Below are positions 1 through 64,000 of a stretch of DNA of 64,000 nt, piece by piece. A program made the translations under genes and the position numbers. The notes below the pieces were generated by a model that saw nothing but the letters and a program-made list of their open reading frames with translations, ran no database searches and was not told the DNA's origin. How positions within the stretch are numbered: position 1 is the stretch's first letter; every line of letters starts with the position of its first letter. The stretch lies in the NCBI RefSeq assembly GCF_030144855.1, contig NC_082722.1:20212001-20276000 (forward strand), written 5' to 3'. Origin of the DNA: Hypanus sabinus (taxonomy: Eukaryota).

Positions 1-699
1 CGTAAATCTTGCACAATTGAATTGATCGAACGGTGCAAGCTGGGAATTCCTTTCAAACATTGCACATTGGTAATGCACAAGCATAATATTTCCAGTGATT
101 GCAAACACTCGAAAGTGTACACAAGGAAAGACATGCAAAACAGTCATTCATGAAAGAACTGACACTTCTGAATTTAATATTTCAATTTTATATTTTCCAC
201 TAAGAAATAACATCAACATGTTAGAATCAACTGTGATAACAAATTCTGTTGCAAATCTGTTCCAATGAATACACTGGAAGCGGAGGCACAATCAGTTTTT
301 AATAGTAAGAGCTTTTACGGTAAGCTTTGCCCAAGAAACAAAAATATACTCATCAGATGGCTGACAGGCCCACAAACATAAACAACGTAACCAACAGTCA
401 TCTGTTTCAGGAGTTTGAACACAGATGAGTATTTCTGATATTCCAATGTATTCAAAATATTATAAGGATTCATTAAGGGAATTAAAATAGCTTAAACATT
501 TTTCAGAGTATGAAGTAAAACAGTGGAAACGCTTAAAATTGTTTCAGGGCAATAAATTAACTCAGCAAGATCCTCTTACTGCCTTTCCTTTCAATTTAAA
601 TGCATTGACTCACTGATTGCGATTTATTCTAAGGTATCTACCATCCACCAGTGTCAGCCTGGTGCAATCCGGGAAGAAAAAGGTCACTTCAAGTTCAGT

Positions 700-1316
700 A
701 TCTTTCATAAGAAAACACATATACTGAGAAATAGAGGCCGTACAACATTTAAATACTGTCGTTAAAATGGAAGCCCACCAAAAGTGTATTTTCAGGAGAA
801 ACAGTGTCCGATCACTGCCCTGGTGGCACGGGAACCGAGACGTGGGTCCCCACTGGAGAACCTGAAACCTGAAGGAATCGGACATAAAAAGGCGATTGGC
901 GGTCCGTTGCCTGAGTCAGGGTCATCCCGTTCGGCATCTTTTACAATAGACTCGATTTCCCAAGAGAGGACTGCCACCACACAGGATGGTGGAAACGTGG
1001 TCTCCAGGTTAGAAATGACCTCCTTAGAATTGCATTGGCGGGAAAGGGCGTCAGGACCGCGGACGGTAGGTGACAGTAAACGGACTGGGCGGGAGTTCAA
1101 GCATTTAGCGGTCTGGATATATTCAAGGTTCTTATGATCATTCCAAACAATAAACGGATGTTCCGCTCCATCCAGCCAGTGCCTTCTTTCCTCCAACTCC
1201 AGCTTGACAGCCAGTAGCTCCCAGTTCCCCACGTCGTAATTTCGTTCAGCGGGGGATATACGACGAGAACAGGAGGCACAGTGATGAAGCTTTTGGTCTG
1301 GACTTGAGAACTGCAC
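700..1316 (-). mobile_element. Ty3/Gypsy (sushi-like) pol fragment: RNase H to start of integrase
   Basis: ORF 792..1316 has [23 protein letters not shown] and FIVWNDHKNLEYIQTAK (Gypsy RNase H); HFWWASI...FKCC follows (degenerate integrase zinc-finger region). Related to the element at 53020-56060. Confidence 0.9.
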
Positions 1317-1399
1317 CTATATTTTTTAATGGGAACCAGCTGTGTTTTAATTCATTGAACTAGCAGCAACTGGAAATCAGATGTAGGGAATTCAGGCAG

Positions 1400-2190
1400 A
1401 ATTTAGAAGGTAGGAGGGAGATGGAGGATAGCCAGACGGGACAAACACAGCCGCATGATGATAATCTTGCAGTACTGAATCCACAAAACACATGGAGTCT
1501 AGAGGAGGCAGAGGCAGATGACAACGTGTAAGAGACCTGAACAGAAAACGATACTGAAACCGATTTTTTCAATATTGGAGAGAGAAGATTCCCAGAATAC
1601 CTGATTACAAAATTAAGGAAGACATTTTCTGTTGGTCCGATTATCAAACAGGTCAGCAGTGGAAGCCCGTTCGAACAACTTCTAGTGGATCCGGAGAAAA
1701 TCCCATGGAAGGCATTGAAGGATGTCGTTGAAAATTTTATCGGCCACTACAGAGCATCAAGCTTTCAGAAGATGCTTGACAACTTACTTCAAAAATACAA
1801 AACCATGAAGTGCGGCATATCTGTAAAAATTAATTTTCTGCATTCCCATTTGGACATCTCCCTTGCTGATCTTGGTGCTGTTCGTAACGAGCATGGTGAA
1901 ATGATTCAAAAGGACATTGTGGTCATTAAAATGGGATCAATACAGCTGGAATCCATCGATGCTGACGCTTTATTGTTGGACATTTATGCAGGAAGCCTCA
2001 GGCTTTGAATACAAATGGAAAACTTCACAAAATATTTAGCTTATTTGAATTATTTCCAGGAGTCATTACCATTATAAAATTAAACACCTTATGTTCTGAA
2101 ACGTTTATGCACTGTTTCTTCATTTTTCTACCTGCTACAAGTAATCTGAAATTATCCTTGTATTCAACTTCAAGCAGTCTATCTCATCCA
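1400..2190 (+). mobile_element. Decayed DNA transposon transposase, CMC/Chapaev-3-like, internally deleted
   Basis: Translations FPRIPDYKIKEDIF(V)GP (across a frameshift) and PEKIPWKALKDVVENFIGHYRA...YKTMKCGISVKINFLHSHLD...LGAVRNEHGE match the recalled C-terminal motif of this family (SLKIHFLHSHLDFF..NLGAVSDEHGERFHQD). Family name is from memory. Confidence 0.65.
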
Positions 2191-2229
2191 CATTGAAGAA
2201 GCAACACTTTCGACAAACTTTGCTGCTCA

Positions 2230-2480
2230 GTGGTTCCATCCATTCATGGCACCCACATTTCACGCATAGCCTTCCACTTACCACATCTTGCCCTGGCTCC
2301 ATCTACCCTTCACCTCTCCGCTAATGGTCCCAATTGTCTCTCTCCTTTATGTGTTAGATTCCAGACCTGGTAGCTTTTGCCTTTCTGCTTATCACCCTCC
2401 AGAATTTTTATCTCGCTTGACATCCCCGACCCTCCTCCCACGTCAGCTGTCTCAGAAGATGGAAGTAGCTCCAAATTGCA
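2230..2480 (+). mobile_element. Possible Penelope-type 3' pyrimidine-rich remnant
   Basis: Resembles the tail of the element at 18650-19170; heavily decayed. Confidence 0.3.
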
Positions 2481-5400
2481 TACTCATCTCACGGATCATT
2501 TACAGCTGTGGAGATCAGGACCTGTAGGGACCATGGTAGAATAAGAAATGGAATAAAATGCCATATTCAAGGAACAAAAAGTTGCCTAATAAGATAGGTA
2601 GCAAAAAAGTGTCATGGTCCAGCTTGACTGGACGATTGAATATGGAATTCAGGGAATATCCAGCAGATCAGGTTAGCATGCACAGGCAGATCAACAAAAT
2701 TAACACGTCAATTTACTTCTTTTCTCAGAATTGTGTTTCTGGACTTCTGAACCCACAATCATGACTTATGAATTGAAGAACTTAAATTAACATCGAAATA
2801 AATAAGAACATTCCCGTGTTTCATTTCCTACTTTATCTGCCAATTTTAAAGGCCCACAGTTTTTGTTCAAATTCTGGAGACGTATCATGTCGTCTCAAAA
2901 TAGATATATTTTCACTTCCTGTTTATAATTTACCAATAAGAACATATGCATGCGAGCCTCTGCAGGTTTCTATATAAAAAATGTTCAGAATAGAATTTTA
3001 GTTCATCTGTCAGTTTATCAAGAATGCCTTGTGCTTATGAGAACTAACACGCTGCCTGAGAACAGAATTGCACTCCTGACTCTGCTCGTGACATCACGGA
3101 AAGCTGTGGTCAAAGATTGCTCTTCTCTGAAACATGCATGTTGCAGACAGCTTGTGATAACATCTAAGAGTAGGTCAATACGTTTATTTTAAGTAACTTA
3201 TTTGATATCGTGCTTCTGTCAGCTAGATGATTCTCAAGTTGTGCTGTAACGTCTATACACCTGTAAGTGTGCTATGTTCGTTCTAGAAATAAATATATGA
3301 AACAATTTTAATAAACAGCTATATACTTGATATTTCTGTGTGAGTCATTCTCTGAGAACATTGAATGGAGAACCAATTACTCTGCAGATTAAACCAGTTT
3401 CCGGGGAAAGCATTCTCTTTTCTGATTAATTAAATGAGGCACCGCAGCTAGTAGATATTTAGTACAATTTGACATCGTGGTCGCAAAAGACATCTTCGCC
3501 TGAAGTCCTATTCCTATGCTTTACTAGTCCGTTGTTATATTAAAAGCAGTGTAAATGAATGGAGCAAGGAACAGGTAGATAACATTACATGAAGTGGCAA
3601 TGCCGAGAGTCTCCTCTTGAAATAAAGATGTCCACGATACTTTTAAAGACTTAAATGAATGGGGAAGTAAGGGCATGTCGCTATGTGTTCGGCTTATATC
3701 CAGTTACATCATTAATTGGAAAGCAGTGTCATTAATGGAACCAGTTTTGCCGATGTTTGCAATCAGAATTAAACAGAAAACATCCGGAACCTGCTATGAA
3801 AAGGGAAAATACACATCATTTCTCTTCATGACTTCAACCTGAAGTGTTCACTCTATTTCTTACGGCCGTCTCTGCGTGGCTTGCTGAGTGTTTCCTATGA
3901 CTTCCATGCAGTAGTATCGAAAGGTAGGTTTAATTTTGCAGTCATCTAACTCCAATTCAGCTCCCTATTATCTATTAAAGGACAATCAGCATCCACTAGA
4001 AACAATTACCCTGAAAAAAAACTTTGTCGAAACCATTTCGGAATATCTTTGTACTGAAGGCAGAGATATTTCAAGGCGCGATTTTATAAAGGATTTCTCC
4101 TCTGGTAACAAAATTGTCCACAAATTAGAAATCTAGATTTACAATTAATCTTTTGGCCTAACCAGAGATGTGCTTGATATTTAAACACGTCTTGAGTTTT
4201 CTGAGATTGTCATGTATTCAAGCATTTGAGATCAGAAAAACAATAAATCAAATACACAAAAAAGAAAAAGAAAATATCTTATACTTTCCTGTGCTTTTCT
4301 GCCCCCGTTAACGTCGAACAAATATATGACCGTGAAAATGTACAGATGTAGGGTTTATCTCTAAAGCATTTAAAACAAAATTTGTATCGGCAGTGTCATT
4401 CAATGATTATCTAAGAGCTAACACAACAATCCCAGTCTTGCTCAAACAAGACAATTTTTATCAGCCAACTTGTCTTTAAGAGTTTAGTAATCGGTCTGAG
4501 TTACTGCTCCATTCTTACATATCATGAAGAATGGACTAATGGAGAACAGAGAGTGGCTCATTTGGAACTAATCACAGTCCTCTCATCTTTAGGGTATACA
4601 CAAAAAGTAATATCTGAAGGTCAAGGAAGAAATCTCAATAAAAATCTTAACTTCTGGAAATACTGTTTTCCGCTGCAAACGCATTTTTGTCACAAATTAC
4701 CTGTAACGTAAAACTAAGTTGTCTCTCATTAGTATTGTCTCTTATGATTCATCCAGATCCACGGCAGGATAAGCTTCCCAATGTCCATTCCCTCTCCAGG
4801 TTAAACTCCTCAATAAACAGACCTCAATTACATCCCTTGGGGTCCAATAAACAACATGTGTATTACCTATGACCAACTTTACGCCCCAAGCAGCTACATA
4901 ATTTCAGATCTGGGAGGACAGGAGACACAATTTAATTAGGGTGTCAAAGCTTCGATGAAAGCAGCATAACATCCCCACCGTTTCGTGGAAATTCGGAAAC
5001 ATAATTGTTCAAAATAGCGGTGTGTTCGACATGATATTCAGAAACTTATCTCCGTTCGTAGCAAGCAAATGGAAGCTCAGTATTGTTTCATCTCCAAACA
5101 ATATGTTTTTGAATATTTCTTGTTCTCAATTCATAAGGGGATAACAATTTATGCCCTGCCAGGTTAGGTACAAGGGTGCGTGCTAACCCTTTCATTCTGT
5201 ATCGGCTTCAATTTTTTGCTCGATGGGCTATCATATTGTCTCCCGTTTATACTGTGGAAATGTAGGAGATACTTGAAATAGCAGCATTTCCCCTAGTGGA
5301 ACTGCTCGTGTTGATTGGATTTCAAATGGAGCCTCGGAACTGCAGTCAATCATTTGCGGCTTCCTCCATACGTCCTTTCTAGATGTTATTGCGGTACCCA

Positions 5401-6369
5401 ATGAATCTCTGTCATCATTATACTGAATAACTTGCTGTTTGAACTCTTTAAGCTCACTATTTATGTAATCAACATCCTATACTAGGAATCTATCTCTATC
5501 ACAGACAGCATTTGTTGCAGCTTTTCGCTGAGTTCTTCGTGCGAGCTGGTCACAGCAGCGAGAAAGGAACCTGAGTACTATGAGGCCTACTTTGAAAAAT
5601 AAACCGACTGAAATCTGTCACTGGAATACATTTATGAAGGTTCCACATGATATGCTTTTGTTTCATGAAACTTAAGCATTAAATTGCATGGAAATTGCTG
5701 AAGTAATTGGACGAATACGCAAACATATGTCGTTGCTCTTTGTCATCAATGCACATAATCTAAAATCACACTTTTTACCATAGACGTGTGCATGACGAGG
5801 TCCGAGGGAATGTACTTGCTCTTCAAGCCAGGCTTCTTCATCAATTTTCTTTTTGTTTTGCAATCCAGACATTAAGCAGTAGTTCATTAGCCAAATTTTT
5901 ATAATCGAAACCTGAAGGAAATTATCAAGAGAAGCAAAGTTTTAATTTATTTAACTCCGTCCCTACCCGTCACGGCTTAAAGACTTTTGGCTGTGTGAGC
6001 GCAGCTGCCTTCCGCGTTGTAGTGCCAAACCAGCAGGGTCCCATTTGACCGCAGGTATATGATTGAAAACTGCAAAGGTAAATTGGAATGATGAAATGTT
6101 GTTCTTATTTTTGCCCGCCTATCTTTTAAGACATTCTTCAACTCCGATAAGCGGATTTCCATCTTTACCATCAAAATGCTCAGAGTACAGATATAAATTT
6201 TTATCTCAATAAAGATTTGGATAATTACTTAATTCAGCAAAAAGTGAGAAATTTTCAGCATAATGACGAAAGCACTAGGTAGACCATGTGAAAGTAGAAT
6301 TGTAAGAGTTTTTATTTTCCTCCCAGCCCAGGCAGAGTTTAAATCTGAACCACATTGTTCTGCTATACG

Positions 6370-6420
6370 GTGGCGTCATCCTGCGTCATGCTTACACGAT
6401 TAATACATTTCCTGACGAAG
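6370..6420 (+). promoter_or_regulatory. Candidate proximal promoter motifs of the Ig-superfamily gene
   Basis: CGTCA half-CRE sites at 6374 and 6384, TTTCCTG ETS-like core at 6408, TGACG at 6413, 75-120 bp upstream of the ATG at 6492. These short motifs could be chance. Confidence 0.25.
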
Positions 6421-6491
6421 TCCTTTTCCTCCAACAATTTCTTTTAAATACCACATGCATTGAAGAAATTGGTCGATTCGGTTTCTTTAAG

Positions 6492-6546
6492 ATGTCGGAG
6501 AAATTCGCCGTTTCGTACATGGCGCTTCTGGCTATTACTTGGCTAA
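6492..6546 (+). CDS. Exon 1, signal peptide MSEKFAVSYMALLAITWL
   Basis: ATG at 6492, hydrophobic leader, phase-1 donor A|GTATGC at 6547; joins exon 2 in frame (A+CC = Thr). Confidence 0.75.
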
Positions 6547-9500
6547 GTATGCTGATTTATTCATGCCGTTTCCGATCTGAATATTCTATTTGAGAATATT
6601 TAATCCTGTGTGCCCGCACCAGACTTGGTTACAGTGTTTCAGCTATTGGATCACTTTTGGCTGTTTGAAGTCTTATAGATTATTTTTTTATTCACTGTTA
6701 CTAATACACTGGTTTACTTTTCCGGCAGCCGTCAAAGTAATTTCGAAAAAAGTATCTCAGTTCCCTCCGGACCTGGGCGTCCAGTGTGGTGCGAATGTTA
6801 CCATGTTTTGCAGATTTCCAATATCAACAGATACTGTCGACGTTCGTTGGTGGAGGGAAGGCGAGAAGGCATTTTTAGAAAGGGACGGCAGAAAACATTT
6901 TACTGTACAAGGAGGAAGTGGAATACTTGCACTCTGGAATGTCAAAGTCCCCGACTCGGGAATGTATTACTGTGAAGCAAAGCATCAGAAACAATCTTTC
7001 GGGAATGGAAGTGGTACCAAGCTCACTGTGTTTGGTGAGTGTGGCAGTTTGGAGATTTTCGGCTCTGTATATTTTACATCAAACTTAGAGATGAAGGTGA
7101 AACGAAATGATTCTACTTGATAAGACAACGGTGAGAATATATTTGTATGCCATGTTAAAATATACCCCAGTCCAGAGGTTTTAAATCCAGAATTGAAAAG
7201 AACTGAAGAAATAATCACATTTCATGCAGCCAACTTTAGTTGCTTAATAGAGTTAATTCTGCTTATCATCGTAATTTGCCTGGCTCTTTCCCACCGCTGT
7301 TCTTCCTGCCCTGTTCATCAGCTATCTCTCAGTTAAACCTAATGTCCAAGGTTACTGATACCTTAGGACTTTACACTTATTATCGTGTAGGTACTTTGAA
7401 TACAACGAACTAGTTTTCAAGAAAGGTTAGGATTGCTTTGCAACTAAGATGTTAGCAAATAATATTAATACTAATGTGAATGGCTGGACTTGGTTAACTC
7501 GATTCGGCATCACAGAGCACGCAAAGCGTGAAAACTTATATAATCTCTATCGAAGGGTTTTTATTCAGCAGCACAATGCTCCATTTCCGCATCGAGTAGA
7601 GAGGAGTAATTCCCAGTACCAAACGTGTTAATTCCAACATCAACTAACAATTTGTGGCATGCACTGCAATTGTCATTCCAACCTTTGTCATGCAGGATTA
7701 GTAAAATCTATACATTTTTCACCATACAAAATGGGGAGAAATATAGTCCTCCAAAGATCGAGGTGAAAGGTAGATAGTCTAGCGCAAAGCCCCATTCAAC
7801 ACTTCTGTTGTCAGCTCATGCCACAATGGTATCACCATCTGATTGAAGATGTTTCCCCAGATGTTCCCTTTAATACATCTCATTTCACTCTTAAGCTATG
7901 ACTTCCAATTACATTCTGACCCAACCTCAGTGAATGAAGCAGTCTTACATGCACCTTTTCTGTATTCCTCATAAGTTTGTATACGTCTATCAAATGTTTT
8001 CTCATTCTCTTACGAATCACGGAAAAAAATCCTAACCTGTTAAACCTTTCCTCAAAATTCATGTCCTCAAATTCATGCACATCCCTGTAAGTTTTTTTTT
8101 ATGTACTCATTCAATCATATTGATAACTTTCCTGCAGATACCTAACCAGAACTGCGAACAATATTTCAAATTTGTTCACACTAACGTTTAATACAATTTC
8201 AGCATAACCTCCCAACTTCGACACTCAATACTCAGATATATGAAGGCAAATTTGACAAAAGCTATCTTTATGGTACTACTCGCCTTCGACTCCACTTTCA
8301 ATGAATTATCGAACGATATTCAAAGAACATTTTTTTTACCGCACTCCTCAATGCTAGTTTCGTTCACTCAGTATATTCGAGACCGGTTTGTCTTCTCAAA
8401 GTGAAACAGCTTAAATTACCTTTATTAAATTCTATCTGCCATTTTCAGCCCACCTGGTCCATACCTCACTGTAAGCTTCGATACCCTTCCCCGCAAATCC
8501 AAATCCGCAAACTGCTGAACCAGTTTACCACATTGTAACCCACGATGAAAATAACCATCATCCACCCTGTGGCACACCACTAGTGAAAGGCCCTGTACAA
8601 TACTCTGGCTTCTCCCGCCAAACCAATGCTAGATACAATTTCCTCCTTCATCCTGAATGTCAAGTGAACGTTGTTGATCAGACCCCCCCCCCCACCACCA
8701 TGCAGAACTTATCCAAAGGTCTTGAAAAAAATCCATGTTGTCCATATCCACTGTTATCCGTCATCAAGATCTATGATAGCCCGTTCGAAAATTTCCTTCA
8801 GACTTGTTAGACACAGCCTACCCTGCACAAAACAATGTTGTCTATTCCCTATCAAGCCCAGTCTATCCAAATATTGTTTAGAATGTCTTCAAATAAATTA
8901 CCTACTTATCTACACTATCTATAATATCTTGGCTTATACTGAGAGTCTATCTAAAACAAGGGGAAAGCTAGAGACATAATTGCAGAGCAAGCTCTTGGGA
9001 AACTGAAAGGTCTGAATGTAGGTAATTCACCTAAATCACCAGATCATGTACATTCCAGGATTCCGAAAAAAAGTTGCTCATGAGATTGAAAAGTAATTAG
9101 TAAATGTCATCCAGAATTGCAAGGTTATGGAATGGTTCTGGTGTACTGGAAAATTGGAAAGGTCACTCCACTCTTCAAGAGGGCACAGTGGCAGAAAGGG
9201 GAAAACATGGTCCAGGCAGTCTGACCTCACTGATTGACAAGGTGTACAAGGTGTCCATTATTAAAGTTTAGGTTTTAGTTTACTTGGAGGCACAAATTAA
9301 CACACGCCATAGTCCGCAGGATTTCCTCAAGGGAAACTCTTGCCAGACAAATCTGATTTGATTATTTGAAGGATTGAAAAGCAGGATAGAAAAAGCTAGG
9401 TAGAATCGGTTGCGGTGTACTCCGATTTTCAGAAGGCCTTTGACAAGGTACCACAGACAAAGCTGTTTAACAATTTACAAGCCCAAAGTATTACACAAAA

Positions 9501-12500
9501 GATTGTATGGTGGATAAAGCAGTGGCTGGTTGGTACAGAAAAAAGAGCGGGAATAAAGCAAGCATGTTCTGGTTGGCTTACCTTGTCTAACTATGTTCCA
9601 TCGGGGTCTGTGTTCTGACCGATCCGTTTAAGGTTATATATCCATAATGTAGATGAACGAATTGATAGCTTCCTTGCAAAGTTTACAGACGATATGAACA
9701 TACGTGGCCAGGCAGGTTATTTGTTAGAAAATGAGAGGCTACTGAAGGAATTAGTCAGATGAAGAAAATAGACGAAGAAATGGCAGATGGAATACTGTGT
9801 CGAGAAGAGTGAGGTTATTCACTTTGGTCGAGGGTATGAAAGTTTTGAATATTTTCTAACTGGAGAGAAATTATAAACACCTTGAGGTGCAAAAGGACTT
9901 GGGAGTACTTCTGCAACATTCAGTACAGCAAAATTTGCAGGATGAGTCTGTGACCAGTAAGGCAAGTGGAATGATCGCACTCATTTCAAGTGGACTGGGA
10001 CATAAAACCAAGTATGTAATGTTGAGACTTTATAAAGCACTGGTGAGGAGTCGCGGTGCTTTGTGTGCAGTTGTAGATTCTTTGTCTAGGAAAAAATCTG
10101 CTGAAACTGGAAAGGGTTCAAAGGAGTTTCACAACAGTGATTCCAGAATTCAATAGCGTTTCATATGAAGAGTGCGTTATGGCTCTAAGGCCTGTTTTCA
10201 CTAGAATTCAGAACGAAATAGGGGTGACCCTGTCCAACCCTATTAAATGTTGAATGTACTTGATAATATGGATGTGGAGATGATGTTTCCAATGCTGGAA
10301 GAGTCTAAGACCGGAGGACGCAGTCTCAGAATACAGGGGCTTCCTTTTAAAAAGGAGATGCAGAGGAATGCCTATAACCAGAGACTGTAGAACCTGTGGA
10401 TTTTTTTTTTGCCACAGGCAGCGATTGAGACCAAATGTTCATGGATACTTAAAGCAGAGGTTGATAGATCTTTGATTGGTTAGAGTATGAATAGATACTG
10501 GGAGAAGGCACAAGATAGGGGCTGAGCAGAAATTACTATCTATTATGAAATGGCAGAGCAAACTTGGTGGGCCGAATGGCTTTATTCATCTCCTATATCC
10601 TATCGTCATATGGTATTAAAATATTACTTATACTCCAGTCCTACGGCACTTCAGCCATGGATAAGGACGCTTTGACTACCCTATAATTTTCTGCATTAGC
10701 ATCCAGCAATCTCCGATGGGACATCTTGCCATGTTCTGAGGTCTTCTTCAACCTAATTTGCCTCATGGCTGTAATCCTTACCCTGGCCATGCCATTACTT
10801 CTGTGTTACCTTAATTGTAAAGTCTCTGTGTACGTCTCCCGAATAAATACGAATGGAAATATAGAACATAACACCGCCACCGCCCCCACCCCCTCCCCCC
10901 CCCCCACCCCAGCATCTCTTTCGGCTCCATGCTGTGTTGAAACCGCTGATCTTCAAATGGATCTATTTAGTCTGTCGCTATCCCTTTATGGTTAGTGTAT
11001 CTGCAGAAGCTCTTCGACCTCTTTTTCACCTTAGAATTGTCCTTCACCTAGAATTTGAGAAGGCCAAGAACGTTGACGTCGGTATAGGCGTGGGGAGTGG
11101 AGTCAGGCAAACGTGAGCTCCGGGTGGCTCTTGCAGTCAGAGCGAAATCTTAACTACTGTGATAAGCAGAAAAAGCCATTTCACTGTTGAAGCTCCCCTG
11201 TCAGACACCGACCATAGCTCTAGCGGAAGCGGTCCACGTTTTGAAAACCTTAAAATTGGGCTTACCATTTAGTAAACTTTGTTCATGGTGAAACTGAGCT
11301 TGTTCAGTTCGTGTTTGACCCTCTGCAAAGCATCATTTCTGCAAGCGACCCTCTAGCAGTGCCAAATCACTATCGACAGTTTTGCTGCAGGATTTACGAA
11401 TTTAGAAGGAATAAAACTATAGATCATTGCGGTTAATAGCAATTTGCTTTTCCGTTCCTGGTTGTTTCACAGAGAAGATGGTTCGCAACAGTCAATACAG
11501 GGAAACTGTTCCAGGAATAAGACAATAAGACCGTAAGACAAAAGAGCAGAATTCGGCCATTCGGCCCATCGAGTCTGCACCGCCATTTCATCATGAGCTG
11601 ATCCAATCTCCCCGTTATTTCCGTTCCCCCGCCTTCTCACCATAACCTTTGATGCCCTGACTACTCAGTTACTTATCAATCTCTGCCTTAAATACACCCA
11701 ATGACTTGATCTCCACTGCTGCCCGTGGCAACAAATTCCATAGATTGACCACCCCTTGGCTAAAAAAGAACATTTTCGCATCTCTGTTCTGAATGGGCGC
11801 CCTGCAATCCTCAAGTCATGTTCTCTCGTACTAGACTTCCCCACCATGGCAAACACCTTTGCCACATCCACTCTGTCCATGCCTTTCAATCTTCGAAATG
11901 TTTCTATGAGTTCCCCCCTCATTTTTCTAAACTCCAAGGAGTACAGTCCAAGTGCGGCCAAACGATCCTCATATGTTACATCTCTCATTCTCGGAATTAT
12001 TCTAGTGAATCTTCTCTGAACCCTCTCCAATGCCAGCACATCCTTTCCTAAATAAGGAGACTAAAATTACACACAGTATTCCAAGTGAGGTCTTTTAGAG
12101 CCTCAACATCACATCCCTGCTCCTATACTCTATTCCTCTAGATATGTATGCAACATTGAATTCGCCTTCTTCAACACCGACGCAACCTGGAGGTTAACCT
12201 TAAGGGTATCCGACAAGAGGACTCCCAAGTCCCGTTGCATCTCAGAACTTGGAATTCTCTCCCGCATTTAAATAATAGTATGCCCGTTTATTTCTTCCAC
12301 CAAGGTGCATGACCGTACAACTTCTAACATTGTAATTCATTTCCCACTTCTTTGCCCGTTCCCCCAATCTATCCAAGTCTCTCTGCAGACTGTCTGTTTC
12401 CTCAGCACTACCGGCCCCTCCACCTACTTTTGTATCATCAGCAAACTTCGCCACAAAGCCATCTATTCCATAATTCAAAACATTGATATACAACGTAAGA

Positions 12501-15500
12501 AGAAGTGGCCGCAACTTGGACCCCTGTTGAACACCACTGGTAACCGACAGCCAACCAGAATGCGATCAGCTTATTCCCACTCTCTGTTTCCTGCCTAACA
12601 ACCAATGCTCTATCCACATATGTAATGGTTCATACTCCTGAAAAATCTCTATTACTGAATATTTATGAATAGAAAGCTGAAATCCAAGACCTGAAACGCT
12701 CCCTAAGCAGTTGAGCAGCTGGAATATTCAACTCCATGTGCATTCGTACTATAGAGATCTGTGATATTTTGGGTTTTCTAGCTCAGTCTTGGTACGAAAT
12801 AAAAAATCCAACAACAGCCGGGTTTCCAAAGCTAACTCTTGCTGCAATCCGAACTGTTCAATAAAGCTCAAATACCATTCAAAACAGAACGTCTTCCGCA
12901 ATTCGGATCTCTTAGCTTCGCCATCGCGGTGTATTCTCCCAACTCTTCCTTCCATCCTTCTCCCCAAATGACTGCATTTTATTTTGCTTATTTTGTGACT
13001 GTCAGTGGTGGGTGGTAACTGCACTTGCTGTGTGTAACTATATATACTCTATGTTGCAACTTGTCCCCTGAAAAACAGTGTGTATGGTTTAGCAACATTC
13101 AACAGAACATGAAATTGAAAGAATTTATTAAATACTGGTTAACAATGGCGGGCAACTCATTGGATTGTTAAAGGGTCATGCTTGTTGGCGGGGAGTTAAA
13201 GGAATCTACCTGCACTGAAATGGATCGTAAATACCCAATCTAACTTTGTATTTTACTCAAGCTCCTCCAACTTCATTGGAAATTGTTGCTATTGGAGGGT
13301 TATTCTCTACTCGAAAACTCCTTTGTAAAACGGCTGCTTTCCACCCGGAGAAAATTGAAATCGTTTGGCAAAGAAATAACAAACAAATTCGCACTGGAAT
13401 GCAGAGTGTGACAAATCGAAGCGTGGATGGCTTGTACGAAGCTTCTAGTTTATTGGAAGTCACGCAGTCTACTTGGGGAACAGATATTTACAACTGTCTA
13501 GTGTCGCATGTCTCCCTCACGGTGCCTGCCTGTTTCAGCTACATAGACGAGCGAGGTAAGGTGGTGTCTTTATGAAGTCATGATGTTGGATCTCGGCCTT
13601 AAACGTCGACACATTTTGATCTGCCTGACCGGCTGAGTTCTTCCAGGATTTTCTGTGTTACTCTGGATTTCAGCATGTTCAAAATCTTTTGCGCTCAATA
13701 TAAGATGGAAGATCTTATAATTGATAGTGGTGGGATCAATGTGAACGTGTTAAAAACAGTAACTGGACAGCTACCCAAATATGGAAGAATAGTTAATTTT
13801 GAAGCTTAGTAATTGACAGTGAATATTCAACGAGTAAGGTGATAAAAAAAAACTATCGTGTTCTCCCGTTATTTTAAATCGTGTAGGACAGATTAAGAAA
13901 TCAAATTCGTGCAGTATTAGTAAGGTAGCAAACTTCCGAACATTTTCAAAAGTTGTGACAAAGCAAAACTTAAACTCTATATCTCATCGTGATATAACAC
14001 AGGTGGGAATTTGCATTTCTTGTGTTACGACATATTTTCCGATATTGTGCAGTGAGATTTGAAAGCAGCCTATAAAAATGTTGACATTGTTGATTCTCAT
14101 CTGTGCATTTGGTTTTGGATGTATAAGTGCTTCACAGTTTCTTGTTTCCCCCCTGTTGATTCACAAGGCTCCAATACTAAATTAATTCTGGCATGTGCAT
14201 TCGGCGGATCGGCAACTTTAGCTCTGATAATAGTTTTGGTAAAAGTCAAGTTCAAGAGATGGCACGGTAAGGACCCTGAACGCTGAGAAATATCACCTCT
14301 ATTCGCGCAAAATAAATGTGCTAAAGGTATTTAACTTCGAAACGATATTTCATTACTGCATAATTAGACAGGGATTGAGATATTTGAACCGGATAACATA
14401 AATAATCATCAGGCACAATAGAATCTGGATATTAAAATGCAATAATTCCAACAGTCCACTTGCTGTATTTACATGCTGTACCTTATTCACAAATTACGTT
14501 ATATCCCTTTGGAATACTTCAAACGGCGTTTTCAATACAACGGTTGATCCAAATTTTGAAGCGTAAGCAACTTCATGTCGGTCTATGCTTATTGTGACTG
14601 TGTCAAGAACATTGACGAAGTCGTGCATCTCTCATTGATTTTAATTTCCATTTACCGAAAGTATTTAAATGTAGTCCGGCCTCTCATATGCTATTATCAC
14701 TTTACAGCTTCGTTAAAAGTCGAACACTCTTAAGCACAGAACATTCCTGATGTTCATGCACTCGATTAAGACAACAGATAACACAAATTGCTTTCTGAGA
14801 GTTCAGTAAATTCAGCAGTTCCTCCTACTTGATGAATTCGATTGATATCAAACGAATAATGTCCTATATTTACAATGCTAATAATTTATTTTACTTTTCT
14901 TAAGGGATTAACACAAGTTCTTTGGACAGATGGCAAAATGAAGGAACGGTAGGTGAAGTGTCTTGTCTTCTTTCAAAGTGCCTTATACATATAGCAGAGC
15001 TATTATAAATTGATTTTGTTCTAACATTTGGGACTCAGAAGGAAAGAATAAAATTCTCCGTCAGCTCATTATTTTGAAATGTATATCCAAAATGTATTTG
15101 AATATTCCTGTTTAGTCTGCTTCCTATAGTCTTTGAGGATTCCACACCAGTTCTTTACCGGTTGCATTAACATGAACGGTAATATATACCAGTGGAAGAT
15201 AAGCTGTTAATTATTCTTTGTGTAACGAAAATTTAAGTATTAATCTAAGATTGAGATGTTTTTGATGTTAAATGTTGGTTTACGTGAATCTCGGTGCAGT
15301 GGTGAATGACGAAGTACAGTCCACGCGCTGGTCATTTCGCAAAATATGTTACATTTGAATAGAACGCAGAGCAAGCAAAATTGAAAATGCAACGTAATCT
15401 TGTTTTGGAGAGTCATGCAATTTTTAACCCAGATTCCCAACAAAGATCCAGACAGCACTCAAAACCTGCAATGGAATCGAATATGCGTCCAGTAAACCGT

Positions 15501-18500
15501 GCAGTACTTGGCGCATAATGATACTCATATTTTCTCCACAAGGCTACGATGAATGATTATCATCCTCAGCTTTGAAAGCAATGCCTGAAACTTATAAACG
15601 TATTGTCATCTCACATTTTGGATTTAATCTAAAAATTAAAAATCTCTGGCGACGTCTTGGGAAGGAGAAAATGTTATCCTTTCAGACTGAACACCCCTCC
15701 CAAGAAAGTAACGTAACCGTTAATTGTTGCTCTTTGCTCTCGTGTTTCCTGACCTACTGTGCGTTTTAATTGTTTATTTTAGTTCAGAGTTCCAGCAGTT
15801 CAATGTTAATAAATTTGTCCCAGCTGGATTCTCCTGAGAGTATATATTATACCTTTATCGGTTAAAACCCATCTGTCTAGAACTGGAAACGTCTTCTTGA
15901 GTTCCATTAATCATATTCCCAATTTCTGAGCTTATTTTTACTTTTCCGTAAGAATATTTCCTGCAGTAACTTTTTATATCACCAAAACAAGACTGTCAGA
16001 TATCACTGGCTTCATTATAGTAGTACTCCGTTGAAACTCTATCAGCGTTCGTATCACTGCCCGAAATGAAGGACCACTTCTGAGATTAATTTCTAAGTTA
16101 AAGCTAGTACATTGAAGATAAATTATTTACCGTTGCTTTATTGCTCTAGAACGCGCTGTTATACTTTCAGCCAAAACAAAAGATATTTAACCCATTTACA
16201 GTAACGGACATGTCCAATTGCTCTACTTAATTCGATTGTAATTTACTTGATTTACCAGCAAAACCAATCTGCTAAACAGCGTGCAAGGTGCTCTTCCTGT
16301 ATTTGCTTACTCAGTTAATCCAGGATGGAACAGTACATCAGGTGCTGCCATTTGTACAAACGTCCTTAACCTAGATAATGCGAGTTTGAAGATCACAGAT
16401 CCTAATTACATCATGGGTACAAAATTTGGTCATGCCAATAATTACAATAATTTGACGGGGTGGATAATATAAACGCATCGGATAAAGCCCATGCACTAAA
16501 CTTGGACGGGTGGAAGGGATATGACATAAGAGACGAAAAAAAAAGAGACGGCCAAACCTGACGAACCGTTACAATTGATAGGCTGGTTATAAGTGGTTCT
16601 TTGGAAATCTAACGTACACGTAGCGAATTCCAGTTTGAAATGGGTTTAGTATCCGACGTCCGGTATAATGTACGGACAGTATCATTATACGCGGGGAAAA
16701 TGTATTCCAACCATTTTAATCGTTTTCTATTGTTAGATATTCCGAAGCAAGCTTACATCAAGATCATTGATCTTCGTATCGGTTATCAACGTAAAATATG
16801 TTTTCTTTCCCAGCAGGCTGAACAAGCTTCAACTGAGCACACCACTACCTATGCTTCACTAAATATGAGGGACAGCAAAGGATTTCGCAACGATCGACAA
16901 AAAGAAGAGCGCATTATATATTCTCCGGTAAAGCAGAGAGATTGCCATGAATAACATATGAATTTGCCTCAGAGATATAAAACTCTAAAAAAGCCGTCCG
17001 GCCCAAACAGTTCGTGCCGTCCAATTATACCCATGTGTCCAATTAGCCGACTCATACCTACATCTTTGGAATGTGGGACCCAAGAGCCCAACGAAAGTCA
17101 TACGGTGAAGGGAAAACTTAGAACCACACCATTTAGCTGGGCACGGGAAGTAAACCTAGATCACTGCTGTTTTAATAGTGTTACGCTAGCCACTCGCTAC
17201 CGAGCCAGACAAAAAAATATATATAGGACCATAAGATATACCAGCAGAAGTATATCCGTTCTGCCGATCGTGTCTGCTGTGCTAATTAATCATAGGCTGA
17301 TTCAATTCTTCCACTCATCCTCACTCCTCTGCCTTCTCCCCGTACCTTTTGCCGCCCTTGTTAATGAAAAACTTATCTATCTCTGCCTCAAATGCACCCA
17401 ACAACTTGTGCTCCACAGCCGCACATGCAACAAACTCCACATACTTACCACGCCTTGACTAAAGTAATTTCTCCGCATCTCTGTCTAAATAGACGTTCTT
17501 CAATCCTGAAGCTGTGTCTTCTTGTCCTGGACTCCCCTGCCATGGGAAACAACTTTTCCATATGTAAACTATTCAGTCCTTTTAAGATACTGAATGTTTC
17601 TATGAGATCCCCCTTATTCTCCCGAATTCCAGGGAATAGAACTCAAGAGCTGCCGGAGGTCCCTCATACAGTAAAGCTTTCATTCCTGGAATCATTCTCC
17701 TGAATCTTTTCTGAACCCTCTCCAATGTCCGTATATCCTTTCTAAAAGAAGGAGCCCAAAACTGCAATCAATTCTCCAAGTGTGGTCTCACGAGTGTTTT
17801 ATAGAACCTCAACATCATATCCATGTCCTTATATTCTTTACCTTTATAAATGAATGGCTACAATGCGTTCGCATTCTACACCACCGACTCAACCTGGAGG
17901 TTAACCTTTCGGGTATTCTGCACAGGGACTGCATCTCTGTGCAAAATGCATCTCTGCATTTTGAATTATTTTCCATCTAGATAATATTCTGCACGTTTAT
18001 TTCTTCCACCAGCGTGCATGACCATACACTTTCCCACATTGTATTTAATTTGACACTTGTTTGTCCTTTCCCCTGAACTATTTAGGTCTGTCCACAAGCT
18101 CTCTGTTTCTTCAACCCTACCCGCCCGTCCACATATCTGTGGAATTTAGACAAAATTCATTAACCCATAGACCAAATCATTGACATTCATCATAAAAGCA
18201 GTGGTCCCAGCATCAGCCCCTGTGACATTTCGATGGTAACCGGCAGCCAGCCAGAATACGATCCGTTTATTCCTCTCTCTGTTTTCTGGCGATCAGCCAA
18301 TTCTCCACCCATGATAGTAACTCCTCTGTAATTCCAAGGGCTTTTATCATGCTAAGCAGCTTCATAAGCGACATCTTGTCAAAGGCCATCTGAAAATCCA
18401 GGTAAACCACATCTATTCCATTTGCTCTGACTACCCTGCTTCTAACTTCCTTAAAAAATTGCAGTAGACTTGTAGGTAGAATTTTCCTTTCCGAAAACCA

Positions 18501-19984
18501 TGTTGGCTTTGGCCTATCATTTCACCCGCCTCCAGGTACACCGTAATCTAAGCCTGAACATTCGATTCCTAAATATATAAGCACAATCCCAAAGAAGGTT
18601 AATTGTACAGACATGAGCAGACATTTATCGCTGTATTATTTACAACTGAACACCCCCGTAATGTCGTCACATTTTTCTTCCATCTGGGTGGACTACAGCC
18701 TGAAGACATGAATATTGATCTCTCTTTTGATACTTATTTCATCATCTCCCTTCTCGTTTTTCTCTATTACCAATTAGGGCTCCCTTTCTTCTTTTTTGTT
18801 TTCCTCATCTGCCCATTATCTCCACTGGTGCCCTCATTCTTGGATTTCTTCCAGGGTCCACTTATTCCTTCAATCAGATCCCTTCTTACACCCATTTCCT
18901 TTTCCACTCATCATCTACCAGGTTCTACGTCAATCCATCCACCATCATTAACACACCTTCTTAAGAAGCTGGTTTCTCCTATCACCTGCCATCTTGTGTT
19001 CCTTCCCCACCTTATTCCATCTTCTGACCACTTTTTTCTGTCCTTCATAAAGCGCTTCGGCCATAAATATCGACAGTTTATTTTTAGCAGACATCCTGCC
19101 TTGCCTATTGAATTGTATCAGGATTTTTTTGTATTCTTCAAGATTTCCAACATCTGCAGAATCCCTCAGGATTATCCTTTCCCCCTTGTTATTACGAATT
19201 TATTTTACAAACACTAAAAAACTGGAAATAGCCAATCCTTTCCAAAGCCCATTATCAGCTCTATAATTAACACGAATATCTGATAATAACCTTGGAAAAT
19301 GAACCAACTGAACATTGCGGTTATTCATAGGAATACCAAACTGTGACGAAACAGTAACCATATGGTATGAATGAAGAAGGTGCCAACGTTCATTATGTCA
19401 ATTGTGCGGTATCCACTGAAGACAGTGTCTGTGCGCATTTAGAGTTCTGTTGGCATGTATGACTGAGGAAACACCCATAAGGTCTATAGGCTAAACAGTT
19501 TGCGGAAATCAGTCACATATAACACAAAAAAGCGCTTGTGTTTTAAGCTAGCGAAATATTTTGTAGTAAACCTGCGGCATTAAGGAGTTACATACTCTTA
19601 CAATTCAATTTGGTTAAACTTCATTTCAAGTAAGGAAAAAACGCTCATGATTCTACAGGCTTGTGGAGTTGAAATGCCATTGGAATCAAAAAGAAAAATA
19701 TAGAAAAAATGTCGACATAGGTTTTGTGCAAAACGACAGAAATCTAAATTGATAACTAATTAGTGTATCACTAATTTATTTTGCAATTTTGATTCGAATT
19801 GTTCATCTCAATAGATTCTTGATTAATCGCTGATTTTGAAATATTTTCACAGAATAAAAGAAATGGAGCTGACAAACTCACTTATGCTGCTCTGAAGCTT
19901 CACAATTCCAGCAACACCTCAGCATCCGAACATCAAAACCAACATACGTTGTACGCAGATGTAAATACATCAAATAAACTGTGA
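6492..19984 (+). CDS. Spliced V-C1-TM-ITIM/ITSM Ig-superfamily receptor (SIRP/NKp30/NITR-like); full gene span
   Basis: Leader, V, C1, TM and first cytoplasmic exons join in frame through phase-1 GT-AG introns; cytoplasmic exons carry four tyrosine motifs. About 312-368 aa depending on the tail exons used. Confidence 0.85.
6729..7034 (+). CDS. Exon 2, V-set Ig domain with J-like G strand
   Basis: Acceptor ttttccggcag; NVTMFC (B-strand Cys), VRWWR (C-strand Trp), DSGMYYC (F strand), FGNGSGTKLTVF; donor G|GTGAGT at 7035. Confidence 0.95.
7870..8900 (-). mobile_element. CR1 LINE ORF2 3' part, decayed
   Basis: FEERFNRLGFFSVIRKRMRKHLIDVYKLM (CR1 C-terminus) plus upstream RT remnants on the minus strand. 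Confidence 0.8.
8950..10600 (+). mobile_element. CR1 LINE, 5'-truncated, decayed
   Basis: YSDFQKAFDKVPQTKL, QKDLGVLLQ, YVMLRLYKALVR and a CR1-type 3' UTR. Confidence 0.85.
11517..12620 (-). mobile_element. CR1 LINE, 5'-truncated
   Basis: PLLLTLYINVL...AKFADDTKVGG; LALERVQRRFTRIIP...RLAALGLYSLEFRKMRGELIE; ATAAGAC-type tail repeats at 11517-11540. Confidence 0.9.
13262..13555 (+). CDS. Exon 3, C1-set Ig domain
   Basis: Acceptor ttttactcaag; LLCKTAAFHPEKIEIVW, DGLYEASSLLEV, YNCLVSHVSL (C1-set C..FYP..I.V.W and Y.C.V.H pattern); donor G|GTAAG at 13556. Confidence 0.95.
13585..13695 (+). mobile_element. Penelope-type terminal-repeat fragment in intron 3
   Basis: ggatctcggccttaaacgtcgac...ctgcctgaccggctgagttcttccagg; similar to 19040-19165 and 15690-15800. 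Confidence 0.45.
14168..14266 (+). CDS. Exon 4, transmembrane segment
   Basis: GSNTK-LILACAFGGSATLALIIVLV-KVKFKRWH: 20 uncharged residues then a basic stop-transfer stretch; acceptor ttcacaag, donor G|GTAAGG at 14267. Confidence 0.92.
14905..14952 (+). CDS. Exon 5, small cytoplasmic exon GINTSSLDRWQNEGT(V)
   Basis: Acceptor ttttcttaag; two possible donors, ACG|GTAGGT (end 14948, phase 0) and TAG|GTGAAG (end 14952, phase 1). A paralogous open exon exists at 51314-51360. Confidence 0.75.
   Translation, partial: GLTQVLWTDGKMKER
15433..15491 (+). CDS. Candidate cytoplasmic exon 5b, DSQQRSRQHSKPAMESNMRP
   Basis: Acceptor tttttaacccag; phase 1 to phase 0 bridges exon 5 (14952) to exon 6 in frame; donor CCA|GTAAAC is weak. 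Confidence 0.4.
16814..16954 (+). CDS. Exon 6, tail exon A with TTYASL and IIYSPV, stop TAA
   Basis: Acceptor ttttctttcccagcag (NAGNAG); QAEQASTEHTTTYASLNMRDSKGFRNDRQKEERIIYSPVKQRDCHE*; possible internal donor CCG|GTAAAG at 16928. Confidence 0.8.
   Translation, partial: QAEQASTEHTTTYASLNMRDSKGFRNDRQKEERIIYSPVKQRDCHE
17225..18570 (-). mobile_element. CR1 LINE, 5'-truncated
   Basis: Minus-strand RT to 3' end with cataagat-type tail; similar to 11517-12620. Confidence 0.85.
18650..19170 (+). mobile_element. Penelope-like element 3' end
   Basis: FFHLGGLQPEDMNIDLS matches the recalled GIY-YIG C-terminus (IFRLGxLQPxGMNIDFS), followed by a pyrimidine-rich tail and terminal repeat. Confidence 0.55.
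19853..19984 (+). CDS. Exon 7, tail exon B with LTYAAL (ITIM) and TLYADV (ITSM), stop TGA
   Basis: Too short for the ORF track. Acceptor atattttcacag, phase 0: NKRNGADKLTYAALKLHNSSNTSASEHQNQHTLYADVNTSNKL*. Confidence 0.8.
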   Translation, partial: NKRNGADKLTYAALKLHNSSNTSASEHQNQHTLYADVNTSNKL

Positions 19985-20152
19985 AGCTGAGAACCCAACT
20001 GCAGTTTAGAGCTATAGACTATCACACCCGAGGGATTGCTTCGTTTTATTTTTCGCATCCAGACAAAGATTGTTAATCGATATCTCATTTATAAGGTAGG
20101 ATGTTAAGGGATCACTTTCATCATCGAATTATTGGAGGCGATTATCACTGTA

Positions 20153-20191
20153 AATAAAAGTAAGAAACTTAAGAATAAGATTGGGAATAAA
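20153..20191 (+). terminator. Candidate polyadenylation signals after exon 7
   Basis: AATAAA at 20153 and 20186; the AT-rich context makes chance matches likely. Confidence 0.3.
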
Positions 20192-21731
20192 CAATTCCGC
20201 CTCCCTCTACTGCTCGGTCACTCAAGAGGATAACGTCGGATATGCTCAAACATATTCTCCTCTGCTATATCATTGAACAGTCCCCGGTCATGAGATAAAC
20301 CTACTTTGTCTTCAGTACCGCCGACCCCCTCACCAAAATATTCCCTCCACAATACTCAGACGATGAATAAAAGCAGCACAGATTCTTCACCACCAGGTAG
20401 AGAATCTTTGCAGTGTTAAAAAAAAAACGCCAACTGAACAGTTGTCCTTGCTCACTTATGTAAACGTTCTACTGCGGGAAATACAGATTTGAAGAAGTGA
20501 AAAAAAATCGCAACATATACTCGCGATAACATCTCTGTGTCTGGATATTAATCAGTAAATGGCGTATGATTAAAAAAAAAGTACTCTTCTGTTTAATGTG
20601 CATTCACGGCTTGCTGCGCAAAATTAGCTGCAACATATAATTGTACTAACACATCGTAGGAAAAGAAATCCCAGGGCACCCAAAAGGCATTGCAAAGGCA
20701 CTGTGTACCTGTCCCAGCCCACATTGAAACAGAGGAGGTGCGCAATTGGTCACCTTAAACGAAATCATGTTTAGCTAAATCATAGAAATTGATTGCAAAT
20801 CCTGGACGTTGGAAAGTAGATTTATATAGGGTTCACTTGTCCAGATGTGTACCCTCGAATAGAATGGTGCTTTGGACAGTGCTCCTCGGTGATTAGTTAC
20901 TGCCCAATTGCCCAACGAACAATATAAATTTGAATTATGCCCAGGATTTATTTGGCAGTAGTCGTAAATTGACGCATTAATACCGGACGAGGTAGATGTA
21001 TGCGTGGCAGAGGAGGGTGAGCATCCTGTGAGGATCATACATTATTGTTTCTCATTAGGTCAGCGTGGTTGGTGGATAAAGTGCAGGAGTAAAGAAGGTG
21101 GGGAGTAGGTACAGGGAACATTGCCAGTGAAATAAATCGTCTGTCTGATAATGCAATCAACAATCTATTCCTGAAAAAATGTTTAGGCAATCCCGAGAAA
21201 TTCGCGAAAATTATAAAAATGTACACCCTTGGAAACAAGAATGGGCCGCTCAGACCTGTTTTGCTGGATATACTGGCTGGGATAGATTTCCCTTTGAGAA
21301 TCATTCATTCACTTCCTTATCCTAGGCCTCTTCACATCACAAATCTCGTCGATTTCTCCACCTTTAAATAATGTCTGATATTAACTATCAGGTAAAGACG
21401 CAAAATTATAGCTTTGTCGTATTAGACAGGATCTTTCTTATTCATTTCTTCATCCTCTCATTAAAACACAAATAGACATTTGTCATTTATGTGATGAGCA
21501 AGGTAGCAAGAGTAGACTACTTGCTCAATGCAAGTGTGAAGTGCTGGTGATATCTTCTAAAGTGCTTTTCAGGGCACATTTGTTTTCAGCTCACCTCAAC
21601 GTCCTTTCAAACATGTATCGTTACCTGCTCGCAGTGGAGAATACCTTTTGAAAAAAAAAATCTTTAATTCTAATAGAAAAGCACGTGTGGTCTATATTTA
21701 TCTGATAAAAATCAGTATACTGTCATGAAGA

Positions 21732-21861
21732 NNNNNNNNNNNNNNNNNNNNNNNNNNNNNNNNNNNNNNNNNNNNNNNNNNNNNNNNNNNNNNNNNNNNN
21801 NNNNNNNNNNNNNNNNNNNNNNNNNNNNNNNNNNNNNNNNNNNNNNNNNNNNNNNNNNNNN
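21732..21861. other. Assembly gap (130 N)
   Basis: Run of N; hides the 5' end of the adjacent L1. Confidence 1.
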
Positions 21862-23402
21862 TAAATAATAAAAATAAAATTTAAGTGAAGTGTACCTACA
21901 AAGAAATAAAGAGATTGGTGGATTAGCCTTACCCAATTTTAGGTTTAACTATTGGGCTACCAATATAAGGAATATTACTTTTCGGTCCTATTATATTTAT
22001 CGTAACAATTGCCCATCATGGGTCTCCTTATAAGTTAATTCTGTAAAAACTTACTCTATTGTCTCTTTTCTTGGATCATACTCTTCTTTTTCTGCAAATA
22101 AAACAGCAGATAACATAATTGTTAAGCAAAGTTGAAGGATCTGGTCTCAATTGAGAAATTGTTTTGGTTTAGCGAATTTTTCATTTTCATCTCCCATTCT
22201 CCTTATTTTTTAATCCCTTCCATGACTGACAATGTATTTAGGGATTGGAATGAACGAGGTATTAAGTGTTATTGGGACCTGTTTATCTCTGGATCTCTTG
22301 CTTCCTTTGACCAATTGTCAACTAAATTTGCTCTGCCAAAAACACATCTTTACAGTTACCTTCAAATTAGAGATTCTTTCCGTTCCCAATTAACTACTTT
22401 TTCGAAAGGTCCTGTTAAAAATTTGCTTGACGATCTTTCAAATTTGAAACATTTTGTTAATGGATTCTAGACAGGACTTTTTAGATAAAATAAATAAAAG
22501 ATGGGGGGGGGGTGTTGACCTAAATTGTCAGATTTCTGATGAAAGATGGAATAAAAATCTTAAACAGGTTAATAAATCATCTTTCTGTGCCTGTCATTCT
22601 CTTCTACAATTTAAAGTGTTTCATCGAGCTTACATTTCAAAACAGAAGCTGTCCAGTTTTTATCCGGACGTTTCACCACTTTGTAATAAATGCAACTCTG
22701 CTGATGTCTCTTTAATTCATATGTTTTGGTTTTGCCTTAACATTGTAAAGTTTTGGAGGGAAGTATTCCACACCTTCTCAAAAGTTTTTAGTGTCCAATT
22801 TGACCCAAATCCCCTTACTGCCTTGTTTAGTATTATTGCAAACGAAGATATAACTTTAAATACTCCTACCCTATAGGTTTTAGTTTTTACCTCTCTTTTA
22901 GCAAGGAGAGGAATCTTGCTTGAATGGAAGGAGTCTACCCCTCCTACATATCTTCAACGGCTACGTGATATTATGTCTTATTTAATTTTAGAGAAGATCC
23001 GCTGCTCAGTCTTAAATTCGAAGCAATCTTTTTATGATACCTGGGAACTTTCTTCAAATAATTTCCCAATTTATAAAGTGTAACAGTGCACGGACTTTTA
23101 TGTATATTTCTATCTTGTCTTCTTAAGCGATTAAGTTTTTTTTTAATTTATCCATTATCATCCATCAGCTTCTTTCTTTGGTATTTGGTAGGGGGTTGAC
23201 CTCTTATTAAAAAAATCTTTTATGATGTATGACCTATCTTTAAATTTTTGATTACAGTGGTATACCATTATGTGATATGCCATAACATATTGATCAATTT
23301 CAATATATGAATGTACACAATTTATGTTGAGCGGTATTTTTCTGTTGCACTCTGTAAATCTTGTTTTTTTCTTCTGAATAAAAATATTGTAACAAGAAAA
23401 AG
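21862..23402 (+). mobile_element. L1-clade LINE, ORF2 3' end
   Basis: GGLALPNF motif, LQFKVFHRAY...CNKC...LIHMFWFC zinc knuckle, ends in aataaaaatattgtaacaagaaaaag. Confidence 0.9.
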
Positions 23403-26400
23403 AGTACGAAATTCTGCCATCATATTTGACCTGTCAAAATGAACCACTTCACACCAATCTAGGTTAAACTCCATCAGCAACTTCTCAGCTCAGTTCTGCA
23501 TCCTGTCGATGTCCTGCTGTAAACTCTGACAGCCCTCCACACTATCCACAGCACTTTTAATCATTGAGTCATCAGCAAACTTATTAAAAAAAATATTGAG
23601 TTCTCAAATGGTTACAGAAAGAAAAAGATACCCGTCCCCCCTCCCCTTAACCCCTCACCCTAACATATCCCTATAGAAAGAGAAAAAAAAAGTGTGAAAA
23701 GAAAAAAAGAAAGAAAGAAAGAATGCCTGGATATCGGAAGATCCCCACATGCTCCATGGAGTTCATAATAGCTTTAGTATATCTATTTATTTCTTTCCTC
23801 AGATAACCAGTAATGTTTTTCTTCGGAGCACCTGTATATTTAATCCTATCTTTTGTAAATAAGGCAGCCAAACTTTCAGAAATAATTCATATTTATCCCT
23901 TAAATTATAAGTAATTTTTTTCAAGTGGAATACAGCTGAAAATTCAATTCTTCCATCAATCTATACTTAAGTATGAGTCCGACTTCCAAGTAACAGCAAT
24001 AGCCTTTTTGGCTACTGCCAATGCAATTTTTATGATATTTATTCAATTTGGGTTTCTGTTTTATCCCTTCAATATGGCCTAGTAAAACTAATATTGGATT
24101 ATGTGGAAGTTGTGTTCCAATAATTTCCTTCAGAAAAACTCTTAAATTTCTCCAAAAAAGGTTGATTTTTAAAACAACACCAAGTAGAATGTAAAAAAAA
24201 GTACCATTTTCTTGATTACTTCGGAAATATTGATCAGATAAATTTGGCTTTAATTTATTTACTTTTTTGTGGTGTGATATATAATTCATGTAAAAAATTA
24301 TATTGCACTAATCCTAACCGGACATTTATTGTATTTGCCATACTGTCAAGACATAGTCTTGACCAACTTGTTTCTTCTATTTTAATATTCAAATCAGTTT
24401 CCCATTTTTGTCTTGACTTATGAATTCCTTGTTTAATTGCCTGTTATTGAATCAAACTATACATACAAAAAATATATTTTTTTAATTTTTCCTTTTTGAA
24501 TTAAATTTTCTATTTGATTAGTTTTCGGCAATAACATTGTTTGACACAATTTTTCTCCGAAAAAGGCCCTAAATTGGAAATAACAAAAATCAGGGTTGTT
24601 TGGTATTTTGTCTTTAGCCTTTAATTGATCAAATGACATTAATATACCTCCTTCTATACAGTCTCCTATATACCTAATCCCTTATTGCAACCAGTTGTAT
24701 AGAAGTTGGTTATCCATTGTAAAACGAATAAGTTTATTTTGAATTAAAAGTCTCTTTGCTATGAAGATTTCTTTACCTCTTCGTCAATATATATCTTACT
24801 CCATAAATCAATCAAATGTTTTAATATAGGAGGTTTTTTTTTCTTTTCCCGTATCCATTTAGATTCCCACATATATAAAATCGTCAGGTATATTTTATCC
24901 TATTTTATCTGGTTCCATTCTAATCGATGCCGGCTAATCTTCATAAAAAATGATGCGATAAATCTAAGTTAGTTTGCTTTATAATAAATCCTAAAGTTCG
25001 GAAGTTGTAACCATCCTAAATCGAATTTTGTTGTCAATTTTTCCAACGATATTCTTGACATCTTACCCTTCCAAAGGAACTTCCTCACACATTTATTTAA
25101 CTCTTGAAAAAACTTCTGCGGTAATTGTATTGGCAGTATCTGAAATACATATTGTAATCCATGGAATATATTCATTTGCATAGCATTTACTCTACCTACT
25201 AAGGTTATTGGTAACATCATCCATTTAACAAAATCTTCTTGAAATTTTTTCAATAATGTTAAATAATTTAATTTATATAACTTCTTTATATACTCTTTAT
25301 CAACTCTTATATATTTTATACCATTTATCGGACATCTAAATTGAGTTATTGACTATAATCTATTTTATTGAGGGGTAGAGTTTCACTTTTATCCCGATTT
25401 CTTTTGTAGCCTAATATTTTCCTATATTCTTCCAATCTAGAAGATAATTTATGCAGCGAATACAATGGGTTTGTTAAATAAAGGAGAACATAATCAGCAA
25501 ATAAGTTAATCTTGTATTACTCCTGGTTAACTCTGAAACCCATAATATCTGGATCCGTTCTAATTAATTCAGCTAATGGTTCTATCGCCAATACAAAAGA
25601 AGCATTTGATAATGGACAACCTTGTCGAGTTGATCTTGTTAACTGAAATTATGTTGAAATTTGACCATTTGTCACTACTTTAGCGTTGGGATTCTTATTT
25701 AAGGTTTTAATTCATTTTATAAACGATATTCCTAATACATATTTTTCCAATATCTTAAATAAAATTTCCCATTCCAATGTATTAAATGCTTTTTCTGCAT
25801 CTAAAGCAACTGCCACACTCATTTCCTCCCTCTTTTGTGCCAAATGAATTATATTATATAACCGGGTTATATTATCTGCCGATTGTCTATTTTTGATAAA
25901 TCCTGTTTGATCCATATGTATTAATTTTGGTAAGTTGTTTAGATAATCTATTAGATAATATTTTTGCTATTATGTTATAGTCGGTGTTCAACAAAGAAAT
26001 AGGTCTATATGATGTTGGTTTTAAAAGATCACTCTCTTTTTTTGGAATATTATTAAAATGGCTGTCGAAAAAGATTCTGGAAGTTTATGCGTTCATTCCA
26101 CTTGGTGTATTAAGTCTATGAATGGAGGAATTAGTAAATCTTCAAACTTTTTGTAAAATTCGAGGGGAAAACCATCTTCTCCTGGGGATTTATTACTCTG
26201 AAGTCATCCTAGAACTTCTTCGACCTCTTTTAATGTAGAAGGCATATCTAATACCTTCAGTTCTTCCGAATTCAATTTTGGAAGAGTTATTTGTGCTAAA
26301 AACCCTTCCATCTCGACATTACCACTTTTTAATTCTGCTTGATAATGTTCAGAATAAAATTCTTCGAAGTTTCATTAATTTCTAAAGGTTTATAAGCAAT

Positions 26401-29400
26401 TTTATTTACACATGTTCTAATTGTATTTATCGTTTTGGAAGTCTGGTCTGTTTTTAACTGCCAAGCAAGAAACATGTGTGATCTTTCGTAATATCTCTGT
26501 TTAGCTCTCATAATTGTTTTTGCTGTTTGATACGTCTGAAGTGTATTATATTGTAACTTCTTGTTACAAGTTGTCTTCGTTTATCTTCTGTCATATACCT
26601 TTGAGATTCCTTTTCTAATTTTGTAATCTCTTTTTCCAATTGATCTATTTCTACCATATATTCCTGCTTAATTCTAGAAGTGTAGCCTATTATCTGGCCT
26701 CTCAAATATGCCTTCATTGCTTCCCCAAATGTAAATTTATCATCAACTGAATGTAAATTTGTATCTAAAAAAAACTGAATCTGTTTTTTTCATAAAATCA
26801 CAAAAATCTTGACATTTTAATAATATTGAATTACATCTCCATCTATAAATTGATTCCTCTATCTACCAATGTCATTGTCATTATCAAAGGAGAATGATCT
26901 GACAATATTCTTGCTTTATATTCCATATTTTTTACTCTGTCTTGAATATTCGTTGTTAATAGGAAAAAAAATCTATCCTTGAATAAGTTTTGTGTCTATT
27001 TGAATAAAATGAATAATCTCTTTCTTTTGGGTTAATTCTTCTCCATATATCAATCAAATTTAAATCTTTCATCAATGATAAAGTTAATTTTGCTACCTTT
27101 GATTTTGTAACAACCTCTGTTGATCTATCTAAAACTGGGACTAGACAAATGTTAAAATCTACACCTATTAATATTTTGTCATGTGTGTCAGCCAACTTCA
27201 AAAAGGCCTCCTGTATAAATTTTACATAATTTTCATTTGGTGCATAAATACTCATAAGAGTCCATGGTTCTGAAAATAATTGTCAATATATAATTACATA
27301 TCTGCACGCCGAATCAATTAATACATTTTGTATTTTAATTGGTGAAGATTTACTAACCAAAATTGCAACTCCCCTCGCCTTTGAATTAAATGAAGCTGCG
27401 ATAACATTTCCCACCCAATCTCTCTTTAATTTCTGATGTTCTATCTTGTTGTTTCTTGTAAAAAAGCTATATCTATTTTAATTTTCTTAATGTATACTAA
27501 AATTCTTTTTCTTTTCACCGGTCCAATAATCCCATTAACGTTAAAACTTTAAAAACAAATCAGTAAATTAGACTTTATTTTTAACAAGGTCACTCCAATC
27601 TACAATAATAGCTAATATTTCAACTTTCGTAGTACCTTGGGGAATCTTTTTAAAATTCTCCATGTTGCTATGTTCCTCCCCTGCGTTTGTTGAGGCAAAG
27701 AAAGAAAGACAAAATACAATAGGTTACAAAGAAAAAAAGTAGCAGAATGCCCCCTACTAATATTGTGGATAAAAAAAAACATTACCCCTCTCCGTTGTAC
27801 GGGTCATGGCAATCACCATAATCAATCTGAAGATCCCCGAGCTCCCCCGTTTATATAAAAAAAGTATATATAAGAGAAGAAAAAAATAATATCACTACTC
27901 TCGATTAATATTTCTCAAATATTTACCTTTCTCCCCCGTATCGTATAATTAAGAATATATTTAAATATTCTTCTGTCCTTAAATGTCCATCAGTTCCATT
28001 CACTGCCCCTGTCTTCATCTTTAATCCATTTCACTTCTAAATCTTTGGCTCTAGTTAGCGAATATTTGGGAGTTTTTGTGCAAACTCTTCCGCATCCCGA
28101 TAATCAGTAAAAAATCTTCTTTTTCTGTCATCCAAAAAAAAATATCAGGGTTGCCGGGTGACGCAGTATAAATTTCCTTTTGCCTGGACATCAGAAGAAA
28201 ACAGTTGTTGGAAAAAGTGGACGTGCTTGAATATTGTAACAGACGAAACAATATTAAGATTGCTGGACTTAAAGGTATAGAGGGAAAGGATCCAATTTTT
28301 TTTTTTTCAGAAATGAATCCCGAAAAAATTGGAAATGGAAAAAGGAACCCAGTTAATTGAATTTGAAAGGGCTCACCGTGCCTTAAGACCAAGACCTCAA
28401 GTTGATCAAAACCCTCGATCAATCTTGATAAAATGCTTAAGATATTAAGATAAAGAAAAGATCCTGAAGGCGGCTGCCCAACGTGCCAGACCGGCCCGCT
28501 GATGATAGAACGGAAAACAGTTCTTTTCTATCATGAAATGTTATGACCTTTTGAAGAGAAAGTAGGAATCTAACCTAGAGAAAAATGTTTTCTGGGAAAA
28601 GGGTTACTAATCAGCAAACTTACTTACCTATCCCTCCAGTTCCTCATAAAGATTATCTACAAATATCACGAAGAGTAAGGTCCCAGAAAAGATCACTGAG
28701 ACACACCACTGGTCACCGACCTCCATGCTGAATACGATACATCTACAACCACTCTTTGCCATCTGTGGACAAGCCAGTTCTGAATCCACAAAGCAATGTC
28801 GCCTTGGATCCAATGCCTCCTTCTTTCTCAGGAAGCGTTGTATGGGGTACCTTCTCAAATGACTTGCTGAAATCCATATACACGACATCTACTTGTCTAC
28901 CTTCAACAATGTGTTTAGCCATATCCTCAAACATTTCAATCAAACCCGAATGGCATCAGGTGCCCTTGACACAGCCATGCTGACTACTTCTAATCATATT
29001 ATATTCTCCAATTTTTCAAAATCCTGCCTCTCAGGATCTTCTGCATCAATTTACCAATCAATGAAGAAAGACTCAATGGTCTATAATTTCCTGGTCTATC
29101 TCTACTCCAATTCTTGAATAAAGGAACTACTTCCGCAAACCTCCAATCTTCTGGAACCTATCCCGTCCCCATTGATTATGCAAAGATCATCGCCAGAGGC
29201 TCAGCAATCTCCACCCTCGTCTCCCACGGTAGCCCGTGGTACATCTCCTCCGGTCCCGGCGACTTATCCAACTTCATGCTTTCCAAAAGCACACGCACAT
29301 CCTCTTTCTTAATACTGTATCTGCATGCTCAAGCTTTTCAGTCTGTTGTAAGTCATCACTACATTCACCAAGATCCTTCTACATAGTGAATTCTGAAGTA

Positions 29401-31400
29401 AGGTATTCATTAAGTACCTCTCCTATTTCCTCTGCTTTCATACAAACTTTCCGACTGTCACACTTGATAGGTTCTATTCTTTTAGAACCTATCTTCTTGC
29501 TCTTCACATTCTTTTTGAATGCCTTGGGGTTTCCCTTAATCATGCCTGCCAAGTCCTTCTTATGACCCCTCCTGGCTCTCCTAATTTCCTTCTTAAGCTC
29601 CTTCCTATCAGCCTTATAATCTTCCAGATTTCTAACATTACCCAGCTCTTTGACCCTTCTGTAAGCTTTTACTTTTCTTCTTGACTGGATTTATTACAGC
29701 CTTTGTACAGCCTTTGGATCCTCTACCCTACGATAACCTCCCTGTCGCATTGGATGGTACCTACACAGAACTCCACAAAAAATCCCTTGAATATTTGCCA
29801 CGTTTTTCCGTACTTTTCCCTGAGAACATCTGGTTCCAATTTAAACCTCCAATCTTCTGCCTGATAGCCTCATAATTCCCTTTATTCCAATTAAACGCTT
29901 CTCTAACTTATCTGTGCATATCGCTCTCCAATCCTATTGTATCACCAAAATGCTCTCCCTCTGGGAGAACAGTCACCTGACTAGGTTCATTTCTCAATAC
30001 CAAATCAAGTACAGCTTCTCCTCTTGTAGGCTTATCTACATATTGTGTTAAGAAATCTTCCTGAACACTCCTAACAAACTCCAGCCCATCTTAACGCCTT
30101 GCTCCAGGGAAACTCCAATCGATATTTGAGAAATTACAATCTCCCTTCACGGCACCTTTTATTGCACCTTTCCAGGATCCGTTTCCATTTCTGCTCCTCG
30201 ATATCCCTGTTATCAATGGGCGGCCTGTATAAAACATCCAGTTAAGTGTGCCCTTCGTGTTCCTAATCTCCACCCACAGAGACTCCGTTGACAATCCCTC
30301 CATTGCGTCCACCTTTTCTGTAGTCTTGACACTACCTCTGATCAACAGTGCCAAACCACTTCCTCTTTTTCATACCTCCATGTCCTTTCTGAAACATCTA
30401 ACACCCGGAACTTGAAGTAACCATTTATTTCCTTGAGCTATCTTAGTCTCTGTAATGGCGACCATATCATATCATCAAGTACTGATCCACGCTCTAAGCT
30501 CATCGATTTTATTCACAACACTCCTTGTGTTAACATTGACAAATCTCAAACCTTGGGTGTAAGCGCGTCCCTACTTTATAACCTGCCTTTCCTCTCTCTC
30601 ACACTGTCTACAAGTTTTCTCTATTTGTGAGCTAAGCTCCTTTTCCCCAGTCTCTACGGTTCGGTTCCCACCCTCCTCCCCAACAATTCTAGTTTGAACT
30701 TACACAAGTAGCCTTAGCAAACCTGCCAGTCAGGATATTGGTCCATCTGTGTTTCAAGTGCAAGCCGCCCTTTTTCTACAAGTCACACCTACCCCAAAAG
30801 AGGTCCTAATGATCCAAAAATCTGAATTCCTGCCTCCTGCTCCAATCCCTCAGCCACACAGTTATGCCACACTTCATCTTTTTCCAATTCCTTCTGTCAC
30901 GAGGCACAGGCAGTAATCCCGGGATTACTATCTTTGCAGTCCTTCATCTCAACTTCCTCCCTAACTTCCTATGGTCTTTTTTCTGGACCCCTTCCCTTTC
31001 CTACCAATGTCATTGGTACTATATGTACCACGACCTCTGGCTGTTTACCCTCCCACTGCAGGATAACTTGGACGGAATCCAAAACCTACTGAGATCCTTT
31101 TCTGCGTCAACAAAAATACCTGGATGACCACCTAACTATAGAGACACTACTGCCTTCATCTTCCTTTCCCTACCCTTCTGAGACACAGAGCCAGTCACAG
31201 TGCCAGAGGAACGGCCACTGCCGGCCCCCCAGGTATGCTGTTCCCCCCAACAGCCTTAAATAGGAGTACTTATTGTCAAGGGGTACAGCCACAAAGGTAC
31301 TCCCTGGTAGCTGACTCTTCCCCTTCATTGTCCTGACTGTGACCCACTTGTCCATCTCCCGTAACCCCAGAGTCCCTGACCAGACGAGTGTCATCGAGCT
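23403..31400 (-). mobile_element. Long CR1 LINE (ORF1 remnant, endonuclease, RT), split by an L1 at 23584-28609
   Basis: Endonuclease ORF 30091..30354 (LSTESLWVEIRN), VDVVYMDFSKSFEKVP, LFVIFVDNL...SKFAD at 28610, which resumes as KFADD...VDSVEGCQSLQQDID at 23583. Confidence 0.88.
23584..28609 (-). mobile_element. L1-clade LINE, near-complete ORF2 plus part of ORF1, with inverted 5' segment
   Basis: IYAPNEN/YSRIDFF (APE endonuclease), QTGFIKNRQ...LDAEKAF (RT). ORF1 C-terminus on the minus strand; ORF1 middle on the plus strand at 28176-28607. TSD ATCAGCAAACTTA at 23571-23583 and 28610-28622. Confidence 0.92.
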
Positions 31401-31409
31401 GCATTTCCA

Positions 31410-34400
31410 TTTTTTGTAATATATTTTTTATTGAAGTTCATCAAGCAAACATTTCCATAAGATGTTTTTCAGTCATTGTACTTATATATCATATAATCAT
31501 ATATATCACAAATCTGCACAGTGTTTTTATCTGAGGTATTCACTTATAAAAAAAGAGTGGAAAGAAGAAACAAGCAAAAGGAAAGAACTATGTGCAAGTA
31601 TGGGGTGATATTTTTTTGACAACAGTTTCATTGATTTGTGAGAATAAAATCAGGCCTATGAGGTATTATTTAGTTAAACCATTTTTACAGTGCGAATCAA
31701 ATTATTCCAGCTTATGATTAACAGATGCTGTTATCTTCTCCATTTTGTAAATGTCAATTGCAATTTCCATCCAAGTATTTAACGTTGAGCTATCATGTGA
31801 TAACCATTTCCTAGAAACAGTCTATTTACGAGCCATCAACAGTATATTATTTTAATATTTATCTCTTTTCAATCATTCTTGAGGTACATATCCAAAATAT
31901 ATGGTCTTACTCTACAAGGGTATTTCACATTTAAAGATGTCTTGTAGGGCATTTTGTATCCCCCTCCAATAGTTTTTGATAACATGACAGTCCTAAAAAA
32001 TATGATAATGATTTGAATTTTGATTTCCACAATTTCTCCATCAAAAAGGGAAGTTACTAGCATAATGGAATTTCTGAGCGGGTGTAATAACATACCTTAT
32101 GAAATTTCTCCATCCAAACTCCCTCCATTTCTGTGAACTGGTACACTTCGATTGATATCTCCATATTGTTGGGCATTCTTCCTCAGATATAATTATCTCT
32201 CCTTCCTTCTCCCATTTGGTTTTAATGTATGAATTCGAAAGTGTTTTCAGATTTGTCAACCCCTTATCATGCTTGAAATGATTCTACTACCATTATCAGT
32301 ATTATATGCTTTTCTAAACAGCTCTATCGAGCATGTATTCGCATTGGTTACATTTTTAAGCGTCTCATTAACATATTTGCGCATCTGTAAATACCGATAA
32401 AAATTTTGCTTTTCTGATAAGTGTTTCTCTTTAAGCATTTCAAAGCTGAACAGTGGTCCTTCTTTCACTATGTTGCAAAGAAATGTTATTCCTTTATCTG
32501 TCCAGACCTTAAATCTAGCATCCAATTTATTTGGTGTAAAATCCGTGTCATATGCTCCCCATTTAAGAATTGTAATGTCTCCCTCTAGATTATATTCTTT
32601 TATAGTAGTTTTCCCTTTTTTAAGAGTCAATTTCACCCATGGGTTATCAATGGTATTTATGTACCTTTGCAGGTTGTTATCAGCCAAAATTGCTTGTATG
32701 GGGATGGGAAGTACCTGTTCCTCAAAGTGTTTCCATTGAGCGTCATATGATGGGTTGCACCAACATATCACAGCTCTCACCTGTGCTACAAAATAATAAT
32801 CTCTAACAGAAGGTAAGCTCATCCCCCCCGTTTCTTTTGCTAATTGTTTAGCTTTGAGACGATCACTAGGCATTGTACCCTGCCAATTATACCTTGATAG
32901 CATCTTGTTCCATTCATCGAATTGATTTTGATTTATCTCTATTGGTATGGTCTGAACAAGATATAACATTCTGGGCAGTATATTCATTTTAATAGACTCA
33001 ATCCTTGAACTGAGACAGAAAAAATGGAACCAGGTTCCATCTTGCCACATCTTCCTTATTTTTTTATATAAAGGCTGATAATTACATTATGATAATTCTG
33101 TCAAATCTTTTGACATAATGATGCACAGATATTTGAAAGACTCATTCTGCCATGCCACGGGGTATCGACCTTCAATATCCCTTGGTTGGTTATAGTAATA
33201 TGAAAGTAATTGGGTTGTGTCTCTGTTTATCTTGTATCCTGTTAATTGACCATATTGTTAAAAGGATTATGTCAATTTAGGTAAAGAGTATGTTGGTTGC
33301 CCGAGATAGATCAAAATGTCATCCGCATAACAAGCCAATTTATGCTCTGATATTTTTAATAGTAATTCCCCTGATATCTTCATTTTGTCTGATGTATTCA
33401 GCTAATGATTTGAGATATAACGCGATGCGTAGCAGTGACCATGCACAACCCAGTCTCGAGCTCGTTTCTAGGATAAGATTATTTGATAAATATCCATTGA
33501 TTTTAATCCTAGCAGTAGGATTGTCATATAGTGTCTGTATAGTTTTAATAATTGTGTCTTGGAAAACAAATCTATGTAAAACTCTGTAAACAAAATTCCA
33601 ATTAACCGAATTAAATGCTTTTTCAGCGTGCACGCGTATCACTATTGCTTTGATTTGATTTTTATGTATATGATCCATAATGTGCAGTATACTTCGTATA
33701 TTGTCTTGTGTCTGGCGTTGTCGTATAAAACCTGTCTGATCGTTATGTATCTGTATGGGTAGAAACACTTCTAATCGTTTGGCCATGAACGAGGTAAATA
33801 ACCTATAATCTACATTAAGAAAGAATATTGGTCTAAATAACCCGCATTCCCTTTCATCCTTGCCTATATCTAAGATTATCTCTTCCTTCCAACTGGGTGG
33901 CATTTGTGCCTTTTTAGAGCCCTGTGCAGAGTAGGGAGTAAAACAGGAATTAACTCATTTTTTTAATTGTTTGTACCACTCTGCCGTATACCCATCTGAT
34001 CCTGTTGAGTTGCATAATTTAAGCCTACTAACTTCAGCATTTACTTCAACTTCAGTTATGTCAGCAGTCAGCGTTCTATTTTGCTCTTCGCTTAAAGTGG
34101 TTAACTCTACAGAATTCAAGAAGGTGTGAATTTGGGTTATGCCTCTCGCTGGAACTCTGGAATATAGACTTTTGTAAAACCCTTCAAAAGTTTCTTGAAT
34201 TTCACTTAGCTTACTTTTTATCATTTTCGTTCTTGGGTCACTAATTCTATGAACTGTATTTTCTGCTATCTTTTTTTTCAGTTTCCACGCCTAGATTTCG
34301 ATGCACTTTCATAATGTCTCTGTTTCAGAAACATTGTTATTACTGATATCTTGCGTAAACAAACTATTAATTTCATTCCTATTTTTTTTTATATCCCGTA

Positions 34401-35530
34401 ATGTATCCTGTGCCAAATTCAATTTGTGTTTTCTTTCTCGAGTTCCTTCAGCTGTTTTGTAATTCCTCTAACGTTTTGTTACTTATTTTTTTTTTTCTTA
34501 TATGAAGATATCGCTATCATTATCCCTTTTATAAGACCGCCTTCAGAGTATCCCATAAAATGGGAGGTGAAACCTCTCCATCATCATTAAATTCTAAGAA
34601 GGTACCAATTTCTTTTTTTTATGTTAGTCCTTAATGTACGGATCACTGAGTAGACGAATTTAGTTTCCAAATAGTATTCTGTGGTTGTAGGGCAAAATTA
34701 ACAGATAAATATATAGGTGCATGTTCACTTACATCTACTGTCCCAATTCCACAGGTGTTTATTTTGTCTTTGTCTTTTCCAAATGTTATGAAATAGTCTA
34801 TTCTTGTATATACAGAATGGGGAGCAGAAAAATCTGTGTAATCCCTTCTGTCAGGGAAAAGGTACCTCCATATATCAATTAAACGAACAACCTCAAAAAT
34901 GTATTAACTTTCTTATGTAAATATTTTGTTTCATAGGTTTTTCTATTGGAAGAGTCGAAGTCTGGTTGTAATTGTAAATTTAATTCTCCGCCACATATCA
35001 GGAGGCGTTCTGTTTCCGTTACCATAATATCAGTAATTTTCTGAAAGAAACCAATATCACATCCGGGGTGTGCGTATATATTCAATAGAGTAACTGAAAT
35101 GCCGTCTATATTTCCCCTTACCAGAATATATCTGCCCTCTTTATCTCCCATTTCGAATACTTTTTTTTTCAAAAGTTAGCTTACTTGAGATAAGAATAGC
35201 AACTCCTCTCCTATGTCCTGATTTATATGAGGAGAAAAACAAATTAGTGAAACCCATTCTCTTTAGTTTTTTATGCTCATTATCACTTAAATGAGTTTCC
35301 TGCAAACATACTACATGGGCTTGTTCTTTTTTTTTTCATTTTGGATAAAATTCTGTTACTTTTGATTGGATTTAATAGCCCATTGACATTAAAAGAAACA
35401 AATTTTACCTTGTTCTTAGCCATCTGTATTTATCTGTCAATGTATCATTGAAATTAGAATAAAAGTTAATCGATCTACTCCCTGAACAAGTAAGAACCAG
35501 AAACGCAAATAATAACAAAAATGGCAACGA
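31410..35530 (-). mobile_element. Second L1-clade family, ORF2 essentially complete, decayed, 5'-truncated
   Basis: ATG at 35423 gives MAKNKVKFVSFNVNGLLNPIK; ORFs 34879..35172 (endonuclease), 33340..33903 (RT, QTGFIRQRQ...AEKAF), 32256..33050; A-rich 3' end near 31410. Confidence 0.9.
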
Positions 35531-35689
35531 ACCTGTGATTCCAAGTCGGAGGTCTCTACTAGATGACCCTGCATTGAGCTAGAGGAAAATTCTAACTGTG
35601 GGCGATAACCCCTCTCGAGATAGGTATCTGTACTGAGAGTGACGTCACGCGTCACGCTCCGAATAATCAGCCGTTGATTCGCAGCAGGC

Positions 35690-35872
35690 GGGCAGTTGCT
35701 CATGCAACTCAGCCTCCTCTCTCCACGCCGATATAGCTTGGCTATGGTGCAATCGGAGAGCAATGTGTGGTTAAGTGTCTTGCTCAAGGACACAACACGG
35801 TACATCCGCAGAGGCGCGAACTAGCGACCTTCAGATCACTAGACCAACGCCTTAGACGACTTGGCCACGCGC
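35690..35872 (-). mobile_element. tRNA-derived SINE with V-SINE-like core
   Basis: Minus strand: GGCGCGTGGCCAAGTCGTCTAAGGCG (A-box-like), GGTCGCTAGTTCG (B-box-like), then gtgtccttgagcaagacacttaacc core. Confidence 0.6.
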
Positions 35873-35879
35873 CAACACT

Positions 35880-36310
35880 TAATATTAAGGGAAGATTGAA
35901 CAGAATAGGATTTTATTTCGTTGAAAGTAAAAGATTGAGAGATTTGATAGAGGAGATTTGATACAACATTATTAGGTGTAAAGACAGGATAACTCAGGCG
36001 GGCTTTTTTCCCACTGAGATTTGCAGACAGTCCTGGGTTAAGGGTGAATGGTGAGAAGGTTAAGGAGTACATCAGGGGAAACCTCTTCATTCAGAGGTTC
36101 AAGAGAGGGTGGAATGCGTTGGCAGCACAGGTGGTGCATCCAATCTCGATGTCAATGTTCAAGAGAATTTCTGATTGGAACATCGTCGGTAGGGGTATGG
36201 AGGGCTATGGTGCTGATGCGAGTCGGTGGAAGTAGGCAGTTGATCTGGTTCGTCAAGACTCGATGCGCAGAAAAGTCTGTCCCTGTTCTGTACATTTATA
36301 TGACTGTATG
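35880..36310 (+). mobile_element. CR1 3'-terminal fragment
   Basis: RLNRIGFYFVESKRLRDLIE and IRGNLFIQRFKRGWNAL followed by a CR1 3' UTR. Confidence 0.75.
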
Positions 36311-36949
36311 ACACTGCTTCGATAGTATTTAGTTCTTTGGACGTGCTGGACTGAGAAGATAACATTTGGCTGTCCTGTTGGGTAGCCACTTCCGGCGTGA
36401 TAACAAAACGTCATAAAATGTTTTATAGTTACAAATCTGAATGAATATTGACATGCCGCTGGTAGGGTAATGAATCCCAAGTCGACAGCTTCGTAATTTT
36501 ATTAAAAGTTTCAGGATTTGTAACAGTGTCAAAGAAACTGTTTGTTGCTGTATGTCACGTAGTTGTTGGAACATAAAGAAGGTGGCTTGAAACAGCATTG
36601 TTTATTCGCAGGGCATTATATTTCTGGATGATGATCAGATATTTCGTTTTTCTGAATCCAAAGAAAATATGTCATTCGTCTCTCCAAGAATACTTAATGC
36701 AGGTGTATAATGAAGATATTGTTCCAATGATGTATACTTCTCATTTGCTTTGAACGCAATGTAAACTATTTGTACAGAATAAAATGAGCTGTAACATGAT
36801 TCAAAGCTACATTTATGTTGCGACACAATGGTAATAACAAACATATTGACAGTGGCTGCGGGTTTCCTCACACATTGCCTTTGCTGCTACGCAGATGATC
36901 TTTTCTTTTCTACAGCTGTAACGAACTCAAGGAGCTCGTTAAAACGAGT

Positions 36950-37260
36950 GTGTAAAATGGATCTGAAGAATCATTAGGGAGTTGGGTCATCCCAACCACA
37001 CACAGCTCCTGCTGCTACCATCTGAGAAACGGTACCGCAGCATAAAAGCCAGGACCAAAAGGTTCTGGGACAGCTTCTTCCACCAGTCCATCAGACTAAT
37101 TAATTCATGCTGATGCAACTGCATTCCTATGTTATATTGACTATCCTGTTGCATATACTATTTTTATAAATCACTATACATTTCACATTGTACATTTAGA
37201 CGGTGACATAACATCAATGTTTTACTCCTCTTGTATATGATAGGTGTAAGTAATAAAGAA
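36950..37260 (+). mobile_element. Rex1/Babar-type LINE 3' end
   Basis: ctgctaccatctgagaaacggtaccgcagcataaaagccaggacc...gacagcttcttccacc translates LLPSEKRYRSIKART...DSFF, typical of the Rex1 C-terminus (recalled). Confidence 0.55.
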
Positions 37261-37269
37261 AATTAGATT

Positions 37270-37990
37270 CGATCCAATTCCAACTTAATCAAAGTGTTTT
37301 GTTGCATCCTCAAAGAATTCAATCAGGTTCCTAAGGCTTGATCTGCCGTTGACAAAGCCATGTGGACTATCCCTAATTAGATTACGTCCCTCCAAATGCT
37401 CATAAAATCTACCTCTCAGGATCTCCTCCAACAACTTACCCACCACTGCAGTAAAACTCACTGCTCTATAATTTCCTGGGTTACCTTTACTCCCGTTCTT
37501 GAAGAACGGAAGAACATCTGCAAACTTTCAAACGTCTGGTATTTCTCCAGTCCTTACTGATGAGGCAAGAGGCTCAGAAATCTTCTCCCACACTTCTTAC
37601 AGTAGCCCAAGGCATATCTCTTCCGGTCACGGCGGCGTATCTTACTTAATACCTTTCAAAAGCTCCAGCACATTCGGTATCCTCTTATCCGTACACATTT
37701 GCGCTCAGTCTGCTGTCAGTCATCCCCACAATTGCCAAGGACCAAATGGCGAATACGGAAGCAAAGTATTCATGAAGTAACTACGCTACGTCCTCAGGCT
37801 CATGCACATTTTTCCACTCTCACTCCTGATGGGTTCTATTTTCACACAGCTCAACCTCCTGCACTTCACATACTTGTCGAATGCCTTGGGATTGTCCTTA
37901 ACACTGCTTGCCAAGGTCTACTCATAGCCCCTTCTAGGTCAGGAATTTTCATTCCTGACTCCTTCCTGACAGTCTTGTAGTTTTCTGGAT
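37270..37990 (-). mobile_element. CR1 RT fragment
   Basis: Reverse complement contains the ggatagtcmacatggctttgt (DSxHGFV) region and upstream ORF2 sequence similar to the CR1 at about 29000-29550. Confidence 0.75.
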
Positions 37991-38147
37991 GGTACAAATC
38001 GAATAAGAATTCCAGATTGCATGAAATATCATCCACTTCGGTTCACTGAGAAATACATTGTTATTTGATGTCTGAAACGTGTCCCAGACTTGTTCCACAA
38101 AAACTGATACCCAAATAAGTATAACCGTAACAAGTAGATGCGGCAAC

Positions 38148-38490
38148 TACAATCGGCCCTCCTTATCCGCGAGGGCTTGGTTCCGGGACCAGATACCAAA
38201 ATTCGCGGATGCTCAAGTCCCTTATTTAACATTGACCGTGCGGTGGACATTAGGACCTAGTGTCGTTGCACTGAATCCGCAGTGTTTCAGTTCACGAAAA
38301 TAATCACGATCGCGATTCAAACTAATTTGGAAGTAATTAAGCGATCGGAAAAAGGTGAAACACCGTCGGTCATTAGAAAATCCTTAGGCTGCAATCGGTC
38401 AACGATCAGATCTATTTTAATGGAGAATGTGAAAGGCCCTGTCCGATGGAAGCTACCATTATTACTAAGCAATGCAGTGATTAAATTATT
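38148..38490 (+). mobile_element. Tigger/pogo DNA transposon 5' fragment
   Basis: TIR-like tacaatcggccctccttatccgcg; TIAIQTNLEVIKRSEKGETPSVIRKSLGCNRSTIRSIL is a CENP-B/psq-type helix-turn-helix. Confidence 0.75.
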
Positions 38491-39466
38491 GAAATACCCC
38501 ATCACCCTCCCCGACCAAACTTTAGCATTCTTGTTTGGGTGTAAGTTGCGTGTTGTGTCCCCTGTGTAGCATCAGCACCCGGAAATTACATATAGTCCAA
38601 AATGCGCGGTTAAACGATTCAGATTGTATACTTAATTGTGGGGTCAGTAGAGAAACAAAAGAAAAAGGAAAACAATAAAAGGCGCCAATAATTTCATAAA
38701 CACTTCTGTGCACAAACGTTGGAGCTCACGGATTCCACTTCACTGATCCTCCTTTGCAGTCAGCCACTGGGTTCCCGCCCCCAGTCCGGGTCCAGAGGGT
38801 CCTGCAACCGGCTTCTCAAGCCACTTCTTCTCTATTCATCCAGCTCGGGCCTTCTACTCCAGGCCCTCTCAAACTAATAGCTTTCACACAGGCCGAAAGA
38901 GTAACATTGATCCAAATTGGTTTGTAAATGAATACACGTCCCGTTATCACTATTTACAATCCAACCATGCTGCTATAGAGAATCACTGCCTCAGCAGTTA
39001 ACGGTACAGCAAAGCCACTTTATTCACCTTAGCAGTAGCATAAAAGAAGAAACACTTCCACTCTGTTACGCCCTTATGCACTGTTACCTAGGGGCTACAT
39101 AGGCCAAACTTTCTGAGAGTTTCCTTATCCGAGACCTCCGTACACCCTCACATATGCCCTTCAGGATGGGACACTAATGGGAATACCTCGGGTCTGCTTG
39201 CCAAATCCTCTTTCAAATTCTCACTCATGCCCCCACTGCAACTCGGAGCCTCCTGTCCTCTGTCTAGGCACACCTGTCTCTCCTTCCGTGTCCTGCCGTA
39301 ACCCAGGCTGCCCACAGTTAGCTCCAACATCACCCCTCACCCCACCATTACCTGACTTAGTGGGAGAAGTGCCAGGAGTCTCTTCATCCAACAAGGGTAA
39401 GTTAGCGAAAGGCAGAATGTACCACACCTCCATCTTATCATCCGACGAATCCGTATTGTTCCCCTT

Positions 39467-40030
39467 TTACTCGATTGGTAGCCGCTGGTCAGTTCTCTCC
39501 ACGCTGGAGCACTTGGCCTGGACTGCTACTGCAGCCTCTTCAGCCTCCAATGATTGAGACGACAGATTCTTCTTGGACTCCTCCAACTTTCGCCATAGTC
39601 TCAGCAGTTCTGACTCAGGCGTCCTGGCCATCTCAATCTGGGACGCAATTATTCCTGCAGCTTCTTCCACTCTGACCTGAATTGCAGCAGTTAAGGACTG
39701 TTCAGCTTCCAGTTTAGTGTTCACTGAACTATCTCCAGCTTTTTCCTCCTAATGACGTCTTCCAGGTCAGCTTTCAATGTTTCCATTTCATTTAAGCTGT
39801 CGATGGTCATCTTCAAGTTTCCTTCAAGCTTCCGCTTCCCTCTTCCGAGATCTGTCCACAATTGCTTCACCTCCTCGGAAGTGTAAGCTAACTCCACCCT
39901 CTGGGCTCTCGGTTTTCTGTTGAACGTAGTCAGGCAATTTTCTTTGTTTTCCCCAACATGCAAGTCTACCAACTGGTTCTGGATCACTTTCTTCAGTCTC
40001 TGCTAGGAATTCTCTCTCTCCGGCTTCACT
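39467..40030 (-). pseudogene. MYH16: Processed fragment of a sarcomeric myosin heavy chain rod (MYH16-like) inside the Gypsy pol
   Basis: [17 protein letters not shown]...[63 protein letters not shown]...LEES, KKNL...EAEEAAVAVQAKCSSVERTDQRL align to the myosin II S2/LMM region. KMTIDxLNEME recalls MYH16 (from memory, not searched). Confidence 0.8.
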
Positions 40031-41919
40031 TCAAACTTGATCCCGCAGAGACTGTCTGCGACCTTCTCCAGACCTGACACGTGTCCAGAGAAAGCTTTAG
40101 CACTTTAGTTCTCAGCAGCTCCTGCAGCAATATCCCTTTATATTCTTCAAGACAGATCCAAATACTAGGAGATCATCCAAATACACCAAACAAAGAATTA
40201 CCCTACCGTCTTCCTCATGCCCCGTTAGAAAGTTTCAAGGGCTCCGGATAAGCCCTGGGTCATCTTTTCGGACTGGAAGAAACCCAAGGCCGTCTTCTCC
40301 TTATCGGCCTCTCTGATCGGGATCTTTTAGCATTCACTTCTCACATTCAACAGATTAAACCACTTTGCACCACTCAGACAGACCAGCGCATCTTCAATAC
40401 TCGGGACCACACACTGTTCAGGTACAGTTCGCCTGTTCAGGGTCCTATAACTTACACAAACGTTGCCTGTGTCCTCCACGTCTACAGGGGCCACACGTCG
40501 CAACCTCTCTCTCACCGAGGTGTCTTCAACTGTAAACTCCCCATCCCCCGTGGTAAAACGGAACATCCACTAGGAGGTGCTTCACCATCAGATACCTCCC
40601 CTGTGCCGTACCACCATAAGCTCTGTTTTAAATTTAGTACCAGACGAACGCTGCTATACACGTCCTCACAAGCAGCTCGAAACATTGGGTGCACAGGCAA
40701 TGCCACCAAACAGCTCTCAGCCGCCGCCTCCTGGCCGGACCCCATGTGACTCCTCACTATCGGGGTGTCGGTCCCCTCCAGAATCGACACGCTGTCCGTC
40801 TCAAGTGTGCCCGGACACATCAGCATTAACGATTCACGGACCTCAGACACCCACACCTCGGCCTCCGAGAACTCCAGTTTCACTGACCAATAATCATCTT
40901 CTGGATAATGCGAAGCACTGATATTCCGCATTTCCAGTGCTCGGAATGGTGTCAAGTGAAAATGCTTCAAGCACCGGTTGGAAAACGAACTGTGCAACAA
41001 CCAACAACTTGACCTGCGCTTCATTGTCGAGGATGGCCTGAGGATGGCTTGCTTCCATTCGGAACGACACACTAAGGTGTGGTCCCAATAAACCCTCAGA
41101 AATAGGGGCTTTTCCTTCCGAGAGTTCTTTGGTCTATTGCTGGGAACGTGTTCCCCCAGCGACACCAAGCCTGCGCTGGGCTTCCCCACTGGGCCTGCGC
41201 TAAATTTCCCGATACCTCTCTGATTAGCTGAACAACTTTGGGAGGGGCAAATCTCCTTAACTGATCCCACTAGCACCGCAAGCAATTTATCTGCTCCCTT
41301 CCGAGCAGAGAAGATAACCTGAAAACTTTCCCCCAAATCTCCTGACACGGTTAAGGAAAGCCCACCAAGTGCTGCATCATACTTACAGTCGAGCCAAACG
41401 CAATTTCCCCCGTTTTCAGGCAATTGTCAACTGTCACTACAGGGTAATTGCCCCTGACAGTTCTATCACCGTCACCAGCACGCCTGTTCAAACTTTCATC
41501 CAAACCGTACCGCTCTTCCTCAATCGAGCACTGTCACTCATCTAACAACAGTGAGATCAGTTCCGCCCACGTCTCGTACGCATCCGCCCCCTCCCTGCTG
41601 AGAATATGGACAGCCCATGGTGCCACCTCACACAGGGCACCAATAGACACTGGCAATCCCACCTCCGTGACGTCAGTGCTAGCCCGCACTGCAGCAAGGT
41701 CTGTGCGCGCCATATTATCAATTTTTCAAACTCGCTATCAGCATTAACCACTTAAAAATCGAATTAACAATCCATCTAAGGTGCGAATATCCACCCTACT
41801 CAGCCCATTACTAACCCCAATCCCACAGAGGCGCACATGTCTAACCGCAATCCCACAGTGACACCACGCACTGATTGAAACAGGGCAAACGCACAGCACC
41901 CTAAAAAATGCATGCCCCG

Positions 41920-44199
41920 GTCAGGTCGCTGATCTGTAAGTGGGTAAGCATCTGGGGGACAGTGATCACTGCTCCCTAGTCCTTAGCATTATTATGAAAA
42001 GGATAGAATCAGAGAGGACAGGAACATATTTAATTGGGGAAAGGCAAATTATGAGACAATAAGGCTAGAATTTGCGGGTGTGAATTGGGATGATGTTTTT
42101 TGAAGGAAAATGTACTATGGACAGTGGTCGATGTTTAAGGATCTCTTGCAGGATTTTCGGGATAAATTTGTCCCGGTGACGAAGATAAAGAATGGTAGAG
42201 TGAAGGAACCATGGGTGACAAGTGAGGTGGAAAATTTGGTCAGGAGGAAGAAGGCAGCATACATGAGGTTTAGGAAGCAAGGATAAGATGGGTCTGTTGA
42301 GGAATATAGGCTAGCAAGAAAGGAGCTTAAGAAGGGGCTAAGCAAAACAAGAAGGGGACATGAGAAGGCCTTGGCGAGTAGGGTAAAGGAAAACCCAAAG
42401 GCATTCTTCAGTTATCTGAAGAACAAATGGATGACAGGAGTGAAGGTAGGACCGATTACAGATAAAAGTGGGAAGATGTGCCTGGAGGCTGTTGAAGTGA
42501 ACGAACTCCTCAGTGAATACTTCCCTTTGGTATTAACCAATGAGAGGGAACTTGATGACGGTGCGTACAATATGAGCGAGTTTGATGTTCTGGAGTAACT
42601 TGATATTAAGGGAGAGGAGGTGCTCGAGTTGTTAAAATGTATTAGGACGGATAAGTCTACGGGGCCTATCGGAATATTCTTCAGGCTGCTCCACGAAGCG
42701 AGGGAAGACATTGTTGAGCCTCTGGCTAGGATCTGTATGTATTCATTGTCCACGGGAATGGTACTGGAGGATTGAAGGGAGGCGAGTATCGCCCCCTTGT
42801 TCAAGAAAGGTAGTAGGGATAGTCCAGTTAATTATAGACCAGAGAGCCTTACGTCTGTGGTGGGAAAGCTGCTGGAAAAGATTCTTATTGATCGGATTTG
42901 TGGGCATTTAGATATCATGGTCTGTTCAGGGACAGTCAGCATGCATTTGTGAAGGGCAGATCGTGTCAAACAAGCCTGTTAGATTTCATTGAGGAGTTGA
43001 CCAGGCATATAGCTGAGGGTAGTGCAGTGGATGTGATCTGCATGGATTTTAGTAAGGCATTTGACAAGGTTCCACATGGTAGGCTTATTCAGAAAGTCAG
43101 AAGACATAAGATCCAGAGAGGTTTGGCCAAGTGGATTCAGAATTGGCTTGCCTGCAGAAAGCAGAGGGTCGAGGTGAAGGGAGTACATTCAGATTGGAGG
43201 GCTGTGATTAGTGGTGTCCCACAAGGATCTGTTCTGGAACCTATAATTTTTGTGAATTTAATTAACGACATGGATGTGTGAGTAGAAGGGTGGGTTGGCA
43301 AGTTTGTAGACGATACTAAGGTTGGTGGTGTTGTAGATAGTGTAGACGATTGTCGTAGATTGCAGAGAGACATTGATACAATGCAGACGTGGGCTGAGAA
43401 GTCTCAGATGGAGTTCAACCCAGAGAAGCGTCAGGTGGTACATTTTGGAAGGACAAACTCCAAGGGAGAGTACAAAGTAAATGGAACTATACTTGGTAAT
43501 GTGGAGGAACAGAGGCATCTGGGGGTACATTTCCACAATTCCCTGAAAGTTGCCTGACAGGTAAATAGGGTAGGTAAGAAAGCTTATGGGGTGTTAGCTT
43601 TCATGAGTCGAGGGATAGAGTTTAAGAGAAGCGATGTAATGTTGCAGTTCTACAAAACTCTGGTTAGTGCACACTTGATGTACTGTGTCCAGTTCTGGTC
43701 ACCTCAGTATAGGAAGGATGTGGACGCTTTGGAAAGGGTACAGAAGGGCTTTACCAGTATCCTGCCTTGTTTATAGTGTCTGGATTATGATCAAAGATTA
43801 AGGGAGCTAGGGCTTTACTCTTTGGAGAGAAAGAGGATGAGAGGAGACATGATAGAGTTGTACAAAATATTAAGAGGAATAGATAGAGTGGAAAGCCAGC
43901 GCGTCTTCCCCAGGTTACCTCTGCTCAGTACAAAAGGACTTGGCTTCAAGGTAAAGGGAGGGAAGTTCAAGGGGGATGTTAAAGGAATGTTTTCCACTCA
44001 TAGAGTGGTTGGTGCATGGAATGCAATGCCTGAGTCAGTGGTGGAGGCAGATATACTAGTGACGTTTAAGAGGCTACTAGACTAGTATATGGAGGAATTT
44101 TATGTGGGGGATTATTTAGGAGGCAGGGTTTGAGGGTCAGCACAACATTGTGGCCGAAGGGCCTGTAATATGCTGTACTATTCTATGATCTATATTCTA
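41920..44199 (+). mobile_element. CR1 LINE, endonuclease end through 3' tail
   Basis: GDSDHCSL, DSQHAFVKGRSCQTSLL, DFSKAFDKVPHGRL, GVPQGSVLEP, RGDMIELYKILRG; ctatattctat tail abuts the LTR at 44200. Confidence 0.92.
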
Positions 44200-45509
44200 T
44201 GTAACCCCACATTGTAAGACTCGTTGCATCTAGTGGCATGATCTCGGGGGTGGCTTCGCATTCTTGTTTGGGTGGATGCTGCGTGATGTGTCCTCTGTGT
44301 AACATCAGTACCCCGAAATTACATTTAGTCCACAATGTGCGGTTAGAAGTTAAAGATGTTATATTTAACTTCGGGGTTAGTAGAGAAACAAAAGAAATTG
44401 AAAGCAAATAAAAGGCTCCAATAATCACATAAGCATGTCCAGTCCACAAATATTGGAGCTCACGGATTCCCTTTCACTGATCCTACTTCGCTAGATCGCC
44501 CCTGAGCTCCCGCCCCGAGCCCAGTGGGTCCGGCTACCGTCCTCAAGCCACGTCTTCTCTTTTCATCCTCCTCGTGGCTTCTCGTCCACGCCCTCCCAAA
44601 CTAACGGCTTTCACAGAGCCAGAAAGAATAACATCTATCCCAATTAGTTAGCAAACGCATACGTCCCGTTATCACTAATTATAACCCAAACATGCTGCTA
44701 TAGAAAACCACTGCCTCAAGAGTTAACAGTACACCGAAGCTTAGTAGTAACATAAGAGATGAAACATTTACATTTACAACCAAATAATGTTAAAAAAACA
44801 TTGTTTAGAGACAAGGTGATTAATTACAGTACTTTACACAAATCAGCATAAATTTAGCCAACACGCATTAGACCTTCAAAACAGGACAGATAACAAATTC
44901 TTAACTGTCAAACATTTCCTTGCTGTATCCATTTTTCAGAGCCACTGATTTCACCCATACACTTACCTTTACAAGACTAAGTTGAGTTAGAAAGTACATT
45001 TGAGAATTGTTTGAAAGCCCGGCGCCTTCATTTAAAGGATATAAATTTTCTCCATCCGCTCACGGAGAAACACGTGACAAATTGCTAAAAAGTCTTCAAT
45101 TCGCATAAAATATAGCGGTTCCGGGATTTAGGCATACCTTACTCCCAGAAACTGAATAAAAATCCTTATACAGTACATTAAAGAAGGTGACATCAGAAGA
45201 AGATAACGTTGGAAAGAGGCTTTTGACTGGGCACACGAATGTGCACTGAATTTTGAGATATAAATCATACACAGCTCGCAAAGAGTTAGTTTAATTTGAC
45301 AACATGTTCCCTCCAGACAGCTTTGCCGAAGGTCCTGATCCTGTACTGTACTCGTCCACCTTATAATAAAAGCAGTGTTAAAGGGGTAAGGAGCAGGTTC
45401 AACATGGCATAATGAGACAATGTCAAGAATTGCCTTTTAATCAAAATGTTTCCACGATGCTTTTAAAGACGAACGAAAGGGGAATGAATGTTATGCCTCC
45501 ATGTGTATA

Positions 45510-46820
45510 AGGGAGTTATTAGAAACAGTCAGCATGGCTTTGTGCGTGGTAGATCACGTTTAACCAATCTATTAGAGTTTTTTTCGAGGAGGTAACCAGA
45601 AAAGTGGAAGAAGGGAAGGCAGGGGGTGTTGCATACATGGAATTCAATAAGGCCTTTGACAAGGTCCCGCATGGGAGGTTAGTTAGGAAGATTCATTCGC
45701 TAGGTTTACATGGAGAGTTAGTAAATTGGATTAGACATTGGTTCAGTGGAAGAAGCCAGAGAATGGTAGGGGAGGATTGCTACTCTGAGTGGAGGCCTGT
45801 GACTAATGGTGTGCCACAGTGATCAGTGATGGGCCCATTGTTATTTGTTATCTATATCAATGACCTGGATGATAATGTGCCAAATTGGATCAGCAAATTT
45901 GCTGATGATACAGAGATTGGAGGTGTAGCGGACAGTGAGGAAGGTTTTCAAAGCTTGCAGAGGGGTTTGGACCAGTTGCAGGAATGGGTAGAAATATGGC
46001 AGATGGAGTTTAATGCGGACAAATGTGAGGCATTGCACTTCAGAAGGTCAAACCAAGGTAAAACATACAAGCTAAATTGTAGGACACTGAGGAGAGCAGT
46101 AGAACAGACGGATCTGGGAGTACAAATACATAATTCCTTAAAAATGGCGTCACAAGTAGATAAGGTGACGAAGAGAGATGTTGGTACGCTAGCCTCTATA
46201 AATCAAAGTATTGAGTATAAGAGTTGGAATGTAGTGGTGAGGTTGTATAAGCCATTGGTGAGACAGAATTTGAAGTATTGTGTGCAGTTTTGGTAACCTA
46301 ATTACAGGAAGGATATTAATAAGGTTGAAAGAGTGCAGAGAAGGTTTACAAGAATGTAGCCGGGACTTGAGAAACTGAGTTACAGAGAAAGGTTGAATAG
46401 GTTAGGACTTTATTCCTTGGAGGTTAGGAGAATGAGGGGAGATTTGGTAGAGATGTATAAAATTATGATAGGTATATATAGAATGAATGCAAGCAGGCGT
46501 TTTCCACTGGGGCCAGGGGATAAAACAAAAGGGAGGTCATGTGTTTTGGGTGAAGGGGGAAAGTTTAAAGGGAACATGGGGGGGGGGTGGCCTTCTTCAC
46601 GCAGAGAGTGTTGGAAGTGTGTAATGAGCTGCCAGATGAAGTGGTGAATGCGGGCTCACTTTTGACATTTATGAAAAACTTGGACAGGTATATGGATGAG
46701 AGGTGTGTGGAGGAATTTGTGCCAGGTGCAGCTTAGTGGGCCAGGCAGAAAAATGGTTCCATACAGCCAAGAAGGGCCAAAAGGCCTTTTTCTGTGCTGT
46801 AATGTTCTATGGTTCAATGG
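45510..46820 (+). mobile_element. CR1 LINE, 5'-truncated, specific to duplication copy 2
   Basis: EFNKAFDKVPHGRL, GPLLFVIYINDL...KFADDTEIGG, RGDLVEMYKIM; flanks match copy 1 around 3690. Confidence 0.92.
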
Positions 46821-47159
46821 TGTTCAGGTCAAATCTAGTTAGGTCGTTCATGGAATGAATGTTAATTAACCGAAACTAGCACTGCCGATGTTTGTAATCA
46901 GAAATTAAGCAGTAAACTTTGGAAATCCTGTTTGCCCGTCAGGAACCTTCTCTGAAGAGGGGAAATACGTATCGTTGCTGTTCATGGCCGAGTGAAGTGT
47001 TAACACGATTTATCTCTCCGCTGATGGAGCCCGGAGTCCTGAGAGGTTCATCACACTTCCGCCAATGGTATCAAAGAGTAGCATTAATTTTACAGTCCGA
47101 TTGTCTAACACAGCTCCCTGTTATCTCATCAAAATAATAACGAACGTTCGCTTAAAACA

Positions 47160-47560
47160 GTTATGTTATGACAGAGGTTGCATAAACTTGTTTCTTTCCT
47201 TGGGGGCGTCGGAGGCTGAGGCTGCGGAGGTACAAGAATATCAGAGGCATAGACGACGTGTATAGAGAGTATCTGTTGTCCAATTTTGAAATGTCTAATA
47301 ACGTGTGCAGACACTGAAGGTGCAAGGTTTGTGCGCGTGCGCGCTCCCTTAACTCCTGGTGGAGTCTTCGAGGCGCCATCATGACAAGTTTTTTGCACCG
47401 ATCTTTTTTTTTGGTAGTTTTCGTGTGCTCATCGTAGGGCGTGTCTTCGGAAACCTGGCGGAACCAAATGTTTTTTTTTTCAAGAGCTGTGCGCAACGGA
47501 ATCAGCCGGATTCGACTCAGGAGTCCTCGTCCCGAAGACCAGAGCTGATGCAATGACGCC
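47160..47560. repeat. Unclassified CpG-rich insertion absent from copy 1
   Basis: Interrupts the homology with copy 1; no recognisable protein in any frame. Confidence 0.35.
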
Positions 47561-48139
47561 ACTAGAAAAAAAAAAAATCTTATACTTCCCTGTGCTATTC
47601 CATGCCAGTTAATAATGAACAGATCTATGCTGGTGAAACTATGAAGACATAGGGTCTATCTCCGATGCATCTACAATTAATGCTGCATGTACTTTCTTAT
47701 TTAATTGTTACATATCAGAAACCACAGCTAGGCAATTAACGAATCAATCTCTTTTCAGCCAGCTTCTTTATTAAGTGTTCAATAATCGGTCCAAGTTATT
47801 GCTTCATTCATGCACACCAAGAAGAATCTACTAATGGAGAACAGACAGAGGGCAATAAATGGGCAATAAACAACAGCACTGTCATCTTTGGTACATATGT
47901 ATCGAGGTCAGGAACATCTGACGCTCAGGATCCCCAGTCTCGGCAGAAAACGTATCCACTGCAACCGGTGTATGCTGCCGCCGTGATATTTCTATATTAG
48001 ACACCTCAAATGACCTGAAAGCTAATGAAAAGTTGTCTCTCATTTGAACTTTCTCTTACAATTCTTCCAGATCCACAACAGATTAGGATAACCAATGTGA
48101 GTGTCCACTTCCGGCCGAACTCAGCCTCACAACCTAAAT

Positions 48140-48900
48140 GACGTCCAGCTGGATTCAATGGACAATCTATGTGTTACTATGAACGATTTGAATTCAGAGA
48201 GGACCGAAGATGGAATTTCATGAATGCGACAAAATGTCAATGAAAGCAGCATAACATCCCCAAAGATTCGTGCAAATTCCGGATACATAACTGGGTAAAA
48301 TAGCGTGGGAGCCGGCACAGTATTCGCAATGTTGACTCTGTTCGGAAGAAACACAGGGAAGCCCGGCATTGTTTCATTCTCTCCCTTCGAAACTCCTCAA
48401 AAGCCAGATCTTAATTGCATCCAGTGGGATCCAATAAAGACAAAATATGTGTTAATATAAACAAATGCACGTTCGAAGCACCTACACGACTTCATGTCCG
48501 AGAAGGCAGGGGATGCAATTCAATGATGGCGATAACGTGTCAATGAAAACAGCCTAATGCCGCCGCCGATTCGTGGAGACTTCGGATGCATAACTGTTCC
48601 AAGTGTGCAGGCGACCAGCATTGTGGTCATAGTCTTGACTTCTTTCGCAGGAAACACAGCATAGTTCCACCGCCAACCAAGATGCTTTGAGAACGGTTAA
48701 CGATGCTGACAGATCAGACAAATGGTGTGTGATAGTCATTGGAATTACTTTTTTATTGTCAGCTTAAATATTATCTGCAAGGTATACTCCTTTTTTTCTC
48801 CCTTCTACGTTGTGGAAATTTAAGAGATGTTTGAAATAGCAGCAGTTACCCCCAGTTCCGCTCGTGCTGATTGGGTTAAAACGGAGCCTCGTGACTGCAG
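48140..48900. repeat. Degenerate tandem repeat, period about 300 bp
   Basis: TGAAA(T)AGCAGC..CCCC-type motif at 48241, 48544 and 48832; tccag..gga..caat...tatgtgtta motif at about 48143 and 48420. Two such motifs in copy 1 (4956, 5274). Confidence 0.55.
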
Positions 48901-50547
48901 TCAATCAGCTGACACCTCGTTGATGCACCTTGTATTGATTTGTGTCGCAATACTTCCTGAATCTCTGTGTTACCATCATCATGCAACTGAATAGCGTACA
49001 TTTTCAACGTTAAACTTTCTTTTCATTGTGATCAGAATCTGGTATATTTTTCTTCTGCAAGAGACAGCACTTTACACTTCTCGCCAAGTTCTGCGTGCGA
49101 ACTAGCCAGACCAGGGAGTGAGGAGCCTGATTAGTATAAGACAGACTTTGTAAAAACTAACAGACTGAACTCTATCGCTTGAATAAATTTATCGTTTTCA
49201 TATTATTATGCTTTTATTTCATAAAATATATACAACCTCCAAATATCAAGAATTTAAATTACAACAAAATTGCTGAATAACAGGCCTATTGCTCGAACAG
49301 ATTTCACTTCGGTTGTGCAATTTCCTGAATGCTCAGAACGCAAAGTCACACAATGTACGGGAGACGTGTGAATCACGCCATCCGAGGGAATGTACTTACT
49401 GTTGATACCAGCTTCGTTCTTCAATTTCTTTTCGGTTTTGACTTACTGGTGCTAAATAGTAGTTCATTAGTCGAATTTTTATTAATATGCCATAAAGGAA
49501 ATTACTAGGAGTAAAAAAAAAATTGCAACCTCCACCTGACCCGTCACGGCTTCAGGCCTTTGTTACCGTAAAGGCGCCCTGCTCAGCCAGCACACGCCGA
49601 CCCACCACCCCCCCCCCCCCACCCCTGTTTTTCTGGAAATGTTACTGCAATAGTGACAATAATATCAATATTGATCATGGTATTCAAAATTCAGTTTGGA
49701 GTTCCAGAATGTGTTTGCAGAAGCAGCGAGAACTCGAACGAGAGAGAGAAATGAGCTAAAATATCGTCAAAGAAATGCAGAGTGAAGTGGGGGGTTGGGT
49801 TTGTGGTGAGAAACCAGTGGGATGATAATTGAGGAGAAGGTGCTTTGAATAGAAACAATGTTTTTCAAGTGAGGTTATGATTGCTTTGCAAGCAAGTTGT
49901 TGAAGTAATATTGACACTGTCTCAGTGGCTGGAGTGCATAGCTCGATTTCATATCACACTCGACGCAAAATTTGAGCAACTTTCTCAAATCTACGACAGG
50001 GTCTGTCAGGGTTACAAGCTGAATCCAAAAGGAATTAATAGCAATATCAATTATCTACTTGCCCAACGCACTGCAAATTATCATTGCAATTTGGTTGTGC
50101 AGAATTTCTCAAAAAGGCGGAGCAGACTCGATTGGCCCGATGGCCTAAGTCTCTCCTATGTCTTATGGTCCTTTAGCGAGTCTACGAGTAATCTATAGGG
50201 TTCAGATCGTAGTAAATAATGTTCTTGACAGACGTGACTGGAAAGGTTGAATCGAGATCAAAATTGTCTTAGGTTTGATGATTACACGTTCAATAGATGT
50301 GTCACTGCCTATTTTCAACAGAAGCATAGGAAGATGCAGCCGGGCTTATTGCTAGCGTCAGAGCGCAGCTCGTATGTGTCTGGAGAAACCAGAAACCATG
50401 TTTCTTTGTTCTATACTGTATATTTTCTAATTTTGAAAATAATGTGTACTGAGATTTGAAAGGAGCCTGTATAATATTTTGCATTGTTGATTTTCATGTG
50501 CGTATTTGTTTTTAGATGTATAAATGCTTCATGGTTTCTTTTTCAAG

Positions 50548-50663
50548 GAGCTGATACCAGGGTGATTCTCGCGTGTGCTGTGGGTAGATCGGCAAATTTA
50601 GTTCTGATAATAGTTTTGCTGAAACACAAGTTAACTCAAGAGATCGCACGGGAAAGACGCTGA
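50548..50663 (+). pseudogene. Paralogous TM exon, short-tailed and Arg-containing: GADTRVILACAVGRSANLVLIIVLLKHKLTQEIARERR*
   Basis: Intact acceptor tttcttttttcaag-type tract ending at 50547; 23 mismatches over 99 aligned nt versus exon 4 (hand count); 4-nt insertion; donor GT changed to GG at 50651; stop TGA at 50661. Functional status unknown. Confidence 0.85.
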
Positions 50664-51313
50664 TCGCTGAGAAACTTGACCACCATTCGTTCAAAATAGA
50701 AGCGTTAATGATATTTGACTTCAAAACAGCAAATGACATTTCCCTAATGATTGGACATGGACCGCGATTTTAAAGTCTGATTTGAGTGATAATATTCTGG
50801 CATAATGCAAGCTGGATCTTAAAATTCAACTGTTTCACCAGTCCACTCGAAGTATTTCATATCACACTCACAAATGCTTTTATATCCCTTTGGAGTGCTT
50901 CAGATTTTTTTTTAATAAAATGGTAGATCCGTATTTTGATACGTAAATGATTTGGCGTAGATCTAGACTCCCTCCAAGTATATAATGAACGTTGATGAAT
51001 TCACTGTATTTACGTTTCACTGGTTTTAATTTCCATTTTGGTTGTCAAATTGAAATGCAGTACTGCCACTCATATGTTTTTATCACTTTACAGCCGCGTT
51101 GAAAGTCAAAGCCTTTTTGCGCATCGTGCCAGGTTGACTACAGAACGCAGTACATTAGCACAACTCTGACGACCAAATAATTTCTGAAAGAGCCGTACCT
51201 TCGGCAGTTCCACTTAGACAATTGGTTTTCTTGGTATCAAACGAATAAAGTTCAATTTTTCAAATAATTTCCAAACAATGCATTTGATGTATTTTAAAAT
51301 TTGTTTTCTGAAG

Positions 51314-51360
51314 GGGCGAACACAAATTCGGTAGACCGATGTCAGAACCAAGACTCAGTA
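51314..51360 (+). pseudogene. Paralogue of exon 5, GANTNSVDRCQNQDSV
   Basis: Acceptor ttttctgaag, open frame, gtgaag donor retained but 1 nt shorter than in copy 1. Confidence 0.75.
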
Positions 51361-51374
51361 GTGAAGCGATTCTT

Positions 51375-53010
51375 CTTTTTTAAATAGACAATAGGTGGAG
51401 TAGTATGCTATTCAGCCCCTCGAGCCATACCCGTCATTCACTATCATGGCTGATCATCCACAATCAGCACCCCTTTACTCCATTATCTTTAAGAGCTCTG
51501 TCTAACTCTTTCGTGAAAGCAGACAGAGAATTGGAACCAACTGCCTTCTGAGGCCGAGCATTCCACAGATCCACAACTCTCTGGGTGAAAAAAGTTTTTC
51601 GTCAACTCCGTTCTAAATGGCTTATCCCTTATTTTCAAACATTCTATGTTTCAATCAGAACCCCTCTCATCCTTCTAAATTTCGGTGGACCCAAGCGGAG
51701 TCGCTCCAATCTTACAGCAAATAACAGTCCCGCCATCCCAGGAATTAACTTCGTGAATATTCGTTGCACTTTCTCAAAAGCAAGAATGTCCATCCTCAAA
51801 GTTGGAGACCAAATCTGCACACATTACTCCAGGTGTGGTCTCTCCAGGGCCCTGTACCACTGCAGAGGGACCTTTTTGCTTCTATACCCAAATTCCTCTG
51901 TTATGAAGCCCAGCATGCCATTAGATTTCTTCACTGCCTGCTGTACCTCCCTGCTTACTTTCAGTGACTGATGAACAAGGACACCTATATATCGTTGTAC
52001 TTCCTCTTTTCCTAACTTGACACCATTCAGAAGGTAATCTACCTTCCTGTTCTAACCACTAAATTGGATAACCTCACAGTTATCCACGTTAAACTGCATC
52101 TGCCGTGACTCTGCCCACTCACCCAAACTGTCCAAGTCACCCTGCACTCTCACAATATCCTCGTCACATTTCACAATGCCACCCAGCTTTGTGTCATCTG
52201 CAAATTTGCTGATGTAGCCCCCTTGGTCGCCTCAGGCTCGCTCATCTCGTTTCCGTCTAAGGGGAGCACACTTCGGCCCTGCCAAACTGGGTAATCAGCT
52301 GGTGTGGATCCTGTGTGATGTCCCCGCCTCGCCCAAAAACAGACAGTACACCATATGCGATTAAATGAGTACAATTTATAAAGGTTACTATAACTAAGTG
52401 ATTATTAACGATACAGTATGTATGAAGAAAAAAAAAGAAAAGGCGCCAAACATCAAAGTCCAAACCACTTCGTGCACAACCGTTGGAACTCAATTACTGA
52501 AGTCTTCTGGCCACCATTCGATCCCCTCCGAACTCCTCGACTCGAAGCTTAGGACCATCCGAAGTGGTCAACCAAGCACATTTAGATTCATCTCCTCTCC
52601 TCGGAGTACCTCTCTCTCTCTCACCCCCTCGCGCGGATCTACCCAAAAACCCGCCAACAATAGCTTATACACTCAGAGGAAAGAACATCATTAATCCCAA
52701 TTGGTTTACAAAGAAATACAATTCTCGTTATCAGTAAATTTGAACCCAAACAAGCTTCCGGCACTCTCTCGCAACAAAGAAGCATTCCTACTTTTAACAA
52801 AACAAAGAAGACATTTTGATTACATACACAGTAACAAAGAAAAAAAGAAGAAACACCCTTTACAATAATGTTACTTTTAATCCCTTCATCTAAATCGCTA
52901 ATGTATATTGTAAATAGCAGCGTTCCCAGCACCAAGCCTTGCAGTACTCCACTAGTCACTGCCTGCCATTGTGAAAGAGTATCATTGGCTGACCCAATAT
53001 AATCCCCACA
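51375..53010 (-). mobile_element. CR1 LINE split by a solo LTR
   Basis: GVLQGLVLGTLLFTIYISDLDEGIKSNI continues across the LTR into KFADD; 3' UTR and tail near 51375-51400. Confidence 0.85.
52213..52864. mobile_element. Solo LTR, 652 bp, related to the LTRs at 38490 and 44200
   Basis: TG...CA ends; shares aaaggcgccaa, gtgcacaa.cgttgga.ctca, cccaattggttt and cgttatca blocks with the other LTRs; degenerate 4-bp TSD (ctga/ataa). Confidence 0.8.
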
Positions 53011-53019
53011 TCGACTATC

Positions 53020-56000
53020 TATCGGGAGGATAGCCAAATGGAGCCAGTCTTGCCACGCCAACTGTCTGCGGTCAGATCCATCTCCCAGGGAAGCGACTGC
53101 AACTCCGACTGCCCAGAACCCCACGATTTGTCCCGACTCCCCACAGAATACCATGACCTTGGATTCAGTACACAACGGGCCCCTTCTCTGACTCCGCAAC
53201 GCGTATATGATTGTGCCATCGACATTCTCCCCAGGGCCTCGCTACCCACCAGTCGCCTTTTTAACCTATTCCGACCGGAGCAAGAGGCCATGGAGAAGTA
53301 CATCAGCGAGTCCCTCGCGACGGGCATTTTCAGACCTTCATCTTCCCCGATAGGCACCGATTTCTTATTTGTAGAAATAAAGGACGGGTCGCTTCGCCCT
53401 TGTATTGATTACAGAGTCCTAAACAGTATAACAGTTAAGAATCAGTACACTTTACTCCTCATTCGTTCGGCTTTTGAAGCACTGCATGAAGCCACCATTT
53501 TTTCAGAGCTCGAGCTTTGGAACACATACCATCTAGTCAGGGTGAAGGAGGGGACGCGTGGAAGACTGCCTTTAATACAACTCTGGAACATTTCGATTAT
53601 TTGGTCATGCCGCTTGGCCTCGCCAATGCTCCCGCCGTTTTTCAAGTCCTCATTATTGACGTACGGAGGGACATTATGAATCGTTCCGTATTCGTTTACC
53701 TCGATGATATCCTGATATTTTCTAGCAACCTCCCCCCCCCCCCACACCCTCCAAGAACACGTTCACCATGTCCGTCAAGTCCTCCAGAGACGGAATGAAA
53801 GCCAATTGCTTCTGAAGGCGGACAAATATGCATTCCAATTTCCTTCGGCCAGCTTCCTGGGTTAAATCATCAAGAGCGGGCAGGTGAGAGCAGACCCCGA
53901 GAAGATTTGAGCAGTGGAAGAATGGCCTAGGCCTGGACCCACAAACCACTTCAACGATTCCTGGGTTTGCAAACTTTTACCGCCGATTTATCAGAAACTA
54001 CAGTCAAGTGGCGGACCGCCTTACCTGGCTTACCTCGCCTACTACCCCCTTCTGTTGGGACTCCGAAACTGATTCGGGTTCACCGGCCTGAAGAGGCGTT
54101 TCACCACCGCTCCCATTATGGTCCATCCGGAACCAGCCCATCAATTCATTGTCGAGGTGGACGCCTCTAACTCCGAGATAGGGGCAGTTATGTCCCAACG
54201 ATTACGTTCAGACGAAAAGTTTCACCACTGTGTCTTCTATTCTCGCCGACTGTCCCCTGCCGAGCGGAATTACGACGTGGGGAATCCGGAACTCCTGACA
54301 GTCAAACTAGCATTGGAATAATACAGGCACTGTCTGGCGAGAGGAGAACAACCGTTTGTGGTACGGACTGATCATAAAAACCTCTGGCATATTCAGACTG
54401 CCAAGCGCTTCAACTCTCGCAAGGCCCGTTGTGCTTTATGTTTTCAACGGTTCAAGTTTTCCCTCACCAAAAACCGGGGTCCAAATTCGTGTATCCGGTC
54501 GAGCTCTCCCGCCACTATGACTCCAAGGAGGACACTTCCAGCCCAGGGGCTATCGTCCCAACATCCTGCGTGGTCGCTTCACTAATTTGGGGGATCGATT
54601 CCAAAGCAAAAGAAGCCCAACAGGATGACCCCGAATCCAGCAATGGACCCCGCGATCACCTGTATGTGCCCATTCCGTAAGGTCCCAGGTTCTCCACCTG
54701 GGGCACAAGTCTCGGTTCGCCTGCCACCCCGGGAGTGATCGGACCCCATCGCACCTGAAAAGACACTTTAGTTGGCGGGCCATAGAGAGCGATACCCGTT
54801 CCTATGTCTCAGCATGTTCCATCTGTCCCCGGAGGAAAACTGTTCATTGGTCACGTGCGGGTTTACCTCGTCCTCTAGCTGTCCCTGGTCGTCCCTGGTC
54901 GCACATCGCCCGGGACATCGTCACTGGTGTAACCCCCTTCACAGGGAACACCACCGTACTCACCGTTGTAGACCGGTTCTCCAAAGCGTTGCACTTCGTA
55001 GCACTCCCTAAACTCCCTTCCTCTCAAGAAACCACAGATCGTCTCGGCCGCCATTTCTTCCGCCTCCACGGAATCCCTGCAGACATCGACACTGATCGAG
55101 GTCCCCCGTTTGTCTCACATGTATGGAAGGCCTTCTGTCAAGCCTTAGGTGCATCGCTGAGCCTGTCATCCTGCTTCCACACCAAGACAATAGGGCGGAC
55201 AGAACGGGTCAGCCAAGACGTGGAGGCGACGCGACGTTATGTAACGGCAAACAGCCCCTCGACGTGAAGCGACCACCTCCCGTAATTTGCGTACGTCTAC
55301 AACTCTCGGGTGAGCTCTGCCTTTGGAAGGTCTCCATTCGAGTGTTCCCTGTATTATTTAGCGGTCCGCCTGAAACTGCCAAGGTCTATGCACATCCACC
55401 CGACTTTTCATGTTTCCCGGTTAAAGCCAGTTTCCGTCAGCCCCTTGTGACCCCCGGCTGAGACTTCCCACCTGCCCGTATAATCGACAACCATGCGGCA
55501 TACACCGTTCGAAGACTGCTGGATGTGCGCCGTAGGGGCCGGGCTTTCCAATTACTGGTAGTTTGGGAAAAGAATGGTCCAAAAGAGCGTTCCTGGTTCC
55601 CCCGCTACTTCATCCTAGATCCTTCCCTCATCCGGGATTTTTATCTCGTCTATCCAGACTGGACAGAAGGATCGCCAGAATGTTCCCGTTGAGGAGGGGT
55701 ACTATCATGGTCTTTTCTGGTAATCCTGCACCTGGCTATTTACCTCAGGAATTGGGCCTCAATCTCCACGTTTAGTTACCAATTATTCCCAGGTGCCACT
55801 AATCACACAAACCTGCTTTCCATCAGCAAATTCAGGATAAAAACCCTGTGATCACAACAAGGAGCTGTCAGTTCGTTGGTCGACTCCTGTGTGAGTAACC
55901 TTGTTTCCTATTTTTTAGAACTGCCAGTTCTAAATCTAGCATCGCTCCTGGATACCGATTCCACGCTCGCTACGTCAAGACCGCCTCCCGACTCTGCCTC

Positions 56001-56060
56001 AGCGCCCGTGTTCTGCACTTCGGTTTGTCTGCCGTCTCACTCGTGTAACAATAACTTTCC
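53020..56060 (+). mobile_element. Chromoviral sushi-like Gypsy: RT, RNase H, integrase, chromodomain, PPT and 3' LTR; 5' half missing
   Basis: [53 protein letters not shown], integrase DIDTDRGPPFVSHVWKAFC, chromodomain [30 protein letters not shown], gaggaggggtac PPT near 55690. Confidence 0.92.
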
Positions 56061-56309
56061 TCCAACTCGCATGTACATATGTTGTTTTCCTTGTAATCTG
56101 TACAGCTAAAGTTCCAGATGTGTCTTTGAAATCTCACTCTTATTGGAAGGTAAAGCCCCTTCGCATTTGAGCCACCTCCAGCATCTCACTGCAGCAGGCA
56201 TACTGAGCAGCTCCAAATTTTGCCTCAAAGCCAAAACTGCATGTTAGTCTGTTGTCGGCATTGTTCTAATAATTAGATATATACACATTTGTTATTTTAT
56301 AAGGTGAAC

Positions 56310-56790
56310 TTCTATAACTGCTCGTTAATGCAAATATCCAGTCAGGCATATAGGTGGCAGCAAAGCAACGCGTAAAAGCATGCAGGCATGGCCAAAAAGT
56401 ATAGTTGTTATACGGGCCAAACGGCAGAATGGGGAAGAAATGCGAAGTTAATGATTTTGGCAGTGGAATTAATGTGGTGCCAGAGGAGGTAATTTGATAT
56501 CTCAGAAACTGTTGATCGGCTGAAATCTTCATGTAGAATAGTCTCTAAAGATTAAAGAGAATGGGGCGAAGAAAAAGCACGAAAAAGCATCAAGTGAGTG
56601 ACACTCATTGTTACTGAGGTAGATCAGAGGAGTCTGTTTCGACTGATCAATCTGACATAAAGGCGACAGTAAACACGTGTTACAGCAATGGTGTGCAAAA
56701 GAGTATCTCTGAAAGATCACGAACATACAAAGATACACCCAGTGCCCAGTTTATTGGATACTTCATGTACTTAATAAATTTGACAATGCG
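56310..56790 (+). mobile_element. Tc1/mariner remnant, internally deleted
   Basis: agaatggggaagaaatg...gtggtgccaga...tatctcagaaactg...gtctcta...agagaatgg matches the recalled 5' transposase region of fish Tc1 elements. Confidence 0.7.
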
Positions 56791-57149
56791 ATTTTCGTGA
56801 CTCTGGATGTGCATTCATTTTCGATACTGATAAAAGTTCAACTCAATATAAGGCAGACTTCACCAGGGGACGCATTTACTACGCATGCTATTGAGTTAGT
56901 CATTGGTCAGCTGGTAGTAAAGGACATTTCTTTTAAACAATGACGGATATGAATAACTTGCCTTCACTTTCCATTCCTAGATCAGGAATCGTGGTCCTTG
57001 AATTTATTTTCAGAACACGTTGACAATATATTTTTAAACAGGGAACCAGGGATGCCACTTGAATTTCCCCGCCTGATTACAGCATGTGTCAAATATTCAT
57101 GGATATTCGGGTTTCTCACATTTTGGTTGTTTCGATTTTGTTCTTTAGT

Positions 57150-57960
57150 TTGTGCTACCGTAGTGCAGTTCGTAGCAAAACTGCACTAACAGCGACTCCA
57201 TTGCTGGCATCTTCGGAAACAGCGCTATTACTATCCTTTCTCCCCCTTTTCAGGAGACTCTCTCCTGGAGTTAAACGCGGACTTCGGTTCACTGCGGAAC
57301 TGTGATTCGTTCCCAGGGCCTCATGAGCGGCCGCTTTTTGATATGCCAACGACGCGGTCCGGAAGAGTAGCGTGCCGTCAAGGTATTGGATTTTCATGAC
57401 TTTCGAGAGAAGCTAATTCGAGCCCAGTGCGACTGCCTGATTGGAGTACACGGAAGATTGAAAGCAGCGAGCTGGCTGCTGGCTGTGAGCCCAGAAACCC
57501 GAGTTCATTGGGCACAGAGCTTGGAAAAGGCGAGGCAACACACTTTCAAAACATTGAATCAGCAAGTTGTTTTGTTATGTCTCCTATCTCGCTGTGAAAC
57601 GTGGACATCACTTTTACCCTTACTCCGGAGAGAGATCTGTGGAATGTCGAAAACCGGCTGAACTAGTACCCTTTGGGAAACCAGACGTCTGTCTTTCTTG
57701 ATGCTTTGCTGCACGATTGAATGCTCGGTTGGGGATTCAGATGATTTCTTTTCCGGTGTGTGGCGGGTTGTCGTTGCTTTGCTACTGCTTATGCGTGGGA
57801 GTGATAAGATGGGGTGGGGGGGGGGGCTTTGGGTTTCTAACATTCAACTGTCAGTCATTCTTTGGGGGCACTCCTCTGTTTTCGTGAATGTTTGTGAAGG
57901 AAAATAATTTCAGGATGTATATTGTACACATTTCTCTGATCATAAACATTCCAGTTAAAA
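57150..57960 (+). repeat. Unclassified interspersed repeat, probably a non-autonomous retroposon
   Basis: GC-rich body ending in aatttcaggatgtatattgtacacatttctctgat; no coding signal. Confidence 0.35.
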
Positions 57961-60900
57961 CCTATTGGAATGAAATGAAATTTCAGATACATTTGAAAAT
58001 GTACAGCTCCTTAATTAAGTGAAAATAAATTATTTCAAAATTTGAGTTAATTGCCGTTTTTGTCATCATTATGAGATAAGTTAAGTGAAGAGAACGTCGT
58101 AATGTATTCGACAACATGACAACAGCCATAACGATCACATTTGAAACAATGTAAATGGGAGAAACAGAGTTATGCTTTAATTCATGAGGCAGCTGTTATA
58201 TTTGTTCGCATTTATCAACACGAAAATAAGTCGATTATCGTTGGTTGGAGGCACTTCCGCCTAACAGTCGGCTCAAAGAAGGTGTAAATGTCACTGCAAA
58301 ACTCACCATTGTCTCTCCTAAACACAACTACTTTTAAATCAAACTAACAGCATATTGGACCTAAACTTAGTCATAGCTCTCGTTGCGGGAGTTTGTTTCG
58401 ATTGTCAGCTTCTCGTCTTCTTTAAAGCATGTACATCTGAGTACGTTGCACGTTGATGTTTTTGAATAAATGAAGATATATTTTTCATACCTAGAAGGTC
58501 GAGAGCGACCAAAGCCAGCTTGTTAATCTCGTGAATTATGATCATTGGAAATAAATCATATTGATCATTAGTTCATCACCCTGTGGCTGCAGAGGCGCCC
58601 GAGTCCGAAAGAAAGTGGTTACATGTTTATCTGTATCTCATTGTTTCTCAACGGCAGGCTGTAAACGTAATTTTGTCTTTTTAAATAAACTTCCTCTTTC
58701 TGATTTTCCACTCGGGCTGAAATCTCTTGCTACATTCCATCTCTCGCGCACAAAGTAATGCTCGTGCTCATTTTAACATCCAACCTTTAATATGAAGGTT
58801 AATGCAATCTGTTTAAAGAAGCAGCTGAATGCTAAGATCAATGCAGCCTTTCTGCTACCGACGTATTGAGATATTAATGTTGCAAATGATGATTTTATGG
58901 ATCGCCAACTGTAATATTGACCTGCTGTTTCTGTGGGTTGTAGATTACAGCTGTGCGATTAATTTGAAAAAAAAAAAATGGGGAATAAATTTCGATTATA
59001 AAGCTGCCACACCATACGTAGAAGACTGAAAGGTGAACTTTTTTTTTTACCTGAGTCGCAGTGTCTTCCTGCGTTGTGGTAACTTCGGTCATTGTGGGAA
59101 TAACTTGAAGGTGAGGTACTCTTACAACTTTGTAGGCATTATCTGGCTATAAAATTATTTGTAAAGCTATTTATGGATTGAAAAGTTTTAGACTTTCCCA
59201 TTTTCTTTCATTTTGAATTTCAAACTTAGTTTCAGTGGAATCATTAATCATTGTCAAACACAGACGCTGAAAGTAAAGCAAAGTTAAGGTTCACAGTGCA
59301 GAAGGGTAAATGGGTGAACGGCCTAAACATGTAGATTCGCAAGCATTTTATTTAGGGAAATTTGGTAAAAAGCATAGGATTTACAGTTAAAATGTTTGTT
59401 TTCACAATGTGAAGATTTTGTTAAATCAAGTATACCTAGCAATATACGAATATCTACAAAAAGTCCTACAATAACATGCACGCTCCACATTTTTGCACAA
59501 TCACTTCAAACTGAGGTGTAATTTGTATTTCAGCCAAATGTTGAAAGCAGATTCCAGAGAAAATTTAACATGTTCATTGCAAATATTTCACAAATAATAC
59601 GTAATGCAGCCAGAATGGCTTCTTTCTGTTCAACTAAGTTCTAAGATTCTTCAGAATTAACATGTTATTTGCTTCGCTTATTGCAGTACTTCTGCTCCTA
59701 ATTCAAGATTTTTAAAAACTAAAGAAGCCGTTTCATCTCAACAAATTGGTTTTGATTCTATGTCCTATCAAAGTATTATGCCTCCTCTTGAAGGAAAGAG
59801 GGTGGGGGGTGGGGGTGGGCAATGTATGAGCCTACCGATGAATATTGTGCCATGATGCAAATCGATTTTGCTACCCAAAGAAAGATACAACTGAAGTACT
59901 TTCTGAACGTTTGCAGCAGTACCTATTATTCTAATACAGTGTTTTATGTATCTCACCCACTTTCATCTTTTGTGAAATATACCCCTTCTCATCTAAAGTG
60001 TGTATTTTCCAGTCTGAGTTACATTGTGCTTTCAGCTACTTCAGAGGCACTGTTCCAAAATCTTCCTCAAGCTCTTTACTTTCTTTTTGCATACAGTCCA
60101 TTGTGAAGATAACCATCCGACTGACTACCATGATTCGACTTCCAACACAGTATCACTGAAAGGATTTCTTAATATCTGAGTAGGTAACGTGTGAATAGCC
60201 ATATAGTGTACTTGAATGACAGTGAGAATCATTTCGGAATTGATTTTCTTCATTTCTGTCCTTCATAATGAAGCAATAATACCTAGTGACCATTTAGTCG
60301 GACGAAATTATTTCCTTCTCATTGATCATTTGATAGCGATCATTAAAAATGTTCTTTTCCTAATTTCAATTCACATTCACAATATTATGAAAGCCATGAA
60401 TTTTATTTATACAGTCCCTTCACATTATGTGGAATGCAACACATTTCTATGTTTGCTGTTAATCCTGAGTTAGGTGCCAGATAATCCGATCGAGGGAGAA
60501 GCTTTGAAATATAAATATTTATCATTTAAATTAAAGTTAATTCTGAGATTTATTTTGTAAGATCCTACAAAAAGGAACATGTGGCTTCGAATCAACAAAT
60601 GCATTGCAAATATAACTAACTTATAGTTAAACGTTTCTGTAGAATTGCATTACTCAACTTGCATGCTTCACAGTATTGTCTGAAGTAAACCCAATACTAT
60701 TCGGTCCTACGATTCACTCATATCATTTAATCGCTAAAGGAACATCAGGTTGCTATTTGAAGAAACCTAAACAGTGCAGTGTTTTCTTGAACCTAAATAA
60801 TACAGAAGCCTGATGTTGCACATTCAGCGATTCAGGAACAGCTTCTTTCCTTCTGCCACCCGATTGCTAATCTCCACCGTACAGCAGTAGCAATTCAGTA

Positions 60901-61559
60901 TCAACTCTGTTCCATTTCCCGTCAAGTTTAGACACATAAGATCCAATGAACACGATGAAATTGAATTGCGAGTTATATTATTATGCGATGTCGCTGGTTA
61001 GTTTTAATACAAATATTTACTGACTGTTTCCCATCACCATTCTGGATCCTTACAGATACAAATATTGATCTTAGCTCAAAATAGAAACCTGAACCTTATT
61101 TCTTAAATTGGAGATGATGCACTTGGATTCTGGTTTACCGAAAATAAAATTCAATCTAAACATTTCTAACAAATATTTTTACTGCTGGGGTTTCTGACCA
61201 AACACACAGTTCTAAATATAGAACACAACAAAATATCAGTAAATCCCAGGAAAGTTTTATAACATAATCCACCTAGTCCACTTAATCGATTTGCTACAAA
61301 GAGTGACTGGCTTCTCAGCTTAGTACATGTCATCGCTGGAAATAATGCATGGAGACCTGCAAACGGCTAAATTGTTCCTCTCTAATGGAATTGCTGGTTA
61401 GCTATCAACATGATACACTGACAGATTTAGATATTTTAGTGGAAGTAATATCCATTTATCATTTTCTGCATGTGCTGATCATTAATATGACGCTATTAAG
61501 CAGAAATGATTGAAGATCTACCCACATTTCCGTCTCAAAACTATTTTCCACCGGCTTCA

Positions 61560-61990
61560 GATGAGATATGCCCCAGTCTACCGTGGAAAGTAAGGGAGGA
61601 GATTGCTGAACCTCTGGTGATGATCCTTGCATCATTCATAGGTGCAAAAGAAGTCCTGTAGGTTTTGAGGTTTGCAAGTGTGTTTCCCTTGTTGAAGAAA
61701 GGGAGAAAAGATAACACAGTAAATGATAGACAAGTGAGTCTTACTTCAGTAGTAGACTAATTGTTGGAGAAGTTCTTCAAAGGCAAGATTAATGAGAATT
61801 TGGAAAGACATAATCTGATTAGGGACAGTCAGTATGGCTTTGTCAAGGGAAGTTCGTGCTTTAAGTGCCTGATTGAATCCTTTGAGGATGTAACAAAACA
61901 AATTGATGACGTGGAGCCGTAGATGTAAACTGCACTGATCTTACTAAGGCACTTGATAAAGTTCCCCTGTGAGGCCTATTCAGAGAGGTA
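61560..61990 (+). mobile_element. CR1 RT fragment
   Basis: EEIAEPLVMI, agggacagtcagtatggctttgtcaagggaag (RDSQYGFVKG). Confidence 0.75.
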
Positions 61991-63619
61991 TTCTGACAGA
62001 TGACGAACGCGGGACTATTTAGAATGGAGGAGGGAGATTGAGTGCGTGTTATAATTGGCAGTAGCCCTTTATATCTCGTTCAAAATGGGAATTTCTTCAA
62101 CATCTCTTTCCATTCAAAAGTTTAATCTGTATTGACGCAAAATGAGTGGCAGTGATTCCACACAACTATGCCGGCTTCAATGGTACCGATACTGTGGAGC
62201 GCCATTCAGATCAAGACGTGTTACTGATTTGTATCGATTCTAGTCATAAGTCGCATAATTGGCATCAGTGAAAGGACTTTGTTTGTCTTTGGGACACAGA
62301 TAGATTTAGAAGGAAGGACAACATTCTCTTCTGTGAAATTATTGAAATGTTGCTTACCCATTTCCCAGTTCCCCAAAAATTGTTTGAAGCTTGACAGTGC
62401 AAATAATATTTATTCATTGGTTATAAATATTTGTAGTTATATATTTAAACAACTCTAGATAATCGACACACGTGCTGGTCTATAAGAAGGCTGAAGAACA
62501 CAGGGATATTGTGTTTAACCTCGATCATGCTTCGCGTTCATTTCGATGACGTGTGACTTGTGCTTCGATGCAATTTTCTGTTGCTTTCTATCTCTTAATA
62601 GCTAGCCTTAAGCAAAGTATTTGTCCAAAAGTTGTTTGGTATGACCCTTCCTCTGTTTAAAGCTTTTGACGGCATTGGGACGGGATGATGAAGAGATGTG
62701 AACAGGGGTGATCGAGGTGCCGGGGATGAGGTTGGGGTTGTAGGAATAAAGGCATAACAAATATTTGGTTGGAAGTTTCAAAGGTCGAAAAAATTACGCA
62801 GCCAGTCTTTAAAATGACATCAAACATGGAAAAAACAATGAAAAAAAATCTTTGTTTTTTACATGTAAAATACATTTTAAATGTATTATTTTACATCAGT
62901 GTTATCTAATGCCCTGGTTAACCACATGTATCATTGCATTCCCACTGTCATGCTGTTAGGTAAATTATTTCAGCAGCTTTTCTGCAAAGCACAGAGTAAT
63001 CTCTGAATTCAGCTTTACAAAGCAATATTTTGGTTTCTGCTAAGACAAGTGGACAATTGTTTGGCGTAGGAATGTTGCGTCAGCCATTCGGGTTTCTCTT
63101 AGTAACATTCTGTCCGGTGGGATGCCACGGAACATTCGAGAGAGCTGTGCGGGATCACATTCATGAGGGGCAGTGGGTTGTTTTTCGGTTTTTCTGGTAG
63201 ATGTTGGAAGTGGATCGAGGTGCGGAGACGAGTACAAGGGAAAACGCTGAAGCATCCCGTCAAAGGGGAGACCCTGTTATAGAAAAAGCAAATATTTGTG
63301 CAAACGAATGGGTCCAAGGAGGATATGCAAATACTCCTGAGTTTTCCAATTCGTTTGTAACAGTCTTCAAGGAAAGTCCGAACTGTGGCTGGGGACGTGG
63401 GCGCTGTGAGTGCCGACTATCCAGAAATGAATTCCAACACACATTTATACTGGTTTTAGTGTAATTGGCACCTTTAATGTTCTATTAACTGTTTTTTTAA
63501 TGTTAAAATATCTGTAAGTATACTGCCACTTTAATTTTATGCCAGTGCAAGATCTGTTATTTCCTGACAAACAATATATTTGTATAGGGTAATATTGATA
63601 GTCTATTCTCCATACATTT

Positions 63620-64000
63620 AGTTCCCTCAAACGGATGATTCCAACTTTCCATCTGTGTCATTTATATTGGCGGTGAGGAAGAAGAATGGGAAAGTACGAA
63701 TATGTGTTGATTATCGAATACCGAACAGCCGTCCTGTTCCACGGATCGAGTTTGCGCTCTTCTGCCTTAATGGAGCCAAATGGTTCAGTGTATTGGACCC
63801 AATAAGCGGGTATTATCACCGACCCATGAGTGCAGTGGATGAAGAAAAGATGGGATCAGGAGCACCGGCAAATTTTCCAACATGTCACGGGGACATGAAT
63901 TCTGCTTGAGTCACGGGTGAACTTACATGATCTCATCGTGTTTTCAACTACACTGGAGGAGCCTGAGACGTGACGATTTACTGTGTCTGACCGCCTAAAA
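63620..64000 (+). mobile_element. Gypsy RT fragment, running off the window
   Basis: AVRKKNGKVRICVDYR...CLNGAKWFSVLD...GYY. Confidence 0.85.

Follow-up and report, generated by a model that had tools for sequence, protein, structure and literature searches.

How does a piece of sarcomeric myosin rod come to stand inside the pol region of a Gypsy LTR element, and what has kept the resulting frame open while the element multiplied? Both questions arise from a 64,000-nucleotide stretch of the Hypanus sabinus genome (hereafter the window), in which an earlier note had placed myosin peptides on the minus strand at 39467-40030. The peptides are present there and match sarcomeric myosin rod. The copy that carries them is an old, broken member of a defective family with more than 800 copies in the genome. 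As an explanation of the whole, we consider it likely that a Gypsy element captured host myosin mRNA, that the chimera amplified with the myosin as a passenger, and that selection acted on the path of the ribosome.

Architecture of the chimeric element

The element occupies 38490-44772 of the window and is read on the minus strand. Its 5′ LTR (44200..44772) forms a direct repeat with the 3′ LTR (38490..39060), the ends of both being approximate, and has the terminus GGGGTTACA as in other copies. The LTR pair is 77% identical over 541 nt, and no target-site duplication of the window copy was recognisable. A later LINE insertion in antisense orientation (41921..44199, plus strand), with RT-like open reading frames at 42287-44085, interrupts the primer-binding site. 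We take this LINE to be CR1-like from its motifs; it is missing from the 4.2-kb full copies and is not part of the Gypsy-myosin family. Elsewhere in the window, a candidate SINE head, presumably tRNA-like, was spotted by eye at 35808-35871, and a second remnant, which we take to be LINE-1-like, lies at approximately 32250-35450.

The coding region was compared with an autonomous relative, P0124, in which Pfam detects PNMA, RT, RNase H, and integrase, in the order gag-PR-RT-RNase H-integrase. A truncated gag on the minus strand, consisting of a PNMA-type capsid remnant (41211..41715), matches residues 203-269 of the relative (Pfam PNMA, E 0.0017, below the cut-off). It is followed, on the same strand, by a predicted −1 frameshift-type site (41150..41210; heptamer GGGAAAT in the window copy, with a predicted hairpin), a spacer and protease-derived region (40611..41187; residues 492-681), and a degenerate, internally deleted reverse transcriptase (40074..40527; residues 848-1046), with YLDD at 40183-40172. 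In other copies of the family, RVT_1 matches have E values of 1e-6 to 7e-3, below the cut-off. The stretch after the RT was considered as a frameshifted RT end, which was ruled out by alignment to the autonomous relative: it is an RNase H remnant (40030..40073, minus strand) that aligns to WAVVDKLGDYLYGAKFEVRTD of P0124. The RNase H left between RT and myosin amounts to ~45 nt in the window copy and is given as ~25 residues for the chimera.

The captured myosin extends from 40029 to 39470 on the minus strand. The segment of ~560 bp described earlier is present in extent, but three internal deletions make it a mosaic and not one continuous stretch. Piece 1 (39677..40029) comprises the end of exon Z, exon A with 72 nt deleted, exons B and C, and most of exon D, with exon junctions at 40012/11, 39979/78, 39892/91, and 39746/45, and is 85% identical to the spliced donor over 329 nt. 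Piece 2 (39574..39676) joins the 3′ portion of exon E to the 5′ portion of exon F (junction 39638/37; 84% over 100 nt). Piece 3 (39470..39583) runs from the final codons of exon G0 into exon G (junction 39573/72; 84% over 114 nt) and is entered via repeated ELEE codons, a repeat of 13/16 nt with a chance of 2e-5. Downstream, as the earlier note had it, are the post-integrase pol tail with the 3′ untranslated part (39061..39469, minus strand), which matches residues 1825-1900 and 1928-1948 of the autonomous relative, and the 3′ LTR. Past the stop, the far tail does not keep the frame.

Relative to P0124, the chimera consists of part of gag, protease, a deleted RT, the RNase H remnant, myosin, and the post-integrase tail. 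Pol residues from about 1245 to 1825 (~580 codons, ~1.7 kb), covering the end of RNase H and the integrase, are gone. The proposal that myosin stands in place of RNase H and integrase therefore holds for the integrase and most of RNase H, but not for the remnant that persists. That the chimera is non-autonomous is borne out: integrase is absent, RNase H is reduced to a remnant, and RT is deleted and degenerate. Many other copies read through from RT into myosin, whereas private frameshifts interrupt the window copy, which therefore lacks the read-through that had been supposed. P0124 and the chimera share only 63-75% identity over their longer matches, which makes P0124 a sister and not the direct parent. 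The direct parent was not found among 150 of 21651 RNase H candidates that were scored, a sample dominated by one young family. At the 5′ myosin junction, the sequence resembles both the relative (FEVRTD) and the donor (VKVETE), a microhomology that is only suggestive because the parent is unavailable. The genome also holds a large, young autonomous Gypsy family (L166, L167, L244-L246), with L167 LTRs that are 99.8% identical and at least 150 near-identical RNase H matches. Two natural forms of it exist: in 2 of the copies read, gag and pol share a frame, and in 3 pol is displaced by −1 at GGGAAAC.

The donor gene and the loss of introns

Peptides from the window match MYH7 in three separate places, at residues 999-1087 (E 1e-6), about 1145-1184, and 1365-1422 (E 3e-4). 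The best protein matches are to myosin, not to another coiled coil, and a Pfam search of the window peptides recovered no myosin family. An exon search of the genome revealed two MYH16-like genes. The donor is the MYH16-like locus at G000:C42:45264700-45503718 on the minus strand (45.26-45.50 Mb; loci L107-L135 and L228-L243), to which the window is 79-92% identical in six pieces of 44-130 nt and one of 26 nt. The canonical MYH16 gene (C27:39.5 Mb), which is 76-100% identical to shark MYH16 over most exons, matches the window at 75-85% only in pieces of 39-70 nt. It was rejected as the donor because the C42:45.3 Mb gene is closer and the tree separates the donor from MYH16. Fast, slow, and 7B-type loci matched poorly; in all, six further sarcomeric loci and another three in the vicinity proved poor donors. 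In the rod tree, the donor branches as the sister of all MYH16 (100/100); its branch is long and was flagged by the tool as unsure. The MYH16-like origin suggested earlier is thus correct as to the type of host gene and its grouping with MYH16, but the donor is a divergent paralog, placed as sister of all MYH16, and not canonical MYH16 itself.

All nine donor exon models have AG and GT ends; the rod exons are open and the introns very large. No motor exon was found in the 120 kb upstream of the rod exons, or by a search for conserved motor exons that matched 11 other myosin II loci, so the donor is possibly headless. Two runs taken, as a guess, to be RNA contain contigs that span exon E exactly and run on into exon D2, indicating that the donor is spliced; donor regions lacking coverage in these contigs carry no weight. 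Judged from its sequence, the donor is possibly a divergent, MYH16-like paralog without a motor domain, and a search of the open-access literature returned no paper on a headless MYH16 paralog. Two broken sarcomeric myosin copies with stops (L113 and L115; C42:44.41 and 44.29 Mb) adjoin the fast-myosin cluster.

Aligned to the spliced donor, the window sequence spans introns of 17,644, 27,987, 2,710, 2,104, and 22,608 bp. A sixth exon junction, at the 5′ end of the insert and with an intron of ~35.9 kb, is also crossed. The stretch therefore covers several host exons, and six GT-AG introns of the host gene are absent, as the earlier note had predicted from conserved intron positions. Across 58 copies (90 loci minus 32 repeats of the same copy), the A/B, B/C, and C/D junctions are crossed in 58/58 and E/F in 57/58, while G0/G is scored in 20/58 when 8 nt of the short G0 remnant had to be present. 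The insert replaces pol sequence, with no poly(A) or duplication around it, in agreement with the suggested capture of spliced mRNA by an LTR element and not with an independent L1-type retrocopy. Intronless, broken myosin-tail matches occur elsewhere (L097 4800-5800, L098, and L099; C18:144.80, C17:50.04, and C30:69.22 Mb). They have no link to the Gypsy-myosin internal region and are probably ordinary processed pseudogenes; one of them, when translated, presumably resembles a non-muscle myosin type.

Spread of the family and state of its reading frame

One 18-mer taken from the insert finds 826 exact genome matches (reversed control, 0) and is carried by 38/54 sampled copies, which suggests roughly 1,200 copies. 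DNA searches returned 1143-1299 first-look candidates, 40 of which were scored each time. The 54-copy set was obtained after removal of L191 and L193 (twins) and of L192 and L196 (DNA duplicates of L187). L187, L192, and L196, on small contigs, have many private frameshifts in common and likely represent one insertion multiplied as DNA. Copies were also picked by position on C1, where 45 pattern matches occur: 40 were fetched, 3 of the remaining 5 had already been sampled, and the last 2 were left out; L282 was not aligned. Among these 40, the RT-myosin junction is present in 39, the myosin-tail junction in 40, and both in 39, and hence the chimera itself amplified.

Full copies are ~4.2 kb and dispersed, with a shared structure, their own LTR pairs, and differing flanks. 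LTR pairs were found in 14/20 fetched copies and are 85-96% identical; a whole LTR is ~710 bp with TG...CA ends. Exact 4-bp target duplications flank 5/8 scored copies, plus L036 by eye, and copies have a primer-binding site and polypurine tract. The family comprises at least four age classes. Identity within groups is 87% for the old group, 94% for the younger group, and 96% on average for the commonest; 4 copies of intermediate type, like the window copy, do not enter the two-group test. The window copy is 80-82% identical to the others and branches earliest by retained sequence. Database proteins of Hypanus sabinus and Hemitrygon akajei correspond to the RT-myosin frame, the family's sequence words occur in runs of nine organisms and a metagenome, and contigs of four runs (guessed to be RNA) cover 30/30 bins of the element, which together indicate that the family is shared between rays. 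At L020 1641-1747 and 1801-2006, stretches of 105 and 204 bases, both multiples of three, are missing from contigs belonging to other runs. No paper on the Gypsy-myosin family was found in the open-access literature.

A −1 offset at GGGAAAC separates the gag frame from the second frame, the same arrangement as in autonomous L244-L246. This heptamer is found in 23/29 other copies read, in the right phase and with a predicted hairpin downstream. An out-of-frame deletion was considered for the gag-pol offset and rejected, as the offset is that of the parental −1 site. The predicted parental −1 frameshift signal survives in the family.

All 12 of the 12 junctions and deletions that arose at the lineage level are in frame. 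They are the gag deletion, the protease-RT spacer, the RT N-terminal deletion, the RT to RNase H, RNase H to myosin, and myosin to tail junctions, the jumps from D to E and from F to G0, and the changes −72, −12, −18, and −162. The internal jumps of the element fall on repeats, and the expected in-frame share for repeat-guided jumps is 38-75%. Private indels break the frame in 50/71 cases and, in the C1 position-picked set, in 35/42, counts that may be inflated by assembly errors. Shared frame-breaking indels comprise 1 nt in a G run (4/16 copies), two others found in 2 copies apiece, and 2-nt changes in 3 copies and in 2 copies. In the commonest subfamily, a further 162 nt (54 codons) of myosin is deleted in 38/39 copies. 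No stop occurs among 79 differences from the donor or among 63 variants common to at least 4 copies, and no column in either frame has a majority stop. Depletion of stops tested alone is not significant (p 0.06 and p 0.64). The frame is open over 1.4 kb in 12/39 position-picked copies. Stops are present in 3-13/54 copies at eight codon columns, which we read as repeated mutation at CGA, TGG, and CAA.

The amino acids of the open frame drift neutrally. Overall, the nonsynonymous to synonymous ratio is 32:11 for lineage-fixed versus 786:347 for private changes (p 0.61), and within myosin it is 16:6 versus 126:60 (p 0.81). Tests for purifying selection on myosin, RT, and gag in family copies detected none (gag, p 0.87). 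Invariant PR/RT sites are changed in 45/116 cases (39%) as compared to a background of 9/103, and open copies no longer match Pfam Myosin_tail_1. The donor, intron loss, replacement of pol, amplification, open frames, and neutral amino acids are, to us, virtually certain.

Proposed routes of capture, mobilisation, and frame maintenance

These data allow us to propose a mechanism. A host MYH16-like mRNA would have been co-packaged, and two template switches inside the particle would have placed myosin in pol; template switching was very probably the route of capture. The chimera was then likely mobilised by the enzymes of autonomous relatives, a helper role that we find fairly plausible. Later repeat-guided, in-frame deletions would have shrunk pol and the myosin piece, leaving the myosin as a likely passenger. 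Selection has probably acted on the reading frame, and the selected trait would be an unbroken ribosome path through the gag frame, the −1 slip, and the pol-myosin frame to near the 3′ LTR. Such a path may spare the unspliced RNA nonsense-mediated decay and thereby make it available for packaging; we lean toward decay escape as the cause. Ribosomes continuing past a frameshift are described as stripping decay factors off viral RNA (PMC10141005). The frame has stayed open as its residues drift, probably because only an RNA that can still be translated gets copied. The balance tips slightly toward selection on the translatability of the RNA and not on the myosin protein. In its fullest form, the proposal would be that the family's success needs translation but not a product, that a predicted −1 slip into a 600-codon junk frame evades RNA surveillance, that every capture and deletion was frame-filtered, and that the donor is an undescribed motor-less MYH16 paralog. 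We regard this entire chain as having an even chance of being right.

Other histories would account for parts of these observations. A processed pseudogene made by a LINE might have entered a genomic Gypsy copy, with a deletion, and been mobilised afterward, given that LINEs are abundant in the genome and that other intronless myosin-like copies are present. However, the insert is mid-coding sequence without an mRNA 3′ end, poly(A), or duplication; it replaces ~1.7 kb of pol, with the frame preserved at either end; and it fits the pattern of LTR template switching as set out in PMC5131818. We consider such an origin highly improbable. Alternatively, the open frame could be unselected, reflecting few replication rounds, RT errors dominated by substitutions, jumps that tend to be in frame, and chance. 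Repeats within the donor mRNA are indeed in frame in 46-75% of cases, and the stop tests taken alone and the neutral amino acids agree with this view. Yet even at 75%, 12/12 in-frame junctions have a probability of 0.03 or less by hand calculation, and no sampled subfamily has a fixed frameshift. At least ~90 lineage-level amino-acid changes contain no stop when 4.4% would be expected, giving ~0.02 by hand, a figure that is overstated because some of the changes lie on the donor branch. An unselected frame is thus unlikely.

A third possibility is that the Gag-pol-myosin fusion protein is useful and tolerant of substitution, for example, with its coiled coil tethering the RNA to helper particles or myosin filaments. 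The sense orientation, the frame, and its retention through several subfamilies would suit such a role, and the N/S ratio is slightly lower in shared variants (2.45 vs 3.30, p 0.26). Amino-acid constraint is nonetheless absent, 38/39 copies of the commonest subfamily have lost the 54 myosin codons, and the Myosin_tail_1 match has disappeared from open copies, all of which make a useful protein quite doubtful. We therefore prefer selection on the frame with the myosin as a passenger.

Partial parallels exist in known systems. Acutely transforming v-onc retroviruses are replication-defective and helper-dependent and carry host mRNA in an in-frame fusion with gag or pol. The ray family differs from them in having no env, a cargo without selection for function, and germ-line spread. 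Defective interfering RNAs of coronavirus and poliovirus are helper-dependent, require a frame that is open whatever it encodes, and have in-frame deletions; the ray family is an endogenous LTR family, and its frame requirement is inferred from sequence. In LTR-mediated animal retrocopies, as presented in Tan et al. 2016 (PMC5131818), a partial spliced mRNA takes the place of some of the internal ORF sequence between two LTRs, without poly(A), at a short shared switch sequence, and can be re-mobilised. The ray insert resembles these in intron loss, internal ORF replacement, and the lack of poly(A) or duplication. Re-mobilised retrocopies in the main text of that study occupy more than one site each (18 sites for nine retrocopies), whereas the ray family has more than 800 copies, several age classes, and a frame kept through repeated deletions. 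Maize Bs1 (PMC13317346) is likewise an LTR element with transduced host segments and a hybrid ORF. Bs1 joins three genes in a transcribed and translated chimeric gene, in contrast to the single donor, vertebrate host, and lack of amino-acid constraint here, and the purifying selection on the captured protein that would mark a Bs1-like functional chimeric retrogene was not found.

The capture mechanism is therefore a known one; its scale is unusual, and it comes with a testable signal of selection on the reading frame alone. Retrovirus-style gene capture in a vertebrate has here founded a family of about a thousand copies. XP_059830761.1, named 'putative uncharacterized protein MYH16', is the RT-myosin frame of this family, and copies annotated as myosin genes can mislead myosin gene counts in rays. 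The family also constitutes a natural data set on whether helper-dependent retroelements need translation in cis. If real, such a filter on frame would also account for how often captured fragments lie in frame, ready to be recruited.
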